Positions 1-64,000 of a stretch of 64,000 nucleotides of DNA are shown in pieces. The notes below the pieces were generated by a model that had not been told where the DNA came from, searched no databases, and saw only the letters and a list, made by a program, of their open reading frames with translations. The position numbers and the translations under genes are program-made. This stretch comes from an uncultured Rikenellaceae bacterium (GTDB taxonomy: Bacteria > Bacteroidota > Bacteroidia > Bacteroidales > VadinHA17), in assembly GCA_964634565.1 (NCBI GenBank), contig CAZWLP010000002.1, positions 26,856 to 90,855 on the forward strand. The letters run 5' to 3'. Each line of letters starts with the position of its first letter. Within the stretch, counting starts at the first letter, position 1.

Positions 1-1
1 A

Positions 2-565
<564 letters not shown>

Positions 566-594
566 CAACCTGACACTGGCTGCTAATAGCCTCA

Positions 595-655
595 GCTCTT
601 TCTCCGTCCGCCATAGTCCCGATTCCGGGTACCCGGGAGGGAAGAAGGTAGAGCC
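595..655. repeat. GC-rich imperfect palindrome in a convergent intergenic gap (possible bidirectional terminator or REP-like element)
   Basis: Perfect 12-nt palindrome ccgggtacccgg at 625..636, nested in imperfect arms gctctttctcc / ggaagaaggtagagc. No U-tract. Confidence 0.35.
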
Positions 656-656
656 C

Positions 657-1079
657 TTAGCCCAGATCCTCAATTATAACTTCATGTGTAATAATTATTG
701 AATCTCTGTATGTATAGCTTACTCCGCAATATTTATCCTGTGATAATTTAATTGCTGTATCTATCTTTTCCCTGGAAAGATCTTTTCCCTTAAATATGTA
801 TTTAATATGCATTTTATCAAAATGCTTCGGATGCGTCTCTGTTAGTTCTCCTTCTATTTCTATCTTAAGGTCTTCAAACGGAACCCTCATTTTCCTGAGA
901 ATAGAAGCAACATCCATTCCTGTACAACCAGCAAGAGAAGCAAGCATCAGGCTTTTGGGCTTAGGTCCCCGGTTTTCACCTCCTACTTCCTCAGAGGCAT
1001 CAATCATAAATTTATGCCCGTCGAGTGAAACCTCAAATGCCATTTTTCCCTTTAACTGTATTTCTGTCCTTTCTGTCAT
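657..1079 (-). CDS. OsmC/Ohr family peroxiredoxin-like protein
   Basis: MTERTEIQLKG...GENRGPKPKSLMLASLAGCTGMDV...DKYCGVS carries the two conserved Cys contexts of the OsmC family. I prefer the ATG at 1079 over the ORF-track start at 1112, which adds an implausible MKKKYIIIFFD. Confidence 0.8.
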   Translation of the reverse strand: MTERTEIQLKGKMAFEVSLDGHKFMIDASEEVGGENRGPKPKSLMLASLAGCTGMDVASILRKMRVPFEDLKIEIEGELTETHPKHFDKMHIKYIFKGKDLSREKIDTAIKLSQDKYCGVSYTYRDSIIITHEVIIEDLG

Positions 1080-1225
1080 ATCAAAAAAGATAATTATATA
1101 TTTTTTTTTCAAAACTACGCATTATTATCAAACCTATTAGCCATATTTGTATTGAAGTTAATATTTGATCTGTATTACGATCATATTAGCACCCAAAATG
1201 TGTGCATCGACGGTGAAATTGGATA

Positions 1226-1936
1226 ATGAAACAAAAAGAAATTTACATACCTTTTTGCGATAGTTGCCCTATAAGGTCCGGTTCTGTTTTTCGTAATCTT
1301 TCAAAAGAAGAAATAGAACTTATTAATTTTGAAAAAGATTATAAAAATTTTAACCGGGGGGAGCTGTTATATTCTGAAGGGAACCGACTGAATGGATTTT
1401 TTTGCATTCATAAGGGGATAATCAAAATTTTTAAAACAGGTATTGATGGTAAAGAGCAAATAATTAGATTTGCAAAACAAGGCGATATTATCGCATATCG
1501 CTCTATTCTTAGCAACGAGCCGGCCTGTACATCTGCAAAGGTTATTGAAGATGCTTCAGTGTGTCAAATTCCGGCTAAATTATTAATTGATTTTGCTAAG
1601 GAAAACTCAGCCTTTTCAATGGATGTTATGAAGCTAACCTGTCACGAGCTTGGTGTGGCTAACGCTTATATTACTGATATTGCACAAAAAACTGTAAGGG
1701 AAAGACTTGCCGAAATTATTATCCTTCTTATTAATGAATTCGGTCTTGACGAAAATAATTATCTTAATATCTCATTAACAAGGGAAGAGCTTGCAAATAT
1801 TGTAGGTACAGCAACAGAATCTGTAATAAGACTACTTTCCGAATTTAAATCAGATAATCTGATTGAACTTAAGGGTAGAAAAATAAAAATTCTTAACAAA
1901 AGGGCCCTTGATAAAATAAGTAATGTTTTCGGTTAA
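1226..1936 (+). CDS. Crp/Fnr family transcriptional regulator
   Basis: 236 aa. cNMP-binding-like beta-roll (GELLYSEGN...FFCIHKGIIKI) and C-terminal HTH (LTREELANIVGTATESVIRLLSEF). N-terminal CDSC pair. Confidence 0.85.
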   Translation: MKQKEIYIPFCDSCPIRSGSVFRNLSKEEIELINFEKDYKNFNRGELLYSEGNRLNGFFCIHKGIIKIFKTGIDGKEQIIRFAKQGDIIAYRSILSNEPACTSAKVIEDASVCQIPAKLLIDFAKENSAFSMDVMKLTCHELGVANAYITDIAQKTVRERLAEIIILLINEFGLDENNYLNISLTREELANIVGTATESVIRLLSEFKSDNLIELKGRKIKILNKRALDKISNVFG

Positions 1937-1968
1937 AAACATTAGCCTCCGCTTATCACATATTAAAA

Positions 1969-2139
1969 TTAATCTAAAATATTATTGATAATAAGATATG
2001 CTATCAATCCACCTACTATTAAACCAGCACTTAAAATCAACATACTGTTACTTTCCATTTTGGAAAACTCGGTCACAGCAAGAATAATTACTCCGATAAT
2101 TACAAATAAAATTCCCGATCTTTTTAATAATAGTTTCAT
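1969..2139 (-). CDS. Small two-TM membrane protein (56 aa), not in the ORF track
   Basis: Hand translation of the minus strand gives MKLLLKRSGILFVIIGVIILAVTEFSKMESNSMLILSAGLIVGGLIAYLIINNILD*. It has two hydrophobic helices and lies co-directionally 77 nt downstream of ruvB. Confidence 0.4.
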   Translation of the reverse strand: MKLLLKRSGILFVIIGVIILAVTEFSKMESNSMLILSAGLIVGGLIAYLIINNILD

Positions 2140-2216
2140 AATCAATTGTTTAACAGGTTGTAACCTTTACTCGTTTTAGGATAATAAATATAATTATTAG
2201 AATAAACTTACCAAAA

Positions 2217-3239
2217 TTAAAACAATAAACCAGATTCTCCTAATTTCTGTTTTCCAAGGTGAATATATGCTGTTTCCGTAGCCTCTCTTCCTCGCGGAGT
2301 TCTTTTAATATATCCTTCTTTGATCAGGAAGGGTTCATATACTTCTTCTATTGTCCCACTGTCTTCTCCAACGGCCGTTGATATAGTATTTAAACCAACA
2401 GGACCACCTTTAAATTTATCGATAATAACATTTAAAATCTTATTATCCATTTCATCCAGACCGTGTTTATCTATATTTAGTGATGTTAGGGAATACTTTG
2501 TAATATCAAGGTCTATATTACCATTTCCCTTTACCTGTGCAAAATCCCTTATTCTTCGTAATAATGCATTTGCTATCCTGGGAGTACCCCTGCTTCTTGT
2601 CGATATTTCATTGGATGCATCTTTTTCTATTGGCACATTAAGGATGCCAGCCGATCTGTTTACTATCGTACTTAATATTTTTGAATCATAATATTCAAGA
2701 TGCATTGTTATTCCAAATCTTGCCCTTAGCGGACTGGTAAGTAAGCCACTGCGTGTTGTTGCCCCAATTAATGTAAAGGGGTTTAGGGTAAGTTGTACAG
2801 ATCTGGCTCCGGGTCCTTTATCAATCATTATATCTATCTGGTAATCTTCCATTGCCGAATAAAGATATTCTTCAACAACAGGGCTCAGCCTGTGTATTTC
2901 ATCAATAAACAAAACATCTCCTTCTTCAAGACTGGTGAGTAAGCCGGCAAGATCTCCGGGTTTATCAAGAACAGGTCCGGATGTAACTTTAATATTTACA
3001 TTAAGTTCATTTGCAATTATGGTAGCGAGAGTTGTTTTTCCCAGTCCTGGCGGACCGTGTAACAAAACATGATCCAGTGCTTCTTCTCTCTGATTGGCAG
3101 CTGTTACGAACACTTTCAGATTATCAATAATCTTAGGCTGTCCTTTAAAATCATCAAATGAAAGAGGTCTGAGCTTTTTCTCAAATTCCCTGTCTGCGTT
3201 GGAAATAGTTTCCTTCTGGATATTAAATTCTTCCACCAT
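2217..3239 (-). CDS. ruvB: Holliday junction branch migration DNA helicase RuvB
   Basis: [12 protein letters not shown]...[14 protein letters not shown] (Walker A), [10 protein letters not shown] (Walker B), [13 protein letters not shown]. Length 340 aa. Confidence 0.97.
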
Positions 3240-3248
3240 ACGGATGGC

Positions 3249-4808
3249 TTATTTTATTAATTTTACGTCGCTGGCAGGCAAATCTACCTTTACACCATTT
3301 ATCCGTTTCTCAACATCATCCTTATAAGTTATCGTCATTAAAAGTACACCATCCTGATCATATTTCTTCCAGGATCTTTGTTTTATACCCATTTTAAAAT
3401 ACTGTTCTTCCTTTATCTTTCCTGAATCCCAGTAATATATATGATAACCATCCGGGTTACCCTGTAAATAACTTCCCTTATATTCCAATGTTCCTTCATT
3501 ATCATAGTATTTCCATTCCCCGTCTCTTAATCCAATAATATAGTTACCCTCTTCCCTGTGATCACCAACTGTATATTTCCAGCTTCCGTTTTTTTCATTA
3601 TCTGTATAAAATCCACTACTTAAAATACTACCGTCTTCCGAATACTCAAAAAATTCTCCATCCCTTAATCCCTGATAATAATATTCTTCTCTTAAAATAT
3701 TGCCATTATCATAGTACCATTCCCATTTTCCATCAATTCTGCCGTTTCTATAGCCTCCTTTTTGAATTAATTTTCCTTTCTTATTATAAAAATTCCATTG
3801 ACCAAAGCGCCTGTTATTCTGGTAAGCTCCTTCTTCCATAAGTGATCCGTCGGGATAAAAGTTTTTCCAGTCTCCGGATCTCTGACCCTCTTCATTAATT
3901 ATCCCTTCTGATACAATTATTCCATTATCATTATAAATATATGAATTGATAACTTCACCGCTGATATTATATTCCCTGTGAATGCCAACTGGTGTTTCTT
4001 CCCTGTACGGACCGCTGTATATTAACCTTCCCTCTTTATCATACCGGTTTCTTATTTCAATATCAGGATCATCATCCAGACTTTCTTCAACAAGTTCACC
4101 ATGATCGTACAACATCGCCATAACAAGAAGCCCCCTCTCATTATATTCCCTGTAATATCCATGAAGAGCTCCATCAATATATGTCATATCCTTCTTAAGA
4201 CTTCCGTCAGGATAAAATTCCTTCCATTCTCCGGTTTTCTGATTTTCCTTATTATAGCGATTAATTTTTTCACGGGCTATTAAAAAATCATTATTATATT
4301 CATATAATGTAACTATCTGACCTTCATTATTATATTCTTTTGAAAGCCCCTGTTTTTTTCCCTCAGAATAGGGTATACTCTGTTTTATCTTGCCATCGGG
4401 AAAATAGATTAATCCGGTGCCTTCTCTAAGGTCTCCGGCATATAATTCTTTTGAAAACAGGTAAAGACCATAAAAATTATCTCTTTTATATTTCAAATAG
4501 TAACCACTTTTTTTACCCAGCAGATAATTTATTTTTTCAAGAGTATCTCCTGTTTGAGTATAAAAAACCCATATACTGTCAAGAAGAAAATTTCTTCTCT
4601 TTCCTTCAGATTTCAAAACTCCGGTAACATAATAACTTTTCCAGTATCCATCAGGCTTTCCATCCCTCATATTACCCTCACTTGATACTGTTCCATTTGG
4701 ATATTTAAAAATATGATACCCATCTTCCAGGTTATTTTGCTGCGAATATGAAAAGCCAGCTGACAAAAAAAACAGCAAAAAATATATATATAAATACCTA
4801 ATATTCAT
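3249..4808 (-). CDS. Secreted MORN-variant repeat protein (YwqK-like repeats)
   Basis: 519 aa with an N-terminal signal-like segment MNIRYLYIYFLLFFLSAGFSYSQ. This is followed by many tandem units of the type G.W..YY.nG.l..eG.Y..G...G.W. Confidence 0.8.
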   Translation of the reverse strand: MNIRYLYIYFLLFFLSAGFSYSQQNNLEDGYHIFKYPNGTVSSEGNMRDGKPDGYWKSYYVTGVLKSEGKRRNFLLDSIWVFYTQTGDTLEKINYLLGKKSGYYLKYKRDNFYGLYLFSKELYAGDLREGTGLIYFPDGKIKQSIPYSEGKKQGLSKEYNNEGQIVTLYEYNNDFLIAREKINRYNKENQKTGEWKEFYPDGSLKKDMTYIDGALHGYYREYNERGLLVMAMLYDHGELVEESLDDDPDIEIRNRYDKEGRLIYSGPYREETPVGIHREYNISGEVINSYIYNDNGIIVSEGIINEEGQRSGDWKNFYPDGSLMEEGAYQNNRRFGQWNFYNKKGKLIQKGGYRNGRIDGKWEWYYDNGNILREEYYYQGLRDGEFFEYSEDGSILSSGFYTDNEKNGSWKYTVGDHREEGNYIIGLRDGEWKYYDNEGTLEYKGSYLQGNPDGYHIYYWDSGKIKEEQYFKMGIKQRSWKKYDQDGVLLMTITYKDDVEKRINGVKVDLPASDVKLIK

Positions 4809-5804
4809 TTACAATCCTAGTCTATCTGATATTTCGAGCATCCTTTTAATTGGCCTGGCTGCACGTTCAATAATATTTTTATCCATAATCACCTCCGGAG
4901 ATTCGTATTTCAATGTATTATATATCTTATTCAAAGATATAAGTTTCATAAAATTACATTCATTACAACCACATGTAGAATCCTTTGGGGGAGCTGCAAT
5001 AAAAACCTTATCAGGGCATGCCTTTCTCATCTGGTGTAAAATTCCTGCTTCGGTACCAACAATATACTTTGCCGAGTCATCATTTTTTACATATTTTAGC
5101 ATTCCTCCTGTGGATCCTATAAAATCTGCTATCATCCGAACAGGTAATTCACATTCAGGATGTACAATTACAGAGGCATCTGGATGTTTTTCCTTTAAAC
5201 TAATAATTTTCTCAATAGAAAATTCTTCATGAACATGACACGCTCCTTCCCACACAAGCATATCCCTGTTAACCCTGCTATTAATATAATTACCAAGATT
5301 TCTGTCTGGTGCAAATATAAGTTTCTCCTCTTTGGGAAGAGATTCAACAATTTGAAAAGCATTTGAAGAAGTGCATACTATATCTGTAAGAGCCTTAATC
5401 TCTGCCGTAGAATTAACATAAGTTATTACAGTTCTGTCAGGATTGGCTTCTATAAATTTTCTGAATTCTTCAGGCGGACAAGAATCTGCAAGAGAACAGC
5501 CAGCATTAAGATCAGGGATTAAAACTTTTTTTTGAGGAGCCAGAAGCTTTGCTGTTTCAGCCATAAAATGAACTCCGGCAAAAAGAATAATATCTGCTTC
5601 TGATCTTTCTGCTTCTCTTGAAAGAGCAAGACTATCACCAACAAAATCAGCTATATCCTGTATATCTCCTGTCTGGTAAAAATGAGCAAGAATAACAGCA
5701 TTTTTTTCTTTTCTCATTCTTTTAATTTCTTCAATAACATTAATATCAGGATCAACTTCTATATCCAGATATCCTTTTGATAAATTTTCCACCTTATTAA
5801 ACAT
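4809..5804 (-). CDS. nadA: Quinolinate synthase NadA
   Basis: 331 aa. AVILAHFYQ, GDSLALSREA, FAGVHFMAETAK, CSLADSC, VCTSSNA, HPEC and TCGCNEC blocks are typical of NadA. Confidence 0.95.
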   Translation of the reverse strand: MFNKVENLSKGYLDIEVDPDINVIEEIKRMRKEKNAVILAHFYQTGDIQDIADFVGDSLALSREAERSEADIILFAGVHFMAETAKLLAPQKKVLIPDLNAGCSLADSCPPEEFRKFIEANPDRTVITYVNSTAEIKALTDIVCTSSNAFQIVESLPKEEKLIFAPDRNLGNYINSRVNRDMLVWEGACHVHEEFSIEKIISLKEKHPDASVIVHPECELPVRMIADFIGSTGGMLKYVKNDDSAKYIVGTEAGILHQMRKACPDKVFIAAPPKDSTCGCNECNFMKLISLNKIYNTLKYESPEVIMDKNIIERAARPIKRMLEISDRLGL

Positions 5805-6322
5805 ATATTATTAATATTATATATTTTAAAATTATTTATAATAATGTATATATGCTGTTGAAACTGTTTATAGAAAAATCAGAAATCTATTGATTTTTAC
5901 GTAATCAATAGTATAAAAACATCTTATCAACAGACCAAAAATTATACCGTTTTTGAAAATCAATAAGTTATCATCTTTATTAACAACTGTTAATACTGTA
6001 TTGTTAGTGTAATAAAAAATCAAAAATACTTCTTTTAATGTTTATTGAAGGTTAATTATTTTGTTTTATCTATTTAAAAAGAATGCTAGGATATAACAAC
6101 AATATTTATATAACAAAAGAATAATTTAAATAAACCCTTTTTATAATTTTAAGATACACTCGTTATACACAAATAATTAACATGATATGTAATGGTTTTA
6201 AACAATATACTCTCTCTGTTTGTTGCATTTGTGAACCCTGTAAGCTAAGAATAGATATAAAGATGCTAAAATCGTTTAATAATTCTTGGTATATTTAGAT
6301 CACACATAATACCATAATAAAA

Positions 6323-6769
6323 TTGAATAATAAAAAAATTGCCATAGCAGCCGATCATGCGGGTTTTGTTATTAAAGAAATGCTTATTAAATATCTTAGC
6401 AAAGAAGGATATAAGGTTAAAGATTTTGGTTGTTTCTCCGAAGAAAGTATAGATTATCCTGATTTTGCGCATCCTGCTGTTGCGGCCGTTGAAGCACATA
6501 GTTATGATCTGGGTATAACTGTTTGCGGAACGGGAAACGGGATAAATATGGTAGCCAACAAATATCCTGCAATCAGATCTGCTCTATGCTGGAACGAAGA
6601 GATAAGCAGGATGGCAAGAGCACATAATGATGCCAATGTATGTGCTTTACCTGGAAGATATCTGTCAGAATCAGAAGCTATTCTGATTATTAAAACTTTT
6701 CTTAATACTGCTTTTGAGGGGGGAAGACACGAAAGAAGAATAAAAAAAATACCTCTTAAACGCCTCTGA
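6323..6769 (+). CDS. rpiB: Ribose-5-phosphate isomerase B
   Basis: KIAIAADHAGF...VCGTGNGINMVANK...NDANVCALPGR is the RpiB/LacAB family signature. The start is an apparent TTG. Confidence 0.9.
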   Translation: MNNKKIAIAADHAGFVIKEMLIKYLSKEGYKVKDFGCFSEESIDYPDFAHPAVAAVEAHSYDLGITVCGTGNGINMVANKYPAIRSALCWNEEISRMARAHNDANVCALPGRYLSESEAILIIKTFLNTAFEGGRHERRIKKIPLKRL

Positions 6770-6771
6770 CT

Positions 6772-7212
6772 ATGTTATCAAATACCTGTAAGTATGGATT
6801 AAGGGCAATAGTATATATTGCCGGAAACAGTAATAACGGAGATAAAATCGGGATTAAAAAAATATCTGCCGACCTTGATTTACCAATGCCCTTTCTTGCT
6901 AAAATATTACAGTCGCTTGCCAAAAAAAAGATACTTTTATCTTCAAAAGGACCAAATGGAGGGTTTTCGCTTGCAAGACCATCAAAAGATATTTTCCTTA
7001 TAGAGGTAGTAAAAGCAATAGACGGAGATGATGTTTTTTCAAAATGTGTTCTTCATAACGACAATTGCATAAGCATTGATAAAAATAAAATTGCATGTGC
7101 CCTTCATGGCGATTATGTAAAACAAAGAAGCGGAATAGAAAAAATATTTGAAAGCAAATCTGTTTATAGCCTTGTAAATACAGCCATGAATTCTGAGGAT
7201 ATATTAATTTGA
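6772..7212 (+). CDS. Rrf2 family transcriptional regulator
   Basis: MLSNTCKYGLRAIVYIA... is an Rrf2 wHTH N-terminus. It has three Cys (C-x6-C-x9-C) in the C-terminal half and starts 2 nt after the rpiB stop. Confidence 0.85.
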   Translation: MLSNTCKYGLRAIVYIAGNSNNGDKIGIKKISADLDLPMPFLAKILQSLAKKKILLSSKGPNGGFSLARPSKDIFLIEVVKAIDGDDVFSKCVLHNDNCISIDKNKIACALHGDYVKQRSGIEKIFESKSVYSLVNTAMNSEDILI

Positions 7213-7223
7213 AGAATATAATT

Positions 7224-8357
7224 ATGTCAGGTATATATCTGCATATACCATTTTGTAAGAAGAAATGCCATTATTGTGATTTCTATAAAACACTTGATAT
7301 TGGTTTTTCCGATAGATTTATTAATTCTCTTATTAAAGAAATTGTACAGCGAAAAGACTACCTCTCCTCAGACAGTCCCGTTAGTACTATATATTTTGGA
7401 GGAGGAACGCCTTCTGTTTTAAGTATCGGACAGATAAGGAGGGTGCTAAAGTCCTTATCAAATAATTTTTCTATCGAAAAAGATGCGGAAATAAGTTTTG
7501 AGATCAATCCGGATGATGCAAATAAATCCTATTTAAAAGATCTTAAAAGAGAGGGAATCAACAGGCTTAGCATAGGAGTACAATCGTGGGACGATCGCTA
7601 TCTTAAAATGCTTAATAGAAGACATAGTGCAGAACAGGCTCTTAATGCCATTAAAACAGCCAGGGAAGAGGGCTTTGATAATATTTCTGTAGACCTTATT
7701 TATGGTATTCCCGGTATGACACCGGAAGAATGGGAAAAAATACTGGATACTACTTTTAAGCTGAACATAGAACATATTTCAGCCTATCATCTTACGATAG
7801 AGAAGAATACAATGTTTGGTAAAATGAAGGATCTTGGTCAGATCGAAGAGGTAGATGAGGAAATAAGTGAAAAAGAATTTGCCATTTTAACAGAACTTGC
7901 CCGCAGGTATAATTATGTTCATTATGAAATTTCCAATCTCTGCAAAGAGGGATTTTATTCTAAGCACAATACCTCTTACTGGAAACAGGTAAATTATCTT
8001 GGCCTTGGTCCGTCGGCCCACAGTTATAACTCTTATTCGAGACAATGGAATATTTCGGATATAGCTGAATATTTAGAAAAAACAGAAAAAGGAGGCGGGT
8101 ATTTTGAAAAAGAACTCCTTGATGAAAAAGTGAGGTATAATGAATATGTAATGACCACATTAAGAACAATATGGGGTGTTGATATGAATTATCTTGAAAC
8201 AAGCTTTAATAAGGAAACACACGACTACCTTTTAAATCTTTCATCAAGATTTATTAAATATGGAATGATTGTAAGAACAGCCGAAAATAATCTTGTACTT
8301 ACCGACCAGGGAAAGATGATATCGGATAATATAATTTCTGAATTGATGATGTTATAG
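7224..8357 (+). CDS. hemW: Radical SAM heme chaperone HemW (HemN-like, oxygen-independent coproporphyrinogen oxidase family)
   Basis: GIYLHIPFCKKKCHYCDF is the CxxxCxxC radical SAM motif, followed by GGGTPS and an HemN C-terminal domain. The ORF track starts at TTG 7209; ATG 7224 is preferred. Confidence 0.88.
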   Translation: MSGIYLHIPFCKKKCHYCDFYKTLDIGFSDRFINSLIKEIVQRKDYLSSDSPVSTIYFGGGTPSVLSIGQIRRVLKSLSNNFSIEKDAEISFEINPDDANKSYLKDLKREGINRLSIGVQSWDDRYLKMLNRRHSAEQALNAIKTAREEGFDNISVDLIYGIPGMTPEEWEKILDTTFKLNIEHISAYHLTIEKNTMFGKMKDLGQIEEVDEEISEKEFAILTELARRYNYVHYEISNLCKEGFYSKHNTSYWKQVNYLGLGPSAHSYNSYSRQWNISDIAEYLEKTEKGGGYFEKELLDEKVRYNEYVMTTLRTIWGVDMNYLETSFNKETHDYLLNLSSRFIKYGMIVRTAENNLVLTDQGKMISDNIISELMML

Positions 8358-9260
8358 CTACCTTGCTATTAACATAAACTCACCACTTCCAATATGTGAT
8401 CCTTCAAGATAGAGATCAACACCGTAATTTCCTCCGATAAAATCGCTTGTATTATTAACGAAAATACACATTTCAATATCCTGATTCATATAATCTATTG
8501 TTCTGCTTTCGGTAAAAATCATGGTTTCTTCCTCAAAATTAAAGATATTATCAGGAGAGGTTGTAATTACCAGTCCGTCGGGCCGCGTTACCCTTAGAAA
8601 GACAGTTTTTTTACCGGCTTCTGCAATAGGATTTTCCCTTAGCGTAAAACAAACTCTCAGATTTACCATTCTTTCAAGCCTGTCTGTTTCTTTTCTTTTT
8701 TTATTAAGACATACGGCAACAACATTTTTTGCCTGTATAACAGATGCTATTTCTACCTTGCTGCTTAGTTCTTGTTTAACCTTCGACAGCTCTTCGTTGT
8801 CGTAAGAAACACGCGACATTTCTTGTTTTATCTGCTGGTTTTCAGCAATAAGGATTTTATTACGTGTGTTAAGTGAATCTATTTGAACTATATAGCTTTT
8901 CATTATTTCCCGCATTGTGGTAATTTCCTTGCGGTAGGTTCTTATTGTTTGTGCATTGGAGGCGTTAATAGAAAGCAGTCTTTCTATTTTAGCACGCTCT
9001 TCTTCGAGATGTGCATTAAGAGTGTCATTATTTGATCTAAGCGTATCATAACCATGCATTAATAATATAAGCTCATTTGTAAGAGAGTCTTTTTCTTCTG
9101 TCAAAATTTGTTCCATCTCAAACATACTGCTGCGCTGCATAAAAAACATTATAATCAGGGCAGCAAGCAATGTTGCCAGAACACCAACAATTACAAAGAG
9201 AGCAAGTGGTTTTTTTGCTGGTAAAGAATTTTCTTTTTCGGGAGCTTTATTATTGTCCAT
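8358..9260 (-). CDS. Hypothetical membrane-anchored coiled-coil protein
   Basis: 300 aa. One TM helix (LALFVIVGVLATLLAALIIMFF), a long heptad-like region rich in E/K/L/N, and a beta-rich C-terminal domain of about 130 aa. No family recognised. Confidence 0.6.
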   Translation of the reverse strand: MDNNKAPEKENSLPAKKPLALFVIVGVLATLLAALIIMFFMQRSSMFEMEQILTEEKDSLTNELILLMHGYDTLRSNNDTLNAHLEEERAKIERLLSINASNAQTIRTYRKEITTMREIMKSYIVQIDSLNTRNKILIAENQQIKQEMSRVSYDNEELSKVKQELSSKVEIASVIQAKNVVAVCLNKKRKETDRLERMVNLRVCFTLRENPIAEAGKKTVFLRVTRPDGLVITTSPDNIFNFEEETMIFTESRTIDYMNQDIEMCIFVNNTSDFIGGNYGVDLYLEGSHIGSGEFMLIAR

Positions 9261-9348
9261 AATTTCTTTCTAATAACTTGAGCAAACAAATTTATAAATA
9301 ATCTATGAATAAAGTTATTTTTGAGAAGGAACAAAAAACCCGGACATA

Positions 9349-10752
9349 ATGAGTGGATTCTTCGGAGCAATTTCAAAAACAGACACAGTAAGTGATATAT
9401 TTTATGGAACAGACTATAATTCTCACCTGGGCACAAAAAGGGCGGGAATGGTATTCTATAATATAAAGGATGGGTTTCAGCGAAAAATACACAATCTTGA
9501 AAATTCTTACTTCAGAAATAAATTTGAAAATGACCTGGCCCAGTTTTCAGGCAATAGCGGCCTTGGGGTAATAAGCGACACAGATCCTCAGCCAATACTA
9601 TTTAACTCTCACCTGGGGCGATTTGCTGTAGCCACAGTAAGCAGAATAGTGAATCTTGATAGCCTGGAGAAGTATTTTCTTTCTAAAAAGAAACATTTCA
9701 CCGAAAATTTTGAAGGTAATGTAAACCCCACCGAGGTTGTTGCTAACCTTATATGTGAAGAAGAAGACTTTGCATCAGGTATAGAAAATGTATTCAGTAA
9801 AATACAGGGATCTTGTACAATTGCCATACTAACGGAAGACAGAATTATTATTGGCCGCGACAAACTTGGCAGGACACCGGTTATTGTAGGCAGAAAAGAG
9901 GGCGCTCTGGCTGTTGCATCTGAAACATGTGCATTTCCAAATACCGGATTTGAGATTGATTATTATCCCGGTCCGGGAGAAATAGTGGAAATTACAGAAA
10001 GCGGCTATAGCACCATCAGAAAGGCAAATAATAAGATGCAGGTCTGTGCTTTCTTGTGGGTTTATTATGGTTATCCCCCTTCATATTATGAGGGTATTAA
10101 TGTGGATGAATGCAGGTATCGCTGTGGAGCTGCGCTTGCAAGAAGAGATAAGGTAGAGGTTGACTTTGTTTGTGGCGTTCCGGATTCCGGAGTGGGACAC
10201 GCCATAGGATATGGAAATGAAAAGGGCATTCCATATAAAAGGGCTTACTCAAAATATACACCGACCTGGCCCAGAAGCTTTATGCCTCAAAATCAGGAAA
10301 TGAGAAATCTTGTTGCCAGGATGAAGCTAATACCCAATAAGGCTCTTATAAAAGGTAAGAAAATGGTGTTTTGTGACGATTCGATAGTAAGGGGTACACA
10401 GCTTAAGGATAACACCATTGATCTTAGAAATGCCGGGGCAGAAGAGGTCCATATGAGAATAGCATGTCCACCCCTTACCTTTCCGTGTAATTATTTAAAT
10501 TTTTCGCAATCAAGGTCAACTCTTGAACTGGCAACCCGTAAGGCAATTAACCAGCTGGAGGGGGGTGAAGTACATATTGAAGAATATGCCGATGCAAACT
10601 CAGACCGATACCGGGTAATGGTTGATAAAATTGCCGAAAACCTGGGCATCGATTCTTTAATATACCAGAATCTTGACGACCTTATTGAGGCCATCGGCCT
10701 TCCAAAGGAAAAGCTCTGTACCCATTGTTGGGACGGCAGCAGCTATTATTAG
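9349..10752 (+). CDS. Amidophosphoribosyltransferase-like protein (PurF family paralogue lacking the N-terminal catalytic Cys)
   Basis: 467 aa. PRPP-binding loop KKMVFCDDSIVRGTQL. Cys contexts CPPLTFPCNY and CTHCWDG resemble the PurF Fe-S ligands. The N-terminus is MSGFFGA rather than MCG. Confidence 0.75.
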   Translation: MSGFFGAISKTDTVSDIFYGTDYNSHLGTKRAGMVFYNIKDGFQRKIHNLENSYFRNKFENDLAQFSGNSGLGVISDTDPQPILFNSHLGRFAVATVSRIVNLDSLEKYFLSKKKHFTENFEGNVNPTEVVANLICEEEDFASGIENVFSKIQGSCTIAILTEDRIIIGRDKLGRTPVIVGRKEGALAVASETCAFPNTGFEIDYYPGPGEIVEITESGYSTIRKANNKMQVCAFLWVYYGYPPSYYEGINVDECRYRCGAALARRDKVEVDFVCGVPDSGVGHAIGYGNEKGIPYKRAYSKYTPTWPRSFMPQNQEMRNLVARMKLIPNKALIKGKKMVFCDDSIVRGTQLKDNTIDLRNAGAEEVHMRIACPPLTFPCNYLNFSQSRSTLELATRKAINQLEGGEVHIEEYADANSDRYRVMVDKIAENLGIDSLIYQNLDDLIEAIGLPKEKLCTHCWDGSSYY

Positions 10753-10761
10753 ATTTATTTT

Positions 10762-11169
10762 CTATATGCTCAGGGCTGAAAATACCTCCGTGGGTATTAC
10801 GGGCCTGCCCTTATAAGTACAGGCACCTGTAATCTTTGCAGTCATAATAAGAGCATTGTCGGCCAGACGGTAAATATCCTGCTCAAAAACCACCTGTATA
10901 TTGCCCTCTTTTATAATATTTGATTTAATAATAAAGCTGTCGCCACTTCTTAGTGCAGCCCTGTACCTTAATTCAGCTCTCGTTACGATAAGATCCTTGC
11001 CTTCTTTGTGAAGGGCTTCAAAATCAATATTTTTTGACAGAAGAAACTTATGTCGGGCGTGCTCAAGGTAGTGCATATAGTTTGCATTGTTTACCACCCC
11101 CTGCAGGTCAACCTCATAATCTCTTACTTCAAATTCAGTTGAGTGCTGATATGTTTTGTCTTTTTTCAT
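10762..11169 (-). CDS. Acyl-CoA thioesterase, 4HBT/YbgC-like hotdog fold
   Basis: 135 aa. FEVRDYEVDLQGVVNNANYMHYLEHAR is the typical YbgC/FadM N-terminal motif with catalytic Asp. Confidence 0.8.
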   Translation of the reverse strand: MKKDKTYQHSTEFEVRDYEVDLQGVVNNANYMHYLEHARHKFLLSKNIDFEALHKEGKDLIVTRAELRYRAALRSGDSFIIKSNIIKEGNIQVVFEQDIYRLADNALIMTAKITGACTYKGRPVIPTEVFSALSI

Positions 11170-13559
11170 CTGTCTGAACTTCTTGTTAATATAAGTCTGA
11201 TCTTTTTATATGGTTCTGGATTTGCAGATAACCACACCTCGGGATCCAGGTTCATGTCTTCGTCGCTATAGCCAATTACATAAACTTCTATTTCCTTTCC
11301 AATATATGTGCTATCAAGAGGGAAGTAATAAGTGTAATTTGAATCGCTGACTGCATTTATATATTCCCAGGTATTTGATGGATAGGAGAGAGCCCTGTCG
11401 GGAGCACCAATATATTTATCTTCTACCTTAAGTGCAGCATAGGCTCCTTCAACACCATGGTATCCGTTAATGGCTACAGAGAGATAGCTTCCCTCGGCAA
11501 TCTCACTTAAACTAAAGCTCGTGCCCCAGGCTTCTGATGCTTCTTTTTTATCAGGATGAGCAAACAGGTTGCTGGCGCTAAAGCCCTCATGATCAACCTG
11601 TATACCGTTTTTGTAAACAAGTATTTCTATTAGCCTGTCGGCATATTCTTTAAACCTGAGGTATCTGAGGGGTTCATTAATTGAGATAGTCATTCTTTTG
11701 CCTGCCAGGTAAGTAAGAGTTTTCCAGTTAAGAAGATCGCCGGACACCTCAACATAATTACCCTCATCTTTTAACAGTGGCTGCAGGGAATATTCGTCGG
11801 GAGCTATCAAAACCACACTATCAACGTCAATTACCCGGCCCAGATCAAGTCTGAAACAACCACCCTCAATGCGCTGGTCTCGTTTATACTTTCTGGAAGG
11901 AAAAAACCCTGTTTCCGGATTTCCGTCAAACAGGTTTTTATCCCATATGCCCCGTCGGGTAAAAGTAGTTTGCATAAAAAATGCATCTCTTGCATCCTGT
12001 ACTTCTTTAATTTTTGTTGGACCGGATCGATTAAGAGACCTCACTTCAAGTGCATTATTATCGGCAGCAAAGACAGTTGCCTCATATAATGCCTCTGCAT
12101 CATCCGGAATATTAATTTTATCCATCAGGGCAATATGCCTGTTAAATGGCAGTGTCAATTCCTGTCCGGGAAAGTCTATTTTTACCACCCTTCCCCTTGT
12201 AAGCGGTATTGATTCTTTTCCGCCAAGCATAGCCATGCTATAATTATCAGATTCTTCCAGTTGAATATATGAACTTGTTCCGGGCATGCCCAGAACATCA
12301 ATTTCAATATTCTGATCATCAATATTTTTTATTATATGATAGTCTGAACCAATAATGCCGGGCTCATCAAATTTTTCACTGCTAACAATAAGTAAGAATG
12401 ATCTGAAAGGGGGAACAACAACATCAATAGTCTCGCCTGCCGGAAATATCCCAAGCACTTTTTCCACAGGGTGAAACTGTCTTACATAATACTGGTATGT
12501 ATCATCCAGTCCTATTTCTTTCCCTGGCCTAATAGTATATAATTTATCCTCCCAGCTTAAATTACGAAGAGTAATAATACGGGTGTCCTTATCGCCCCTG
12601 CTAATGGCATGGGGGCCATATTCAGATGGCAACATCATGCCTCCGGTAAGTATATCACGATATTTCCTGTGAAAATTATATATGCGGGCAAGACGAGGAA
12701 ATTCATCGTCTCTCATTAGCCAGGGATTACCATAAATTTGAGGTGAGAGTATAAGCCCTCTGTTAAAAGCCTGCAGAACCAGGTCATCGTCCCAATAATC
12801 AATACAGGAAGAGATACATACCCCATGATCTTCTGTAAGTCTCATTAAATCGGGTACCAGTCCCCGGGAAATTGCTTCAGCACGGTGATGGGGTGCCGTA
12901 AGCCTGTTATTCATAAATACATCAATATATGTCTCTGCCCCTTCCCATAAAAACGTTGTAGCATATGGCTTTGCCCTGTCAAGGCCCAGTCTGTGATTTA
13001 AAAGAATAAGATCCGGGCTATACGACCTGGCCCGGGTCATCATTTCGATAAAATAATCTTCTTTTTCCGGCCTTAAGGGTCCACATACAGCATCAAATTT
13101 AAAGAGAGCAAATTCATAATCACGACAGAGCATAACCATTTGATCTATCCTGGCCCTTGCCTCATCTTCGGTGTCGCCAAAGCCATCAGGGCCACCCCAT
13201 ACTCCTAGTCTTATACCGAGTTCTTTTGCCCGCTTATATATAGGATCAAAGCCATTCGGAAATTGCTTTTTAAACCTTTCGGAATAGATACTTCCATAAA
13301 ATCTTTTACCATCTATGGCACCTGCGTCAAAAGCATAAATATCCAGCTGCATGCCATATTCCTTTTTTAACCAGCCAAAGAAATCAAGATTAATAAGAGC
13401 CTGTTGCTCACTTGCTCCTTCGTTGGTGTTGTTGATCCACGAAAAATATTGAGCCTTCGAAGGAGTGCCTTCGTCTGCTCCGGCATTAATAAATTCCTCC
13501 TGTCCGGATAAACCCGGCGACAGCATAACGATTAGTACAGATATAATTAATTTGTTCAT
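11166..13559 (-). CDS. Secreted hypothetical protein: TIM-barrel glycosidase-like N-region plus discoidin-like C-region
   Basis: 797 aa with signal peptide MNKLIISVLIVMLSPGLSGQ. The LDIYAFDAGAIDG...EFALFKFDAVCG blocks resemble clan GH-D-type barrels. C-terminal GGCFRLDLGRVIDVDSVVL resembles an F5/8 type C domain. Function uncertain. Confidence 0.45.
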   Translation of the reverse strand: MNKLIISVLIVMLSPGLSGQEEFINAGADEGTPSKAQYFSWINNTNEGASEQQALINLDFFGWLKKEYGMQLDIYAFDAGAIDGKRFYGSIYSERFKKQFPNGFDPIYKRAKELGIRLGVWGGPDGFGDTEDEARARIDQMVMLCRDYEFALFKFDAVCGPLRPEKEDYFIEMMTRARSYSPDLILLNHRLGLDRAKPYATTFLWEGAETYIDVFMNNRLTAPHHRAEAISRGLVPDLMRLTEDHGVCISSCIDYWDDDLVLQAFNRGLILSPQIYGNPWLMRDDEFPRLARIYNFHRKYRDILTGGMMLPSEYGPHAISRGDKDTRIITLRNLSWEDKLYTIRPGKEIGLDDTYQYYVRQFHPVEKVLGIFPAGETIDVVVPPFRSFLLIVSSEKFDEPGIIGSDYHIIKNIDDQNIEIDVLGMPGTSSYIQLEESDNYSMAMLGGKESIPLTRGRVVKIDFPGQELTLPFNRHIALMDKINIPDDAEALYEATVFAADNNALEVRSLNRSGPTKIKEVQDARDAFFMQTTFTRRGIWDKNLFDGNPETGFFPSRKYKRDQRIEGGCFRLDLGRVIDVDSVVLIAPDEYSLQPLLKDEGNYVEVSGDLLNWKTLTYLAGKRMTISINEPLRYLRFKEYADRLIEILVYKNGIQVDHEGFSASNLFAHPDKKEASEAWGTSFSLSEIAEGSYLSVAINGYHGVEGAYAALKVEDKYIGAPDRALSYPSNTWEYINAVSDSNYTYYFPLDSTYIGKEIEVYVIGYSDEDMNLDPEVWLSANPEPYKKIRLILTRSSDR

Positions 13560-13698
13560 ATTGCTGACAAATATATAAAAATGAGTGTTTAAGAACAGGA
13601 TAATATTAAATGATTACCGCGATAGGTTCGTATAGATAGTCTAAATAGTATATATTTGAAATAGAAGGGGAAGATTCACATTTAAAATAATTATTATA

Positions 13699-13986
13699 AT
13701 GCAGTTTATACTTAGCGGATATGACGGTAACGATAGCGAAGCCGTTAACAGGAGAATGATGGCCAGGGAGCAACATCTTCAAAATGCGCTTAAATTAAAA
13801 GAAAAGGGTAACTTTATTTGGGGAGGTGCACTGCTCGATTCTAATGGAATAATGAAAGGCTCTGTTGTGGTATATGAGTATGAAACCAGGGATGATCTTG
13901 ATAAGATGCTTAAAACAGAGCCCTATGTTACCGGCGGCGTATGGAAACGTATAGAAATAGAAAAATTTAAACTGGCAGATATATAA
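13699..13986 (+). CDS. YciI family protein
   Basis: 95 aa. ...REQHLQNALKLKEKGNFIWGGALLD...EPYVTGGVW... matches the YciI-like fold pattern. Confidence 0.7.
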   Translation: MQFILSGYDGNDSEAVNRRMMAREQHLQNALKLKEKGNFIWGGALLDSNGIMKGSVVVYEYETRDDLDKMLKTEPYVTGGVWKRIEIEKFKLADI

Positions 13987-14054
13987 AAACTAATATAGTC
14001 AGGCCAGCATAAAGAGAGACGATATTCTAATAAAAAACATTCAAAAATCCAGGT

Positions 14055-16862
14055 ATGAGAAAAGAACTATTTATTTTATTTGTAACAGCAGCTGTTTTGT
14101 TTGTTTCGTGTAATGCGGATCAGAAAAACGGAGAACTAAAGATAGAGTACGAAAAGTATCTTCTTGATAATGGCTTAAATGTTATTTTGCACAAGGATGC
14201 ATCCGATCCAATTGTTGCCGTTGCAATACAGTATCATGTTGGCTCAAGCAGAGAGGAAGTAGGCAAAACCGGCTTTGCACACCTTTTTGAGCATATGATG
14301 TTTCAGGAATCTGAAAATGTCGGACAGGATCAGTTTTTTAAACTTATCCAGGGGTCTGGTGGAACCTTAAACGGAGGAACCAGTAACGACGGTACTATAT
14401 ATTATGAAGTAGTACCAAAGAATGCTCTTGAAATGGTTCTGTGGCTTGAGTCTGACAGGATGGGCTATCTTGAAAACACAGTTACGGCTTCTGCTTTTGC
14501 AAATCAGCAAAATGTTGTTCAGAATGAGAAAAGACAAAATTACGACAACAGGCCATATGGTCATACCGGTGGTGTAATCGACAGTCATTTGTTTCCAGAA
14601 GGGCACCCATATTCATGGCAGGTTATCGGAAAAATGGAAGACCTGTTTAATGCAACTATCGACGATGTAAAAGAATTTCACGGCAGGTATTATGTGCCAA
14701 ATAATGCAACCCTTACTCTTGCCGGGGATTTTGATACCGATGAGGCAAAGGCGTTGATAGAAAAATATTTTGGTGAAATACCTGGCGGCGAGACCGTAGT
14801 AGATATGGAACCAATGCCGGTGAGCCTAGAAAAAACCGTAAAATTATACCATGAAGATAATTTTGCCCGCACAGCTGCACTTACAATGGTCTGGCCAACG
14901 CCGGAACAATATAACCCTGATGCATATGCGCTTAATTTTCTTGGCCAGATATTGAGCCAGGGCAAAAAAGCACCGCTTTACAGGGTTCTGGTAAAAGATA
15001 AAAAGCTTACCTCAAGTGCAAGAGCATCTAACAGACCCTCAGAGCTGGCAGGAAAGTTTACCGTATCTGTTAATGCCTTTCCGGGAGTATCTCTCTCTGA
15101 AGTTGAAAAGGCAATTGAGGAAGCGTTCGCATTATTCGAGGAAGAGGGAATTAGTGAAACAGATCTTGAAAGGATTAAGGCCGGACAGGAAACCTCGTTC
15201 TACAATGGTATTAGTTCAGTTCTCGGCAAGTCTTTCCAGCTGGCACGGTACAACGAATTTGCCGGAGACCCGGGATTTGTTACAACAGACCTGGCAAACA
15301 GACAGGCTGTAACTATTGAAGATATTATCAGGGTATACGAAAAGTATATTAAAGGTATGCCCTTTGTCAGTACAAGTTTTGTTCCTAAAGGATCATTAAG
15401 CCTTGTAGCCGAAGGATCCGTTGACGCCGGCATAGTTGAAGAAAATGTCCTTGAGGCAACAGAGGTCGACCAATCACTTTTCGGTAAAGACGAAGAAATC
15501 GCAAAAACAGAAACATCCTTTGATCGTTCAGTACAACCCGAAATAGGACCCAACCCGGAAGTAACATTGCCGGAAATATGGACGACAGAATTAGATAATG
15601 GAATAGGAATATGGGGAATTAAACAATCTGAGGTGCCCCTGGTTCAATATTCTCTTGTTATCGATGGCGGACATATGCTTGAAGATATTGATAAGTCAGG
15701 TACAGCAAGCCTGATGGCTCAGTTAATGAACGAGGGAACAGCAAATAAAACACCCGAAGAACTCGAAGAGGAAATACAGCTTCTGGGATCAAGTATAAGT
15801 ATACGAGGAGGAAGCGAGTCAATAAGTATCTCGGTAAATACTCTTGCAAGAAACTTTGAAAAAACAGTAGAGCTTGTCAGGGAAATGTTGATGGAGCCCC
15901 GTTGGGATGAAGAAGAATTCGGACTTATAAAAGACAGAACAATAAATAGTTTTACAAGGAATAAAGCAAACCCGGGCTATATGGCAGCCATAACACTCGA
16001 TAAGCTTATGTACGGCGAAGATAATATTCTTGCCGTGCCCTCCGGGGGAACAGAAGAAACAGTAAGCGGACTTAAGATGGAAGATCTGAAGGACTATTAT
16101 CAGAAATATATTATTCCATCGGCAGCCAGGCTTATTGTGGCTGGCGATATTGATAAGGACCGTGTACTTGCAGCTTTTGCCGGCATTGAGGCTGAATGGG
16201 AGCCCGGAGATATTGAGTCGCCCGAGATTTTTATCCCTGAAAATCCGGCAAAATCTAAAATATATTTTATTGATTTCCCCGGGGCAAAACAATCAGTTAT
16301 ACAGATAGGCAATATTGCTGTACCAAGATCAGATCCGGATTATTATCCCGCGACAGTTGTAAATTATAAACTGGGAGGATCATTCAATGGTGTAGTAAAT
16401 CTGATCTTAAGGGAAGAAAAAGGATTTACATATGGCGCAAGAACGGGATTTTCGGGAGGTAAATATTCAGGGGAGTTCTCTGCCAGCTCAAGTGTAAGAA
16501 CAACAGCAACCCTTGAATCGGTGCAGATCTTTAAAGAAGAGATGGAGAAATACAGGGAGGGAATAAGTATTGAAGATCTTAATTTTACCAGGGATGCATT
16601 GTTAAAATCTAATGCACGCGGATTTGAGACCCTCGGCTCACTTCTGGGCATGCTTAATAATATCAGTTCTTATAATTTGCCCTTTGACTATATAAAACAA
16701 GAGGAGAAGTTTGTTAAGAACTTAAGCATTGAGCAGCATAATGAGCTTGTCAGAAAATTAATAGATCCATCAAGGATGTATTATGTTATTGCAGGTGATG
16801 CTGAAACGCAGATGGAGGGACTTAAAAAAGTTGGATTTGGAGACCCTGTATTGATAAAATAG
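14055..16862 (+). CDS. M16 family zinc metallopeptidase (pitrilysin-like, tandem M16 units), lipoprotein
   Basis: 935 aa. Lipobox LFVSC. Inverted zincin motif HLFEHMMF (HxxEH) followed by ...E.DRMG. The second half repeats the M16 fold. Confidence 0.9.
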   Translation: MRKELFILFVTAAVLFVSCNADQKNGELKIEYEKYLLDNGLNVILHKDASDPIVAVAIQYHVGSSREEVGKTGFAHLFEHMMFQESENVGQDQFFKLIQGSGGTLNGGTSNDGTIYYEVVPKNALEMVLWLESDRMGYLENTVTASAFANQQNVVQNEKRQNYDNRPYGHTGGVIDSHLFPEGHPYSWQVIGKMEDLFNATIDDVKEFHGRYYVPNNATLTLAGDFDTDEAKALIEKYFGEIPGGETVVDMEPMPVSLEKTVKLYHEDNFARTAALTMVWPTPEQYNPDAYALNFLGQILSQGKKAPLYRVLVKDKKLTSSARASNRPSELAGKFTVSVNAFPGVSLSEVEKAIEEAFALFEEEGISETDLERIKAGQETSFYNGISSVLGKSFQLARYNEFAGDPGFVTTDLANRQAVTIEDIIRVYEKYIKGMPFVSTSFVPKGSLSLVAEGSVDAGIVEENVLEATEVDQSLFGKDEEIAKTETSFDRSVQPEIGPNPEVTLPEIWTTELDNGIGIWGIKQSEVPLVQYSLVIDGGHMLEDIDKSGTASLMAQLMNEGTANKTPEELEEEIQLLGSSISIRGGSESISISVNTLARNFEKTVELVREMLMEPRWDEEEFGLIKDRTINSFTRNKANPGYMAAITLDKLMYGEDNILAVPSGGTEETVSGLKMEDLKDYYQKYIIPSAARLIVAGDIDKDRVLAAFAGIEAEWEPGDIESPEIFIPENPAKSKIYFIDFPGAKQSVIQIGNIAVPRSDPDYYPATVVNYKLGGSFNGVVNLILREEKGFTYGARTGFSGGKYSGEFSASSSVRTTATLESVQIFKEEMEKYREGISIEDLNFTRDALLKSNARGFETLGSLLGMLNNISSYNLPFDYIKQEEKFVKNLSIEQHNELVRKLIDPSRMYYVIAGDAETQMEGLKKVGFGDPVLIK

Positions 16863-16881
16863 CTAAAGAACCATATATTTA

Positions 16882-16909
16882 AGAGGGTATTTAAGTACCC
16901 TCTTTTTTA
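16882..16909 (+). terminator. Rho-independent terminator after the M16 peptidase gene
   Basis: 8-bp stem agagggta / taccctct (16882..16889 and 16896..16903), 6-nt loop, then a T-run at 16904..16908. Confidence 0.75.
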
Positions 16910-17057
16910 TTAATCAATCAGATTACGCGATACCGAAAAGGCATCTTTTTTTAAAGGCCGGCTTACTGTGTATTGCAACAGGCCCGGGTTTCTTTTCAGG
17001 AGTAATTCACTTTTTCAGTTAATTAATTAAACCGGGAAAGTAAATAGTCTTATCTTT

Positions 17058-17636
17058 TTACGGATAAAGCATTCTGCTAATCCACCTGTCACCATCATAT
17101 AAAAATTCCTGTCTGGTATGAAACCTGTTTTCTCCCTCTTCCCAGAACTCAAACCTGTCGGGTATAAGCCTGAAGCCTCCCCAGCTGGCAGGTCTTTCCG
17201 GAGTGTGATCTTTATAAAATTCGCTGGCCGCGGCCAGCTTTTGCTTAAAGTGGCTAATGTTCTCTATCGGCCTGCTTTGTTCACTTATAATAGCATTTAC
17301 TTTGTGACCGTGGTTTCTTGAATTGAAATAGTTATCCGACTCAGCCCCGCCTGTCTTTTCTACCATGCCTTCAATTCTTATTTGTCGTGCACTATCCGGC
17401 CAGTAGAACAGGAGGGAGGCCCTTGGGTTCTCCCCGAGCTGAGTCCCTTTCGTGCTATTATAATTTGTAAAAAAAACAAATCCCTCGTTATCATAGTGTT
17501 TTAGCAGAATTACCCGCGAAGAAACCCTGCCATTTAGCGATGAGCTTGATAATATAACTGCGTTTGAGTTTTCTTTGCCCGATGAAACAACCGGCAAATA
17601 CCATAGATTAAATAATTCAAAGGGGTCAGTTTTCAT
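17058..17636 (-). CDS. pdxH: Pyridoxamine 5'-phosphate oxidase
   Basis: 192 aa. VSSRVILLKHYDNEGFVFFTNYNSTKG, QIRIEG, and C-terminal RFEFWEEGENRFHTRQEF...W....L.P are typical of PdxH. Confidence 0.92.
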   Translation of the reverse strand: MKTDPFELFNLWYLPVVSSGKENSNAVILSSSSLNGRVSSRVILLKHYDNEGFVFFTNYNSTKGTQLGENPRASLLFYWPDSARQIRIEGMVEKTGGAESDNYFNSRNHGHKVNAIISEQSRPIENISHFKQKLAAASEFYKDHTPERPASWGGFRLIPDRFEFWEEGENRFHTRQEFLYDGDRWISRMLYP

Positions 17637-17720
17637 AATTTATAATATAAGGATGGATCAGATATTTTGCAAACAAATTTTCTTGTTAACTTGTTTAACT
17701 AAAAATAATAAAATTCAGAT

Positions 17721-18302
17721 ATGTCATTTACACTTCAACCAGGCGATAAGGCTCCTATGTTTAATCTGAAAGCCACAGACGGGAAAGAATACTCGTTAAA
17801 TAGCTTTGATAATAGTAAATATCTGGTTGTATTTTTTACCTGTAATCACTGTCCTTATGTAATTGGTTCCGACGAAAATACCAGAGAGCTTGCAAATCAT
17901 TTTGCAAAAGACAGTGTTGAATTTGTAGGAATTAATTCAAACAGCCCAAATACTTATCCAGAAGACGATTTTGATCATATGGTAAAAAGAATGGAAGAAC
18001 ATAGGTTTCCATGGAAATATTTATATGATAGTACGCAGGATGTAGCTAAAAGATACGGAGCCCTGCGAACACCCCATTTTTATCTTTTTAACGAGAAAAG
18101 AGAGCTGGTATATACTGGCAGGGCAGTAGACCATCCAAGGGATGCAGGGAAGTCCGGATCTTTCGATCTTAAAAGGGCCATCAGCGAATTAATATCAGGC
18201 AGCGAGATATCCCTTCCTGTAAGTAACCCCATTGGCTGCAATGTTAAGTGGGATGGCAAAGATGCGCACTGGATGCCGCCAGATGCATGCGACCTGGTAT
18301 AA
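17721..18302 (+). CDS. Thioredoxin-fold (AhpC/TSA-redoxin-like) protein
   Basis: [19 protein letters not shown]...[13 protein letters not shown] has a CxxC in a redoxin context. Length 193 aa. Confidence 0.8.
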
Positions 18303-18336
18303 TGCTAATTGTATATATAATCTAGAAAAACGAATT

Positions 18337-18792
18337 ATGTTTGAAAGAATAGCATACAGGTTAAAATATCGGTATTATATGAGGCGCAGGCTCAGGGGGA
18401 GTCAATCATGGAAATATGCCGAAAATACCAGGAAATTAATTAACAAGACCATTGGAGGTGTTGGTCAGGAGGCCAGAGAGACAGAAGAAATGGCACAGGC
18501 GTTTTTCCGTTTACTGGCAAATAAACTTAATCTGAAAAACAGAAAGGACCCTCCGGGCGAAGAGGAGGTGAAGCAGGCAATTGAGCAGCTGAAAGACGTA
18601 GGACGCCTGTCGATATTTGCTACAATATCAATTATACCAGGAGGGGGCTTCTCTCTTATCGGGCTTGAATTGCTTGCCCGGAAATTCGGTGTTAATACCT
18701 TTACTTTTATTCCCTCTTCTTTCAGAAAACAAAATAAAATAAAAGAAACACCCCTCCCGTCAAAGGAAAAGGCCGATAATAAAATAGTGTAA
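18337..18792 (+). CDS. Hypothetical protein (basic N-terminus, one hydrophobic segment)
   Basis: ATG 18337 is chosen because the track start at 18232 overlaps the preceding CDS. No confident family; the IIPGGGFSLIGLELLARKFG segment is faintly LETM1-like. Confidence 0.5.
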   Translation: MFERIAYRLKYRYYMRRRLRGSQSWKYAENTRKLINKTIGGVGQEARETEEMAQAFFRLLANKLNLKNRKDPPGEEEVKQAIEQLKDVGRLSIFATISIIPGGGFSLIGLELLARKFGVNTFTFIPSSFRKQNKIKETPLPSKEKADNKIV

Positions 18793-18910
18793 AGGCAAAC
18801 GATCAACATGTTACTACCTGTGCTTTATAGTAAATCATGCAGCAATAAATTCTTTGTTCTAAAAAAGAATTATCACTTTTGTTGTCAGAAGAACAGATCA
18901 AAAAAAGGTT

Positions 18911-19615
18911 ATGACAGATATTTTTGATAAAGAAAGCAGAACAAACTGTATTGTATGTAATGAGAAATCGTGTGCAGCCGCTGTTCTTAACATGAGCCAA
19001 TTAGGTATTCTTAACGATAATAGCCGGGAAACTTTTATCCGAAAAGGTGAAACAATTTTAAAGTCCGGCGCACTGACCTCCCATATTGTCTATTTAAAAA
19101 CCGGTTTTGTAAAGGAACACGTAGAAGGACCGGGGCAGAAATCAAAAATTTTGCAGATAATCAAGAAACAATCATATCTCGGACTTCAATCGCTGTTTGG
19201 ATCTAAAATAAATCATTATTCATATACAGCGCTCGAAGACCTGAAGGTCTGTTATATCGATATAAAGATTTTTAAAAATTTCCTGAAAGAAAGAGGTTCC
19301 TTTGCCCTGGAGGTATTAAGCTATGTAAGCAGGGAGAGTCTGCAAAAAGATTTTCACCTGATTAACCAGGGACATAAGAAAATGTATGGCAGGTTTGCAG
19401 ATGTGCTTATTTATCTGTCGGAAGAAATATTTGAGACACGTCAGTTTGATTTTCTTCTTTCACGCCAGGAGCTGGCTGAGCTGGCAGGTATGTCGAGAGA
19501 AAACACGGCAAGGGCCCTTACTCATTTTAAGAATGAGGGAATAATATTAATTGACGGGAAAAATATAGAAATACTAAAAACTGATCTTTTAAAAAAAATC
19601 AGCAGGAACGGGTAG
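18911..19615 (+). CDS. FNR-type Crp/Fnr family regulator (probable Fe-S oxygen/redox sensor)
   Basis: Cys13, Cys16, Cys21 and Cys114. The 21-to-114 spacing of 93 residues equals E. coli FNR Cys29-to-Cys122. C-terminal HTH LSRQELAELAGMSRENTARALTHF. Confidence 0.85.
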   Translation: MTDIFDKESRTNCIVCNEKSCAAAVLNMSQLGILNDNSRETFIRKGETILKSGALTSHIVYLKTGFVKEHVEGPGQKSKILQIIKKQSYLGLQSLFGSKINHYSYTALEDLKVCYIDIKIFKNFLKERGSFALEVLSYVSRESLQKDFHLINQGHKKMYGRFADVLIYLSEEIFETRQFDFLLSRQELAELAGMSRENTARALTHFKNEGIILIDGKNIEILKTDLLKKISRNG

Positions 19616-19629
19616 ACTTTTATTAACAT

Positions 19630-20121
19630 ATGTATAATATCATGAAAATCAGGCTTGTAATTGTAATTTTATTATTTGGGTTTTTAGCCTCATGTTCGGA
19701 CAAAGAAAAGGAAAGAGTATATAATTTGTCCGAGGCCGATAAAAATGAAATAACAAATACACTTTATAAAACACAGGATGCCTGGAATAGTGGTGATATT
19801 GAAGGATTTATGGAGGGATATTGGAAATCCGACAAACTGGTATTTACAGGTGTGGAGGGCCCTACCTATGGTTATTATAAAACCCTTGAAAGATATAAAA
19901 AAGGATATCCGGACACAGAAACAATGGGGATGCTGAAGTTTACTATTAAGGATCTTTATCAGATAGACAGCAAAACAGCCCTGATGATCGGTCGTTTCTA
20001 TCTTTCCCGGTCCCTTCAGGATATCGATGGCTACTTTACGCTTGTCTGGCAAAAAACAGACGGTAAATGGCTTATTATAAGCGATCATTCAAGCGGCCAG
20101 TTTGTAGGAATCCGTAAATAA
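19630..20121 (+). CDS. SnoaL-like/DUF4440-type lipoprotein
   Basis: Lipobox FLASC. TQDAWNSGDIEGFMEGYW...DGKWLIISDHSS matches the NTF2-like DUF4440 pattern. Confidence 0.65.
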   Translation: MYNIMKIRLVIVILLFGFLASCSDKEKERVYNLSEADKNEITNTLYKTQDAWNSGDIEGFMEGYWKSDKLVFTGVEGPTYGYYKTLERYKKGYPDTETMGMLKFTIKDLYQIDSKTALMIGRFYLSRSLQDIDGYFTLVWQKTDGKWLIISDHSSGQFVGIRK

Positions 20122-20227
20122 ATATTTTTATCCTTCAGCCAGACAGAAAGTAAGATAGTTCCGTCTCGGAAAAGCAGTATAATTATTATCAGAATAGTTA
20201 TCTTGCAGTTTACCAAGATCACCAGCT

Positions 20228-22003
20228 ATGTTACCATCAAGAACCTTTGATCTACTTGATCGATTTCGCAATCAGTTTTCTGATAATTGCGCTTTTGCAG
20301 CAAAGCGCAACGGAGAGTGGCTTACTTATACAGGAGCTGAATATAACGAGATTTCACACCAGTTGTGTTACGGACTTATTAGTCTTGGCCTAAAGAAAGG
20401 AGATAAAATAATTACGATCACAAATAATCGCCCGGAGTGGAATTTTATGGATATGGGCATGTCGATGGCCGGACTGGTACATGTACCGGTCTATACTTCC
20501 CTTACTGATGATGAGTATAGTTATATTTTTAATCATTCTGATGCAAAAATGATAATGGTGTCGGATAAGAAATTTTCTGACCGGCTAAAGCCTGTATGCG
20601 ACAAACTTAAGAACGAGGTGCATTTTTATTCGTTCGATAAAATAGATAATATTAAGAACTGGCTTGATATTGTTAATATCGGGAAAGAAGCCGGCGAAGA
20701 GATAAGAACTGAGGCTGAAAAAGTTAAATCGCAAATTACAACAGAAGACCTGGCTTCAATAATTTATACATCCGGAACAACAGGGGTGGCAAAGGGCGTA
20801 ATGCTCAGTCATAAAAATCTGGTTCAGAATTTTCTGGCAGCATCAGAAGTATTTAATCTTAAAACCGGTGATCGCTTTCTGAGTATCCTGCCCCTCTGTC
20901 ATGTCGGTGGAAGACTCGGTAATTACCAGACACAATATTCAGGGGCATCGATTTATTACGCAGAAAATATGGGGACCATTGCAATAAATCTGAAAGAAAT
21001 TAAAGCTACCGGCTTTGATGCCGTCCCCAGAGTACTTGAAAAGATTTATGATAATGTACTGGCTAAGGGAAGAGCACTAAAGGGATTTAAAAAGAAGATG
21101 TTTTTCTGGGCCGTAAAGCTTGGATTGAAATATCAGCCCTTTGGGATAAATGGTGCATGGTATTATTTTAAACTTGGTATAGCCGATAAGATGATCTTCA
21201 GTAAATGGAGAGAGGCCCTGGGTGGTCAGGCCCGCATTGTCGGTTGTGGCGGAGCAAGCCTGCAACCCCGCCTGGAAAGGATTTTTTGGGCATCCGGACT
21301 TAAAATACTTAATATGTATGGCCTTACCGAAACATCACCAATAATTACAATTAACAGGCAGCATAAAGATCTTTGTATGCTTGGCTCTGTCGGAGCACTT
21401 ATAGACGGGGTGGAGTTAAAAATAGCAGAGGATGGAGAAATTCTTTGTCGCGGCCATAATGTTATGATGGGTTATTATAAAGACGATGAGCTTAGCAGGG
21501 AGGCGTTTGATAGCGAGGGATGGTTTAAAACAGGTGATGTTGGCAGACTGGAACAGGATAAATTTTTGATGGTAACAGACAGGAAAAAAGAGATTTTCAA
21601 GCTGTCGAGTGGTAAGTTTATTGCCCCTCAGATACTGGAGAATAAGCTTAAGGAATCTGTGTTTATCGATCAGGCAATGGTGTTTGGAGAACATCAGAAA
21701 TTTGCCAGCGCCATACTGGTGCCGGATTTTGCCTATCTGAAAAATTATAGTAAGGAACATGGAATTGCCGACAACAATGATGGCGAGAGCATGGTTAAAA
21801 ATATGGATATAGTAAAGGCTATCAGCGATGAGGTGAAGAGAATTAACAGATCTCTGGCCGAACACGAAAGAATAATGAAGCCCCAGCTTGTTCACGATAT
21901 CTGGTCGCCAACAACAGGAGAGCTTTCTGCAAGCCTGAAGCTAAAACGTAAATCTGTAGAAGAAAAGTATCGGCAACGGATCGAATCGGTCTATCAAAAA
22001 TAG
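20228..22003 (+). CDS. Long-chain fatty acid--CoA ligase (AMP-forming)
   Basis: 591 aa. AMP-binding motif IIYTSGTTGVAKGVMLSHKN, plus YGLTETS, GWFKTGDVG and RKKEIFKLSSGKFIAP. Confidence 0.9.
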   Translation: MLPSRTFDLLDRFRNQFSDNCAFAAKRNGEWLTYTGAEYNEISHQLCYGLISLGLKKGDKIITITNNRPEWNFMDMGMSMAGLVHVPVYTSLTDDEYSYIFNHSDAKMIMVSDKKFSDRLKPVCDKLKNEVHFYSFDKIDNIKNWLDIVNIGKEAGEEIRTEAEKVKSQITTEDLASIIYTSGTTGVAKGVMLSHKNLVQNFLAASEVFNLKTGDRFLSILPLCHVGGRLGNYQTQYSGASIYYAENMGTIAINLKEIKATGFDAVPRVLEKIYDNVLAKGRALKGFKKKMFFWAVKLGLKYQPFGINGAWYYFKLGIADKMIFSKWREALGGQARIVGCGGASLQPRLERIFWASGLKILNMYGLTETSPIITINRQHKDLCMLGSVGALIDGVELKIAEDGEILCRGHNVMMGYYKDDELSREAFDSEGWFKTGDVGRLEQDKFLMVTDRKKEIFKLSSGKFIAPQILENKLKESVFIDQAMVFGEHQKFASAILVPDFAYLKNYSKEHGIADNNDGESMVKNMDIVKAISDEVKRINRSLAEHERIMKPQLVHDIWSPTTGELSASLKLKRKSVEEKYRQRIESVYQK

Positions 22004-22011
22004 TATTGTAA

Positions 22012-23178
22012 ATGTTATTACAGGAAGTATCTACAAAGAGAGAAAAAAAACAATTTCTCCTTGCGGCAAAGGAGGTTTATAAAAACGACAAGTATTGGGT
22101 AAGGCCCCTCGATAAAGAGATTGAGTCAATCTTTGACCCTGCCAGAAATGTCTTTTTTAGTCATGGTAAGGCAAAGAGATGGATCCTTATAAACAGTCAG
22201 GGTAAACTGATAGGAAGGATAGCTGCATTTATTGATTATAAGACATCCGAAAAGCAGGATCAGCCAACAGGAGGGATGGGTTTTTTTGAATGTATTAACA
22301 ACAAAGAAGCATCTGCTATTCTTTTTGATGCAGCCCGCGATTGGCTTAAAAGTGAAGGCATGGAAGCCATGGATGGTCCAATAAATTTTGGAGAAAGGGA
22401 TAAATACTGGGGCCTGCTGGTTGACGGCTTTACTCATCCGGCATATGAGATTGCATATAATCTTCCTTACTACCAGGCGCTTTATGAGGATTACGGATTT
22501 AAGACCTATTATAAGGCCGAAGGTTTTCATCTGGATTTGAATAAGCCCCTGCCCGACAGGTTCAGGAAGATAGCAGAGTGGATCCTTAAAAAACCCGAAT
22601 ATGAATTCAGGCATATTGAGTGGAGTAAAATGGATAAGTTTATAGACGATTTTGTTGATGTGTATAATGAAGCATGGGCGTCGTTCCAGGAGAATTTTAA
22701 ACCCATGAAGGCTCCATATGTTAAAAAGACAATCAAAAAAATGAAAATGATCCTGGAGCCTGAATTTATCTGGCTGGCTTATAATAAGGGTAAGCCTATC
22801 GCGATCTACCTTATGTGGCCCGATGTTAATATGATATTAAAACATCTTGACGGAAAGCTTACTTTGCCGGCCATGCTTAAGTTTCTATATCTTAAGAAAA
22901 GAAAAACGATAAGCAGGGCACGAGGAGTTTTAATGGGGGTAATACCCAAATTTCAAAACCTGGGCGTAGAATCCGGACTGGCACTTAATGTATATAACTC
23001 TACGAAAAGCATGCCTCATTACAAGGAAATAGAGTTTTCCTGGGTTGGGGACTTTAATCCTAAAATGCGTAAGATGTGGCTTCATATAGGAGGTGAGCCG
23101 GTTAAGAACTATATAACATACAGGTACCTTTTTGACAGAAATAAGAAATTTAAAAGATATCCTATTCCCGAAGAATAA
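22012..23178 (+). CDS. Uncharacterised GNAT-like acyltransferase family protein
   Basis: 388 aa. N-terminal ...KNDKYWVRPLDKEIESIFDP...GRIAAFIDYK...GGMGFFECI resembles a conserved Bacteroidota family usually labelled N-acetyltransferase. Function unknown. Confidence 0.5.
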   Translation: MLLQEVSTKREKKQFLLAAKEVYKNDKYWVRPLDKEIESIFDPARNVFFSHGKAKRWILINSQGKLIGRIAAFIDYKTSEKQDQPTGGMGFFECINNKEASAILFDAARDWLKSEGMEAMDGPINFGERDKYWGLLVDGFTHPAYEIAYNLPYYQALYEDYGFKTYYKAEGFHLDLNKPLPDRFRKIAEWILKKPEYEFRHIEWSKMDKFIDDFVDVYNEAWASFQENFKPMKAPYVKKTIKKMKMILEPEFIWLAYNKGKPIAIYLMWPDVNMILKHLDGKLTLPAMLKFLYLKKRKTISRARGVLMGVIPKFQNLGVESGLALNVYNSTKSMPHYKEIEFSWVGDFNPKMRKMWLHIGGEPVKNYITYRYLFDRNKKFKRYPIPEE

Positions 23179-23189
23179 AACCCGACAAT

Positions 23190-24632
23190 ATGAAATATGA
23201 TGTTATAATTATCGGAGGGGGCCTTGGCGGACTTACTGCAGGAGCAAAACTTGCAAGGGAAGGCAGGAAGGTCCTGCTTCTTGAGCAACACGACAGGCCG
23301 GGAGGCTGTGCAACAACCTTTAAAAGGAAAGATTATATTTTAGAGGTAGGTCTTCATGAAATGGACGGACTGCATCCGCGCGACCTGAAAACAAAAATAT
23401 TTAATGATCTTGGCCTCTTCGACAGAGTTGAGTTTCTTCCTGTACCGGAGTTTTATCGCTTCGTCCAGGGCAGGCATAGCATAGTAATACCTCACGATCC
23501 CGAGAGGGCAACAGAAGAGTTATTAGAGCATTTTCCGGAAGAAGAGAAGGGTATAAACTTATATTTTGAGAGTGTATTAAACGCAAGAAAAATAGCCGGA
23601 GCAAAGGATGCTCCAGCCGATAGAAATGTCGGCGAATGGCTCGATGAGATAATATCAAACGAAACACTTAAGCTGGTACTGCTGGGTAACCTGGGTTATT
23701 TTCACGACGACCCGTATACCCTTTCATATTATTACTACCTGACCGCACAGGGAAGCTATTATAATGGCAGGGCGAATTATATTAAGGGGGGGTCGCAGCA
23801 ACTGTCTGATGCCCTGGTAGATATTATTGAAGAAAATCAGGGAATAGTATTGCTGAATACCCTTGCTGAAGCAATCGAATATAATAAGGATGGCACTGTC
23901 GGGGTAAAATATTGTGTAAAGGACAGGGGGCCGATAGCTAAAGAGATTGCCCACGCCGAAAACATAGTTGTTAATTCATCACTCCCGCAGCTTGTAAATA
24001 ATCTTCTGCCTGAGGGCTCGGCCACATCGCTCAAAGAAGAGATAAAAGATTTAAATATAGGAGCTTCGCTACTAACAGTATATTATGGGTTTAAGAAATC
24101 GCTGAAAAGCGTGGGCAATAAGAATTATTCTATATTTCTATACGACGAAAGCGTTAAGTCACAGGCCGATATACTGACAAATAATCACAGCGATTTTAAG
24201 ACCAGGAGCTTCACCTTTGTAGATTACAGTCAGCTTGATTCAGGACTTGCCCCAGGCGGCAAAAGCGTAGGTGCTGTTTGTTGTATAGACTACCTCGACG
24301 ACTGGGATAAGCTTGATAAAAAGGAATATGTAAAGCGAAAAAAAGAGGTCGCAGAGATATTTACACAAAGACTTGATAAGATAATTCCCGGTTTTGCTGA
24401 CTCTGTGGAATATGTAGAGGTAGGAACCTCACGCACTGTAAAAAGATATACAATGAATCCTGGCGGAGCGGTATATGGTTTTGCCCAGAATCCTTCTAAG
24501 CCAATATCATATCTGAATAAACTACCTGATAATATATATCTGGCATCAGCCTGGGGTAAGTTTGGCGGAGGTTTTTCCGGTGCTATATTCAGCGGCTATA
24601 TGACAGCCTTCGATATATTAAGAAAAAGATAA
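23190..24632 (+). CDS. NAD(P)/FAD-dependent oxidoreductase, phytoene-desaturase (CrtI)-like
   Basis: MKYDVIIIGGGLGGLTAGAKLAREGRKVLLLEQHDRPGG is a Rossmann GxGxxG dinucleotide motif. Length 480 aa. Confidence 0.8.
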   Translation: MKYDVIIIGGGLGGLTAGAKLAREGRKVLLLEQHDRPGGCATTFKRKDYILEVGLHEMDGLHPRDLKTKIFNDLGLFDRVEFLPVPEFYRFVQGRHSIVIPHDPERATEELLEHFPEEEKGINLYFESVLNARKIAGAKDAPADRNVGEWLDEIISNETLKLVLLGNLGYFHDDPYTLSYYYYLTAQGSYYNGRANYIKGGSQQLSDALVDIIEENQGIVLLNTLAEAIEYNKDGTVGVKYCVKDRGPIAKEIAHAENIVVNSSLPQLVNNLLPEGSATSLKEEIKDLNIGASLLTVYYGFKKSLKSVGNKNYSIFLYDESVKSQADILTNNHSDFKTRSFTFVDYSQLDSGLAPGGKSVGAVCCIDYLDDWDKLDKKEYVKRKKEVAEIFTQRLDKIIPGFADSVEYVEVGTSRTVKRYTMNPGGAVYGFAQNPSKPISYLNKLPDNIYLASAWGKFGGGFSGAIFSGYMTAFDILRKR

Positions 24633-24636
24633 GATC

Positions 24637-25536
24637 TTAAATAAAGCGCCTGACCCTCTTTTTATATTCGCTGTACCCTGGATATTTTTGTGTGGATATT
24701 GATTCGCTGAAATTGCTGCTTCCCAGAAATAGAAGTATCAGTAATACAGGACCAATTATCGACCAGTTAAGCCATGATCCCGTTGCACTTATACTAAAGA
24801 GGTAAAAAACTATCCAGACGCCCTGCTCCGCAGTGTAGTTGGGGTGGCGCGAAAGTCCCCACAGGCCATTGTCAATAAATCCCTTTTTATAATAATCAGG
24901 CAGACCTGAACCTTCTTTTTTCAGCCGGTTTTTTTCTTTATGAAAATTCCACTGTTGCTGATCGGCAACAGTTTCAAAAATAATAAGTAAAAACATAAGG
25001 ATGGCAATGGTGTAATCAAAGTAAGACAGAGCACTACCATTAATGCTTCTTAAGGCTGGCAGTGTGATTAAAAGGATAAGTCCCATCTGGTAAAGAGAGA
25101 TAAAAAACAGGTTAAATATCATCCACCTCCACCTGTTCGATAATTCAGGTTTGTTTCTTAATACCGACCACCTGTAATCTTCTTCACCCGACCAGAACCG
25201 AATAGAGTATCCTCCCCTGCGCGCAAAATTATATGTTAGGCGGATACCCCAGGCCGATACCAGCAGGGCCATTAAAACAATCCTTGGCTCAAAGCCTGAT
25301 CGGATCGCAATAATCCATATATATGCAATGGGCATTAAGCTCCATAGCTTATCAACCTGGCTGTAATTTTTACTTATAGTGCTAAGAATAAAACAGCCAA
25401 GGGAGGCAATCAGGTAAACTACTATAAGCTCGTTTAATATTTCTTTTTGAAATGGATTAAGCGGATCATCAAAGCTTATTGCCAGTAAAGGGAGTACAAT
25501 AATTGTTAATAAGAGGAGTAAAATAGTTTTCCACAT
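24637..25536 (-). CDS. DUF1295 / steroid 5-alpha-reductase-like membrane protein
   Basis: 299 aa, polytopic. C-terminal GLWGLSRHPNYTAEQGVW motif is typical of the DUF1295/ICMT-like superfamily. Confidence 0.75.
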   Translation of the reverse strand: MWKTILLLLLTIIVLPLLAISFDDPLNPFQKEILNELIVVYLIASLGCFILSTISKNYSQVDKLWSLMPIAYIWIIAIRSGFEPRIVLMALLVSAWGIRLTYNFARRGGYSIRFWSGEEDYRWSVLRNKPELSNRWRWMIFNLFFISLYQMGLILLITLPALRSINGSALSYFDYTIAILMFLLIIFETVADQQQWNFHKEKNRLKKEGSGLPDYYKKGFIDNGLWGLSRHPNYTAEQGVWIVFYLFSISATGSWLNWSIIGPVLLILLFLGSSNFSESISTQKYPGYSEYKKRVRRFI

Positions 25537-25585
25537 GCCTTAATAATTTTAGACATGGAATATAGTTAATAAATTGATTGACAGC

Positions 25586-26011
25586 TTATATTTTCGGTCT
25601 GATTTCTTCCTTATATAAATCACTAAATTTTTCCCCTATTTCATCCCTTACCCTCAGATATTCACCTCTGATAAATTCAGGAGTACCGGTGGCAAAAGAA
25701 GGATCGTCAAAACCAATATGTAATCTATTCTTTACCCTGCCGGTAAATGAAGGACAATTTTCATTTGCTCCTCCGCAAACAGTAATAACATAATCCCATT
25801 TATCATTAAGATATTTTTCAATCGGATCGGAAGTATGGTGACTGATATCTATACCAATTTCTTTCATCACCTCAATAGCCTTACTATTTAATTTGCCCGA
25901 AGCTTCTGTCCCTGCAGAATATACCTTAAGCCTGCCGTCGAAAGACTGCAGGAAACCGTGGGCCATCTGGCTGCGGCAACTATTGCCTGTGCATAATATC
26001 AGGATTTTCAT
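25586..26011 (-). CDS. arsC: Arsenate reductase, LMW-PTP type, thioredoxin-coupled
   Basis: MKILILCTGNSCRSQMA is the CX5R P-loop. The downstream Cys pair VCGGANENCP has the spacing of the Cys82/Cys89 pair of thioredoxin-coupled ArsC. ATG 26011 is preferred to 26032. Confidence 0.88.
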   Translation of the reverse strand: MKILILCTGNSCRSQMAHGFLQSFDGRLKVYSAGTEASGKLNSKAIEVMKEIGIDISHHTSDPIEKYLNDKWDYVITVCGGANENCPSFTGRVKNRLHIGFDDPSFATGTPEFIRGEYLRVRDEIGEKFSDLYKEEIRPKI

Positions 26012-26051
26012 AACAGAAAGTTTGATGGACAATTAAATGAATATAACGTTT

Positions 26052-26118
26052 GTCATTCCGAATGAATATGAGGAATCTAAAAATCTGATTATAGATTTCT
26101 CGCTTCACTCGAAATGAC
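26052..26118. repeat. 67-bp palindromic extragenic element of the Bacteroidota 'gtcattccga...tcgaaatgac' type
   Basis: Outer arms gtcattccgaatga (26052..26065) and tcactcgaaatgac (26105..26118), with inner arms aggaatct / agatttct. It lies between the permease gene and arsC. Confidence 0.7.
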
Positions 26119-26163
26119 AATTTCAAAATAAATTCATATCATAGTAAATCAACCATTACACCT

Positions 26164-27210
26164 TTAAACCATTACATAGTTAAATATAAAGCCCACAATA
26201 ATTATCCCAACAGCTACTATTCCAACAAAAACAGCAATCAGCTGCCATTTTAAAACCTTTTTCAAGATAATTATTTCGGGAAGGGAGAGTGCAATAACCG
26301 ACATCATAAATGCAAGTGCGGTTCCCAGCGATACACCTTTTTCAATAAGAACACTTACTATCGGGATAACACCGGCTGCATTAGAGTACATAGGAACACC
26401 CAGCAGTATTGCCAGGGGAACACCGTACCAGTTGTCCTTTCCGAGCAGAGAGCCAAGAAAATCTTCTGGTACATAACCATGAGCCCCCGCCCCAACAGCT
26501 ATACCCAAAAGAATATATGGCCAGATCTTGCCTACAATATCTTTTACTGTGCTGTATCCGTTTTGCATGCGATCGTATATTGTAATCCGGGCAGCATTAT
26601 CTTCACTGTGTTGAGCATTAATAGAATAGACCCAGTCGGCAACATATTTTTCAAGACCAAGTTTACCAATAAGCCAACCGGAGCCAATAGCAATAATAAG
26701 ACCTGTCGACACATAAATTAAAGCAACCTTCCATCCAAATAATCCAATAAGAAGGACCAGGGCCACCTCGTTAATCATGGGTGCCGCTATAAGGAAGGAG
26801 AAGGTTACCCCCAGCGGGATACCTGCCTCAACAAAACCCAGAAACAGGGGTATGGCCGAACACGAACAGAAGGGGGTTATTATACCCAGGAGGGCAGCCA
26901 TCACATTACCGGCAAAGAGAGATTTTCCCCTAAGAAGATCCCTGGTTTTTTCGGGAGTTACCCAGGTTCTTAAAACCCCTACAATAAATATTATAAGAAC
27001 TAAAAGAAGCATTACTTTAGGTACCTCAAATAAGAAAAATCTGAGCGATTCGGTGAAGTGTTCTCCCGGAGTAAGAGAAAATACACTTTCTGTAGCCCAG
27101 TTTGAAAATAGTTCTAAATTTCGATATGCCAGATACCATAATGGCAGCGACATCACCGGCACAAGCCATTCCTTAAATTTCTTGTTTATACTTGCGATAT
27201 CTGTTTTCAT
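26164..27210 (-). CDS. DUF318-type permease with FCSCSAIP motif (ArsP-like candidate arsenical permease)
   Basis: 348 aa, polytopic. GIITPFCSCSAIPLF motif. Located in the ArsR-headed gene string. Confidence 0.7.
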   Translation of the reverse strand: MKTDIASINKKFKEWLVPVMSLPLWYLAYRNLELFSNWATESVFSLTPGEHFTESLRFFLFEVPKVMLLLVLIIFIVGVLRTWVTPEKTRDLLRGKSLFAGNVMAALLGIITPFCSCSAIPLFLGFVEAGIPLGVTFSFLIAAPMINEVALVLLIGLFGWKVALIYVSTGLIIAIGSGWLIGKLGLEKYVADWVYSINAQHSEDNAARITIYDRMQNGYSTVKDIVGKIWPYILLGIAVGAGAHGYVPEDFLGSLLGKDNWYGVPLAILLGVPMYSNAAGVIPIVSVLIEKGVSLGTALAFMMSVIALSLPEIIILKKVLKWQLIAVFVGIVAVGIIIVGFIFNYVMV

Positions 27211-27244
27211 TTTAGGTTATTTATTAAATAAGCTGAAGGCAGTT

Positions 27245-27943
27245 TTACCTGATATATATTAAAATGTATATTAATCCTGTTGTAATAAAAATTATCGCAA
27301 TAATCTTTCTGAACCAGAATTCAAAAGTTTTAATTCTGTTGTAGAAATTTCCAATAGAACCAATACTATAAGCAATTAGCCAGGAAAATAGTATAACCGG
27401 AATGCCCGTAGCAAGGGCATATACAACAGGAAGATATAAGCCCTTTGTGCCCGAGACAGTAAGCGGTATAAGAATCCCAAAAAATAATACTCCACTATAG
27501 GGGCAAAATGCAAGGGCAAAAACGATGCCCAGAAGAATAATACCGGCGATTCCTTTCTTGCCTCTTTTTTCCATCTTTGAAGTCAGAGATCCTGACAAGG
27601 GGAGCTTTATCTTAATCACATTAAGCATAAATAAGCCTATAATAATTAATACCGGGCCAATTAACCTTTCTCCCCAGGTCTGTAAAAACCCTGATATTTT
27701 AAACTCACTGGCACCGAAATAAAAAATCAGGCCAATTGTGGTGTAGGATATTGCCCTGCCGAGGGTATAAAGAATCCCCTTATAAAAAACTTTTTGCCTG
27801 TTCTCTATATCTTTCCCTATATATGCTATTGCGGTAATATTTGTTGCCAGAGGACAGGGACTGATAGCTGTCATAAGGCCCAGGATAAAGGCAGATAGAA
27901 TGGGAAGTTGCGTGGCCTCAAAGAAGTTTTGCAATACTTCCAT
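27245..27943 (-). CDS. CcdA/DsbD-like transmembrane thiol:disulfide electron transporter (ArsG-family-like)
   Basis: 232 aa with six predicted TM helices. One Cys in each of two Pro-flanked motifs: AISPCPLA and AFCPYSG. Confidence 0.75.
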   Translation of the reverse strand: MEVLQNFFEATQLPILSAFILGLMTAISPCPLATNITAIAYIGKDIENRQKVFYKGILYTLGRAISYTTIGLIFYFGASEFKISGFLQTWGERLIGPVLIIIGLFMLNVIKIKLPLSGSLTSKMEKRGKKGIAGIILLGIVFALAFCPYSGVLFFGILIPLTVSGTKGLYLPVVYALATGIPVILFSWLIAYSIGSIGNFYNRIKTFEFWFRKIIAIIFITTGLIYILIYIR

Positions 27944-28338
27944 TAATACTTCATTGCTTCAATGGTTGAAATAAGAAGCTCTTCCAGTTTCCCGGGCTTC
28001 TTTCGTGCATTCATAAATGCAGCATTAGTAAGGTTTTCTACCTTATCGTCTTTTACTACAATAAGAGTTTGTCCACTTACTTTATATTTTTCAACAAGAG
28101 CGAGATTTTCTTCTTTTTCCCTGTTTATAACAATAAAATCAATCTCATCCCCATAATTGTCTTTTATGGCCTTTCTTGATACGTTTTCCACAGCCACACA
28201 CGTAACACAACGCCTGGTAGCATGAAAATAGTAGACCTTAATATCATTACTTTTTTGAAATTCTCCCTTTTGCATCGCGTCAAGGCCAGATAAACCGACA
28301 AGTAATAGCAAAAGAATCAGGCTTAAACGGGTTTTCAT
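27943..28338 (-). CDS. Secreted thioredoxin-like protein with CVTC motif (ArsF-family-like)
   Basis: Signal peptide MKTRLSLILLLLLVGLSGLDA, then YYFHATRRCVTCVAV (CxxC). The stop overlaps the start of the CcdA-like gene by 1 nt. Confidence 0.65.
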   Translation of the reverse strand: MKTRLSLILLLLLVGLSGLDAMQKGEFQKSNDIKVYYFHATRRCVTCVAVENVSRKAIKDNYGDEIDFIVINREKEENLALVEKYKVSGQTLIVVKDDKVENLTNAAFMNARKKPGKLEELLISTIEAMKY

Positions 28339-28342
28339 ATTA

Positions 28343-28576
28343 TTAATCTTTTAATAATTCTATAATTTCTTTAACAGAAGGTATTTTGCCTTTAAGGACT
28401 ACTTTTTCATCTACAACGAGAGCCGGCGTCACCATTACACCATATCTCATGATCTCAGTTATATCTTCTACTTTAATAACAGAAGCATCTATCCCTGCTT
28501 CGTCAACCGCCTTTCTGGTAACTTTTTCAAGCTGTTTGCACCTGGCGCATCCTGATCCTAATACTTTAATTTCCAT
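28343..28576 (-). CDS. Small cytoplasmic thioredoxin-fold protein (redox-active disulfide protein 2 type)
   Basis: 77 aa. MEIKVLGSGCARCKQLE has a CxxC at the N-terminus of helix 1, with no signal peptide. Confidence 0.8.
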   Translation of the reverse strand: MEIKVLGSGCARCKQLEKVTRKAVDEAGIDASVIKVEDITEIMRYGVMVTPALVVDEKVVLKGKIPSVKEIIELLKD

Positions 28577-28586
28577 AATTTATAGT

Positions 28587-28615
28587 TTGTTCGTTATTCG
28601 CAAAACGGCGAACAA
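28587..28615. promoter_or_regulatory. Second copy of the TTGTTCG...CGAACAA inverted repeat (candidate internal ArsR operator or attenuator)
   Basis: ttgttcg (28587..28593) and cgaacaa (28609..28615) with a 15-nt spacer that itself contains ttcgc/gcgaa. It lies between arsR and the thioredoxin gene. Confidence 0.4.
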
Positions 28616-28630
28616 TAAGGTAAAAAATTT

Positions 28631-28930
28631 TTATTTTTCAAACAGGTCTTTAAAAAGATCCTGTGCTTCTTTCCAGTTTTCTTTATTTATGCAGTATTTT
28701 ATTCTTGGTGCCTCGGTTTCGCCCTGGATTAACCCGGCGTCCTTAAGTTCTTTAAGGTGTTGTGAGAGGGTTGATTTTGCTATTGGCAGCTCTTCACTCA
28801 GGTCTCCGCTGTAGCAACAAGATTGTTTTGATAAGAGCTCAAGCACATATAGACGTACGGGATGTCCAATTGCCTTGGCATATCTGGCAGCCTTAATCTG
28901 ATTTTTTTGGAAACCTTCTTCTTTTTTCAT
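28631..28930 (-). CDS. arsR: ArsR/SmtB family metalloregulator
   Basis: HPVRLYVLELLSKQSCCYSGDLSEELPIAKSTLSQHLKELKDAGL is a wHTH with a Cys pair in the position of the ELCVCDL As(III) site. ATG 28930 is preferred because a promoter/operator fills 28931..28960. Confidence 0.88.
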   Translation of the reverse strand: MKKEEGFQKNQIKAARYAKAIGHPVRLYVLELLSKQSCCYSGDLSEELPIAKSTLSQHLKELKDAGLIQGETEAPRIKYCINKENWKEAQDLFKDLFEK

Positions 28931-28932
28931 GC

Positions 28933-28959
28933 TTGTTCGTAAAATTGCGAACAAATATA
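28933..28959 (-). promoter_or_regulatory. arsR promoter -7 box overlapping an inverted-repeat operator
   Basis: Minus strand reads ...TATATTTGTTCGcaattttaCGAACAAgcATG. TATATTTG fits the Bacteroidota TAnnTTTG -7 box. The 7-bp arms TTGTTCG/CGAACAA (28933..28939 and 28948..28954) resemble TGAACA/TGTTCA ArsR-SmtB operators. Confidence 0.55.
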
Positions 28960-28989
28960 AAAACAAATATTATTATCACAAAAAATACT

Positions 28990-29826
28990 TTAATTACCGG
29001 TAAACCATTCAATGGCTTCATCAAGTATTTTATCAGGCACCTCATGACCACCATCAAAGGTTTTAAAGCAGGCATTATAGCCCAGCTTCTTCAGTGTGCG
29101 ATATGATCTTCTGCCTTCAGATGAGCTGATGGTCATATCGTTTATTCCATGAGCAATATAGATTTTTAAGTTATTATTATTTTCAATCTCTGTCTTTGAT
29201 AAAAACCAGGGATATTTGTCTGCTGAAACTATTCTGCCTCCAAAGCAAATAAGCCCGTCGATTTTATGATTGTATCTTATTCCGGCAGCATATGCGAAAC
29301 CCGCACCCTGAGAGAAACCCAGTACAATAGTCTTTGATATTTTATATTCTGATTTAAGAGTCGTGGCTATATCAGAGATATATTTTATAATTGGAGGATC
29401 AGCCCTCTCCCAGAGCTCTTTTTTATCTGAGACAACACTCCATGTATATTGATTTGTGGGTAAGCCATACTTATTGGAATAGCTATATGGACTTTCAGGA
29501 ACAGCAAAAATAAGCTCGTGTTTCTTTAAAGTCGACCATAGACCGGAAAAGTTATAAGCACTGTCCCCGTTTCCGTGAAGGCCAATAATTAAAGGGTATT
29601 CTTTGTCCGGGTCAAAATTATCGGGAAAGAACAGGAGGCAGGACTCCAGCTTAACTACCTCAAAATATCTTACTTTGCCGTAAGTATTATTATCTGAGTT
29701 TTGATTTTGAGCAGGATCCTGCGCAAAAGTGATTATGGCAGGCCAGAAGCACAGCAGAACATAAAGGGTTCTTAATAAATTCCAGCGGGGCCTTTTATGA
29801 ATTTTATTCATAAGAAGATTATTCAA
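28990..29826 (-). CDS. Secreted alpha/beta hydrolase (carboxylesterase/phospholipase family)
   Basis: 278 aa. PLIIGLHGNGDS, nucleophile elbow GFSQGA, and a late HG..D / GGHEV block. Confidence 0.75.
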   Translation of the reverse strand: MNNLLMNKIHKRPRWNLLRTLYVLLCFWPAIITFAQDPAQNQNSDNNTYGKVRYFEVVKLESCLLFFPDNFDPDKEYPLIIGLHGNGDSAYNFSGLWSTLKKHELIFAVPESPYSYSNKYGLPTNQYTWSVVSDKKELWERADPPIIKYISDIATTLKSEYKISKTIVLGFSQGAGFAYAAGIRYNHKIDGLICFGGRIVSADKYPWFLSKTEIENNNNLKIYIAHGINDMTISSSEGRRSYRTLKKLGYNACFKTFDGGHEVPDKILDEAIEWFTGN

Positions 29827-29915
29827 TTGGTACTAACAGACTCTAGTTTATAGACCCTTATAAATCGAATAACCCTAATATTTTATGCAGTGTTGATATT
29901 TTACAACTATATCTC

Positions 29916-31112
29916 TTATTGAAAAAGGTTATATACTCCCTCTGTTAGTACATCAGATAATTCTTTATCCATAATTTCAATAAATCTTTCCTGGCTTACT
30001 CCTGTATCTACAGGTGTTTTTTTAAAGATAATATCTTCACCTTTTTCTCCGACCCTTGTTAGCACAAGGCTTTTTCCGTCCTCTTTAAGGATAGCAGATG
30101 CCGGTAAGGAAAGAGCCTCCCGTGAGCAGGTAATGATTTCCGTTTCAACAAATGTATTATTAATAAAACTTACCCGGTCTTTTGTCTTAAGGCTTGCCGT
30201 ACATAGTATGGTTCTTGACTCCATATCAATGGTCTGGCCTGTTTGTAAGAGAACAGCCTCATAAATCTTATCTGGTTTATCAGGATCGTAAAATCTTACT
30301 GTTTGTCCCTTCGAGAGATTTTCTATATCCTGCTTAAAGACCGAGATCTCTAGCTGTAGCTGGTTAGGATCAATAATTTCTACAATAGTGTTATTTGCAT
30401 CGATAAATTCGCCAAGCTCAAAAAACAGGTCGGTAATATAACCATCGATAGGAGAATAAACAGATATAGCCGGCAATATTGATCCCTTTTCAATCGCTGA
30501 CGGATCAATATTTACCATTAAGAGCAGAGCCTTTAATCCCTCTTTTTTTGCAAGCATTGTATTATAATCTGTTTCTGCAAGCAACAGATCTTTTCTGGCA
30601 GTAATATTTTCCTTCGCTAATTCCTTATTTCTTTCGTAGTTGGCCTTTAATAAAATAAGCTGATTATAGCTTTCGGCATAGTCCTGCTGTATCTGTATTA
30701 TTTCGTTGCCTTCAAGAGTAAAAAGTAAATGACCCCTGGAGATTTTTTCTCCCGGTCTTATATTAATCTTTTTTATTCTTCCGGGAATAAGTGAACTTAT
30801 ATTTGCCTTACCGTTAGGAGAAGCCGTAATATAGCCGTTTGCGCTAACAGATTGTGTAAAGGTAATGACCTCAGGATTACCAAGCTTCATATTTGCCTGC
30901 TTAAATTGAGATTTGGTAATTATTACCTCATCCCGGGCACCTGACTCAGTACCCGTGGCAGAAAGATCAGATTCGTTATTACCGGCAGACTCTCCTTTGT
31001 TGCCATGGCAGCCGCTTAAAACAAGAAATGCCAGGACCGCGGTATGTATCAAAATTTTATTTATTTCCTTTTTCATTTGATATGTGTTTTTCTTTATGTC
31101 AGACTTATGCAT
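29916..31112 (-). CDS. Efflux RND periplasmic adaptor (MFP), lipoprotein
   Basis: Lipobox VLSGC. Lipoyl/hairpin/beta-barrel pattern (ISSLIPGRIKKINIRPGEKISRGHLLFTLE). Possible later start at Met13. Confidence 0.85.
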   Translation of the reverse strand: MHKSDIKKNTYQMKKEINKILIHTAVLAFLVLSGCHGNKGESAGNNESDLSATGTESGARDEVIITKSQFKQANMKLGNPEVITFTQSVSANGYITASPNGKANISSLIPGRIKKINIRPGEKISRGHLLFTLEGNEIIQIQQDYAESYNQLILLKANYERNKELAKENITARKDLLLAETDYNTMLAKKEGLKALLLMVNIDPSAIEKGSILPAISVYSPIDGYITDLFFELGEFIDANNTIVEIIDPNQLQLEISVFKQDIENLSKGQTVRFYDPDKPDKIYEAVLLQTGQTIDMESRTILCTASLKTKDRVSFINNTFVETEIITCSREALSLPASAILKEDGKSLVLTRVGEKGEDIIFKKTPVDTGVSQERFIEIMDKELSDVLTEGVYNLFQ

Positions 31113-31138
31113 ATATCTGCCTCTGTATTTAGTATTTT

Positions 31139-34100
31139 TTAAAGCGATAAATAATTTATTTCGAGAACAAACTCATTATATTTTTGTAGATTATCAAGGT
31201 AGTTTAGTTCTATTTCAATTGCTGCGTCAATGCTTTGAACGAGCCTGAAAAAGTCAATCTCTCCTGCAGAATAGCTTATTTGAGAAGATCTTATTAGTTC
31301 ATGGGCAATATTTTTACCCGATAATTCATAGTATTTAATATATTCTTTTTGCCTGCTTATCAGATCACTCAGTTCCGACAATCTGTTATTGTAAGTTCTG
31401 CTATAGCTTTCCCTCAGATAATTTGCTGCATCAAGTGAGTGTTTTGCTGCTTTAATTTTTGATTTTTGTTCTCCCCAGAATATTGGAATACCAAGGCCTA
31501 TTTCAAAGCCCTGGTAATTTTTTGAGCCCGAATAGTTATTTGTTCCATTAAAGTATCCCAGTGTAAGATCAGGAAGAAGCCTGTTTTTTTCTGCCTTAAC
31601 GAAAGCATCCTGCAGCATAGCCGTGTGATTGGCCAGCCGATAGCCGGGAGTCGTTTCTGCCAGGCCCTGGTTTATTTCAAGAGCTACGGGTTCCTGTTTG
31701 GGAACAATAAAATCACCATCATAGTAAATCAGCGACCCGAGAGTATTTATTGCTATTCCCAGGTCCTGTTCAAGCTGGGTCTTCAGCACCTTAATATTAT
31801 GGTATCTGGCCTTTGCAGTAAGCATTTCAAGGTAACTTGTCTCACCCTGGATATTGCTTATTTCTGCAGCATCCGCATAGCGGGTAAAGATGCTGTCTGC
31901 CTGTTGATATAATTTTAATTTGCTCTGAAGGAGAATGATAGAATAATATGCGCCTGAGACCTTAAGTGTTATTTCCCTTTTTTTCATTTCAAAGCGATCT
32001 GCAGCCATCAATGAGGATATTGTATTTGCTTTTTTTTGTGCAAAATAAACAGTGGGGAAATCAAAACGCTGCTCTCCTCCTATAACACGTATAGGATAGT
32101 TATTATCGGCAATATTATTTTCGTCGTAGTTATAGTAAAAAGTTGTTTTATCAATTGCAAAGGCCGTATTGATAAGAGCCTTGCTTTCTTCAATCATAGA
32201 ATTGTATGCAGCAAGTTCGCTGTTGTTCGAATATGCCAGTTCAAGAGCATCTTCAAGAGTAATAATTTCCGGACTGTTCTCGCTCTGAATTGAGGATTGC
32301 GACTGAGCAAACAGAGGAATAAGAAGCAGAATTACTGGCAGAATAATCTTCTTTGTTTTAAAGCCAGGAGGCCACAGTCGTATACCCGTTACCCTGTCAA
32401 AGATAGCGTAGAGGATGGGCAGGGCAAGCATTGTTAGCAGGGTAGATGTTACAAGACCTCCAATAACCACGGTGGCAAGAGGTCTTTGTACCTCTGCTCC
32501 CGCAGATGTTGATATTGCCATGGGCAGGAAGCCAAGAGCTGCAGCCGCGGCTGTTAATATTACCGGTCTCAGCCTTTCACGAGTACCCTTCATAATAAGC
32601 TCTTTCATATCTGTTATTCCGGATTTCTTTAATTCTTTCAGGTGTTCAATAAGTACAATGCCATTAAGCACGGCCACGCCAAACAGAGCTATAAATCCAA
32701 TTCCGGCTGAGATACTGAAGGGCATGCCGCGAATCCACAGCAGAAAAACACCTCCTACAATAGACAGGGGTATTGCGGTAAATACAAGGGCTGCCTCCTT
32801 TAATGACTTAAATGCAAAGTGCAGAAAGATAAAGATAAGTAATAGTGCTATCGGAACAGCTATTTTTAGTCTTCTTGAGGCATTTCTCAGGTTTTCAAAC
32901 TGACCGCCGTAATCAATATAATATCCCGAAGGAAGAACCAGTTCTTCGTTAAGGATATTTTCAATATCTGCCACAACAGATTCCAGGTCACGATTCCTGA
33001 CGTTTACGCTTACAACTATCCTTCTTTGTGTATCGTCTCTCGATATCTTTGCAGGACCTGTAGTATATTCAATATCTGCCAGCTCTTTTAGCGGAACCTG
33101 TCCTCCATTAGGCAGACCGACAAAAAGATTTCTTATATTTTCTATATCAACCCGATAATCGGCCTGAAGCCTGGCAACAAGGTCGAACCTCTTTTCTCCT
33201 TCAAAAACACTTCCTGCAATACCTCCGGCAAAAGCTGTGGTAAGGTACTGATTGAGCTCCTCAATTGACAGGCCAAAATAAGCTATTCTTTTACGGTCAT
33301 ATTTTACGCTCATCTGTGGTAGGCCTTCTGTCTTTTCATAAATTACATCGGCAGCGCCCGGAACATCGGAAATAAGATCTTTTACTTCTTCTGCCTTTTG
33401 GGCCAGGATAGAAAGATCGTCGCCAAAGATCTTTATTGCGAGGTCGGCACGAACACCGGTGATAAGTTCATTAAATCTCATCTCAATAGGCTGAGTAAAC
33501 TCGTAGTCAAGACCGGGAATAACCATTAGAGCTTCCTTAAAAAGCGCAGCCAGCTCTTCTTTGCTGTCTGCCGACACCCATTCTTTTTTAGGTATCAGCT
33601 TAATTATCATATCTATTTCCTCCATAGACATCGGATCTGTTGGCACCTCTGCGGCGCCTATCCTGCAAACTATCTGGTCTATTTCAGGAAACTTATCAAT
33701 AAGGATATTTTCCATCTGGGTTGTCAGCGATACAGTATTAGAAAGCGAAGTACCTGTTTTTAGTACCGGCTGAATAACAAAGTCGCCTTCATCAAGGGTA
33801 GGAACAAATTCACCACCCATACGCGAAAAAATAACACCTGTAAGGATTAATGAAACCAGCGCCATTCCCAGCAGTATTTTCTTATGATCATACGACCATT
33901 TTATTACCGGGTCATAGGAGCGATAAAGAATCTTCATTATTCCACGGGTCAGTACAAATTGCTTTTCCTTCTCCGGCTTCAGGAAAAGAGACGAAGCAAC
34001 GGGCAGCCATATAAGGCTAAATATCATTGCCCCTATTAATGCGAAGCTGAACGACAGCGCCATGGGACGAAACATTTTACCTTCAACACCACTCAGGGAA

Positions 34101-35503
34101 AGAACAGGAATAAAGACAATAAGTATAATAAGCTGTCCGAATATCGCCGAGTTCATCATCTTGGATGCCCCGTTAAAGGTCACCCTGTCCATAATCAGAT
34201 GCTTGTCGTCGCTTTTTGCAGTAAGAAGTTCATCCCTGTTGACCGTGAGCCTGATAACGATAAACTCCACAATTATCACCGCACCATCTATTATAATACC
34301 AAAGTCGAGGGCTCCCAGACTCATCAGGTTGGCGTCGATACCAAAGACATACATCATTGATATAGTGAATAGCAGGGAGAGAGGTATCATAGAAGCAATA
34401 ACCAGCCCGGATCGCAGGTTACCAAGCAGAAGAAGCACTATCAGGAAGACAATCAGGCATCCAAACAGAAGATTCTCAAATACAGTGAAAGATGTTTTTC
34501 CAATAAGCTCACTTCGCTCAAGAATAGGATTAATAAATACTCCTTCGGGCAGTGTCTCCTGTACTTCGTCAACCCTCTTTTTTACAGCATCAATTACCTT
34601 GTTTGAGTTAGCGTCTTTTAACATCATTATCTGGCCCATTACCTTTTCTCCCTCGCCATTTGCGGTAATTGCACCAAAGCGGTTGGCGCTCCCAAACTGT
34701 ACCATTGCTATATCTTTAATAAGAACAGGGATACCTTCAATATTTGCAACCACAATGTTTTCGATATCTTCAAGCGATGATACAAGTCCGTCACCCCTGA
34801 TAAAGTAGCTCTGGTATTGTTTTTCAATATATGCCCCGCCTGCAACATTATTATTTTTACTTAAAGCATCGTATACCTGGAGCAGGGTAATGCCAAGCCC
34901 TTTAATTCTCTCGGGATTAATTGCTACTTCATATTGTTTTAAATATCCACCCCAGGTATTTACCTCAACAACTCCGGGTATGCCCGATAGCTGTCGTTTT
35001 ACCATCCAGTCCTGTATCGTTCTCAATTCCATAATTGAGTATTTATCTTCGTAACCGGGCCTGGTATCCAGGATGTATTGATAAATCTCACCCAGCCCTG
35101 TACTTATTGGCCCCATTTGAGGCGTTCCAAATCCTTCGGGGATATTGGCAGAGGCATTCTTAATTTTTTCTGCTATCAGCTGCCTGGGCAAATAAGTGCC
35201 CATCTTATCTTCAAATACTATTGTTACCACAGACAGGCCAAACTTGGAGATAGACCTAATTTCTGTTACGCCGGGCAGATTAGACATTTCCAGCTCAACA
35301 GGATAGGTAATAAACTGCTCCACATCCTGTGTCGACAGGTTTGTAGAGGTTGTAATTACCTGAACCTGGTTGTTCGTTATGTCCGGTACCGCACCCAGGG
35401 GAATATGAAAAAGTGCGAAGACACCAAAACCGGCTAAAGAAATGGTAATAAGTATCGCAATCAACTTATTTTTTATACTGAAATTTATGATTCGGTTTAG
35501 CAT
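31139..35503 (-). CDS. CzcA/CusA-type heavy-metal RND pump fused in frame to a TolC-like outer membrane factor
   Basis: 1454 aa. Residues 1 to about 1040 are CzcA-like (PLGAVPDITNNQVQVITT...). Residues 1050-1068 (KKIILPVILLLIPLFAQS) look like a signal peptide. Residues from about 1069 to 1454 are TolC-like (LEDALELAYSNNSELAAY...). There is no stop or Met at the junction (nt 32291..32377). Confidence 0.85.
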   Translation of the reverse strand: MLNRIINFSIKNKLIAILITISLAGFGVFALFHIPLGAVPDITNNQVQVITTSTNLSTQDVEQFITYPVELEMSNLPGVTEIRSISKFGLSVVTIVFEDKMGTYLPRQLIAEKIKNASANIPEGFGTPQMGPISTGLGEIYQYILDTRPGYEDKYSIMELRTIQDWMVKRQLSGIPGVVEVNTWGGYLKQYEVAINPERIKGLGITLLQVYDALSKNNNVAGGAYIEKQYQSYFIRGDGLVSSLEDIENIVVANIEGIPVLIKDIAMVQFGSANRFGAITANGEGEKVMGQIMMLKDANSNKVIDAVKKRVDEVQETLPEGVFINPILERSELIGKTSFTVFENLLFGCLIVFLIVLLLLGNLRSGLVIASMIPLSLLFTISMMYVFGIDANLMSLGALDFGIIIDGAVIIVEFIVIRLTVNRDELLTAKSDDKHLIMDRVTFNGASKMMNSAIFGQLIILIVFIPVLSLSGVEGKMFRPMALSFSFALIGAMIFSLIWLPVASSLFLKPEKEKQFVLTRGIMKILYRSYDPVIKWSYDHKKILLGMALVSLILTGVIFSRMGGEFVPTLDEGDFVIQPVLKTGTSLSNTVSLTTQMENILIDKFPEIDQIVCRIGAAEVPTDPMSMEEIDMIIKLIPKKEWVSADSKEELAALFKEALMVIPGLDYEFTQPIEMRFNELITGVRADLAIKIFGDDLSILAQKAEEVKDLISDVPGAADVIYEKTEGLPQMSVKYDRKRIAYFGLSIEELNQYLTTAFAGGIAGSVFEGEKRFDLVARLQADYRVDIENIRNLFVGLPNGGQVPLKELADIEYTTGPAKISRDDTQRRIVVSVNVRNRDLESVVADIENILNEELVLPSGYYIDYGGQFENLRNASRRLKIAVPIALLLIFIFLHFAFKSLKEAALVFTAIPLSIVGGVFLLWIRGMPFSISAGIGFIALFGVAVLNGIVLIEHLKELKKSGITDMKELIMKGTRERLRPVILTAAAAALGFLPMAISTSAGAEVQRPLATVVIGGLVTSTLLTMLALPILYAIFDRVTGIRLWPPGFKTKKIILPVILLLIPLFAQSQSSIQSENSPEIITLEDALELAYSNNSELAAYNSMIEESKALINTAFAIDKTTFYYNYDENNIADNNYPIRVIGGEQRFDFPTVYFAQKKANTISSLMAADRFEMKKREITLKVSGAYYSIILLQSKLKLYQQADSIFTRYADAAEISNIQGETSYLEMLTAKARYHNIKVLKTQLEQDLGIAINTLGSLIYYDGDFIVPKQEPVALEINQGLAETTPGYRLANHTAMLQDAFVKAEKNRLLPDLTLGYFNGTNNYSGSKNYQGFEIGLGIPIFWGEQKSKIKAAKHSLDAANYLRESYSRTYNNRLSELSDLISRQKEYIKYYELSGKNIAHELIRSSQISYSAGEIDFFRLVQSIDAAIEIELNYLDNLQKYNEFVLEINYLSL

Positions 35504-35628
35504 GGTTGTTTTGAAAAAATTGTTTGAATCTTGACCACAGGTGAGGCCAAGGTAAATAAAAATTTGGATATTTAGAATATCGGGTTTGCAACACTTGTCT
35601 GGAAAAAGGAATTACTTATACAGAAAAA

Positions 35629-35667
35629 CAAAAAAAAAGAAGCGACTGACCAGGTCGCTTCTTTTTA
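35629..35667. terminator. Bidirectional rho-independent terminator
   Basis: Perfect 9-bp stem agaagcgac / gtcgcttct (35638..35646 and 35654..35662) with a 7-nt loop. An A-run lies upstream and a T-run downstream. It ends the minus-strand two-component operon. Confidence 0.8.
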
Positions 35668-35819
35668 AACCATTAATTATCTCTTATGTGTTTTCAAAGT
35701 TTTTTAAACTTATTATGATCCAAAAGTAAGGCACAAAGTTGTAGAAAATCTGTTGTTTTGAAATTTTTACGCTGTCATAGGGCTAAGTAACAGATCCACA
35801 AAACTATATGCCCTGTTAT

Positions 35820-36263
35820 TTATTTTCTGAGCGCAAATAATCCAACCGAAATAATTATAATTATTGTAGAAACACCAAAGTAAAAAACTGAGTATTTGAA
35901 TTTTTTTGCAGACAACGGTACTTTTTTTATCAGCAGGTTGCCGGTTATACACAGAATAACAACAAAGATGACGTTTGAAAAATGCTGAATAGCCCAGAAG
36001 CGAAGGCTCGAATAGTTCATTGCTTCTTCGGTCGACATTATTTCAGCAGGCTTTTGCAGGAAGAAGTATAGGATTATTCCAATAACAAGGTCTGCATACA
36101 GCAGTGTAAGATATATTTTTCTCAGGCGTATTTCTTTCAGTCCGTATTCCCTTTTACTTAGAAAACCGGATATATAATGAATCGTTATATAGACAATCGT
36201 AATAAGAAATATTACGCTGAAAATTATATGGAACCTGATAAAATATGGATATATCTCCTGCAT
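35820..36263 (-). CDS. Hypothetical 4-TM membrane protein, last gene of the two-component operon
   Basis: 147 aa with four hydrophobic helices. It starts 5 nt after the histidine kinase stop. No family recognised. Confidence 0.55.
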   Translation of the reverse strand: MQEIYPYFIRFHIIFSVIFLITIVYITIHYISGFLSKREYGLKEIRLRKIYLTLLYADLVIGIILYFFLQKPAEIMSTEEAMNYSSLRFWAIQHFSNVIFVVILCITGNLLIKKVPLSAKKFKYSVFYFGVSTIIIIISVGLFALRK

Positions 36264-36268
36264 AGTTT

Positions 36269-37552
36269 TTAATCTTCAATCTTCAATCCCCCGATAGTTG
36301 AAAAATCCACTCTGAAGGAGTGCGTCCCTTCCGAGTAAATATGTTTAACATTTATTCTATAGTAATTACATATTTTCCTTACTATTTCCAGCCCTATACC
36401 TGTGCCTCCCTCTTTTCCCGATCCTTTAATAAAACGTTTAAAAAGCTGATCCTCCGAAAAAGGAAGAGGAGCCCCCTGGTTTGAAATTTCAACAATACAG
36501 TTTTTGAGTCTTACACCTATGTCGCTTCCTCCCGTCCCATGGGTAATGGCGTTTTTTAAAAGATTTGAGATTAATACATCAAGCAACATATGATTCATGC
36601 GTATTGTGCAATTATCAAGCTCAGAGTTTATGCTAAAGCCTCCTGCATTAATTAACACATCAAGATTAGTAATATATGTTTCAAGTGCATCTTTAAGGTC
36701 AATTTCTTCAGATTCTTCAAACTGCTTATTCTCAATTTTAGCAATAAGCAATAAGGACTGGTTAAGCTTTGAGAGCCTGCCTGTTGTATTAAGTATTGAG
36801 CTAACTGTTTCAAGATCTGTCTCACTTAAATTTTCAGACTGCAGCAGCAGCTCTGCCTTGTTCCTGATTATTGCCAGCGGAGTCTGAATTTCGTGAGATG
36901 TATTGGCTGTAAGCTCTTTAAGACTTTTATAATCAGACTGGATCCGGTCGGCCATCTCAAGAAGCACCTTATTAAGCCTGTCGAATTCAGCAATCTCAGA
37001 TACAGGCAGTACCAGTCCGCCGGGCTTATTAAAATCATAAACATCAAGTCGTTTAAGGCTATTCGAGAAAGCCGACCATATATTTGTGAATATATACCGG
37101 TTAAGAATATATATCATTATTATAAATACTATCAGAAGGGCCACCGAAAGGAGGGTTATTCTTTCGATAAGGGCGTCGGAAGAAAGAAGCGATTTATAGA
37201 TAATAATATCCCTGCTTCCCTTATCTGAGTTATATGAAAAGCGAAGAGCCCTGTGTGCAATAAACTTTTGTTGCGAGGCATTATATAATACGGTGTCGCT
37301 TAAAACAGGGGGCTGGCCTGGGTGAATATTTGTCTCAATAATATTTATCTGGTCGAAGCTGCCGGGAAGATTGCTTATTGTTTCTCCCTGGTTAAGCCTG
37401 GTCATAAGCCCCGCCATCTGGGTCATAAGCTCATTATTGATATGCTCGTTTATCACCTCCCTGGTAATTCGAAAGAAAACAAGGTTTCCTATCCAGAAAA
37501 TAAAGATACTCCCGGTTATTATCAGAAGACTTGTTTTTGAAAGCAGTTTCAT
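36269..37552 (-). CDS. Sensor histidine kinase (HisKA + HATPase_c, two TM helices with a periplasmic loop)
   Basis: H-box LTANTSHEIQTPLAII, N-box LLKNAITHG, G-boxes GTGIGLEIV. Overlaps the response regulator gene by 4 nt. Confidence 0.9.
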   Translation of the reverse strand: MKLLSKTSLLIITGSIFIFWIGNLVFFRITREVINEHINNELMTQMAGLMTRLNQGETISNLPGSFDQINIIETNIHPGQPPVLSDTVLYNASQQKFIAHRALRFSYNSDKGSRDIIIYKSLLSSDALIERITLLSVALLIVFIIMIYILNRYIFTNIWSAFSNSLKRLDVYDFNKPGGLVLPVSEIAEFDRLNKVLLEMADRIQSDYKSLKELTANTSHEIQTPLAIIRNKAELLLQSENLSETDLETVSSILNTTGRLSKLNQSLLLIAKIENKQFEESEEIDLKDALETYITNLDVLINAGGFSINSELDNCTIRMNHMLLDVLISNLLKNAITHGTGGSDIGVRLKNCIVEISNQGAPLPFSEDQLFKRFIKGSGKEGGTGIGLEIVRKICNYYRINVKHIYSEGTHSFRVDFSTIGGLKIED

Positions 37553-38229
37553 TCGGTCAGAAATTTGTAGCCAACCCCATATATCGTTTTTATATAGTCT
37601 TTGCAGCCAGCCTTTAATAGCTTCTTACGGAGGTTTTTAATATGCAGATAAACAAAATCAAGAGAATCCATTACATCAACATAATCACCGGCAAGGTGCT
37701 CGGCGATAGATGTTTTTGAGATAACCTGGTTTTTATTACTGACCAGGTAATACAGGATATTATATTCACTCTTGGTAAGCTCAAGGGCTGTATTATTTAT
37801 TTTTACTTCATGAGACTGGGGGTCGAGAGAGATTTCATTAAATACAAAGACACTGTTTCCTTCAAATTTTAATCTTCTTAGCAGAGAATAAATCCTGGCA
37901 TTTAGCTCAGAAAGATGGAAGGGTTTTACAAGGTAATCATCGGCTCCTATATTCAGGCCGCTAACTCTGTCGTCGATAGAATCCCTGGCTGATATTATTA
38001 TTATGCCTGCCTGGCTGTTATTGTTTTTTATCTGCTTAATCAGATCCAGTCCACTTCCGTCGGGCAGACCTATATCTATGATAAAACAGTCATAGTCATA
38101 TAGATCACAAAGACCCGAGGCTTTCTCGAGGTTTATGGCATGATCACAATCGATCTTCTCACTTGTTTTGAGATATGACACGATGGAGCCAGCAAGATCT
38201 TTTTCGTCTTCAACAAGTAAAACTCTCAT
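37549..38229 (-). CDS. OmpR-family response regulator
   Basis: MRVLLVEDE...DCFIIDIGLPDGSG...KPF receiver domain and a winged-helix C-terminus ...IKTIYGVGYKF. Confidence 0.92.
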   Translation of the reverse strand: MRVLLVEDEKDLAGSIVSYLKTSEKIDCDHAINLEKASGLCDLYDYDCFIIDIGLPDGSGLDLIKQIKNNNSQAGIIIISARDSIDDRVSGLNIGADDYLVKPFHLSELNARIYSLLRRLKFEGNSVFVFNEISLDPQSHEVKINNTALELTKSEYNILYYLVSNKNQVISKTSIAEHLAGDYVDVMDSLDFVYLHIKNLRKKLLKAGCKDYIKTIYGVGYKFLTE

Positions 38230-38477
38230 TTGACAATCACCTTTTAAGGGAAGTAAAAATACGCTAAATTCATTCTAAGCCAAAATTCACTCAGGGCTTC
38301 CAGGGCCAAATATTTATCAGGCAGCTTTATTTATCACCCAATTACATCCCCTGAAAAGCACACTTCACCCTCCGAAATAAGCATTTCGGTTATAAGTCAT
38401 TGTCAGCATGCCACTTATTGCTTGTTTCAGGTATAAGTTTGTTAAATCTAAGCATAAAACCAGAAAATCCATATAAT

Positions 38478-39569
38478 ATGAATATCAAGAATAGAACCAG
38501 GAGAATCGGCAAAGGGATATTGCTCCCTGTACTATTGCTATCGCTTATCTTAAGTTCCTGCAGCTTAAACAAAGAAGCTGAAAACGACTCTTATATTAAG
38601 CTTGTAAAAACAGTAAATGTTCAAAAGCTTGATCCGGTCAGCGAAAAACAGTTTCCGGGAGTTATAGATGAAGCTGAGGAGATAAATCTGGCTTTCAGGG
38701 TTGGTGGCCCTATTAGCAGGATATTAATAAAGGAGGGGCAATATGTAAAAAAGGGACAGCTTATTGCTGAGATCGATCAACGCGATTATATGATTCAAAA
38801 AACAGCGATCCAGGCACGGGTAGATCAGCTCAGGGAAGAATACCGGCGGATAGAGGAATTAAATAAGCGAAAAACAGTAGCTGATAATGATTATGAAAAA
38901 ATGAAAGCAGGCAGGGAGATGGCGGAAACTCAGCTTAAGAATGCTAACGACCAGCTAAACGACACCAGGCTATATGCCCCTTATTCGGGCTATATAACAG
39001 CGGTTTTGTTTGAAGAGGGCGAGATGCTGAATATTGGAACCCCCTTTGCCCGCCTGATAGATGTAAGCCTTTTAAAGGTCGAGGTTGATGTGCCCACATC
39101 TCTTTACCTGGTAAAAGACAAAATAAGTAAAGCAGAATGTGTACAGGAAGATATTCCGGGTAAAAAGTACCCCTTAACCTTCTATGCAAATAATATAAAA
39201 GCAAACAGCAACGGGCTCTTCAGATTCTATTTCTATCATCAGCCAGAGCCCGGCTCTCTTCTTTCTCCGGGAATGAATGTCTCGGTAAATATCTCTTATT
39301 CCAATGGAGACAGCTCACTTGTAAGCATCCCTCTTAATGCAATCTTCCCCCGGGGCGAAGAAAGCTATGTGTGGGTAGTTAAAGATAATACTGTTAGAGC
39401 CAGGAGGGTAAAAACCAATGATTTACTTAACGATGGCAATGTCGGTATTATCGAGGGATTGAAGGCTGGCGAAGAGATTGTGGTAGGAGGACTCGATCAC
39501 CTGCATGAGGAAGAAGAAGTACGGGTCCTTGACAAGGCAAGCAAGACAAATATTGGAAATCTAATTTAA
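38478..39569 (+). CDS. Efflux RND periplasmic adaptor (MFP), lipoprotein
   Basis: ATG 38478 gives MNIKNRTRRIGKGILLPVLLLSLILSSCS (lipobox). RVGGPISRILIKEGQYVKKGQLIAEID is a lipoyl motif. Confidence 0.88.
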   Translation: MNIKNRTRRIGKGILLPVLLLSLILSSCSLNKEAENDSYIKLVKTVNVQKLDPVSEKQFPGVIDEAEEINLAFRVGGPISRILIKEGQYVKKGQLIAEIDQRDYMIQKTAIQARVDQLREEYRRIEELNKRKTVADNDYEKMKAGREMAETQLKNANDQLNDTRLYAPYSGYITAVLFEEGEMLNIGTPFARLIDVSLLKVEVDVPTSLYLVKDKISKAECVQEDIPGKKYPLTFYANNIKANSNGLFRFYFYHQPEPGSLLSPGMNVSVNISYSNGDSSLVSIPLNAIFPRGEESYVWVVKDNTVRARRVKTNDLLNDGNVGIIEGLKAGEEIVVGGLDHLHEEEEVRVLDKASKTNIGNLI

Positions 39570-39579
39570 TACCCGGAGC

Positions 39580-42500
39580 ATGCATATTTCAGACTTGGTT
39601 TTTCAAAAGAAAAAGATTTTCTATTTTATTATGGTTGCCCTGGTGGTGGGAGGAATATTTTCATTCAGGGCGCTAAGTAAGCTTGAAGACCCCGAGGTAA
39701 TAGCTATGGTTGCCAATGTTGTTACAGTATATCCGGGGGCCTCTGCACACGATGTTGAGATGCAGGTTACCTCTGTCCTGGAAGAGGAAATCTCAGCCCT
39801 CTCAGATATATCCAGCATCAAATCCCGCTCAGAAGCAAATGTGTCGGTTATTGAGCTGAAGCTGGAGATGAGTGTACCCCAGGAGGAGATGCAGCAGCGC
39901 TGGGAATTTCTCAGAAGAAAAATAGACCTGGCCATGAGAAGGATGCCCGAGGGCGTGCAGGAACCTGTGATTTATGATGATGTAAGCGATGTGTATGGGA
40001 TGTTCTATGCCATGGTTGGAGACAGGGGATATTCTTATGAAGAAATGAGTGTTTATGCCGACTTTATAAGACGACAGATGCTTGAAATTGACGGGGTAAG
40101 CAAGGTAAATATTTATGGAGAGCAACATCCGGAAATACTTATTACAATTTCCCCCGACCGCTTTAGTGAAACAGGGATATTACCCCTGCAGATATTTATG
40201 GCTCTGGGGGATTATGCCGGAGAATCATATTCAGGGCATATGTTTAGCGGAGAACAGCAATTGCGGATTACCGTAAGCAATAAGTCATCAAGTATTGAAG
40301 ACCTGGGTAATATTATTATAAGCTCGGCAGCAGGAGCATCATATAAACTTGGTGACCTGGCTGATATAAGCTATGGCTATCCTGATCCAATGAGAAACCA
40401 GCTCTTTGTAAATAACCAGAAAGCCCTTGGAATAGGGATATCAATGGAAAGTGGTGAAAACATTATTCAGGTAGGTAAGGATGTCGAACATTTAATGAGT
40501 GAATTAAGGCCTCGTATTCCTAATGGTTTAAGCTTTGAAAAAGTTTTCTTCCAGCCTGATAAGGTTAGCGATTCTATAAGGGGATTTATGAGAAACCTGA
40601 TTCTTTCCGTTACGGTTGTAATAGTTGTGCTGATGTTTACAATGGGATTCCGGGGAGGTGTAATAATTGGCTCTGGTCTCTTAATAACTATTCTGGCTAC
40701 CTTCCCCTTTCTTCTACTGGCCGATGGAACCTTACAGCGGATATCTCTGGGAGCATTTATTGTTGCCATGGGTATGCTGGTTGATAACGCAATAGTTGTT
40801 CTGGACGGCATACTGGTCGACCGAAAACTAAAAAAAGCCAGGGAAGCCTGTACCCTATCAGCCAAAAAAACAGCTATTCCACTTCTGGGGGCCACAGCTA
40901 TAGCTATTACCGCCTTCTTACCTGTATACCTTTCTCAGGATATTGCAGGCACCTATGCCAGGGACCTCTTTGTTGTGCTGGCAATATCACTTGGTATAAG
41001 CTGGATACTCTCCTTAACACAGGTTCCTGTCTTTGCATCTTTCTTTTACAAGAATAAGAAAGACAGGGGCGAAAAAGATAAGGAAGCACATATTTATAAT
41101 AAACCCCTGTACAGAATCACCCGCAGGATACTTGACTTCAGCCTGCATAACAGACTTATTGTAATAGCAGTAGTGGTAATTTTATTGCTGGTGGCCTTCT
41201 TAAATTTCAAGAAAGTAGATAATACTTTCTTTCCGGATTTTGAATATAATCAGTCTTATATTGAGTACTTACTTCCGGTCGGTAATACACCCGAGAGCGT
41301 TTATGCCGATCTGCTTGAAATATCAGATTATTTAAATTCTTTCGATGAGGTTGATATGGTTGTTACAAGCCTTGGAATGACCCCTATGCGTTATTGCCTT
41401 GTCAGGGGGGTTATGACAGAGAATGCCGACAACTATGGCGAAATAATTATCAACTTTCAAGACTATAAAACGATGAAGAAAATGCAGCCCCTGATTCAGG
41501 ACTACCTGCATTTAAATCATCCTGAAGCGCAAAGCAGGATAAGAGATTATACCTTATCGGTTGCCTCCAGTCACAGGATTGAAGTTGAATTTACCGGGCC
41601 CGACCCTGCAGTGCTTAAGGAGCTAGGCAGAAAGGCAGAGGATTATATGCTCCAGAACAAGCATGTAGATAAGTATACCGTATCTAACGACTGGGAACCA
41701 AAAGCAAAAACACTTAAGGCAATATATAGTCCCATCGCGGGTAACAGGGCCTCAGTTACCAGAGGTGATATCAGCACCTCCATACTTGCTGCAAGCGATG
41801 GACTGCCCCTTACCAGGATCTACCAGGGAGAAACACCCCTTACAGTAAGGTTCCGTATACGCGATAAAGAGGGAAAGAGGATCGAAGATCTTAATGATAT
41901 TCCTGTATGGCCCACAATCCCTAATATCGGAGGCGTGGCAAATATGCAAACAGTATTGGGAATTATGACAGGTGCTATCGTGGCCGACGATCTGCTCGAC
42001 GAAACACTTACCGCTGTTCCCCTGAGCACAGTAACAGATGGTGTAGTGCTCGACTGGGAAGAGCCGCTTGTGCGTCGTATAAACAGTATACGGGCAATTC
42101 AGGCTCAGTGCGATCCGGTCGATAATTTCAGCCCCTCGCATGTACAGGACGAACTTGACGAGTTAATAAGCATTATGCCTCTCCCCGCAGGCTATTCATA
42201 CAGGTGGGTTGGAGAGCAGGAACTGAAGAAAGACGGACTGGAAGGTATATTTGGTATGTTACCCCTGGCCGCAGGTATTATCTTGCTTATTCTGCTTCTT
42301 CTTTTTGCAGACTACAAACGACCATTGATAATTATTTTATGCCTGCCTCTTGCAATTATAGGGATTGTTCCAGGACTTATTCTTTCGGGCCAGCCCTTCT
42401 CATTTGTAGCAATAATAGGAGCGGTTGGTCTTAGTGGAATGATAATAAAAAATGCCATTGTTTTGCTCGATGAAATTAATAACAGACTGTTAAAGTCATC

Positions 42501-42759
42501 TTCAGCCTATCATGCAATTGTTGATGCCACCATTTCCAGAACAAGACCTGTTGTAATGGCATCCCTTACCACTATCCTTGGAATGATACCCTTATTTACA
42601 GATCCTATGTACGCATCACTGGCTGCAACCATTATCGGCGGACTGCTAATAGGTACCCTGGTAACGCTTGTATTTGTACCCGTATTGTACTCTTCTTTCT
42701 TTGCGGTGCCTGTACCACAATCGAAGAACAGACCCGAAATCATAATAGAAAAAGAATAG
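39580..42759 (+). CDS. Efflux RND transporter permease (AcrB/HAE-like)
   Basis: 1059 aa with a 12-TM RND architecture. GMLVDNAIVVLD and GMIIKNAIVLLD are the paired conserved motifs. Confidence 0.92.
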   Translation: MHISDLVFQKKKIFYFIMVALVVGGIFSFRALSKLEDPEVIAMVANVVTVYPGASAHDVEMQVTSVLEEEISALSDISSIKSRSEANVSVIELKLEMSVPQEEMQQRWEFLRRKIDLAMRRMPEGVQEPVIYDDVSDVYGMFYAMVGDRGYSYEEMSVYADFIRRQMLEIDGVSKVNIYGEQHPEILITISPDRFSETGILPLQIFMALGDYAGESYSGHMFSGEQQLRITVSNKSSSIEDLGNIIISSAAGASYKLGDLADISYGYPDPMRNQLFVNNQKALGIGISMESGENIIQVGKDVEHLMSELRPRIPNGLSFEKVFFQPDKVSDSIRGFMRNLILSVTVVIVVLMFTMGFRGGVIIGSGLLITILATFPFLLLADGTLQRISLGAFIVAMGMLVDNAIVVLDGILVDRKLKKAREACTLSAKKTAIPLLGATAIAITAFLPVYLSQDIAGTYARDLFVVLAISLGISWILSLTQVPVFASFFYKNKKDRGEKDKEAHIYNKPLYRITRRILDFSLHNRLIVIAVVVILLLVAFLNFKKVDNTFFPDFEYNQSYIEYLLPVGNTPESVYADLLEISDYLNSFDEVDMVVTSLGMTPMRYCLVRGVMTENADNYGEIIINFQDYKTMKKMQPLIQDYLHLNHPEAQSRIRDYTLSVASSHRIEVEFTGPDPAVLKELGRKAEDYMLQNKHVDKYTVSNDWEPKAKTLKAIYSPIAGNRASVTRGDISTSILAASDGLPLTRIYQGETPLTVRFRIRDKEGKRIEDLNDIPVWPTIPNIGGVANMQTVLGIMTGAIVADDLLDETLTAVPLSTVTDGVVLDWEEPLVRRINSIRAIQAQCDPVDNFSPSHVQDELDELISIMPLPAGYSYRWVGEQELKKDGLEGIFGMLPLAAGIILLILLLLFADYKRPLIIILCLPLAIIGIVPGLILSGQPFSFVAIIGAVGLSGMIIKNAIVLLDEINNRLLKSSSAYHAIVDATISRTRPVVMASLTTILGMIPLFTDPMYASLAATIIGGLLIGTLVTLVFVPVLYSSFFAVPVPQSKNRPEIIIEKE

Positions 42760-42764
42760 CACAG

Positions 42765-44180
42765 ATGAAACAAATTTTATATATATCAGTATTCCTGTTC
42801 CTTTTTATGTCTGTTTCTCAGGCTCAGGACACTTTGAGTCTTGATCTGAAACAATGCAGGTTGATGGCCATTGAGAACAGCGAAAGGATTAAAATTGCAG
42901 AAACAACACTCGAAAAAGCAGGCTATGAGAAAGCAGCAGCCAGGTCGGCCTGGCTTCCAAATATTTCTGCATCAGTATTGGGAATGTATAGCAAAACAGA
43001 GATAAATCAGCAGATATATCTGCCTGTATATAATTTTGATATAGCTACCGGTGAATTGGTGCCAGACCTTGCAATTAATCCGCTGGATGGACAGCCTATA
43101 ATGGGTTCTGACGGAAACCCCGTATTTAATACCTATGCTTATCTGCCCCTTGATTTTAGCCTTAATGGAGGACTACTGGCCTCACTACGCGCCGAACAGC
43201 CTCTTTATGCCGGCGGTAAGATTATTACCGGAAACAGGATGGCTGCCCTGGGATATGAAATGGCTCAGTTAAATACCGAACTAAACAGGCACCAGGTTCT
43301 CTATGAGGCCGACCAGGCATATTATACTTATATAAGCGTAGCTGAGAAGCTTAAGCTGGCCGAGAAATATTGTACCCTCCTCAAACAGCTTGTTGCCATG
43401 GTGGAAGATTCCTATAATACAGGAATGACCAATCGCAACGAGTTGCTAAAGGTACAGGTGCAGCTTAATGAAGCCCTTTTGCAGGCACAGAAAGCAAGAA
43501 GCGGACTTGAGCTGAGCAGAATGGCTATATGCAGATTAACAGGAAGTGACTTTTCAACACCACTGATGATAAATGACAGCATCAGAGTTGGCCTGCCCAT
43601 TAATACAGCCTTACTGCCACCTGATGCCACAAACAGGTATGAATACCGGCTTTTGGAGCAAAAGACTGTTTTAGCTGATATGAATATTAAAATGATTCTT
43701 GGCGACTATCTGCCTGCAGCCGGTATATCACTTGGATATAATTATTATAATATTAATCTATCCGGTATGGATAATTATGATTCTGACGGTATAAACGCCA
43801 TAGCCAGTATCAGCATCCCTATTACAAAGTTCGGTGAGGGAAGGGCGAAAATAAAATCCGCCAGGGCCGACAGGGAGATAGCACAGATGGAGCTTGAAAA
43901 AACAGAGAAGCTGCTGCAGCTCGATATTGAGCAGGCCAGGCTTAATCTGCTTGATGCGCTGACAAGAATCGAGATTAGTCGTGCCGCAGTAGAGCAGGCC
44001 GATGAAAATTTAAGAGTGAGTAAAGATAATTATGAGCTTGGCATGGAAACCCTGGCTGGTATGCTTGAGGCTCAGGCCGGCTGGCAAAAGGCCTATAGCT
44101 CTTTAATTGATGCGCGGGCAGATTATAAGATAAAGGAGAGCTACTTTATGAAAGTTACAAACACCCTTAAGGTGCAGTAA
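42765..44180 (+). CDS. TolC-family outer membrane efflux protein
   Basis: 471 aa with a signal peptide. LSLDLKQCRLMAIENSERIK and tandem OEP repeats. Confidence 0.9.
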   Translation: MKQILYISVFLFLFMSVSQAQDTLSLDLKQCRLMAIENSERIKIAETTLEKAGYEKAAARSAWLPNISASVLGMYSKTEINQQIYLPVYNFDIATGELVPDLAINPLDGQPIMGSDGNPVFNTYAYLPLDFSLNGGLLASLRAEQPLYAGGKIITGNRMAALGYEMAQLNTELNRHQVLYEADQAYYTYISVAEKLKLAEKYCTLLKQLVAMVEDSYNTGMTNRNELLKVQVQLNEALLQAQKARSGLELSRMAICRLTGSDFSTPLMINDSIRVGLPINTALLPPDATNRYEYRLLEQKTVLADMNIKMILGDYLPAAGISLGYNYYNINLSGMDNYDSDGINAIASISIPITKFGEGRAKIKSARADREIAQMELEKTEKLLQLDIEQARLNLLDALTRIEISRAAVEQADENLRVSKDNYELGMETLAGMLEAQAGWQKAYSSLIDARADYKIKESYFMKVTNTLKVQ

Positions 44181-44234
44181 GCTGTGTCGGAGAGTGACTT
44201 TTTTTATCTTATCTTTGGATTAACACAGGACATA

Positions 44235-45041
44235 ATGAGCACTGTAAACAGAGATACCAGTTTAGTTATTATTGAGGATGAGCCCCATAATAGCATGATG
44301 CTGAAAGGGATGGTCGGACAGTTAAGGCCAGACTGGAAGATAGAGGCAATCCTGGAAAGCGTTGAGGAAAGTATAGCCTGGTTTAGAAAGAACCCTGGCC
44401 CCGACCTGATATTGATGGATATTCAGCTATCTGATGCAACCTGCTTCTCGATTTTTAATGAAATAAGACTTGACCCCCTCTCCCGTATAATCTTTACAAC
44501 AGCTTACGACGAATATGCTATCCGGGCCTTTAAGGTGAATAGCCTGGATTATCTTTTAAAGCCATTAGATGAGAAGCAATTAAATAATGCTTTTCTAAAG
44601 TTTGAGGAGCAGCGGAAGCTTGATCCTTCACCCCGCTATCTTTTTGATGATTCAGAACACTACCAGGAGATTATTGAATCTATACTAAAGGGTAAAACAG
44701 AATATAGAACCCGTTTTATGATTTCCGGTGTATGTGAGTATAAAAGACTCGACACCAAAAGCATAGCCTATATTTATAGTTCAAATAAATTAAGCCTTGC
44801 AGTTGATAAGCAAGGGAAAGAATATATCCTGGACTATAGCCTGGAAGAGCTGGAAAAAGAACTTAACCCACAGGACTTTTTTAGATTAAACAGGAAGGTT
44901 ATTGTAAATATTGAAGCAATAGAAAAGATTAAAAATGAAACAGGAGGTAAACTTATTGTTACTACCAGTCCGGTATGTGATTTTGAGATTATCGTAAGCA
45001 GGCTTCGGGCTCCCGGGTTTAAGAAATGGATGGGTAAATAA
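44235..45041 (+). CDS. LytTR-family response regulator
   Basis: ATG 44235 gives MSTVNRDTSLVIIEDEP..., a receiver domain. C-terminal LytTR domain (...FFRLNRKVIVNIEAIEKI). Confidence 0.9.
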   Translation: MSTVNRDTSLVIIEDEPHNSMMLKGMVGQLRPDWKIEAILESVEESIAWFRKNPGPDLILMDIQLSDATCFSIFNEIRLDPLSRIIFTTAYDEYAIRAFKVNSLDYLLKPLDEKQLNNAFLKFEEQRKLDPSPRYLFDDSEHYQEIIESILKGKTEYRTRFMISGVCEYKRLDTKSIAYIYSSNKLSLAVDKQGKEYILDYSLEELEKELNPQDFFRLNRKVIVNIEAIEKIKNETGGKLIVTTSPVCDFEIIVSRLRAPGFKKWMGK

Positions 45042-45051
45042 AGCAATAATA

Positions 45052-46098
45052 GTGTTCCAGGAAAGAAACATAGCTAACCTTGCAGCTTTTGGTTCATATA
45101 AACCAGGGGTTTTAGTTGGTCGCATACTTGTGATTTCACTTATATCCATTTTATTGATTCACCTGGCCGGATTAATATCAGGGGAGCAAATCCTTGAAAA
45201 AGAAAGCAGAGGCCTGGTCTACCTGATTGCCTCACTAGCCTTTAACAGTGTGTCTGAAGCAAGCTTCCTTATAATGGTAATTTTTAATAATTCCAGGAAG
45301 CTGCGCTGGAATATTTTTATGCACGTAATTGCAATTGTTTCAGTAACCTTGCTACTGACATCTTTCTGGTTATCATTAGTCCAGAATATGTTTAAGGAAG
45401 TCGATATTTTTAATAATACCGTAACCCAGATAGTTATAATAGTTGGACTGCTCCTTCTGGTTATCCTGATACTGCTGGTAAAGGTTTCTAACCTGACAAA
45501 AGACTGGATGGAGAACAGGGAGGAGATAGACAGGTTAAAGCAGGCCAAACTGCAGGGTGACTATAATTCACTTAAAGACAGGCTGAATCCTCATTTTTTG
45601 TTTAATAACCTGAGTGTCCTAAAATCACTGATCCGTTATAACCCGGCCCTCGCAGAACTGTTTATTAAGAATTTCACAGATGTATATCGTTATGTGCTCA
45701 AAAGCCATGAAGAAGATACTGTTAATCTGCATGATGAACTGGAATTTCTGAGGTCTTATATTGCCCTTCACAAAGAACGAATAGGAGAGGGACTGGAGGT
45801 GGAGATTAATGTTCGGGAGGAAGAGATGGATAAGGAGATTGTACCGATGGCCCTACAACTGCTTGTCGAGAATGCCATAAAACACAATATAGCAAGTAAG
45901 TCCAGTCCATTGAAAATAGAGGTTTTTACAGAAGGGGATTACCTGGTGGTTGTTAATAACCTTAATAAAAAAGAAACGACATATTCAACACAAACAGGGA
46001 TTAGTACCCTTGACTCCCGGTACAGACTATTATGTAATAAAGGCCTGGATATTAATACCAGCGACACACACTACCGGGCAGGTATACCATTATTATAA
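45052..46098 (+). CDS. LytS/YehU-type sensor histidine kinase
   Basis: Multi-TM N-terminus, then a His_kinase motif LNPHFLFNNLSVLKSLI and an HATPase N-box LLVENAIKHN. GTG start. Confidence 0.88.
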   Translation: MFQERNIANLAAFGSYKPGVLVGRILVISLISILLIHLAGLISGEQILEKESRGLVYLIASLAFNSVSEASFLIMVIFNNSRKLRWNIFMHVIAIVSVTLLLTSFWLSLVQNMFKEVDIFNNTVTQIVIIVGLLLLVILILLVKVSNLTKDWMENREEIDRLKQAKLQGDYNSLKDRLNPHFLFNNLSVLKSLIRYNPALAELFIKNFTDVYRYVLKSHEEDTVNLHDELEFLRSYIALHKERIGEGLEVEINVREEEMDKEIVPMALQLLVENAIKHNIASKSSPLKIEVFTEGDYLVVVNNLNKKETTYSTQTGISTLDSRYRLLCNKGLDINTSDTHYRAGIPLL

Positions 46099-46140
46099 AT
46101 TCTGGCTACAACCTAAGGCAGATAAACTACTTTGCCTGAC

Positions 46141-47505
46141 TTATATATTCTCCCTTTCTTCAGCATGGCTTTTCAGGAAAAAAGCCGCAACCAATATCAG
46201 GATCAGCAGGAGCGACTGGTAAAGAAAAACATTCCTGTATCCCGACATATCAGCTACCCGGGCAATAACAACACCAATAAGCGATGCCCCTGTTAATTGT
46301 CCCAGGCTTATAAAGATAGTAAGCATGCCCTGCGTTACTGCCCGATCAACAGCCGAAGCTTCATTTAGCATAATATATCTCAGGGAGCTGCCGGAAAGCA
46401 CAGATAGTCCCAGACCGATCAGAGCACCGGAAGAATAAAACAGAAGCCTGCTTTCCTCCACCCTGTGTAATAAAAAGAAACCTGCTCCGGCAAGCGTGAT
46501 CCCCAGAATTATTATCAGACGCGATCCATATATATCTATCAGTCGGCCAAAAACAGGCGAGCCAATAGCTGTTGCCAGCACAAGTGGCACAAGCATAAAG
46601 CTGGCCTCCGAAGTACTTATTTTAAAGACCCCTACGGCAAAACTTGGTATAAAAACAAAGGACGATTGCAGGATTCCTGTTGCCATCGCAATTGTGCCGG
46701 CCAGAACAAACTGCCTGTTTTGAAGATAGGTGAGTTTAATTACAGGGTTCTGGGCACTTCGCTCAATAAAAAAGTTTATTACAAGCAAGGTGAGCGATGC
46801 CATAAGAAAGGGAAATACTTTTATCGAGAGCAGGCTGTGAAAGAAATTTTCTGATTCAAGGTGATTTATTCCGTAAGTAAAGGAGGCTAGAAGAAGGGCA
46901 AGCGTTAATAGTCCCTTCCAGTCGAAAAGCCCCGACTCCTGCACCTTTGTCTGGGGGAGGAATCTGTAACTTGCTACAATCAAAACAATGACTATTGGAA
47001 TATTTATAAGAAATAAGGATGTCCACTCAAAATATTTAAGCAAAACCCCGGCAATAATAGGCCCGATAAGAAAAGCCAGACCAAATACAGCGCCTATCAA
47101 ACCCAGTATCCTGCCTCTTCTTTCTTTTGGGAAAATATCTCCCACAACAGCTGAGGCAACCGGGAATATTCCGCTTGCCCCGAAGCCCTGTATGGCCCTT
47201 CCGGTTAAAAGCGAAGTGTAATCACCCGAGAATGAAACAACTACAGATCCCAGTCCGAAAAGCAAGAGCGAAAGGATATAAATATTTCTTCTCCCGTAGA
47301 TATCGGATAAGCGGGCAAAGAATGATACCCCAACCAGGTTAAATAATACATAGATGGAAAATATCCAGCCCAGTAAACGTGGGTCGACATTAAGTGTTGT
47401 TTCAATAGAGGGAATAGCCGGTCCGACGATAGCAATATCAAGAGCCCCCATAAGAACTCCTGTAAACAGTATTGCCAGTATTGTTCTGTTTGAATACTTC
47501 TTCAT
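46141..47505 (-). CDS. MFS transporter (drug:H+ antiporter-like)
   Basis: 454 aa, polytopic. LSDIYGRRNIY (MFS motif A) and GRAIQGFGASGIFP. Confidence 0.88.
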   Translation of the reverse strand: MKKYSNRTILAILFTGVLMGALDIAIVGPAIPSIETTLNVDPRLLGWIFSIYVLFNLVGVSFFARLSDIYGRRNIYILSLLLFGLGSVVVSFSGDYTSLLTGRAIQGFGASGIFPVASAVVGDIFPKERRGRILGLIGAVFGLAFLIGPIIAGVLLKYFEWTSLFLINIPIVIVLIVASYRFLPQTKVQESGLFDWKGLLTLALLLASFTYGINHLESENFFHSLLSIKVFPFLMASLTLLVINFFIERSAQNPVIKLTYLQNRQFVLAGTIAMATGILQSSFVFIPSFAVGVFKISTSEASFMLVPLVLATAIGSPVFGRLIDIYGSRLIIILGITLAGAGFFLLHRVEESRLLFYSSGALIGLGLSVLSGSSLRYIMLNEASAVDRAVTQGMLTIFISLGQLTGASLIGVVIARVADMSGYRNVFLYQSLLLILILVAAFFLKSHAEERENI

Positions 47506-47702
47506 TATTAATTATTCTCTATGTCAGGAGAATTATTTCGGGCGTAAAAGATAATCATTGAGAATGAATCACCCGCAAAGCTCTAACAAATTTTTCTAAT
47601 TAATCTGTCTGCCGGGAGATCGGCCTGTACATCGATAAAGTTTTCTTGATTCTCATAATATTTCATTGTAAATTGTTGTACCAATTTATTAATTCGGTAA
47701 TA

Positions 47703-49946
47703 ATGAGAAAGATATTTGTTTTGTTAATTTGTTTGGTAACACCTCTTATTCTTTTATCACAGGAGAAAAGAGTGGCCCTGGTAATTGGCAATTCCAATTA
47801 TGAGAATGGAGCTCCCCTGGCAAATCCCGAGAACGATGCTAAAGATATTGGTGAGAAGTTAAAAGCAGCCGGTTTCGATGTCAGTCAATACATTGACCTC
47901 AGTCAGTCAGAGATGAAAAAGGCAATTGATGAGTTTGGTCTTAAACTGAGTACGGCAGAGATTGGATTATTCTTTTATGCTGGCCATGGCATACAATCCA
48001 GGGGGCATAATTACCTGATTCCTGTTGACGCCATGTTAAGAACAGAAAATGACGTTGAATATAATTGTGTTGATGCCGGGAGAATTCTTGCAAAAATGGA
48101 GGATGCCAATACAAGAACCAATATTGTTATCCTTGATGCCTGCAGGGATAACCCCTTTGAAAGAAGCTGGAGCCGTAATTCAAAAGGTAACGGACTTGCT
48201 TATATGGATGCACCCGGTGGTTCATTAATAGCTTATTCTACAGGCCCGGGCAAAACAGCCTTAGACGGGTATAACAGAAACAGCCCCTTTACATCAGGGC
48301 TGCTTGAGTATATAAATACACCAAACCTTAATATTGAAGCTCTTTTTAAACTGGTCAGGATCAAAGTAATGAATAATACTGATGGAGAACAGGTGCCATG
48401 GGAGTCTACTTCATTAACCGGCGACTTTTATTTTAATGCAGACCAGGATAAAACCCAAACCCGACTGGCAGATATCCTGCCCGACTATAATGAGAATTTA
48501 ATTGAACCACTTGATTACGAATCACAAAGACAGCAATTTGCCTCAGAAATAAGATCTGTTGTAATCCTTCCCTTTACAAACTATACCGGCGATGAAAGTA
48601 AGGTTTACCTGGCCTCAGGGATGCACGATGCACTTATAAGTGAACTCGGGCAACTGGGGTCAGTGAGAGTTATATCAAAGACTTCAACACTTCAGTATAC
48701 GGATTTTGAAAAAACCATCCAGGAGATTGCTACAGATCTGAATGTTGACGGAGTAATAGAAACCTCCCTGATCGGCCTGGGAGAAAACCTGAGGATACAG
48801 GTTAAGCTCTACAGCGCCTTCCCTGAAGAGCAGATGTTGTGGTCGAAAGTCTTTACTTCAGATATGAGCGATATTCTGAATCTTTATAACAGGGTTACAA
48901 AGAATATTGCAGACGAAATACAGCTTTCTCTTACTCCCGAACAGGAACTTGACCTTAGAAAAACAGAGATAGTAAATCCTGAAGTCTACGATGCCTACCT
49001 TAGAAGTCAGCAGCTTCTGGCTGAAGGGAGCAAGGAATCGTTGCAGAAAGCCCTGGAATATTTAAACAGTGCTATCCTGAAAGAACCTGACTGGGCCCCT
49101 CTTTATTCGGGACTGGCAGATGTCTGGTTTTTTATACAACAGATGGGATATGAACCACCCTCTGTTGCCTCTCCTGAAATTTACAATAATCTCGATAAAG
49201 CACTTGAACTCGACCCGGACCTTTCAGAGGCGCACTATTATATTGCTATGATTGCTCATATGATAGAATGGGACTGGGAGAAGAGTGAGATGGAGTTTTT
49301 AAAGGCCCTGGCGATTAATCCCAACGACGCCCGGTCACGAATGTTATATGCCCAGTTATTATGTGTTCTTCAGAGAACTGATGAAGGCCTGGCACAGGGA
49401 AGACTGGCATATAATCTTGACCCCTTAAATCCCATGACAAAGATCTGGTATACAGCAGTATTGCTCAGTGCAGATGATTGTAAAACCGCCCTTGGCATTG
49501 CAGAGGAAATTACAGCTCTTGATCCGGGAAACATTATGGGCAATAATGGGATCCTGTTTGCTGCTTTTCGGTGCAAAGAATACAGTAAAGTAATTAAGGC
49601 AGACAGCCATATTCTTCCTTTATATAGCTTCAGCGAAGATGATATAAAGGAAATACAAATGATCTATAAAGAAGAGGGCTTTTTTAAGGCATATGAAGAA
49701 ATATTGACACACCTGGAGGTCTTCGCTGAAAAATATCCCGTTTCGCCTTTTGAACTGGCATACAGATACCTTATGGCAGATAAGCCAGAAAAAGCAATTG
49801 ACTGGCTTGAAAAGGGATATGAGCTACACGATCCGGTAATGACATACATAGGTACAACAATGTTTAATTTTGATCCCTTATTTGATAACCCCAGGTTTAT
49901 CAGCATCGTTGAAAAAATGAAGCTGCCACTGCCCGGCAAAAAATAA
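47703..49946 (+). CDS. Secreted caspase-family (peptidase C14) protein with TolB-N-like middle domain and C-terminal TPR repeats
   Basis: ATG 47703 gives a signal peptide MRKIFVLLICLVTPLILLSQ. RVALVIGNSNY...FFYAGHGIQ (His) ...VILDACRDNPF (Cys) is the caspase dyad. Middle VVILPFTNYTGDES...VDGVIETSL. TPR-like helices follow to the end. Confidence 0.85.
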   Translation: MRKIFVLLICLVTPLILLSQEKRVALVIGNSNYENGAPLANPENDAKDIGEKLKAAGFDVSQYIDLSQSEMKKAIDEFGLKLSTAEIGLFFYAGHGIQSRGHNYLIPVDAMLRTENDVEYNCVDAGRILAKMEDANTRTNIVILDACRDNPFERSWSRNSKGNGLAYMDAPGGSLIAYSTGPGKTALDGYNRNSPFTSGLLEYINTPNLNIEALFKLVRIKVMNNTDGEQVPWESTSLTGDFYFNADQDKTQTRLADILPDYNENLIEPLDYESQRQQFASEIRSVVILPFTNYTGDESKVYLASGMHDALISELGQLGSVRVISKTSTLQYTDFEKTIQEIATDLNVDGVIETSLIGLGENLRIQVKLYSAFPEEQMLWSKVFTSDMSDILNLYNRVTKNIADEIQLSLTPEQELDLRKTEIVNPEVYDAYLRSQQLLAEGSKESLQKALEYLNSAILKEPDWAPLYSGLADVWFFIQQMGYEPPSVASPEIYNNLDKALELDPDLSEAHYYIAMIAHMIEWDWEKSEMEFLKALAINPNDARSRMLYAQLLCVLQRTDEGLAQGRLAYNLDPLNPMTKIWYTAVLLSADDCKTALGIAEEITALDPGNIMGNNGILFAAFRCKEYSKVIKADSHILPLYSFSEDDIKEIQMIYKEEGFFKAYEEILTHLEVFAEKYPVSPFELAYRYLMADKPEKAIDWLEKGYELHDPVMTYIGTTMFNFDPLFDNPRFISIVEKMKLPLPGKK

Positions 49947-50075
49947 GAAGGTCTAAAGTATCTTATTCACATACCATTCCTGTACAAAGCTCTGCCCCAA
50001 TTACAGCCAGACGTTTTGCAATGGAGGTAACAGGGGCGGTCTGGATTTGTTTTTAATATTAAGTTTACATAAAAA

Positions 50076-50906
50076 ATGAATTCGAGTTCAATAATATCAT
50101 TGCAGGAAAGAGCTAAAGAGCTTCAGTGTTTATATGATATCGAAAAAATATTAAACATTGAAGCTATAAGCTTTGATGAGGTATTTGACGGGGTAATTAA
50201 GGCTATTCCCGGTGGCTGGCAATTTCCTCAGCTATGCTATGCCATAATTGAATATGAAAACAAACGATTCGTATTAAATAAGCGCGGGCAATCTGAGTGG
50301 TTCCAGGCTTCAGAGCTAATTGTCGACAATAACATTGTAGGTAAAATTATAGTATGTTATAGCGACAGGCCCGCCGGCGGGGATTGCTTCCTTCCGGAGG
50401 AGTATAAGCTGTTAAATACCATTGCAGGACGATTGAGCCAGTTTATTTTCTATGAAAAACTGAAAAGGACAATTGATCTTTTATCCCGGGCGGCATTAAA
50501 TTATAAGGAAGACCAGTATCTTAAACCATTTAGTAATGAGCACTGGCAATGGCGCCTCAGGATGGTTCAAAACATAGCGGATAAAACCGATTTTGATTAC
50601 TATGGCCTGAAAGCAATGTATATCATTGGCAGTACAAAGGAAGCAAACGCCGGTCCCGGAAGTGATATCGATCTGATGGTTCATTTTGTTGGCACAGAAG
50701 AACAGAAATGCCTGTTTAAGGCATGGATAGATGGATGGAACCACTCCTTAAGTGAATTTAACAGGCAAAAAACAGGATATAGCTTAAAAGAAGGAATTAT
50801 TGACCTGCATATTATAAGCGATAAGGATATAGCACAAAAAAACAGTTTTGCAGTTATGATCGGAAACACAAATAATCCGGCACGCTTATTAAAGAAACTT
50901 GAGTAA
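50076..50906 (+). CDS. Sensor-domain (GAF-like, ELQCLYDI motif) fused to a Pol-beta-superfamily nucleotidyltransferase
   Basis: The N-terminus LQERAKELQCLYDIEKIL...FLPEEYKLLNTIAGRL resembles sensor-kinase GAF-like modules. The C-terminus MYIIGSTKEANAGPGSDIDLMVHF carries the G[SG]...D.D NTase motif. Confidence 0.65.
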   Translation: MNSSSIISLQERAKELQCLYDIEKILNIEAISFDEVFDGVIKAIPGGWQFPQLCYAIIEYENKRFVLNKRGQSEWFQASELIVDNNIVGKIIVCYSDRPAGGDCFLPEEYKLLNTIAGRLSQFIFYEKLKRTIDLLSRAALNYKEDQYLKPFSNEHWQWRLRMVQNIADKTDFDYYGLKAMYIIGSTKEANAGPGSDIDLMVHFVGTEEQKCLFKAWIDGWNHSLSEFNRQKTGYSLKEGIIDLHIISDKDIAQKNSFAVMIGNTNNPARLLKKLE

Positions 50907-50907
50907 T

Positions 50908-51756
50908 ATGAAATGCTTTTTTGTTTCGGATCTCCACGGAAGAATCGACAGGTATGAAAAATTATTAAGTCAGATAAAAGCTGATTTGCCCGATATATTA
51001 TTTATAGGCGGTGATATCCTCCCGGGCTTTAGTTCAGTTACAGCTAATGAATATGGCGACTTTATAACTGACTACCTGACCACGGCATTTCAAAAGCTAA
51101 AATCAGAACTAAAAAAAAGATATCCTGAGGTATTTATTATCCTTGGAAATGATGATCCGAAAATTGAAGAGCAAAAGATTATTATCGGACAAAAACATGG
51201 CATCTGGCAATATATACATAACAGGAAAGTCGAACTGAACGATTATCATATTTATGGTTATGCAAATATTCCTCCCACACCTTTTCAATTAAAAGACTGG
51301 GAGAGGTATGATGTGTCGCGATACGTTGATCCAGGTTGTATACACCCTACAGAAGGAAGAAGAAGCGTTGAAGAAAAAATCGATATAGAGTATTCCACTA
51401 TTTACGATGATTTGCAGACCCTGACCGATGATGATTCTCTGAACAGGGCTGTGTTTTTATTTCATTCACCACCATATAAAACCAAACTCGACAGGGCCGA
51501 CCTTGACGGTCAGTTTGTTGATCATGTTCCCCTTGATGTTCATGTCGGCAGCATTGCTATTGAACGTTTTATAAAAGAGAGGCAACCAATGTTAACCCTG
51601 CATGGCCATATCCACGAATCTTCACGAATAACCGGCAGCTGGGCCGACAAATCGGGTGATACCTTTATGTTCTCGGCAGCCTGTGAATTTCCAGATCTGT
51701 CAATTATTAAGTTTGACCTGGATCGTCTCGACAGGGCAGAGAGGCTAATGCTTTAG
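50908..51756 (+). CDS. Metallophosphoesterase (calcineurin-like)
   Basis: FFVSDLHGR, GGDILPG, GNDD, FHSPP and LHGHIHES motifs. ATG 50908 lies 1 nt after the NTase stop; the track start TTG 50899 would overlap by 8 nt. Confidence 0.85.
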   Translation: MKCFFVSDLHGRIDRYEKLLSQIKADLPDILFIGGDILPGFSSVTANEYGDFITDYLTTAFQKLKSELKKRYPEVFIILGNDDPKIEEQKIIIGQKHGIWQYIHNRKVELNDYHIYGYANIPPTPFQLKDWERYDVSRYVDPGCIHPTEGRRSVEEKIDIEYSTIYDDLQTLTDDDSLNRAVFLFHSPPYKTKLDRADLDGQFVDHVPLDVHVGSIAIERFIKERQPMLTLHGHIHESSRITGSWADKSGDTFMFSAACEFPDLSIIKFDLDRLDRAERLML

Positions 51757-51774
51757 TGACGGGCTCGGCTGCGA

Positions 51775-51799
51775 CTCCTTTCTATGTATCAGAAAGGAG
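51775..51799 (+). terminator. Perfect 9-bp stem-loop after the metallophosphoesterase gene (no U-tract)
   Basis: ctcctttct (51775..51783) / agaaaggag (51791..51799) with a 7-nt loop. It overlaps a partial copy of the gggctcg..tgcgac.cct motif. Confidence 0.4.
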
Positions 51800-51847
51800 C
51801 CCTGCAAGCTTAAGCATTATACTTTTAATTTTCACCGGTGAGACATT

Positions 51848-51937
51848 TACGGCTTTTTCTTTGCCAGCAGGGCGGCTGCTGTCAGTCCACTTATTCCGGC
51901 ACCAATAACAATCACATCTGATCGGGAAATACTCATT
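51848..51937 (-). pseudogene. 29-codon 5' fragment of an FAD-dependent oxidoreductase gene
   Basis: [29 protein letters not shown] contains only the GxGxxG N-terminus. It matches 64/74 nt of the fragment at 60459..60532. Confidence 0.7.
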
Positions 51938-52165
51938 TCACTCTTTTTTATAGCTGAATAAAGTAATAAATAATTATTAATACAAGATTTATAGATTCTG
52001 ACTATAATGCCAACAGTAAAATTTAAAGAGGATTATTATGACAGACATAATAAAGGGCTGTCTGTTCCAGATCCTTTTCTCTTGTTTTTTCAACACAAAA
52101 CTATAAAACGACCCTGTTGTCATTTAATATTAATTTTATATCTTTGTTGCACAAAACTATCAACT

Positions 52166-52618
52166 ATGATTTTATCAAAAAGTACCGAATATGCAATCAG
52201 GGCGCTAATATTTGTACAGATGCAAAACATAGCGGAGAAACGGCCTGGGGTAACAGAAATAGCAAATGGGATTGAAGCACCCGTGGCTTTTACGGCAAAA
52301 ATATTACATCTTCTTACCACGCATAGATTATTATACTCTCTTAAGGGTAAGGGCGGGGGTTTTTATTTTCCCGATAACCATACAGACCTGACTGTTTATG
52401 ATGTTATTCTTACTATAGAAGGAGGCGGTATATTTACTGAATGCGCAATCGGACTGAAGAGCTGTTCGGACAAAAATCCCTGTCCGATACACAAGGAATA
52501 CGAAAAGGTTCGGGAACAGTTCTTAAGTATGAGCAAAAAGCAGACTATTTTTTTGATGGCACAAAAAACAGTAAATGGCGAGGCGGTTTTAAATCGTTTA
52601 AATTCTCCAAATGTTTAA
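52166..52618 (+). CDS. Rrf2 family regulator with C-x6-C-x5-C-x2-H motif (IscR/NsrR-like Fe-S sensor)
   Basis: ATG 52166 gives MILSKSTEYAIRALIFV... CAIGLKSCSDKNPCPIH provides 3 Cys + His. The track start at 52007 adds an implausible 53 aa. Confidence 0.85.
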   Translation: MILSKSTEYAIRALIFVQMQNIAEKRPGVTEIANGIEAPVAFTAKILHLLTTHRLLYSLKGKGGGFYFPDNHTDLTVYDVILTIEGGGIFTECAIGLKSCSDKNPCPIHKEYEKVREQFLSMSKKQTIFLMAQKTVNGEAVLNRLNSPNV

Positions 52619-52642
52619 TTTGAGATATTTCAAAACATCTTA

Positions 52643-54178
52643 ATGAGCAAATTAACACGACTATATAAGAAGCTGCATAAATGGCCGGCACTGATCATTG
52701 CATTTATCCTTTTATACTATGGTATCTCGGGGATTCTGATGAACCATCGGGAGCTGATCTCAGCAATAGATATTAGCCGTAAGCTGCTTCCCCGGAAGTA
52801 TCATATAGAAAACTGGACAAATGGTGCTTTAAAAAGTACATTGATAATCAATCCTGACAGCATACTTGCTTTTGGGAATATTGGAGTCTGGGTTACTGAC
52901 TCATACTATCAGAAATACAATTCCCTGAATTCCGGATTTAAAAATGGTATGGATAACCGCAAGATTTATGATGTCCATCTAACAAACGACGGAAATCTTT
53001 ATGCGGCCACCCACTTTGGTCTTTACTCTTTTGATCCTGATAAAAAAAAGTGGACGCAACTGCCTCTGGATGTGAACAATAAAAGATTTGTGGCAATCGA
53101 AAGCATAGGCGATACGCTTTATGCCCTTAACAGGTCATACCTGTTTAAAGGGCTTTCTGAGGGAAGTAAAACATCCTTCAATAAAATAGAACTACCTCCT
53201 TATTCCGGCTTTAATGACAAGGTAGGATTATTTGAAACAATCTGGCAAATTCATTCAGGTGAGATTTTTGGAATACCGGGTAAAATATATGTTGATATTC
53301 TGGGTTTACTTACCATATTTATATCCCTTAGCGGGATAATATATTTTTTCTTTCCCAGGTGGATAAAACGAAGGAAAAAGCGAAATACAGGGTCGGGAAG
53401 AATTATTGAAATCAACAGATGGTCCTTAAGATGGCACAACCGTATTGGAGCCTGGGTCTTTGCATTTCTTGCAATTCTCTTTTTTACAGGGATGTTCCTT
53501 CGCCCACCCCTCCTTATTGCCATTGCCAGTGCAAAAATTAAGGCGCTGCCATATACTCATCTCGACCAGGCAAATCCCTGGTACGATAAAATGCGGGGTC
53601 TATTATACGATAAGGAGAAAGATATTCTGCTCTTATCTGCATCCGAAGGGATGTTTTATATGAGTGCCGCCGATCTTCAGCCAATAAAGTATAGCTATCA
53701 GCCACCGGTCAGTGTTATGGGCATAAATACGTTTGAAAAAATAAATGAACTTGAATATATGATAGGTTCATTCAGTGGCTTGTTCAGATGGAACCCTGAA
53801 GGCCCGGTGGTATATAATATAATAAACGGACAAATATATAATGAGTCGGGCGGAGGAAGACCTGTCGGAGACATAAAAGTTTCGGGCACCTTCTATGATC
53901 ACAGGGGAGGGCTTCTCCTTGTCGACTATGATAATGGGGTAATTCATGTTAATAATACCGAACTTCACTTTCCGCCCATGCCCGAAAACATATTAGACGT
54001 TTCAGGCATATCACTCTGGAATTTGGCTCTTGAATTCCATACAGGAAGAATCTTCGAACCCTTGCTCGGGGTTTTCTATGTGCTTCTTGTACCCCTTACG
54101 GGACTTACAGCCTTTATAGTAGTAATAAGTGGTTATCTGCTCTGGAGAAAAAGATTCAGATCGAAAGCCAGGAAATAA
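52643..54178 (+). CDS. PepSY-associated TM-helix family membrane protein (PiuB/FoxB-like)
   Basis: N-terminal LHKWPALIIAFILLYYGISGILMNH, internal RWHNRIGAWVFAFL, and C-terminal LEFHTGRIF motifs. Four TM helices and two large external regions. Confidence 0.7.
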   Translation: MSKLTRLYKKLHKWPALIIAFILLYYGISGILMNHRELISAIDISRKLLPRKYHIENWTNGALKSTLIINPDSILAFGNIGVWVTDSYYQKYNSLNSGFKNGMDNRKIYDVHLTNDGNLYAATHFGLYSFDPDKKKWTQLPLDVNNKRFVAIESIGDTLYALNRSYLFKGLSEGSKTSFNKIELPPYSGFNDKVGLFETIWQIHSGEIFGIPGKIYVDILGLLTIFISLSGIIYFFFPRWIKRRKKRNTGSGRIIEINRWSLRWHNRIGAWVFAFLAILFFTGMFLRPPLLIAIASAKIKALPYTHLDQANPWYDKMRGLLYDKEKDILLLSASEGMFYMSAADLQPIKYSYQPPVSVMGINTFEKINELEYMIGSFSGLFRWNPEGPVVYNIINGQIYNESGGGRPVGDIKVSGTFYDHRGGLLLVDYDNGVIHVNNTELHFPPMPENILDVSGISLWNLALEFHTGRIFEPLLGVFYVLLVPLTGLTAFIVVISGYLLWRKRFRSKARK

Positions 54179-54207
54179 GTTAAACCTAATATTAATAAAT
54201 TGATGCT

Positions 54208-54546
54208 ATGGTAACAAAAACATTTTTATCAGAACCAGTAAAAGAAACTCCACATGGTGTGGATGTAAGACAATTATATAACGATGCTTCGGCTCAGATT
54301 ATGCACATTAGCCTGAAACCGGGAGAAAGCCTTAAGGCACATAAAACGCCGGTTGATGTTGTTTTTTACATATTGGAGGGAGAACCCACAATCCATATTG
54401 GTGATGAAAGTCTTCACCAGCGAAAAGACACACTTATCGAAAGTCCGGCCAATATTACTCATTATATAAGCAATGAAAGCGGTGAGGGGGCTAGAATACT
54501 GGTTATTAAGGCACCCAGACCTGAAAACAAAACTAAAATATTGTAA
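54208..54546 (+). CDS. Cupin domain protein
   Basis: 112 aa. LKPGESLKAHKTPVDVVFYILEGE...NITHYISNES shows the two cupin motifs. Confidence 0.75.
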   Translation: MVTKTFLSEPVKETPHGVDVRQLYNDASAQIMHISLKPGESLKAHKTPVDVVFYILEGEPTIHIGDESLHQRKDTLIESPANITHYISNESGEGARILVIKAPRPENKTKIL

Positions 54547-54558
54547 ATACTAAAGTAT

Positions 54559-55806
54559 ATGAGCGAGTTAATTAATAATTCCAGATACCGTAAGGATCGT
54601 TTAAAAGAATTGATTCTGAAGCTTCACGATGGAGAAGACCCGGACCAGGTCAGGAAGGAATTGACCGACACCTTGAAGACTGTACCCTACTCTGAGGTAG
54701 TAGAAGTAGAGCAGGAATTGATAAGCGAAGGCCTGCCTGAATCAGAGGTTCTGAGATTATGTGATATACATGGAGAAGTTCTCGAGGGACATGTTGATCA
54801 GACAGGGTCGAAGGAAGAGCCAGAGGGGCATCCGATGGACGTGTTTAAGAAAGAAAACCTGGAGCTGAAAAAGGTTACCGCAAAAACCAGGGATCTTCTG
54901 GATTCGGTTTTAAAGGTTCCTGAAGAGACATTCGATAAGATCAGAAATGTTCTCCTGTCCTGCTTCAACGACCTTATGGATGTTGATAAGCATTACCAGC
55001 GTAAGGAATACCTGATGTTCCCCTACCTGGAGAAGAAAGAGATTACAGGACCACCGAAAGTGATGTGGGGAAAACATGACGAGATCAGGGACCAGTTAAA
55101 AGGCTGCATTGCTCTTCTGAAAGAGCCCGAATTAAGCAGGAACGACCTTGTGGAATCATTGGATCTGCTCTTTTACCCCATTATAAAGGCACTGGATGAC
55201 ATGGTACAAAAGGAAGAGGAAATCCTGTTCCCGATGGCAATGGACATGATCACGGAGGAAGATTGGTGGAATATTCACCAGCAAACACTTGAATTCGGAT
55301 TTACACTGTATGACCCACAGGTAGAATGGAAGCCTGTAGGGTTTGAGCTTTTATCTGAAACAGCAACTACAACAAGTGGAGACGGCTCCATTCAGTTGCC
55401 ATCGGGCAGTTTTACTTCCAGGGAAATTATGGCCATTCTTAATACCCTGCCCGTGGATATGACCTTTGTTGATAAGGATGACAAGGTTAAATATTTCAGC
55501 CAGGGATCACACAGAATATTTCCCAGGAGCCGGTCCATCATCAACAGGGATGTCAGGTTATGCCATCCTCCTGGAAGTGTTGATATAGTGGAAAAAATTC
55601 TTGAAGATTTTAAATCAGGGAAGGCTTCGCACGCTCCTTTCTGGATTCAGATGAAGGGTAAATTTATTCTAATTGAGTATTATGCACTCAGGGATGAAAA
55701 GGGAGAATATCTCGGAACACTCGAAGTCTCACAGGATATCACAGAAGCAAGATCTCTTGAAGGAGAACAACGTATTTTATCTTACGGAAAAGAAAAGGAG
55801 GAATAA
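54559..55806 (+). CDS. DUF438-type protein: hemerythrin-like N-region plus PAS-like C-domain (paralogue 1)
   Basis: 415 aa. H/E-rich helices (CDIHGEVLEGH, DVDKHYQRKE, WGKHDEIRDQ). C-terminal LPVDMTFVDKDDKVKYFS...RLCHPPGSV... Confidence 0.75.
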   Translation: MSELINNSRYRKDRLKELILKLHDGEDPDQVRKELTDTLKTVPYSEVVEVEQELISEGLPESEVLRLCDIHGEVLEGHVDQTGSKEEPEGHPMDVFKKENLELKKVTAKTRDLLDSVLKVPEETFDKIRNVLLSCFNDLMDVDKHYQRKEYLMFPYLEKKEITGPPKVMWGKHDEIRDQLKGCIALLKEPELSRNDLVESLDLLFYPIIKALDDMVQKEEEILFPMAMDMITEEDWWNIHQQTLEFGFTLYDPQVEWKPVGFELLSETATTTSGDGSIQLPSGSFTSREIMAILNTLPVDMTFVDKDDKVKYFSQGSHRIFPRSRSIINRDVRLCHPPGSVDIVEKILEDFKSGKASHAPFWIQMKGKFILIEYYALRDEKGEYLGTLEVSQDITEARSLEGEQRILSYGKEKEE

Positions 55807-55807
55807 T

Positions 55808-56329
55808 ATGGAAGCATTTCTTATTACACCCAGAACGAAAATCCATGATTTACTGGAGGCCTGTCCTGAACTTGAGGAGACACTGATAAAGGCTGCCCCT
55901 CAGTTTAAAAAGCTGAAGAATCCTCTGTTGAGAAAGACCATCGCTCGAGTTACTTCTCTCAGCCAGGCAGCCTTAATAGGTAACCTTAAAGTCGAAGAGC
56001 TTATCAATACACTTAGGGAGGCAGCCGGACAGCAACTACAGGAAAGCTATGCCGAAGAAGAAAGATCATATAATTCTGAAGTTCCGGACTGGTTTTCTCC
56101 TGATGCTGTTAAAGGCAATATTGATATCAGCTCTATGCTTAATGCAGGCGAACAACCTGTCCACGAAGTATTATCTGCCATAAAGAAAATGAATGAGGGA
56201 CAGATACTGGAAATAAATTCACCTTTTATCCCTGCACCACTTATTGATAAGGCTATAGGCCTGGGCTATTCTTACTGGATCAGTGAGGTGGCTGATGATG
56301 AATTCATTGTTTATCTCAAAAAACAGTAA
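55808..56329 (+). CDS. DUF1858 + DUF2249-like two-domain protein
   Basis: ATG 55808 gives MEAFLITPRTKIHDLLEACPELEETL...LKNPLLRKTIARVTSL (DUF1858-like). The C-terminus GEQPVHEVLSAIKKMNEGQILEINSPFIPAPLI is DUF2249/TusA-like. Confidence 0.7.
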   Translation: MEAFLITPRTKIHDLLEACPELEETLIKAAPQFKKLKNPLLRKTIARVTSLSQAALIGNLKVEELINTLREAAGQQLQESYAEEERSYNSEVPDWFSPDAVKGNIDISSMLNAGEQPVHEVLSAIKKMNEGQILEINSPFIPAPLIDKAIGLGYSYWISEVADDEFIVYLKKQ

Positions 56330-56335
56330 CTCAGC

Positions 56336-57526
56336 ATGTCAGAATTTACAGATAAACAGAGTCAGAGGATATCAAGGCTTATTGAGCTTTCAGATCTTAT
56401 TCTGAAAACCGGAAATGCCAGGGGATTTATTCTGGAAAATAAGGATTTTATTGCTTCAGTTTTACCTTCTGATTTTATTTTTCTCTTTGACGAACTGATG
56501 AGGCAGGGTCATAAGATGGAAGATATGAAAAGCCTGTCCAATAAGATCCTGAATATATTTCACAACACACTTTCTGATTTCAAGCATCTGAAACCAGCTC
56601 CCGGCTCTTTCCTTAATATAATGGAACAGAATAATCGCGAAATGGAAAAGGTTCTTAAAAGCATTCGTCCGGTCTACAAATCCTTTATTAAAAATCCCGC
56701 CAGCACTTCCATTAGAAAAAAACTCCTTCAGCATTTCGAAAGACTGCAAAAATATACAGACTATTATGTAATTAAAGAAAATGTCTTATTCCCCGTCATA
56801 GAGAAAAGTTTACCTGAGCACAGGTGCCTTCATATAATGTGGTCATTTCATGATGATATAAGAAGGAGCATAAAATCCATTCTGGAACAATTGGACGACC
56901 AGATAAACGATCAAAAAGTATTTAACAGATGTGTAGGTGATGTCTTTTTTAATATGCTGGCCATTAAGTTCCGTGAAGAGAAAATACTTTTTCCGTATAT
57001 CATGTCCACGGTTGATAAAGATGAACTTGAAATGATGAATCAAGAGGCTCTGGAACCTGGATTTCCATATATTCAGCCAGAACATAAACAAATGTCTGTG
57101 CTTAAGACAGGCTTAGATAAGACTCTTTTGGATCTTGGCACAGGCGCACTTGAACCCGAACAAATCAAACTGATATTCAATCATCTTCCGGTTGATATTA
57201 CCTATGTGGATGAGCATGATACAGTGCAATTTTTTTCTGAACCAAAGGAAAGGATCTTCCCGAGAACAAAGGCCATTGTGGGCCGTAATGTTCATAACTG
57301 CCATCCCCCTGAAAGCATTCATGTTGTAGAAAAAATTATTCAATCATTCAGAAAGGGAGAGAAGGACAATGCCTCTTTCTGGATTAATATAAAGGGAAAG
57401 TACATCCTGATACAATATTTTGCTGTCAGAAATAAGAATAATGAGTATAAGGGAGTAATTGAAGTAAGCCAGGATGTTTCTGAAATTAAGATGATTAAAG
57501 GCGAGAAGAGATTGCTTGACTGGTAA
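56336..57526 (+). CDS. DUF438-type protein (paralogue 2)
   Basis: 396 aa. The C-terminus LPVDITYVDEHDTVQFFS...HNCHPPESI... is clearly paralogous to 54559..55806. Confidence 0.75.
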   Translation: MSEFTDKQSQRISRLIELSDLILKTGNARGFILENKDFIASVLPSDFIFLFDELMRQGHKMEDMKSLSNKILNIFHNTLSDFKHLKPAPGSFLNIMEQNNREMEKVLKSIRPVYKSFIKNPASTSIRKKLLQHFERLQKYTDYYVIKENVLFPVIEKSLPEHRCLHIMWSFHDDIRRSIKSILEQLDDQINDQKVFNRCVGDVFFNMLAIKFREEKILFPYIMSTVDKDELEMMNQEALEPGFPYIQPEHKQMSVLKTGLDKTLLDLGTGALEPEQIKLIFNHLPVDITYVDEHDTVQFFSEPKERIFPRTKAIVGRNVHNCHPPESIHVVEKIIQSFRKGEKDNASFWINIKGKYILIQYFAVRNKNNEYKGVIEVSQDVSEIKMIKGEKRLLDW

Positions 57527-57581
57527 AGAATTAAAACAGGACCATTTCATTACCTTTGTAACGGTATAATTTAAAAAAGTA

Positions 57582-57983
57582 ATGAATTTCAGCAAAACAA
57601 CATCCTATGCAATTACTGTCCTGAATTTTCTTGGGAAACATCCCGGCAAACGCTATTCTGCCAGGGCCCTGAATGAGCTCCTTGATATACCATGGCAATA
57701 CCTGCGCCAGCTGCTTACAACACTTTCAAAGGAAGGTTTTATCGACAGTGTCCAGGGACGAAATGGAGGTTTTTCAATAGCCCGGGACCCTTCTGAAATA
57801 TCAATAGCAAGCATCGTTGAAGCCACAGAGGGGATGAGTGTTTTTAATACCTGCATAATGGGATTCAGGGAATGCCCCTTTGAGGTGAAATGTGCCATGC
57901 ATGAAACCTGGGAAGAAACCAGGGCAAATATAATTAAAGTACTAAAAACCACCACTCTGGATAAGTTCAGGGATCTGGATTAG
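57582..57983 (+). CDS. Rrf2 family regulator with C-x6-C-x5-C-x2-H motif
   Basis: MNFSKTTSYAITVLNFL... CIMGFRECPFEVKCAMH has the same ligand spacing as 52166..52618. Confidence 0.85.
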   Translation: MNFSKTTSYAITVLNFLGKHPGKRYSARALNELLDIPWQYLRQLLTTLSKEGFIDSVQGRNGGFSIARDPSEISIASIVEATEGMSVFNTCIMGFRECPFEVKCAMHETWEETRANIIKVLKTTTLDKFRDLD

Positions 57984-58003
57984 GAGAATTATTTTTTGAA
58001 AAT

Positions 58004-58027
58004 ATATGCGATGACGGTGTCGCATAT
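58004..58027. promoter_or_regulatory. Candidate Rrf2 operator upstream of the oxidase-like genes
   Basis: atatgcga-N8-tcgcatat is a perfect 8-bp inverted repeat. A related half-site gtatcgca lies at 58050..58057 (compare gtgtcgca at 58018..58025). Both are in the 115-bp gap before 58099. Confidence 0.4.
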
Positions 58028-58098
58028 TAAGAAATTATATGCTACATTTGTATCGCAGTTAAATCTAATTTCAATAATAAGCTAAAAAGGAGGTAATT

Positions 58099-58671
58099 AT
58101 GGTTGATACAGAACTTGTAATAAAGGGTCAGACCATTGCATACACACTGTATTGTGCTGTCATCATACTTGTGATGCTCTGGATTGCTACAAGGTTAACG
58201 AAAAAAGGTAAGGGCGAAAGCAAGGTAAAGCCTGCTCTCTTTTATACTTTCGTCACTTTTCTGGCTGTTTTGGGTGTGTCTTTGCATATCATCACCTATA
58301 ACACAATTCCCTGGTCTGAAATGGATCTGAACCGGCACGAAATAACAGCCGACAAAACATTTAACATTACCGTGGCCAATCATAAATTTATTCTGCCCGA
58401 GGAGGAAATGATAATCAATACCGGTGATATTGTTGTGTTTGATGTTACTTCCCACGATCTTACCTATGGCTTTGGATTATTCAGGCAGGATAATTCCATG
58501 TTATTCCAGATGCAGGTGGTTCCCGGCCACAAAAATGATATTATGTGGCGTTTTGTAAATCCCGGAGTGTATACTATCAGGTCTACAGAATATTCTGGGC
58601 CGAAAGGGGTGGCCATGATTGAAGAAGATGTGGTAAAAGTAGTTGGAGAACCTCTGGAAAAAGAAAAATAA
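58099..58671 (+). CDS. Heme-copper oxidase subunit II-like cupredoxin protein lacking CuA ligands
   Basis: Two N-terminal TM helices, then a cupredoxin domain. FDVTSHDLTYGF stands for the S.DV.H.F block. RSTEYSGPKGVAM stands for C.E.CG..H..M, with both Cys replaced by Ser and His by Gly. Confidence 0.75.
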   Translation: MVDTELVIKGQTIAYTLYCAVIILVMLWIATRLTKKGKGESKVKPALFYTFVTFLAVLGVSLHIITYNTIPWSEMDLNRHEITADKTFNITVANHKFILPEEEMIINTGDIVVFDVTSHDLTYGFGLFRQDNSMLFQMQVVPGHKNDIMWRFVNPGVYTIRSTEYSGPKGVAMIEEDVVKVVGEPLEKEK

Positions 58672-58697
58672 TCCCGTAATCCTAAAAAAATAATCAT

Positions 58698-60323
58698 ATG
58701 AATTTCAAGGAAACACTTATAAACGGGGAACAGGGCTTATTTAAAGCAGAATCCCTTACTGCAATGCAGAAGCTTACCCTTCGCTTTGTCGTGGTTGGAC
58801 TGGTATATTATCTTTTCGTGCTTGTTGAGGGTATGATAATGAGAGTTTATGAAGTTGAACAGGTGAGTATGTTCACTGATAAGCAATTCTTTGCCATTTT
58901 AACAGCCCATCCCCTGGTTGGGATATTCGGATCGACCTATGCTATAGTAATGGGTGCATTTTTGTTTCTGGTGCCATATCTGATGAAAAAACCCCTGTAC
59001 AGCATGAAACTGGCGCACTGGAACTGGATTCTTCTTACTGCCGGTACCTTTATTTTCTGGTTTGCCGGATTCGTATCACATTATTCTCCCCTCTATACCC
59101 TCTACTGGCCCCTGCCGGCAGATTTTACACAATTTGATCCTCTTGGCGGAACATTTTTTGTGCTTGGGATTGCAATTCTGATGGTTGGAGCCTTATTCTT
59201 TATCATAAATATTTTTAAAACAATAAGCTATACCCCCGAGGGTTGGGAAAAACAACCTGCAGGAAAGCTACTGGGATCTGCTCTGGGTACATCAGGCCTG
59301 GCTAATCTTTTCAGGAAAAAGAAAGAAAGAAAAGATCATCTTGTTTCATTGCCGGTTGCGGCTATTGCACGCGGAACGGTCGACATGGCCCTGAATACCG
59401 GTATTATACTGTTTACCGGGGTTCTTATTCTGATATATATGATAGGCCATCTTATCGGCCACAGTCTTGATAACACTGCAGTTGATGCCCTTTTATACAA
59501 AAACTGGTTCTGGTGGGGACTTGACCTTATTGCGGACGGACTGGTATTGATATTTGTAGCCGGAACCTGGTACCTGCTGGCAACAATGATTACCGGCAAG
59601 AAACTCTTTATGCAGAATATTGCAAGGGCAGCACTGCTGGTTGAACTTATTGTCTCCTGGACGGTCTGGTCACATCATTTGCTCTCCGACCAGGCTCAGC
59701 CCGGATTCCTTAAAGTACTGTCGGGCGAAATGGTAACAGCCTTTGAACTGATCACTCAGGGACTGGCATTCTTTATTACGCTGGCAACACTCTGGGCCGC
59801 ACGTCCCCTAAAGATGACTAACGAACTAAAATTCCTACTGGGAGGATTGCTTGGCTTTGCTCTTGCTGTTCCGGCAGGTATTATGCAGGCAGATGTTGGT
59901 CTGAACAGGATACTTCATAACACCCAGTGGGTAGTTGGCCCTCATGTTCATGTGGCCATCCTTGTAGGACTTACAATGACCCTCTATGCTGCCATTTATA
60001 TCTTGCTGCCCATTCTTACCAATGGGGCTAAATTATATAGCCAGAAACTGGCTAATATACATTTCTGGCTGCACCTTGCCGGCGGAATCGGAATGGGTGC
60101 ATTTATGGGAATGGCCGGGTTGAAGGGAATGCTCAGACGCACCCTGTATTTTGACGGCGAATACGATCTCTATATGATTCTTGCCATGATATGCGGCGCA
60201 CTTCTGTTGATAGCCTTCCTTGTATTTTTTATAAATATCGTTATGACCATTGGACTAAAAGGTCTTCTGGGTATATTTAAGGCAACTAAAAACAAGGACC
60301 TGAAACTTGTGCCCGACGCTTGA
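58698..60323 (+). CDS. Heme-copper oxidoreductase superfamily subunit I homologue with Asp-His-His active-site ligand set (gNOR-like candidate nitric oxide reductase)
   Basis: 541 aa. His71 (LTAHPLV), His326-His327 (WSHHLL), and His407/416/418 in [14 protein letters not shown]. The helix VI block is FWWGLD276LIADG instead of FFGHPEVY or VVHLWVEG. Confidence 0.75.
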
Positions 60324-60347
60324 AAAATAATTAGATAATGCTTTTTG

Positions 60348-60382
60348 AGAGGCGGCAAAACTTGTCGCCTCTTTTTGTTTTT
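60348..60382 (+). terminator. Strong rho-independent terminator closing the nine-gene island
   Basis: Stem agaggcg(gcaa) / (ttgt)cgcctct (60348..60372), then ctttttgttttt. Confidence 0.85.
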
Positions 60383-60391
60383 ACAGGCTCG

Positions 60392-60532
60392 AAAAGCGCC
60401 GCATGACCCCCCAGGCTGGTAATGCTGTTCAAGCAATTTTACCTTTAAGCCACTCTTTGCCAGGAGGGCGGCCGCTGTCAATCCGCTTATTCCTGCACCA
60501 ATAACAATTACATCTGATCTGGGATCACTCAT
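60392..60532 (-). pseudogene. 5' fragment of about 47 codons of an FAD-dependent (CrtI-like) oxidoreductase gene
   Basis: [47 protein letters not shown] is followed by unrelated sequence. That sequence reads through the island terminator and antisense into 58698..60323. Confidence 0.7.
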
Positions 60533-60635
60533 TTTAAAAACTGAATAGCCTTCCTAAATCTATAAAGAATTATTTACTTTTTCCTTATGATATAATCCCG
60601 GGTTTCTTTCCAGGGAGGACCCAGTCTGTAGTAGT

Positions 60636-60818
60636 GGGCTCGAATGCGACCCCTGATTATGAGTGTTATTTTTTCGATATCTTATTTACTTTTCAAAAAA
60701 TCAATCATTTGGTTTACAATCGACATTAACAGAAGTTTATGCTTTTAAACCGGTATAATTAACTGTTCATCTAATGTAAGATATTTCCCTGCTTTACATG
60801 GATTTGTAGAGATACAGG
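60636..60818. repeat. Direct repeat copy R (left of the FGE-like gene)
   Basis: gggctcgaatgcgacccctgattatgagtgttatttttt (60636..60674) and tgtaagatatttccctgctttacatggatttgtagagatacagg (60775..60818) both recur at 62694..62776. This copy carries about 100 extra bp between the two parts. Confidence 0.7.
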
Positions 60819-60965
60819 CTCAGTAACTGACGGTGTTCTTATAACTATCCGTTTGATAGATTTAATGATATTCAGTGTTTTTCTTAAAACTATTTTGGGG
60901 CCAATAGTAGCTGCAAGATGCTTAGGTTCTGCATCGACATGTTGAATAATATCTTCAATTTTCAA
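60771..60965 (-). CDS. Hypothetical 64-aa ORF (doubtful)
   Basis: ORF track only. Its 3' end (..SLQIHVKQGNILH*) lies in repeat R, and a remnant ..PASMQIHVKQ* occurs in repeat R'. No family recognised. Confidence 0.25.
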   Translation of the reverse strand: MKIEDIIQHVDAEPKHLAATIGPKIVLRKTLNIIKSIKRIVIRTPSVTEPVSLQIHVKQGNILH

Positions 60966-61074
60966 TCATGATTTTTGCTATAAAGAGTCTTTTTGCTAGT
61001 TTCGGGCTTATTTTGCCTGACCAGGGAAAGGCATGAAAGAATATGATAGCGTATAAATTTTAAAATTAGCAGAA

Positions 61075-62628
61075 ATGACTACTGATTACACCAATCCGGA
61101 ACTGGATAAAAATGGCGGGGAAGAGGAAGCCAGGCCTCTAAAGCCAGGAATACTTTCAATTTTATTTTCTTTTATTAATTCAGCCATAATATTAACAATT
61201 GGATTGATATTTACAGTAAGCGCCCTGGGGATAGATACTTCTGGCAATATTCTGCCAAAGCAATTTTATCAGAGCGGATTTTTCTGGGTGCTGGCAATTG
61301 TTGCCTCTTTAGGTGTTTTAGCAAGAGAAGGGTTTGCTGATATACGTATTGGCAGCAAAAGTTCTTCCGGTAAATTCAGGGAGTCAATGGATATGACCGA
61401 TCAGATGGGAGCCGGTTGCATGTCAATGCTACAACCATTCGCAGTAGGAGCCGGATTGGCGCTAATACCTTATTATCTTTTATATTGGCTGGCAGGAATG
61501 ACCATAAAGGCTTTTCCATATATTTTAGTTGCTTTGATTGGAGTTATTGCTATCACTCTGGTTGTCTTTTTTATCCTGCTGATACCAAAAACCGGGAGTA
61601 GAGGAATACGTATAGCCTATCATTTGATCATATTTGTTATTTCTGGTGGAATATTGATGTTGGTACTACCCAGGGTATCTCAAACAGAGGCCTTTATGAA
61701 AATCTCCGGAACCTATGATGAAAGGGTTGAGAATTACTACCTGGCCGGAGAATTGGAACTTGTTAAAGGAGGAAAATTTATGATGGGAAGTAACGATGAA
61801 TATATGCCTGAAAATGTGAGACCTGTTCATGAGGTTGAGCTTTCTGATTATTATCTTGGCAAATATGAAGTTACATTAAAACAGTTTTATGATTTTATTG
61901 AAGATTCGGACTATATAACTACGGCAGAAAAAAGGAGATATAGTTATATCTTTAATGATGAGTCGTTTGTAAAAAGGAATGGTGTGGATTGGAGGTTTGA
62001 TGGCAGGGGAGATACAACATATTATTCCTGGGCGAAAGAAGAGTACCCGGTGGTTCATGTTTCCAGAGATGATGCGTTTGCCTATTGTGAATGGTTATCT
62101 GAAAAAACAGGTCAAAAATATCGTCTGCCAACTGAAGCCGAATGGGAGTATGCTGCCCGCGATGGGAAAAAAGATAAGGGAAGAATATATAGCGGATCGA
62201 ATAATAATAAAAAGGTTGCATGGTACGAAGGCTCTAAGGGAAGAAAGAGCTTGAGGCCACATAAGATTGGCAATAAAAAGAAGAGCAAACTGGGGTTTTA
62301 TGATATGAGTGGTAATGTAAGAGAGTTATGTTCTGATTATTTTGGTTCCTATACAGATTCAGAATTGCAGGTTAATCCTACCGGGCCTGAAAAAGGATCC
62401 TTTCTGTCTGTAAGAGGAGGAGGATATAATAGTACTTTTCGTCAGATAAGGGTTTATGCCAGGGATTCAATTCCAACGATGAATACCTATGGTGATCTGG
62501 GATTTAGAATTGTCAGGGAAATAGGAGAAGAGCCTCAGGTATATAAGATTTTATTCGATGCTTTTTTTGGTAAAAAGAACAAAGAATCATCTGAGGCAAA
62601 AAAAGAAGATGACCCGGTGTTAGAATAA
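61075..62628 (+). CDS. Multi-TM membrane protein with C-terminal FGE-sulfatase (SUMF1/EgtB/PvdO) domain lacking the FGE catalytic Cys pair
   Basis: About five hydrophobic helices in the first 210 aa. These are followed by GGKFMMGSN..., YRLPTEAEWEYAARDG, GNVRELCSDYF and VRGGGYNSTFRQIRVYAR. Confidence 0.8.
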   Translation: MTTDYTNPELDKNGGEEEARPLKPGILSILFSFINSAIILTIGLIFTVSALGIDTSGNILPKQFYQSGFFWVLAIVASLGVLAREGFADIRIGSKSSSGKFRESMDMTDQMGAGCMSMLQPFAVGAGLALIPYYLLYWLAGMTIKAFPYILVALIGVIAITLVVFFILLIPKTGSRGIRIAYHLIIFVISGGILMLVLPRVSQTEAFMKISGTYDERVENYYLAGELELVKGGKFMMGSNDEYMPENVRPVHEVELSDYYLGKYEVTLKQFYDFIEDSDYITTAEKRRYSYIFNDESFVKRNGVDWRFDGRGDTTYYSWAKEEYPVVHVSRDDAFAYCEWLSEKTGQKYRLPTEAEWEYAARDGKKDKGRIYSGSNNNKKVAWYEGSKGRKSLRPHKIGNKKKSKLGFYDMSGNVRELCSDYFGSYTDSELQVNPTGPEKGSFLSVRGGGYNSTFRQIRVYARDSIPTMNTYGDLGFRIVREIGEEPQVYKILFDAFFGKKNKESSEAKKEDDPVLE

Positions 62629-62693
62629 TAAATAGCCCGGCAGGCCCAGCTGGGCTTCCGCCTTCGCCTGGGCTACGTCGGACATGCTTCTCG

Positions 62694-62776
62694 CCCTCGA
62701 ATGCGACCCCCTGATTATGAGAGTTATTTTTGTGTAAAATATTCTATTGTTTTACATGGATTTGCATAGATGCTGG
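62694..62776. repeat. Direct repeat copy R' (right of the FGE-like gene)
   Basis: ccctcgaatgcgaccccctgattatgagagttattttt followed directly by gtgtaaaatattctattgttttacatggatttgcatagatgctgg. It is preceded by the GC-rich stretch gggcttccgccttcgcctgggctacgtcggaca. Confidence 0.7.
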
Positions 62777-62882
62777 CAAAAAAACTGGTACTAATTATTG
62801 GGATGTAAATTTTAGTAAGGGGGTCAAACTGGTCTGTTTTTTTATAAACCAGTTCATTTAGAAGTGCCCATATTTAAGGGGT

Positions 62883-64000
62883 TTATTGAGAAATAACAGA
62901 CTTAATTCGATCAATATTCTTAATTGAAATAACAGAAATATTTGTATCAAGTATATAATCCTTCTCTCCCGGATATATTATCCACAAATGTTCTATCTCG
63001 AGGTCAGTTATACAGGCATGCAATGATTTTGTTTTCTTCGGAGCATCCTGAAATTTTATTTCTATACCCCAGTTTTTGCCGTTTTTCAAAAAAAACAAAT
63101 CCAATTCAGCTCCGGAATGTGTTGCGTAAAAATAAATTTCTTCATCACTCAGTTCCAAAATACGAATGCAGTTGAACATGGTGAAAGTTTCCCAGGACGA
63201 TCCCAGTTTATTGTGATTAATAAGCTGCTTAGTTGTATTTAACGAGAGCAATGAATGAAAGATACCTGTGTCATTAAAGTATAGCTTTGGACTTTTTACA
63301 AGACGTTTACCTATATTTTTGAAATAAGGTCTTAGAAGTCTGATCATAAATGTTCCTTCTAGCAATTCTATATAATTTCTTGCTGTTGTATCAGAGATTC
63401 CAAATGACCTGGATAATTCTGAAAAATTGATAATTTGACCATTGTAATTACTAAGCATCATCCAGAATCGACGAAGGGTATGTGCAGGAATACTTATGCC
63501 CAATTGAGGGATATCACGTTCCAAGAATGTAGTAATAAAATTATCTCGCCAAAGCATGCTTGCTTCTTCGTTTTCAGCAAGGTAAGACCTGGGAAATCCT
63601 CCTCTTAGCCATAGTTTATCAATATTTTCAATTCCAGTTTCTTCAATATTAAATCCATGCAAATAATGATATGCAATTCGTCCTGCCAAAGTCTCGCTGC
63701 TTTGTCTGATCAATTCCCTGGAAGCACTTCCAAGTATAACATAGTTTTGCTTTGGATTTGAATCAATTAAATATCTTAAAACTGGAAAGAGATCTGATTT
63801 TCTTTGTATTTCATCAATAACAATTGTCCCGTCTAATTTACCAAGGGTAAGTGCCGGGTTTTCCAAGGCGGTTAAATCAGCTGGGTTTTCAAGATCGAAA
63901 TAATGTTGGGCATTCAATTGTTTTGCCAGGGTCGTTTTTCCTGTTTGCCGGGCACCCAACAGGGCAGTTACTGGAAATATTGATTGTAATTTTTTAACTT
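62883..64000 (-). CDS. AAA+ ATPase with DUF4143-like C-terminal domain (5' end outside window)
   Basis: The frame stays open to base 64000: ...FPVTALLGARQTGKTTLAKQL (Walker A), TIVIDEIQR (Walker B). The C-terminal half is typical of orphan ATP-binding/DUF4143 proteins. Confidence 0.8.
   Translation of the reverse strand, partial: VKKLQSIFPVTALLGARQTGKTTLAKQLNAQHYFDLENPADLTALENPALTLGKLDGTIVIDEIQRKSDLFPVLRYLIDSNPKQNYVILGSASRELIRQSSETLAGRIAYHYLHGFNIEETGIENIDKLWLRGGFPRSYLAENEEASMLWRDNFITTFLERDIPQLGISIPAHTLRRFWMMLSNYNGQIINFSELSRSFGISDTTARNYIELLEGTFMIRLLRPYFKNIGKRLVKSPKLYFNDTGIFHSLLSLNTTKQLINHNKLGSSWETFTMFNCIRILELSDEEIYFYATHSGAELDLFFLKNGKNWGIEIKFQDAPKKTKSLHACITDLEIEHLWIIYPGEKDYILDTNISVISIKNIDRIKSVISQ

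Follow-up and report, generated by a model that had tools for sequence, protein, structure and literature searches.

Nine co-directional genes at positions 52,166 to 60,323 of the window (the whole 64-kb stretch that was analysed, from an uncultured Bacteroidales bacterium) form two neighbouring modules and not one conserved unit. Module A (genes 1–6) comprises the regulator Rrf2a, two optional members, a DUF438/DUF1858 pair and a second DUF438-type gene; module B (genes 7–9) comprises the regulator Rrf2b and both subunits of a predicted NO reductase of the gNOR type. We favour, with a probability of roughly 0.6, the reading that these are two NO-response transcription units that happen to adjoin in this genome. 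The parts are of known kinds, and their context (neighbourhoods, operators and enzyme type) supports a role in NO detoxification; it does not support the self-contained nine-gene unit proposed by the first-pass annotation.

Layout and transcription signals

All nine predicted ORFs lie on the + strand at the coordinates first assigned to them, and the eight gaps are exactly 24, 29, 12, 1, 6, 55, 115 and 26 nt. The Pfam order is Rrf2, PepSY_TM, Cupin_2, DUF438 + Hemerythrin + PAS_10 and DUF1858 (with a sub-cut-off DUF2249) for genes 1–5, and Hemerythrin + PAS_10, Rrf2, no match and COX1 for genes 6–9. The end terminator that had been claimed is present (60347..60383, + strand; a stem at 60347-60373 with 12 pairs, 6 of them G-C, and a loop of 3, then the TTTGTTTTTA T-run) and was the strongest in a 9.7-kb scan, which found no terminator-like site in the internal gaps. 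An unchanged copy of the nine-gene locus is carried by at least five independent metagenome contigs. The island is flanked by a direct repeat on the − strand: the left copy (51858..51938) covers codons 1–26 of a truncated gene of the NAD_binding_8 type, and the right copy (60454..60534), 88% identical to it, is the first 48 codons of a NAD_binding_8-type gene, cut off at the terminator.

Is the string one obligatory operon, i.e., a single evolutionary and functional unit with one promoter 5′ of Rrf2a and one terminator? Nine co-directional genes with gaps of 1–115 nt, no terminator in any gap and a strong one at the end would fit this, and read-through from gene 6 to gene 7 is possible because the 55-nt gap between them has no hairpin. 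Moreover, one related locus (L081) has all nine families within ~12 kb and another (L051) has eight of the nine. However, boxes matching TAnnTTTG, the Bacteroidetes -7 consensus (PMC7366714), stand exactly before genes 1, 7 and 8: P1 (TATCTTTG, 52139..52146, + strand) lies 27 nt 5′ of the gene 1 ATG, P2 (TACCTTTG, 57551..57558, + strand) precedes Rrf2b, and P3 (TACATTTG, 58043-58050) precedes gene 8. On the + strand of the island this consensus has four matches, three of them within the 676 intergenic nt. Thus, up to three transcription starts are predicted, which argues against one obligatory operon, as do separate candidate operators ahead of genes 1 and 8 (see below).

Gene neighbourhoods, counted in 80 gNOR genomes or loci and in 80 loci centred on DUF438, point the same way. 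Co-conservation was found for Rrf2b and the two gNOR subunits only. Module A lies near gNOR in ~10% of loci (~7/56-80), usually downstream, and is absent from ~88% of gNOR loci; the closest relative (91% subunit I identity) is among the latter and has the three genes of module B without module A. Where other loci contain both, module A is 3′ of gNOR or at a distance of 4 kb, and the gene order of the window recurs in no sampled locus. We therefore regard a single operon as unlikely.

The gNOR core and the two Rrf2 proteins

Rrf2b, gNOR subunit II and gNOR subunit I are the conserved core of the island: the two subunit genes occur together in 77 of 80 loci, and Rrf2b lies directly 5′ of subunit II in ~55 of 80 genomes. 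Subunit I (gene 9, 58698..60323, + strand; Pfam COX1, E = 2e-53) belongs to the heme-copper superfamily and is publicly annotated as cytochrome c oxidase subunit I. It is 76–91% identical to proteins from more than 500 species genomes, and its best solved relatives are the B-family ba3 oxidases. Aligned with ba3, it keeps five His (H71, H326, H327, H416 and H418) and has Asp at two active-site positions: H233 is replaced by D276, with loss of a CuB His, and Y237 by D280, with loss of the cross-link Tyr. Subunit II (gene 8, 58099..58671, + strand) has one N-terminal membrane segment and a cupredoxin-like domain; it gave no Pfam match and a weak NCBIfam CoxB alignment. Aligned with the CuA domain from subunit II of ba3 (E = 1e-4), it has all four ligand positions changed (His to Tyr, Cys to Ser, Cys to Ser and His to Gly).

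The gNOR family was reportedly described by Hemp and Gennis in 2008. Its published defining features (Murali et al. 2024, PMC11214002; PMC8756737) are Asp for an active-site His, no cross-link Tyr, a subunit II with a cupredoxin fold lacking CuA, and a relationship to B-family oxidases; every checkable feature is present here. Judged by sequence, the terminal enzyme is thus a member of this family and of predicted NO reductase type, as the first-pass annotation had proposed in preference to an oxidase. The case for NO reduction by the family has been made by reasoning from the active site and from a bioinorganic mimic (PMC11214002). In the window, gNOR would be a membrane enzyme with heme and a non-heme metal, probably supplied by quinol, and would convert 2 NO to N2O. 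Whereas the first-named members came from Sulfurimonas, Sulfurovum and Persephonella (PMC8756737), the clade found here spans Bacteroidota, Ignavibacteria and KSB1. The published accounts (PMC11214002, PMC8756737) name no regulator or accessory genes; in contrast, a dedicated Rrf2 gene with a conserved operator is found here, and a DUF438/DUF1858 module stands beside gNOR in ~10% of genomes. A 46%-identical gNOR from a different lineage has a hemerythrin gene next downstream.

Alternatively, the locus could serve O2 respiration and O2 sensing, with a quinol oxidase and O2-sensing hemerythrin/PAS proteins. Hemerythrin domains classically bind O2, subunit I has the COX1 fold with ba3 oxidases as closest solved relatives, subunit II lacks CuA as quinol oxidases do, and the public label is that of an oxidase. 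However, Asp stands in place of both one CuB His and the cross-linked Tyr that O2 reduction requires (PMC11214002), the accessory DUF438 pair stands with gNOR in some loci, with qNOR in others, and also with RIC, and HcpR2 boxes lie 5′ of gNOR where Rrf2b is absent, so that we consider an O2 locus very improbable.

Both Rrf2 proteins, Rrf2a (gene 1, 52166..52618, + strand; Pfam Rrf2, E = 3.5e-20) and Rrf2b (gene 7, 57582..57983, + strand; E = 3e-30), carry the C-x6-C-x5-C-x2-H pattern ascribed to them (C93/C100/C106/H109 and C91/C98/C104/H107, respectively). The three Cys are invariant in the homologues of Rrf2a (18/18) and Rrf2b (58/58), of which 18/18 and 56/58, respectively, retain the ligand His. 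Their earlier description as IscR/NsrR-type holds for this conserved ligand set but not for the family profiles: neither protein reaches the NCBIfam cut-offs of NsrR, IscR or RirA, and Rrf2a falls under every NCBIfam equivalog cut-off. The two proteins share 24% identity, and a separate conserved palindrome goes with each, which fits the proposed double regulation.

The first palindrome, OpB (ATGCTAY-N6-RTAGCAT; family form ATRMTAY-N6-RTAKYAT), occurs in 42 of 51 Rrf2b-gNOR loci, at a density of 4.8/kb in regulatory zones versus 0.025/kb elsewhere (~190-fold enrichment). The window has two OpB sites as candidate Rrf2b operators, site 1 at 58006..58025 (ATGCGAT-gacggt-GTCGCAT) and site 2 at 58039..58058 (ATGCTAC-atttgt-ATCGCAG), the latter enclosing the P3 -7 box; a tandem pair is also found in the closest relative (L006). 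Counting against the assignment, both sites of the window have variant half-sites. No OpB lies in front of Rrf2b at P2 in the window, a position where most other genomes have one. For the second palindrome, OpA (AAAAGAC-N6-GTCTTTT), ~2 Mb of related loci yielded six exact copies; each lies either 5′ of Rrf2a or of DUF438, or in a region from which qNOR and Rrf2a diverge. The best OpA match in the window, a candidate Rrf2a operator, is at 52106..52125 (AAACGAC-cctgtt-GTCATTT), 14 nt 5′ of the P1 box; its two mismatches count against it.

We infer from these data a pairing of each regulator with one palindrome, and NO as the signal. Rrf2b would function as NsrR does, as a repressor with an Fe-S cluster, and bind the two 7-6-7 palindromes over the gNOR -7 box; NO would damage its cluster, repression would be lifted and gNOR would be made. 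Rrf2a, a distant paralogue of Rrf2b, would act on the different palindrome at its own promoter and control genes 1–6.

NsrR itself is an Rrf2-family [Fe-S] NO-sensing repressor of hmp, ytfE, nnrS and norB (Rodionov et al. 2005, PMC1274295). Like NsrR, the regulators of the window are Rrf2 proteins with three conserved Cys, and as in NsrR regulons a palindromic (here candidate) operator overlaps an NO reductase promoter and RIC/YtfE shares units in related loci. Unlike NsrR, both proteins, with 44.9 and 29.7 bits, stay far below the 182 required for NsrR, the first Cys spacing is x6, one locus holds two regulators with separate targets, and the palindromes are 7-6-7 with cores different from the NsrR box gATGyAT-N5-ATrCATc (PMC1274295).

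The DUF438 module

The core of module A is DUF438a (gene 4, 54559..55806, + strand; Pfam DUF438 + Hemerythrin + PAS_10), which is homologous to the uncharacterised PDB entry 3CAX (E = 2e-60). Its conserved residues include H91, D141, D143, H145, E150, H173, D174, E219 and E220, and a C335-H336-P-P motif. The DUF1858/DUF2249 protein is its obligate partner: in 77 of 80 loci a DUF1858 gene immediately follows that of DUF438a. This protein (gene 5, 55808..56329, + strand) matches DUF1858 with 56.7 bits and DUF2249 with 21.2 bits, which is below the cut-off of 29.5; PF10006 is present in many close homologues. A second DUF438 paralogue is present in ~11 of 80 loci. In the window this is DUF438b (gene 6, 56336..57526, + strand; Pfam Hemerythrin, 33.1 bits, + PAS_10), which aligns with DUF438a over its full length (31% identity, BLASTP E = 8e-63), has no DUF438 N-domain by Pfam and, in the alignment, no equivalents of H91, D141, D143 and H145. 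Thus, of the two proteins described as DUF438 hemerythrin-like di-iron candidates, gene 6, with a degenerate site, no DUF438 match and several putative metal ligands missing, does not bear this out.

Rrf2a is 5′ of the DUF438 pair in 18–19 of 80 loci. Two further members are optional. A small cupin (gene 3, 54208..54546, + strand; Pfam Cupin_2, E = 8.6e-12) adjoins the pair, or directly follows gNOR, in 5–6 loci per set. The PepSY_TM membrane protein (gene 2, 52643..54178, + strand; 79.4 bits over residues 10–504) accompanies the pair in 8–9 of 80 loci. The PepSY_TM family includes siderophore reductases, e.g., FoxB, and the island could instead be an iron or Fe-S homeostasis locus made up of IscR/RirA-like Rrf2 proteins, a ferric-siderophore-type reductase and hemerythrins that store or sense iron. 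Iron binding by hemerythrin-like domains would suit such a locus, as would the higher scores of both Rrf2 proteins on SUF-regulator, RirA and IscR than on NsrR, all sub-cut-off. Yet the island has no isc, suf or iron-uptake genes and none is recurrent near either module; the genes that do recur there encode NO reductases and RIC, and PepSY_TM is an optional member with 9 of 80 loci. We hold this reading to be very unlikely.

Another possibility is that gNOR and the accessory genes do not simply detoxify NO but take part in the chemistry of sulfur or sulfide, or process S-nitroso species. In the AF2 model of gene 5 (pLDDT 82.8), the C-terminal domain matches the YeeD, SirA and TusA folds, and YeeE/YedE-type sulfur-transport halves and rhodanese genes are found 3′ of gNOR in 8–11 of 80 loci. 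However, TusA has a C-P-x-P motif, and the modelled TusA-like domain has E-Q-P-V-H in its place, without the catalytic Cys. gNORs have been reported chiefly from sulfidic habitats (PMC11214002), but the island of the window lacks sulfur genes and its regulators and operators point to NO-type regulons. We give this possibility hardly any weight.

Under the two-unit NO reading, Rrf2a would control the cytoplasmic DUF438/hemerythrin/PAS_10 protein, its DUF1858/DUF2249 partner, the degenerate paralogue, the PepSY_TM protein and the cupin, and module A would serve general NO handling, be it sensing, metal-centre upkeep or electron supply; in other Bacteroidota this set is found alongside qNOR, RIC/YtfE or gNOR. 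The hemerythrin domain could as likely sense O2 or iron as NO, and the "repair" role once suggested for these proteins is conjecture.

Links to known NO regulons

The link of the accessory genes to NO is supported by context. Among the 80 DUF438-centred loci, nine have qNOR (COX1 + NorB cytochrome c-like domain), eight have RIC (ScdA_N + Hemerythrin) and five have gNOR, and a NOR adjoins the pair in 7 of the 39 loci with at least 3 kb upstream. On the other side, some three in four DUF438-DUF1858 pairs are on contigs that lack any NO gene, and the 64-kb window has no nitrite reductase or other N-oxide gene, which counts against an NO role.

The HcpR2 box GTAACnnnnGTTAC defines a regulon of Bacteroides and Clostridia (PMC1274295). 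Exact boxes occur in six related loci without Rrf2 genes, 76–172 nt 5′ of gNOR in four loci without Rrf2b and directly 5′ of DUF438 in two. Unlike these loci, the window has no HcpR2 box, and two Rrf2 regulators instead.

In Thermus and haloarchaea, proteins with DUF2249 and DUF1858 have been associated with denitrification clusters (PMC6282519, PMC11218638). In Thermus thermophilus, DrpA (DUF2249) and DrpB (DUF1858-DUF2249-DUF2249) belong to the nitrate-respiration cluster; both are proposed nitrate sensors, and DrpB was reported to bind membranes (PMC6282519). Like DrpB, gene 5 joins DUF1858 to a DUF2249-like domain and forms part of an N-oxide gene cluster. The two differ in the number of such domains, two DUF2249 in DrpB and a single DUF2249-like one in gene 5, and in that gene 5 always has a DUF438/hemerythrin/PAS_10 protein as its partner.

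Gene 4 and RIC/YtfE/ScdA both have a hemerythrin-like domain and both are found in NO regulons, and RIC shares operons with the DUF438 pair in eight loci. However, their architectures differ, and gene 4 scores 18 bits against the RIC/YtfE/ScdA cut-off of 254. When the profiles of DUF1858 and of the N-terminal domain of RIC were compared with hhalign, the probability was 14%. Since RIC and the DUF438 pair co-occur, they are not simple substitutes for each other.

Conservation and setting of the nine genes

The plus-strand island at 52166-60382 is made of six genes (Rrf2a, PepSY_TM, cupin, DUF438a, DUF1858/DUF2249 and DUF438b; module A) followed by three more (Rrf2b and gNOR subunits II and I; module B). 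All nine reading frames described in the first-pass annotation are present at its coordinates, and its eight gaps are exact (24, 29, 12, 1, 6, 55, 115 and 26 nt). Its family labels mostly stood when compared with Pfam and NCBIfam, but DUF2249 was sub-threshold in gene 5, the DUF438 N-domain was undetected in gene 6 and gene 8 had no Pfam match. The identical locus was seen on at least five independent metagenome contigs.

Are the nine genes conserved as one unit, as had been proposed? We used the nine proteins and the flanking genes to search 80 genome loci centred on subunit I (the best 80 of at least 508) and found subunit II together with subunit I in 77 of the 80 and a Rrf2b homologue directly upstream in approximately 55. 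Each of genes 1-6, on the other hand, was found in merely 5-7 of these loci, and the closest relative (L006, 91% subunit I identity) has only Rrf2b-II-I. Module A was located downstream of gNOR or a few kb off in L033, L051, L057, L065, L068, L078 and L081; all nine families occur within ~12 kb in L081, and eight of nine in L051, in an order unlike that of the window. The DUF438-DUF1858 pair was present in 7 of the 56 gNOR loci with at least 3 kb of downstream sequence. Conversely, in 80 metagenome loci centred on gene 4, a DUF1858 gene directly follows DUF438 in 77, which makes the two an obligate pair, while Rrf2a lies upstream in 18-19, a true second DUF438 paralogue occurs in about 11, PepSY_TM in 9, and cupin and gNOR in 5 each. 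The window's gene order was found in 0/160 loci: conservation as a group is limited to genes 7-9, with genes 4-5 making up a separate pair. Because the two modules differ in conservation and their order in the window does not recur, the island is a juxtaposition of a conserved three-gene unit (module B) and a looser six-gene set (module A) built around a two-gene core. The earlier claim is limited accordingly: the juxtaposition is local and does not define a new conserved system. Two of the sampled loci, L046 and L051, belong to the same MAG (JAXLTU01), which thus carries two gNOR copies, with module A within 8 kb of one and absent at the other.

The island is bracketed by an 81-nt direct repeat, 88% identical (~100 nt with a 9-nt indel). 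Its copies, at 51858-51938 and 60454-60534 on the minus strand, each represent the beginning of a truncated NAD_binding_8/phytoene-desaturase-like gene (its first 26 and 48 codons, respectively), of which an intact paralogue of full length lies 28 kb upstream (23190-24632). The repeat may be a scar of island assembly or insertion. No integrase or tRNA was found near it, and a tRNA scan of the window was negative, hence there is no tRNA-type integration site; an Rfam scan of 51.0-61.2 kb at gathering thresholds returned no RNA family, and the base composition of the island (0.38-0.43 GC) is no different from that of its flanks. Of the flank genes upstream (caspase-TPR, hypothetical, metallophosphoesterase), none recurs at other gNOR loci apart from a weak match to caspase-TPR in L074; the FGE-sulfatase-like gene downstream has four weak, non-orthologous matches at those loci (26-28% identity). 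The flanks thus allow no empty-site comparison.

The terminal enzyme

Subunit I is a member of the heme-copper superfamily (Pfam COX1, 182 bits). Alignment with the ba3 oxidase of Thermus thermophilus indicates that the heme ligands are kept (ba3 H72, H384 and H386 are H71, H416 and H418 in subunit I) and that ba3 H282 and H283 are conserved as H326 and H327. The CuB ligand H233 corresponds to D276, so that one of the three active-site metal His is an Asp, and the cross-linked Y237 corresponds to D280, so that the Tyr cofactor is absent. Asp at the H233 position also occurs in all close homologues and in a 46% identical relative (P0123). In a 12-sequence alignment, WWGLDxIADG is common to the whole clade, including the 46%-identical relative, and the GHPxVY oxidase motif is kept by the next-nearest full-length relatives, which belong to the B family (22-26% identity). 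Gene 8 could be aligned by HMMER with the CuA domain of Thermus ba3 subunit II (E = 1e-4); the CuA ligand positions are Tyr, Ser, Ser and Gly, and Met alone is kept.

An Asp replacing an active-site His, a missing Tyr cofactor and a cupredoxin subunit without CuA are features of gNOR, a biochemically uncharacterised family related to the B family and probably oxidizing quinol (PMC11214002, Murali et al.); "D" is also the residue given for gNOR at the cross-linked Tyr position (PMC8756737). Judged by its predicted residues, the terminal enzyme carries the defining features of this family. The first-pass annotation had suspected a NO reductase rather than an oxidase, and we reach the same sequence-based assignment, given that the CuB His and the Tyr are both Asp and the CuA ligands are lost. 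An O2-respiration locus would accommodate the COX1 match, and fits the comparative data less well. The 64-kb window contained no further N-oxide genes; around the island it codes for RND efflux, a LytTR two-component system, an MFS transporter and a FGE-sulfatase-like protein, a setting that favours detoxification over denitrification.

The gNOR family is compact and highly conserved, with only two full-length clusters at 50% clustering. Subunit I matches more than 3,000 proteins at E <= 1e-10, and relatives are encoded in at least 508 stretches of the species-representative genome collection, the best 80 being 76-91% identical; the nearest named relatives are from Marinilabiliaceae and Bacteroidales MAGs. 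MAGs labelled Draconibacterium, Tangfeifania and Maribellus (L030, L068 and L042) carry the Rrf2b-gNOR unit. Comparison of the window with L006 suggests either strong purifying selection on the enzyme or its recent transfer. L006, 91% identical at the protein level, is seemingly more G+C-rich than the window (~40%), as judged from ORF translations only. gNOR is among several predicted N2O-producing enzymes to which much of the NOR diversity in the environment has been attributed (PMC11214002).

Regulators, candidate operators and promoters

Both Rrf2 proteins contain the C-x6-C-x5-C-x2-H motif noticed at first pass, and its three Cys are invariant in 18/18 Rrf2a and 58/58 Rrf2b homologues, the His being present in 18/18 and 56/58, respectively. 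Rrf2a and Rrf2b scored below the cut-offs of the models for NsrR (NCBIfam equivalog NF008240; 29.7 and 44.9 bits, cut-off 182), IscR (TIGR02010; 37.2 and 60.8 bits, cut-off 207.6) and RirA (NF008886; 43.2 and 57.1 bits, cut-off 193). They share only 24% identity with each other, which fits two specificities. An iron or Fe-S homeostasis locus would be in keeping with gene 2, as PepSY_TM proteins include di-heme siderophore reductases, and fits the comparative data less well.

What sites could these regulators recognize? Intergenic DNA next to Rrf2b in other genomes has a palindrome of 7-6-7 layout in common, ATGCTAY-N6-RTAGCAT (OpB). At least one site was found in 42/51 loci, either immediately before Rrf2b or in the gap that separates it from subunit II, or at both positions. 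OpB density is 4.8 per kb in those zones vs 0.025 per kb elsewhere. The window has one variant site at 58006-58025 and another, in tandem, at 58039-58058 that encloses a -7 box; there is no OpB site before Rrf2b itself, as in the closest relatives (L006-L012). Whole-window counts at three mismatches were at chance level (12 found vs 11.4 expected) and were discarded as evidence, so weight is given solely to position and cross-genome conservation. At 12486 the degenerate pattern is matched perfectly, but inside a coding region, and this site was rejected. In ~2 Mb of loci, the second palindrome, AAAAGAC-N6-GTCTTTT (OpA), is matched perfectly six times, in each case ahead of Rrf2a or DUF438 or where qNOR and Rrf2a diverge, and copies with one or two mismatches occupy the same positions. 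In the window, the single best match (52106-52125, two mismatches) precedes the -7 box of gene 1 by 14 nt. Both palindromes differ in type from the published NsrR operator (gATGyAT-N5-ATrCATc), while the three conserved Cys are common to NsrR and the island's regulators. Co-localisation suggests that OpB pairs with Rrf2b and OpA with Rrf2a.

In gNOR loci without Rrf2b (L013, L031, L039 and L079), exact copies of the HcpR2 box GTAACnnnnGTTAC, known from the literature as the NO-regulon motif of Bacteroides and Clostridia (PMC1274295), were found 76-172 nt upstream of subunit II, and the box is directly upstream of DUF438 in L134 and L138. There are nine exact matches in ~2 Mb (six of them at gNOR/DUF438 promoters), compared with ~2 that we estimate to be expected by chance. 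The conservation of Rrf2b/OpB and its replacement elsewhere by an HcpR2 box provide independent, if indirect, support for a role in NO metabolism.

A sigma-70 promoter scan was uninformative for a Bacteroidetes genome and was replaced by a count of TAnnTTTG, the Bacteroidetes -7 consensus (PMC7366714). On the plus strand of the island, three of the four matches fall within 676 intergenic nt and one within 7,967 coding nt, with the three intergenic boxes preceding genes 1, 7 and 8 by 27, 31 and 56 nt, respectively, counted to the start codon. On the identical contigs, Rrf2a has been annotated publicly from 52007 (203 aa) and PepSY_TM from 52739 (479 aa); we favour starts at 52166 and 52643, given where homologues align, the coordinates of the Pfam domains, and the presence of the -7 box and OpA-like site within the 5' extension. 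The strong terminator said to close the string is indeed the strongest in the region (60347-60383), and the internal gaps of the island contain no terminator-like sites.

We consider two NO-responsive units to be most likely. Rrf2b would repress gNOR via OpB and Rrf2a would repress the accessory set via OpA; NO would relieve repression of both units, gNOR would convert NO to N2O, a prediction from its sequence, and module A would sense NO or support metal centres. A single obligatory operon would agree with the lack of internal terminator-like sites, and fits the comparative data less well. Since gene 7 has a -7 box and no operator, and no terminator follows gene 6, read-through from P1 (the -7 box before gene 1) is also possible and, speculatively, would tie the two units together.

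Precedents of the same kind exist for the enzyme family, for NO reductases under Rrf2 control and for the link of DUF2249/DUF1858 to N-oxide clusters. In the literature searched, we found no description of (i) a dedicated Rrf2 and conserved operator for gNOR; (ii) HcpR2 boxes standing in for them at gNOR in other genomes; or (iii) the DUF438-DUF1858 pair as a module common to qNOR, gNOR and RIC contexts (RIC being the YtfE-type di-iron protein). With this analysis, gNOR gains a predicted dedicated Fe-S regulator and a predicted, sharply conserved operator.

The DUF438-DUF1858 pair and its company

The hemerythrin domain of gene 4 (PF01814, 67.5 bits) is above the gathering cut-off with its H/D/E positions conserved, and the protein is homologous to an uncharacterised structure, 3CAX (E = 2e-60). 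Its PAS_10 domain has an invariant C-H-P-P motif that could provide heme or metal ligands for the sensing of gases. This motif (55561-55572 in gene 4, 57299-57310 in gene 6) is kept by at least 90% of 83 family members. Gene 6, a full-length 31% paralogue of gene 4, retains the PAS_10 motif and a hemerythrin match (33.1 bits), and its metal site is probably degenerate, with the equivalents of H91, D141, D143 and H145 missing. The earlier view of both DUF438 proteins as hemerythrin-like with PAS-like domains thus holds as far as Hemerythrin and PAS_10 are concerned, but gene 6 lacks the four ligand equivalents and a DUF438 N-domain detectable with Pfam or NCBIfam.

Gene 5 matches DUF1858 (56.7 bits) and, below the cut-off of 29.5, DUF2249 (21.2 bits); many close homologues are pre-annotated with both DUF1858 and DUF2249 (PF10006). 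In a structural model built from a 40-sequence alignment (pLDDT 82.8), the predicted C-terminal domain matches the YeeD, SirA and TusA folds (Foldseek probability 1.0, TM ~0.7 on target). It has E-Q-P-V-H at what we take to be the place of the catalytic Cys motif of TusA, and may be a metal- or ligand-binding variant. Within residues ~100-173 (56108-56329), E115 and P117 of G-E-Q-P-V-H are invariant and the other four positions are conserved in at least 90% of 40 homologues. A sulfur-linked function would be compatible with the modelled TusA-like fold, and fits the comparative data less well than two NO-responsive units. Regarding DUF438 and DUF1858 together as a "split RIC" was unsupported: gene 4 scored 18.6 bits with the RIC/YtfE model TIGR03652 (cut-off 204.7), hhalign gave DUF1858 and the RIC N-domain a probability of 14% over 30 columns, and Foldseek returned no RIC match for the gene 5 model.

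When the ORFs of the DUF438-centred loci were clustered and recurrent neighbours annotated, qNOR (COX1 plus a NorB cytochrome c-like domain) was found in nine loci, either transcribed divergently from RIC-Rrf2a-DUF438-DUF1858 or immediately before the pair, and RIC/YtfE (ScdA_N plus Hemerythrin) in eight. Among the 39 loci with at least 3 kb upstream, seven contain a membrane NOR and nine a NOR or RIC; by our own estimate, the chance of two single-copy families lying within 10 kb is ~0.5%. As arrangements vary between loci, we argue for repeated independent association. DUF2249/DUF1858 proteins have been tied to N-oxide clusters in Thermus (DrpA/DrpB, PMC6282519) and haloarchaea (PMC11218638); DrpB has two DUF2249 domains, whereas gene 5 has one DUF2249-like domain after an N-terminal DUF1858. 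Moving between qNOR, gNOR and RIC contexts, the DUF438 and DUF1858/DUF2249 pair is a tractable candidate NO accessory system. That the DUF438/hemerythrin/PAS_10 and DUF1858/DUF2249 proteins form a dedicated, interchangeable accessory system for membrane NORs (qNOR/gNOR), acting in NO sensing or in the loading or repair of non-heme metal sites, is a tentative proposal to which we give rather low odds. Were it correct, the way gNOR is wired to Rrf2b/OpB and HcpR2 would count as the first evidence at the level of regulation for the Asp-ligated, uncharacterised gNOR being a true NO-responsive enzyme, one widespread among anaerobic Bacteroidota living in sulfidic habitats.

Other neighbours of gNOR were observed. 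In L166 (7576-10274), a divergent gNOR of another lineage, 46% identical and without Rrf2, is directly followed by a stand-alone 186-aa hemerythrin gene. Split YeeE/YedE-type sulfur-transport genes and rhodanese genes come after gNOR in 8-11 of the 80 other genomes (for example L045 12205-14171, L027 12556-14403 and L072 4483-7391), and these neighbours fit the sulfidic habitat reported for gNOR carriers.
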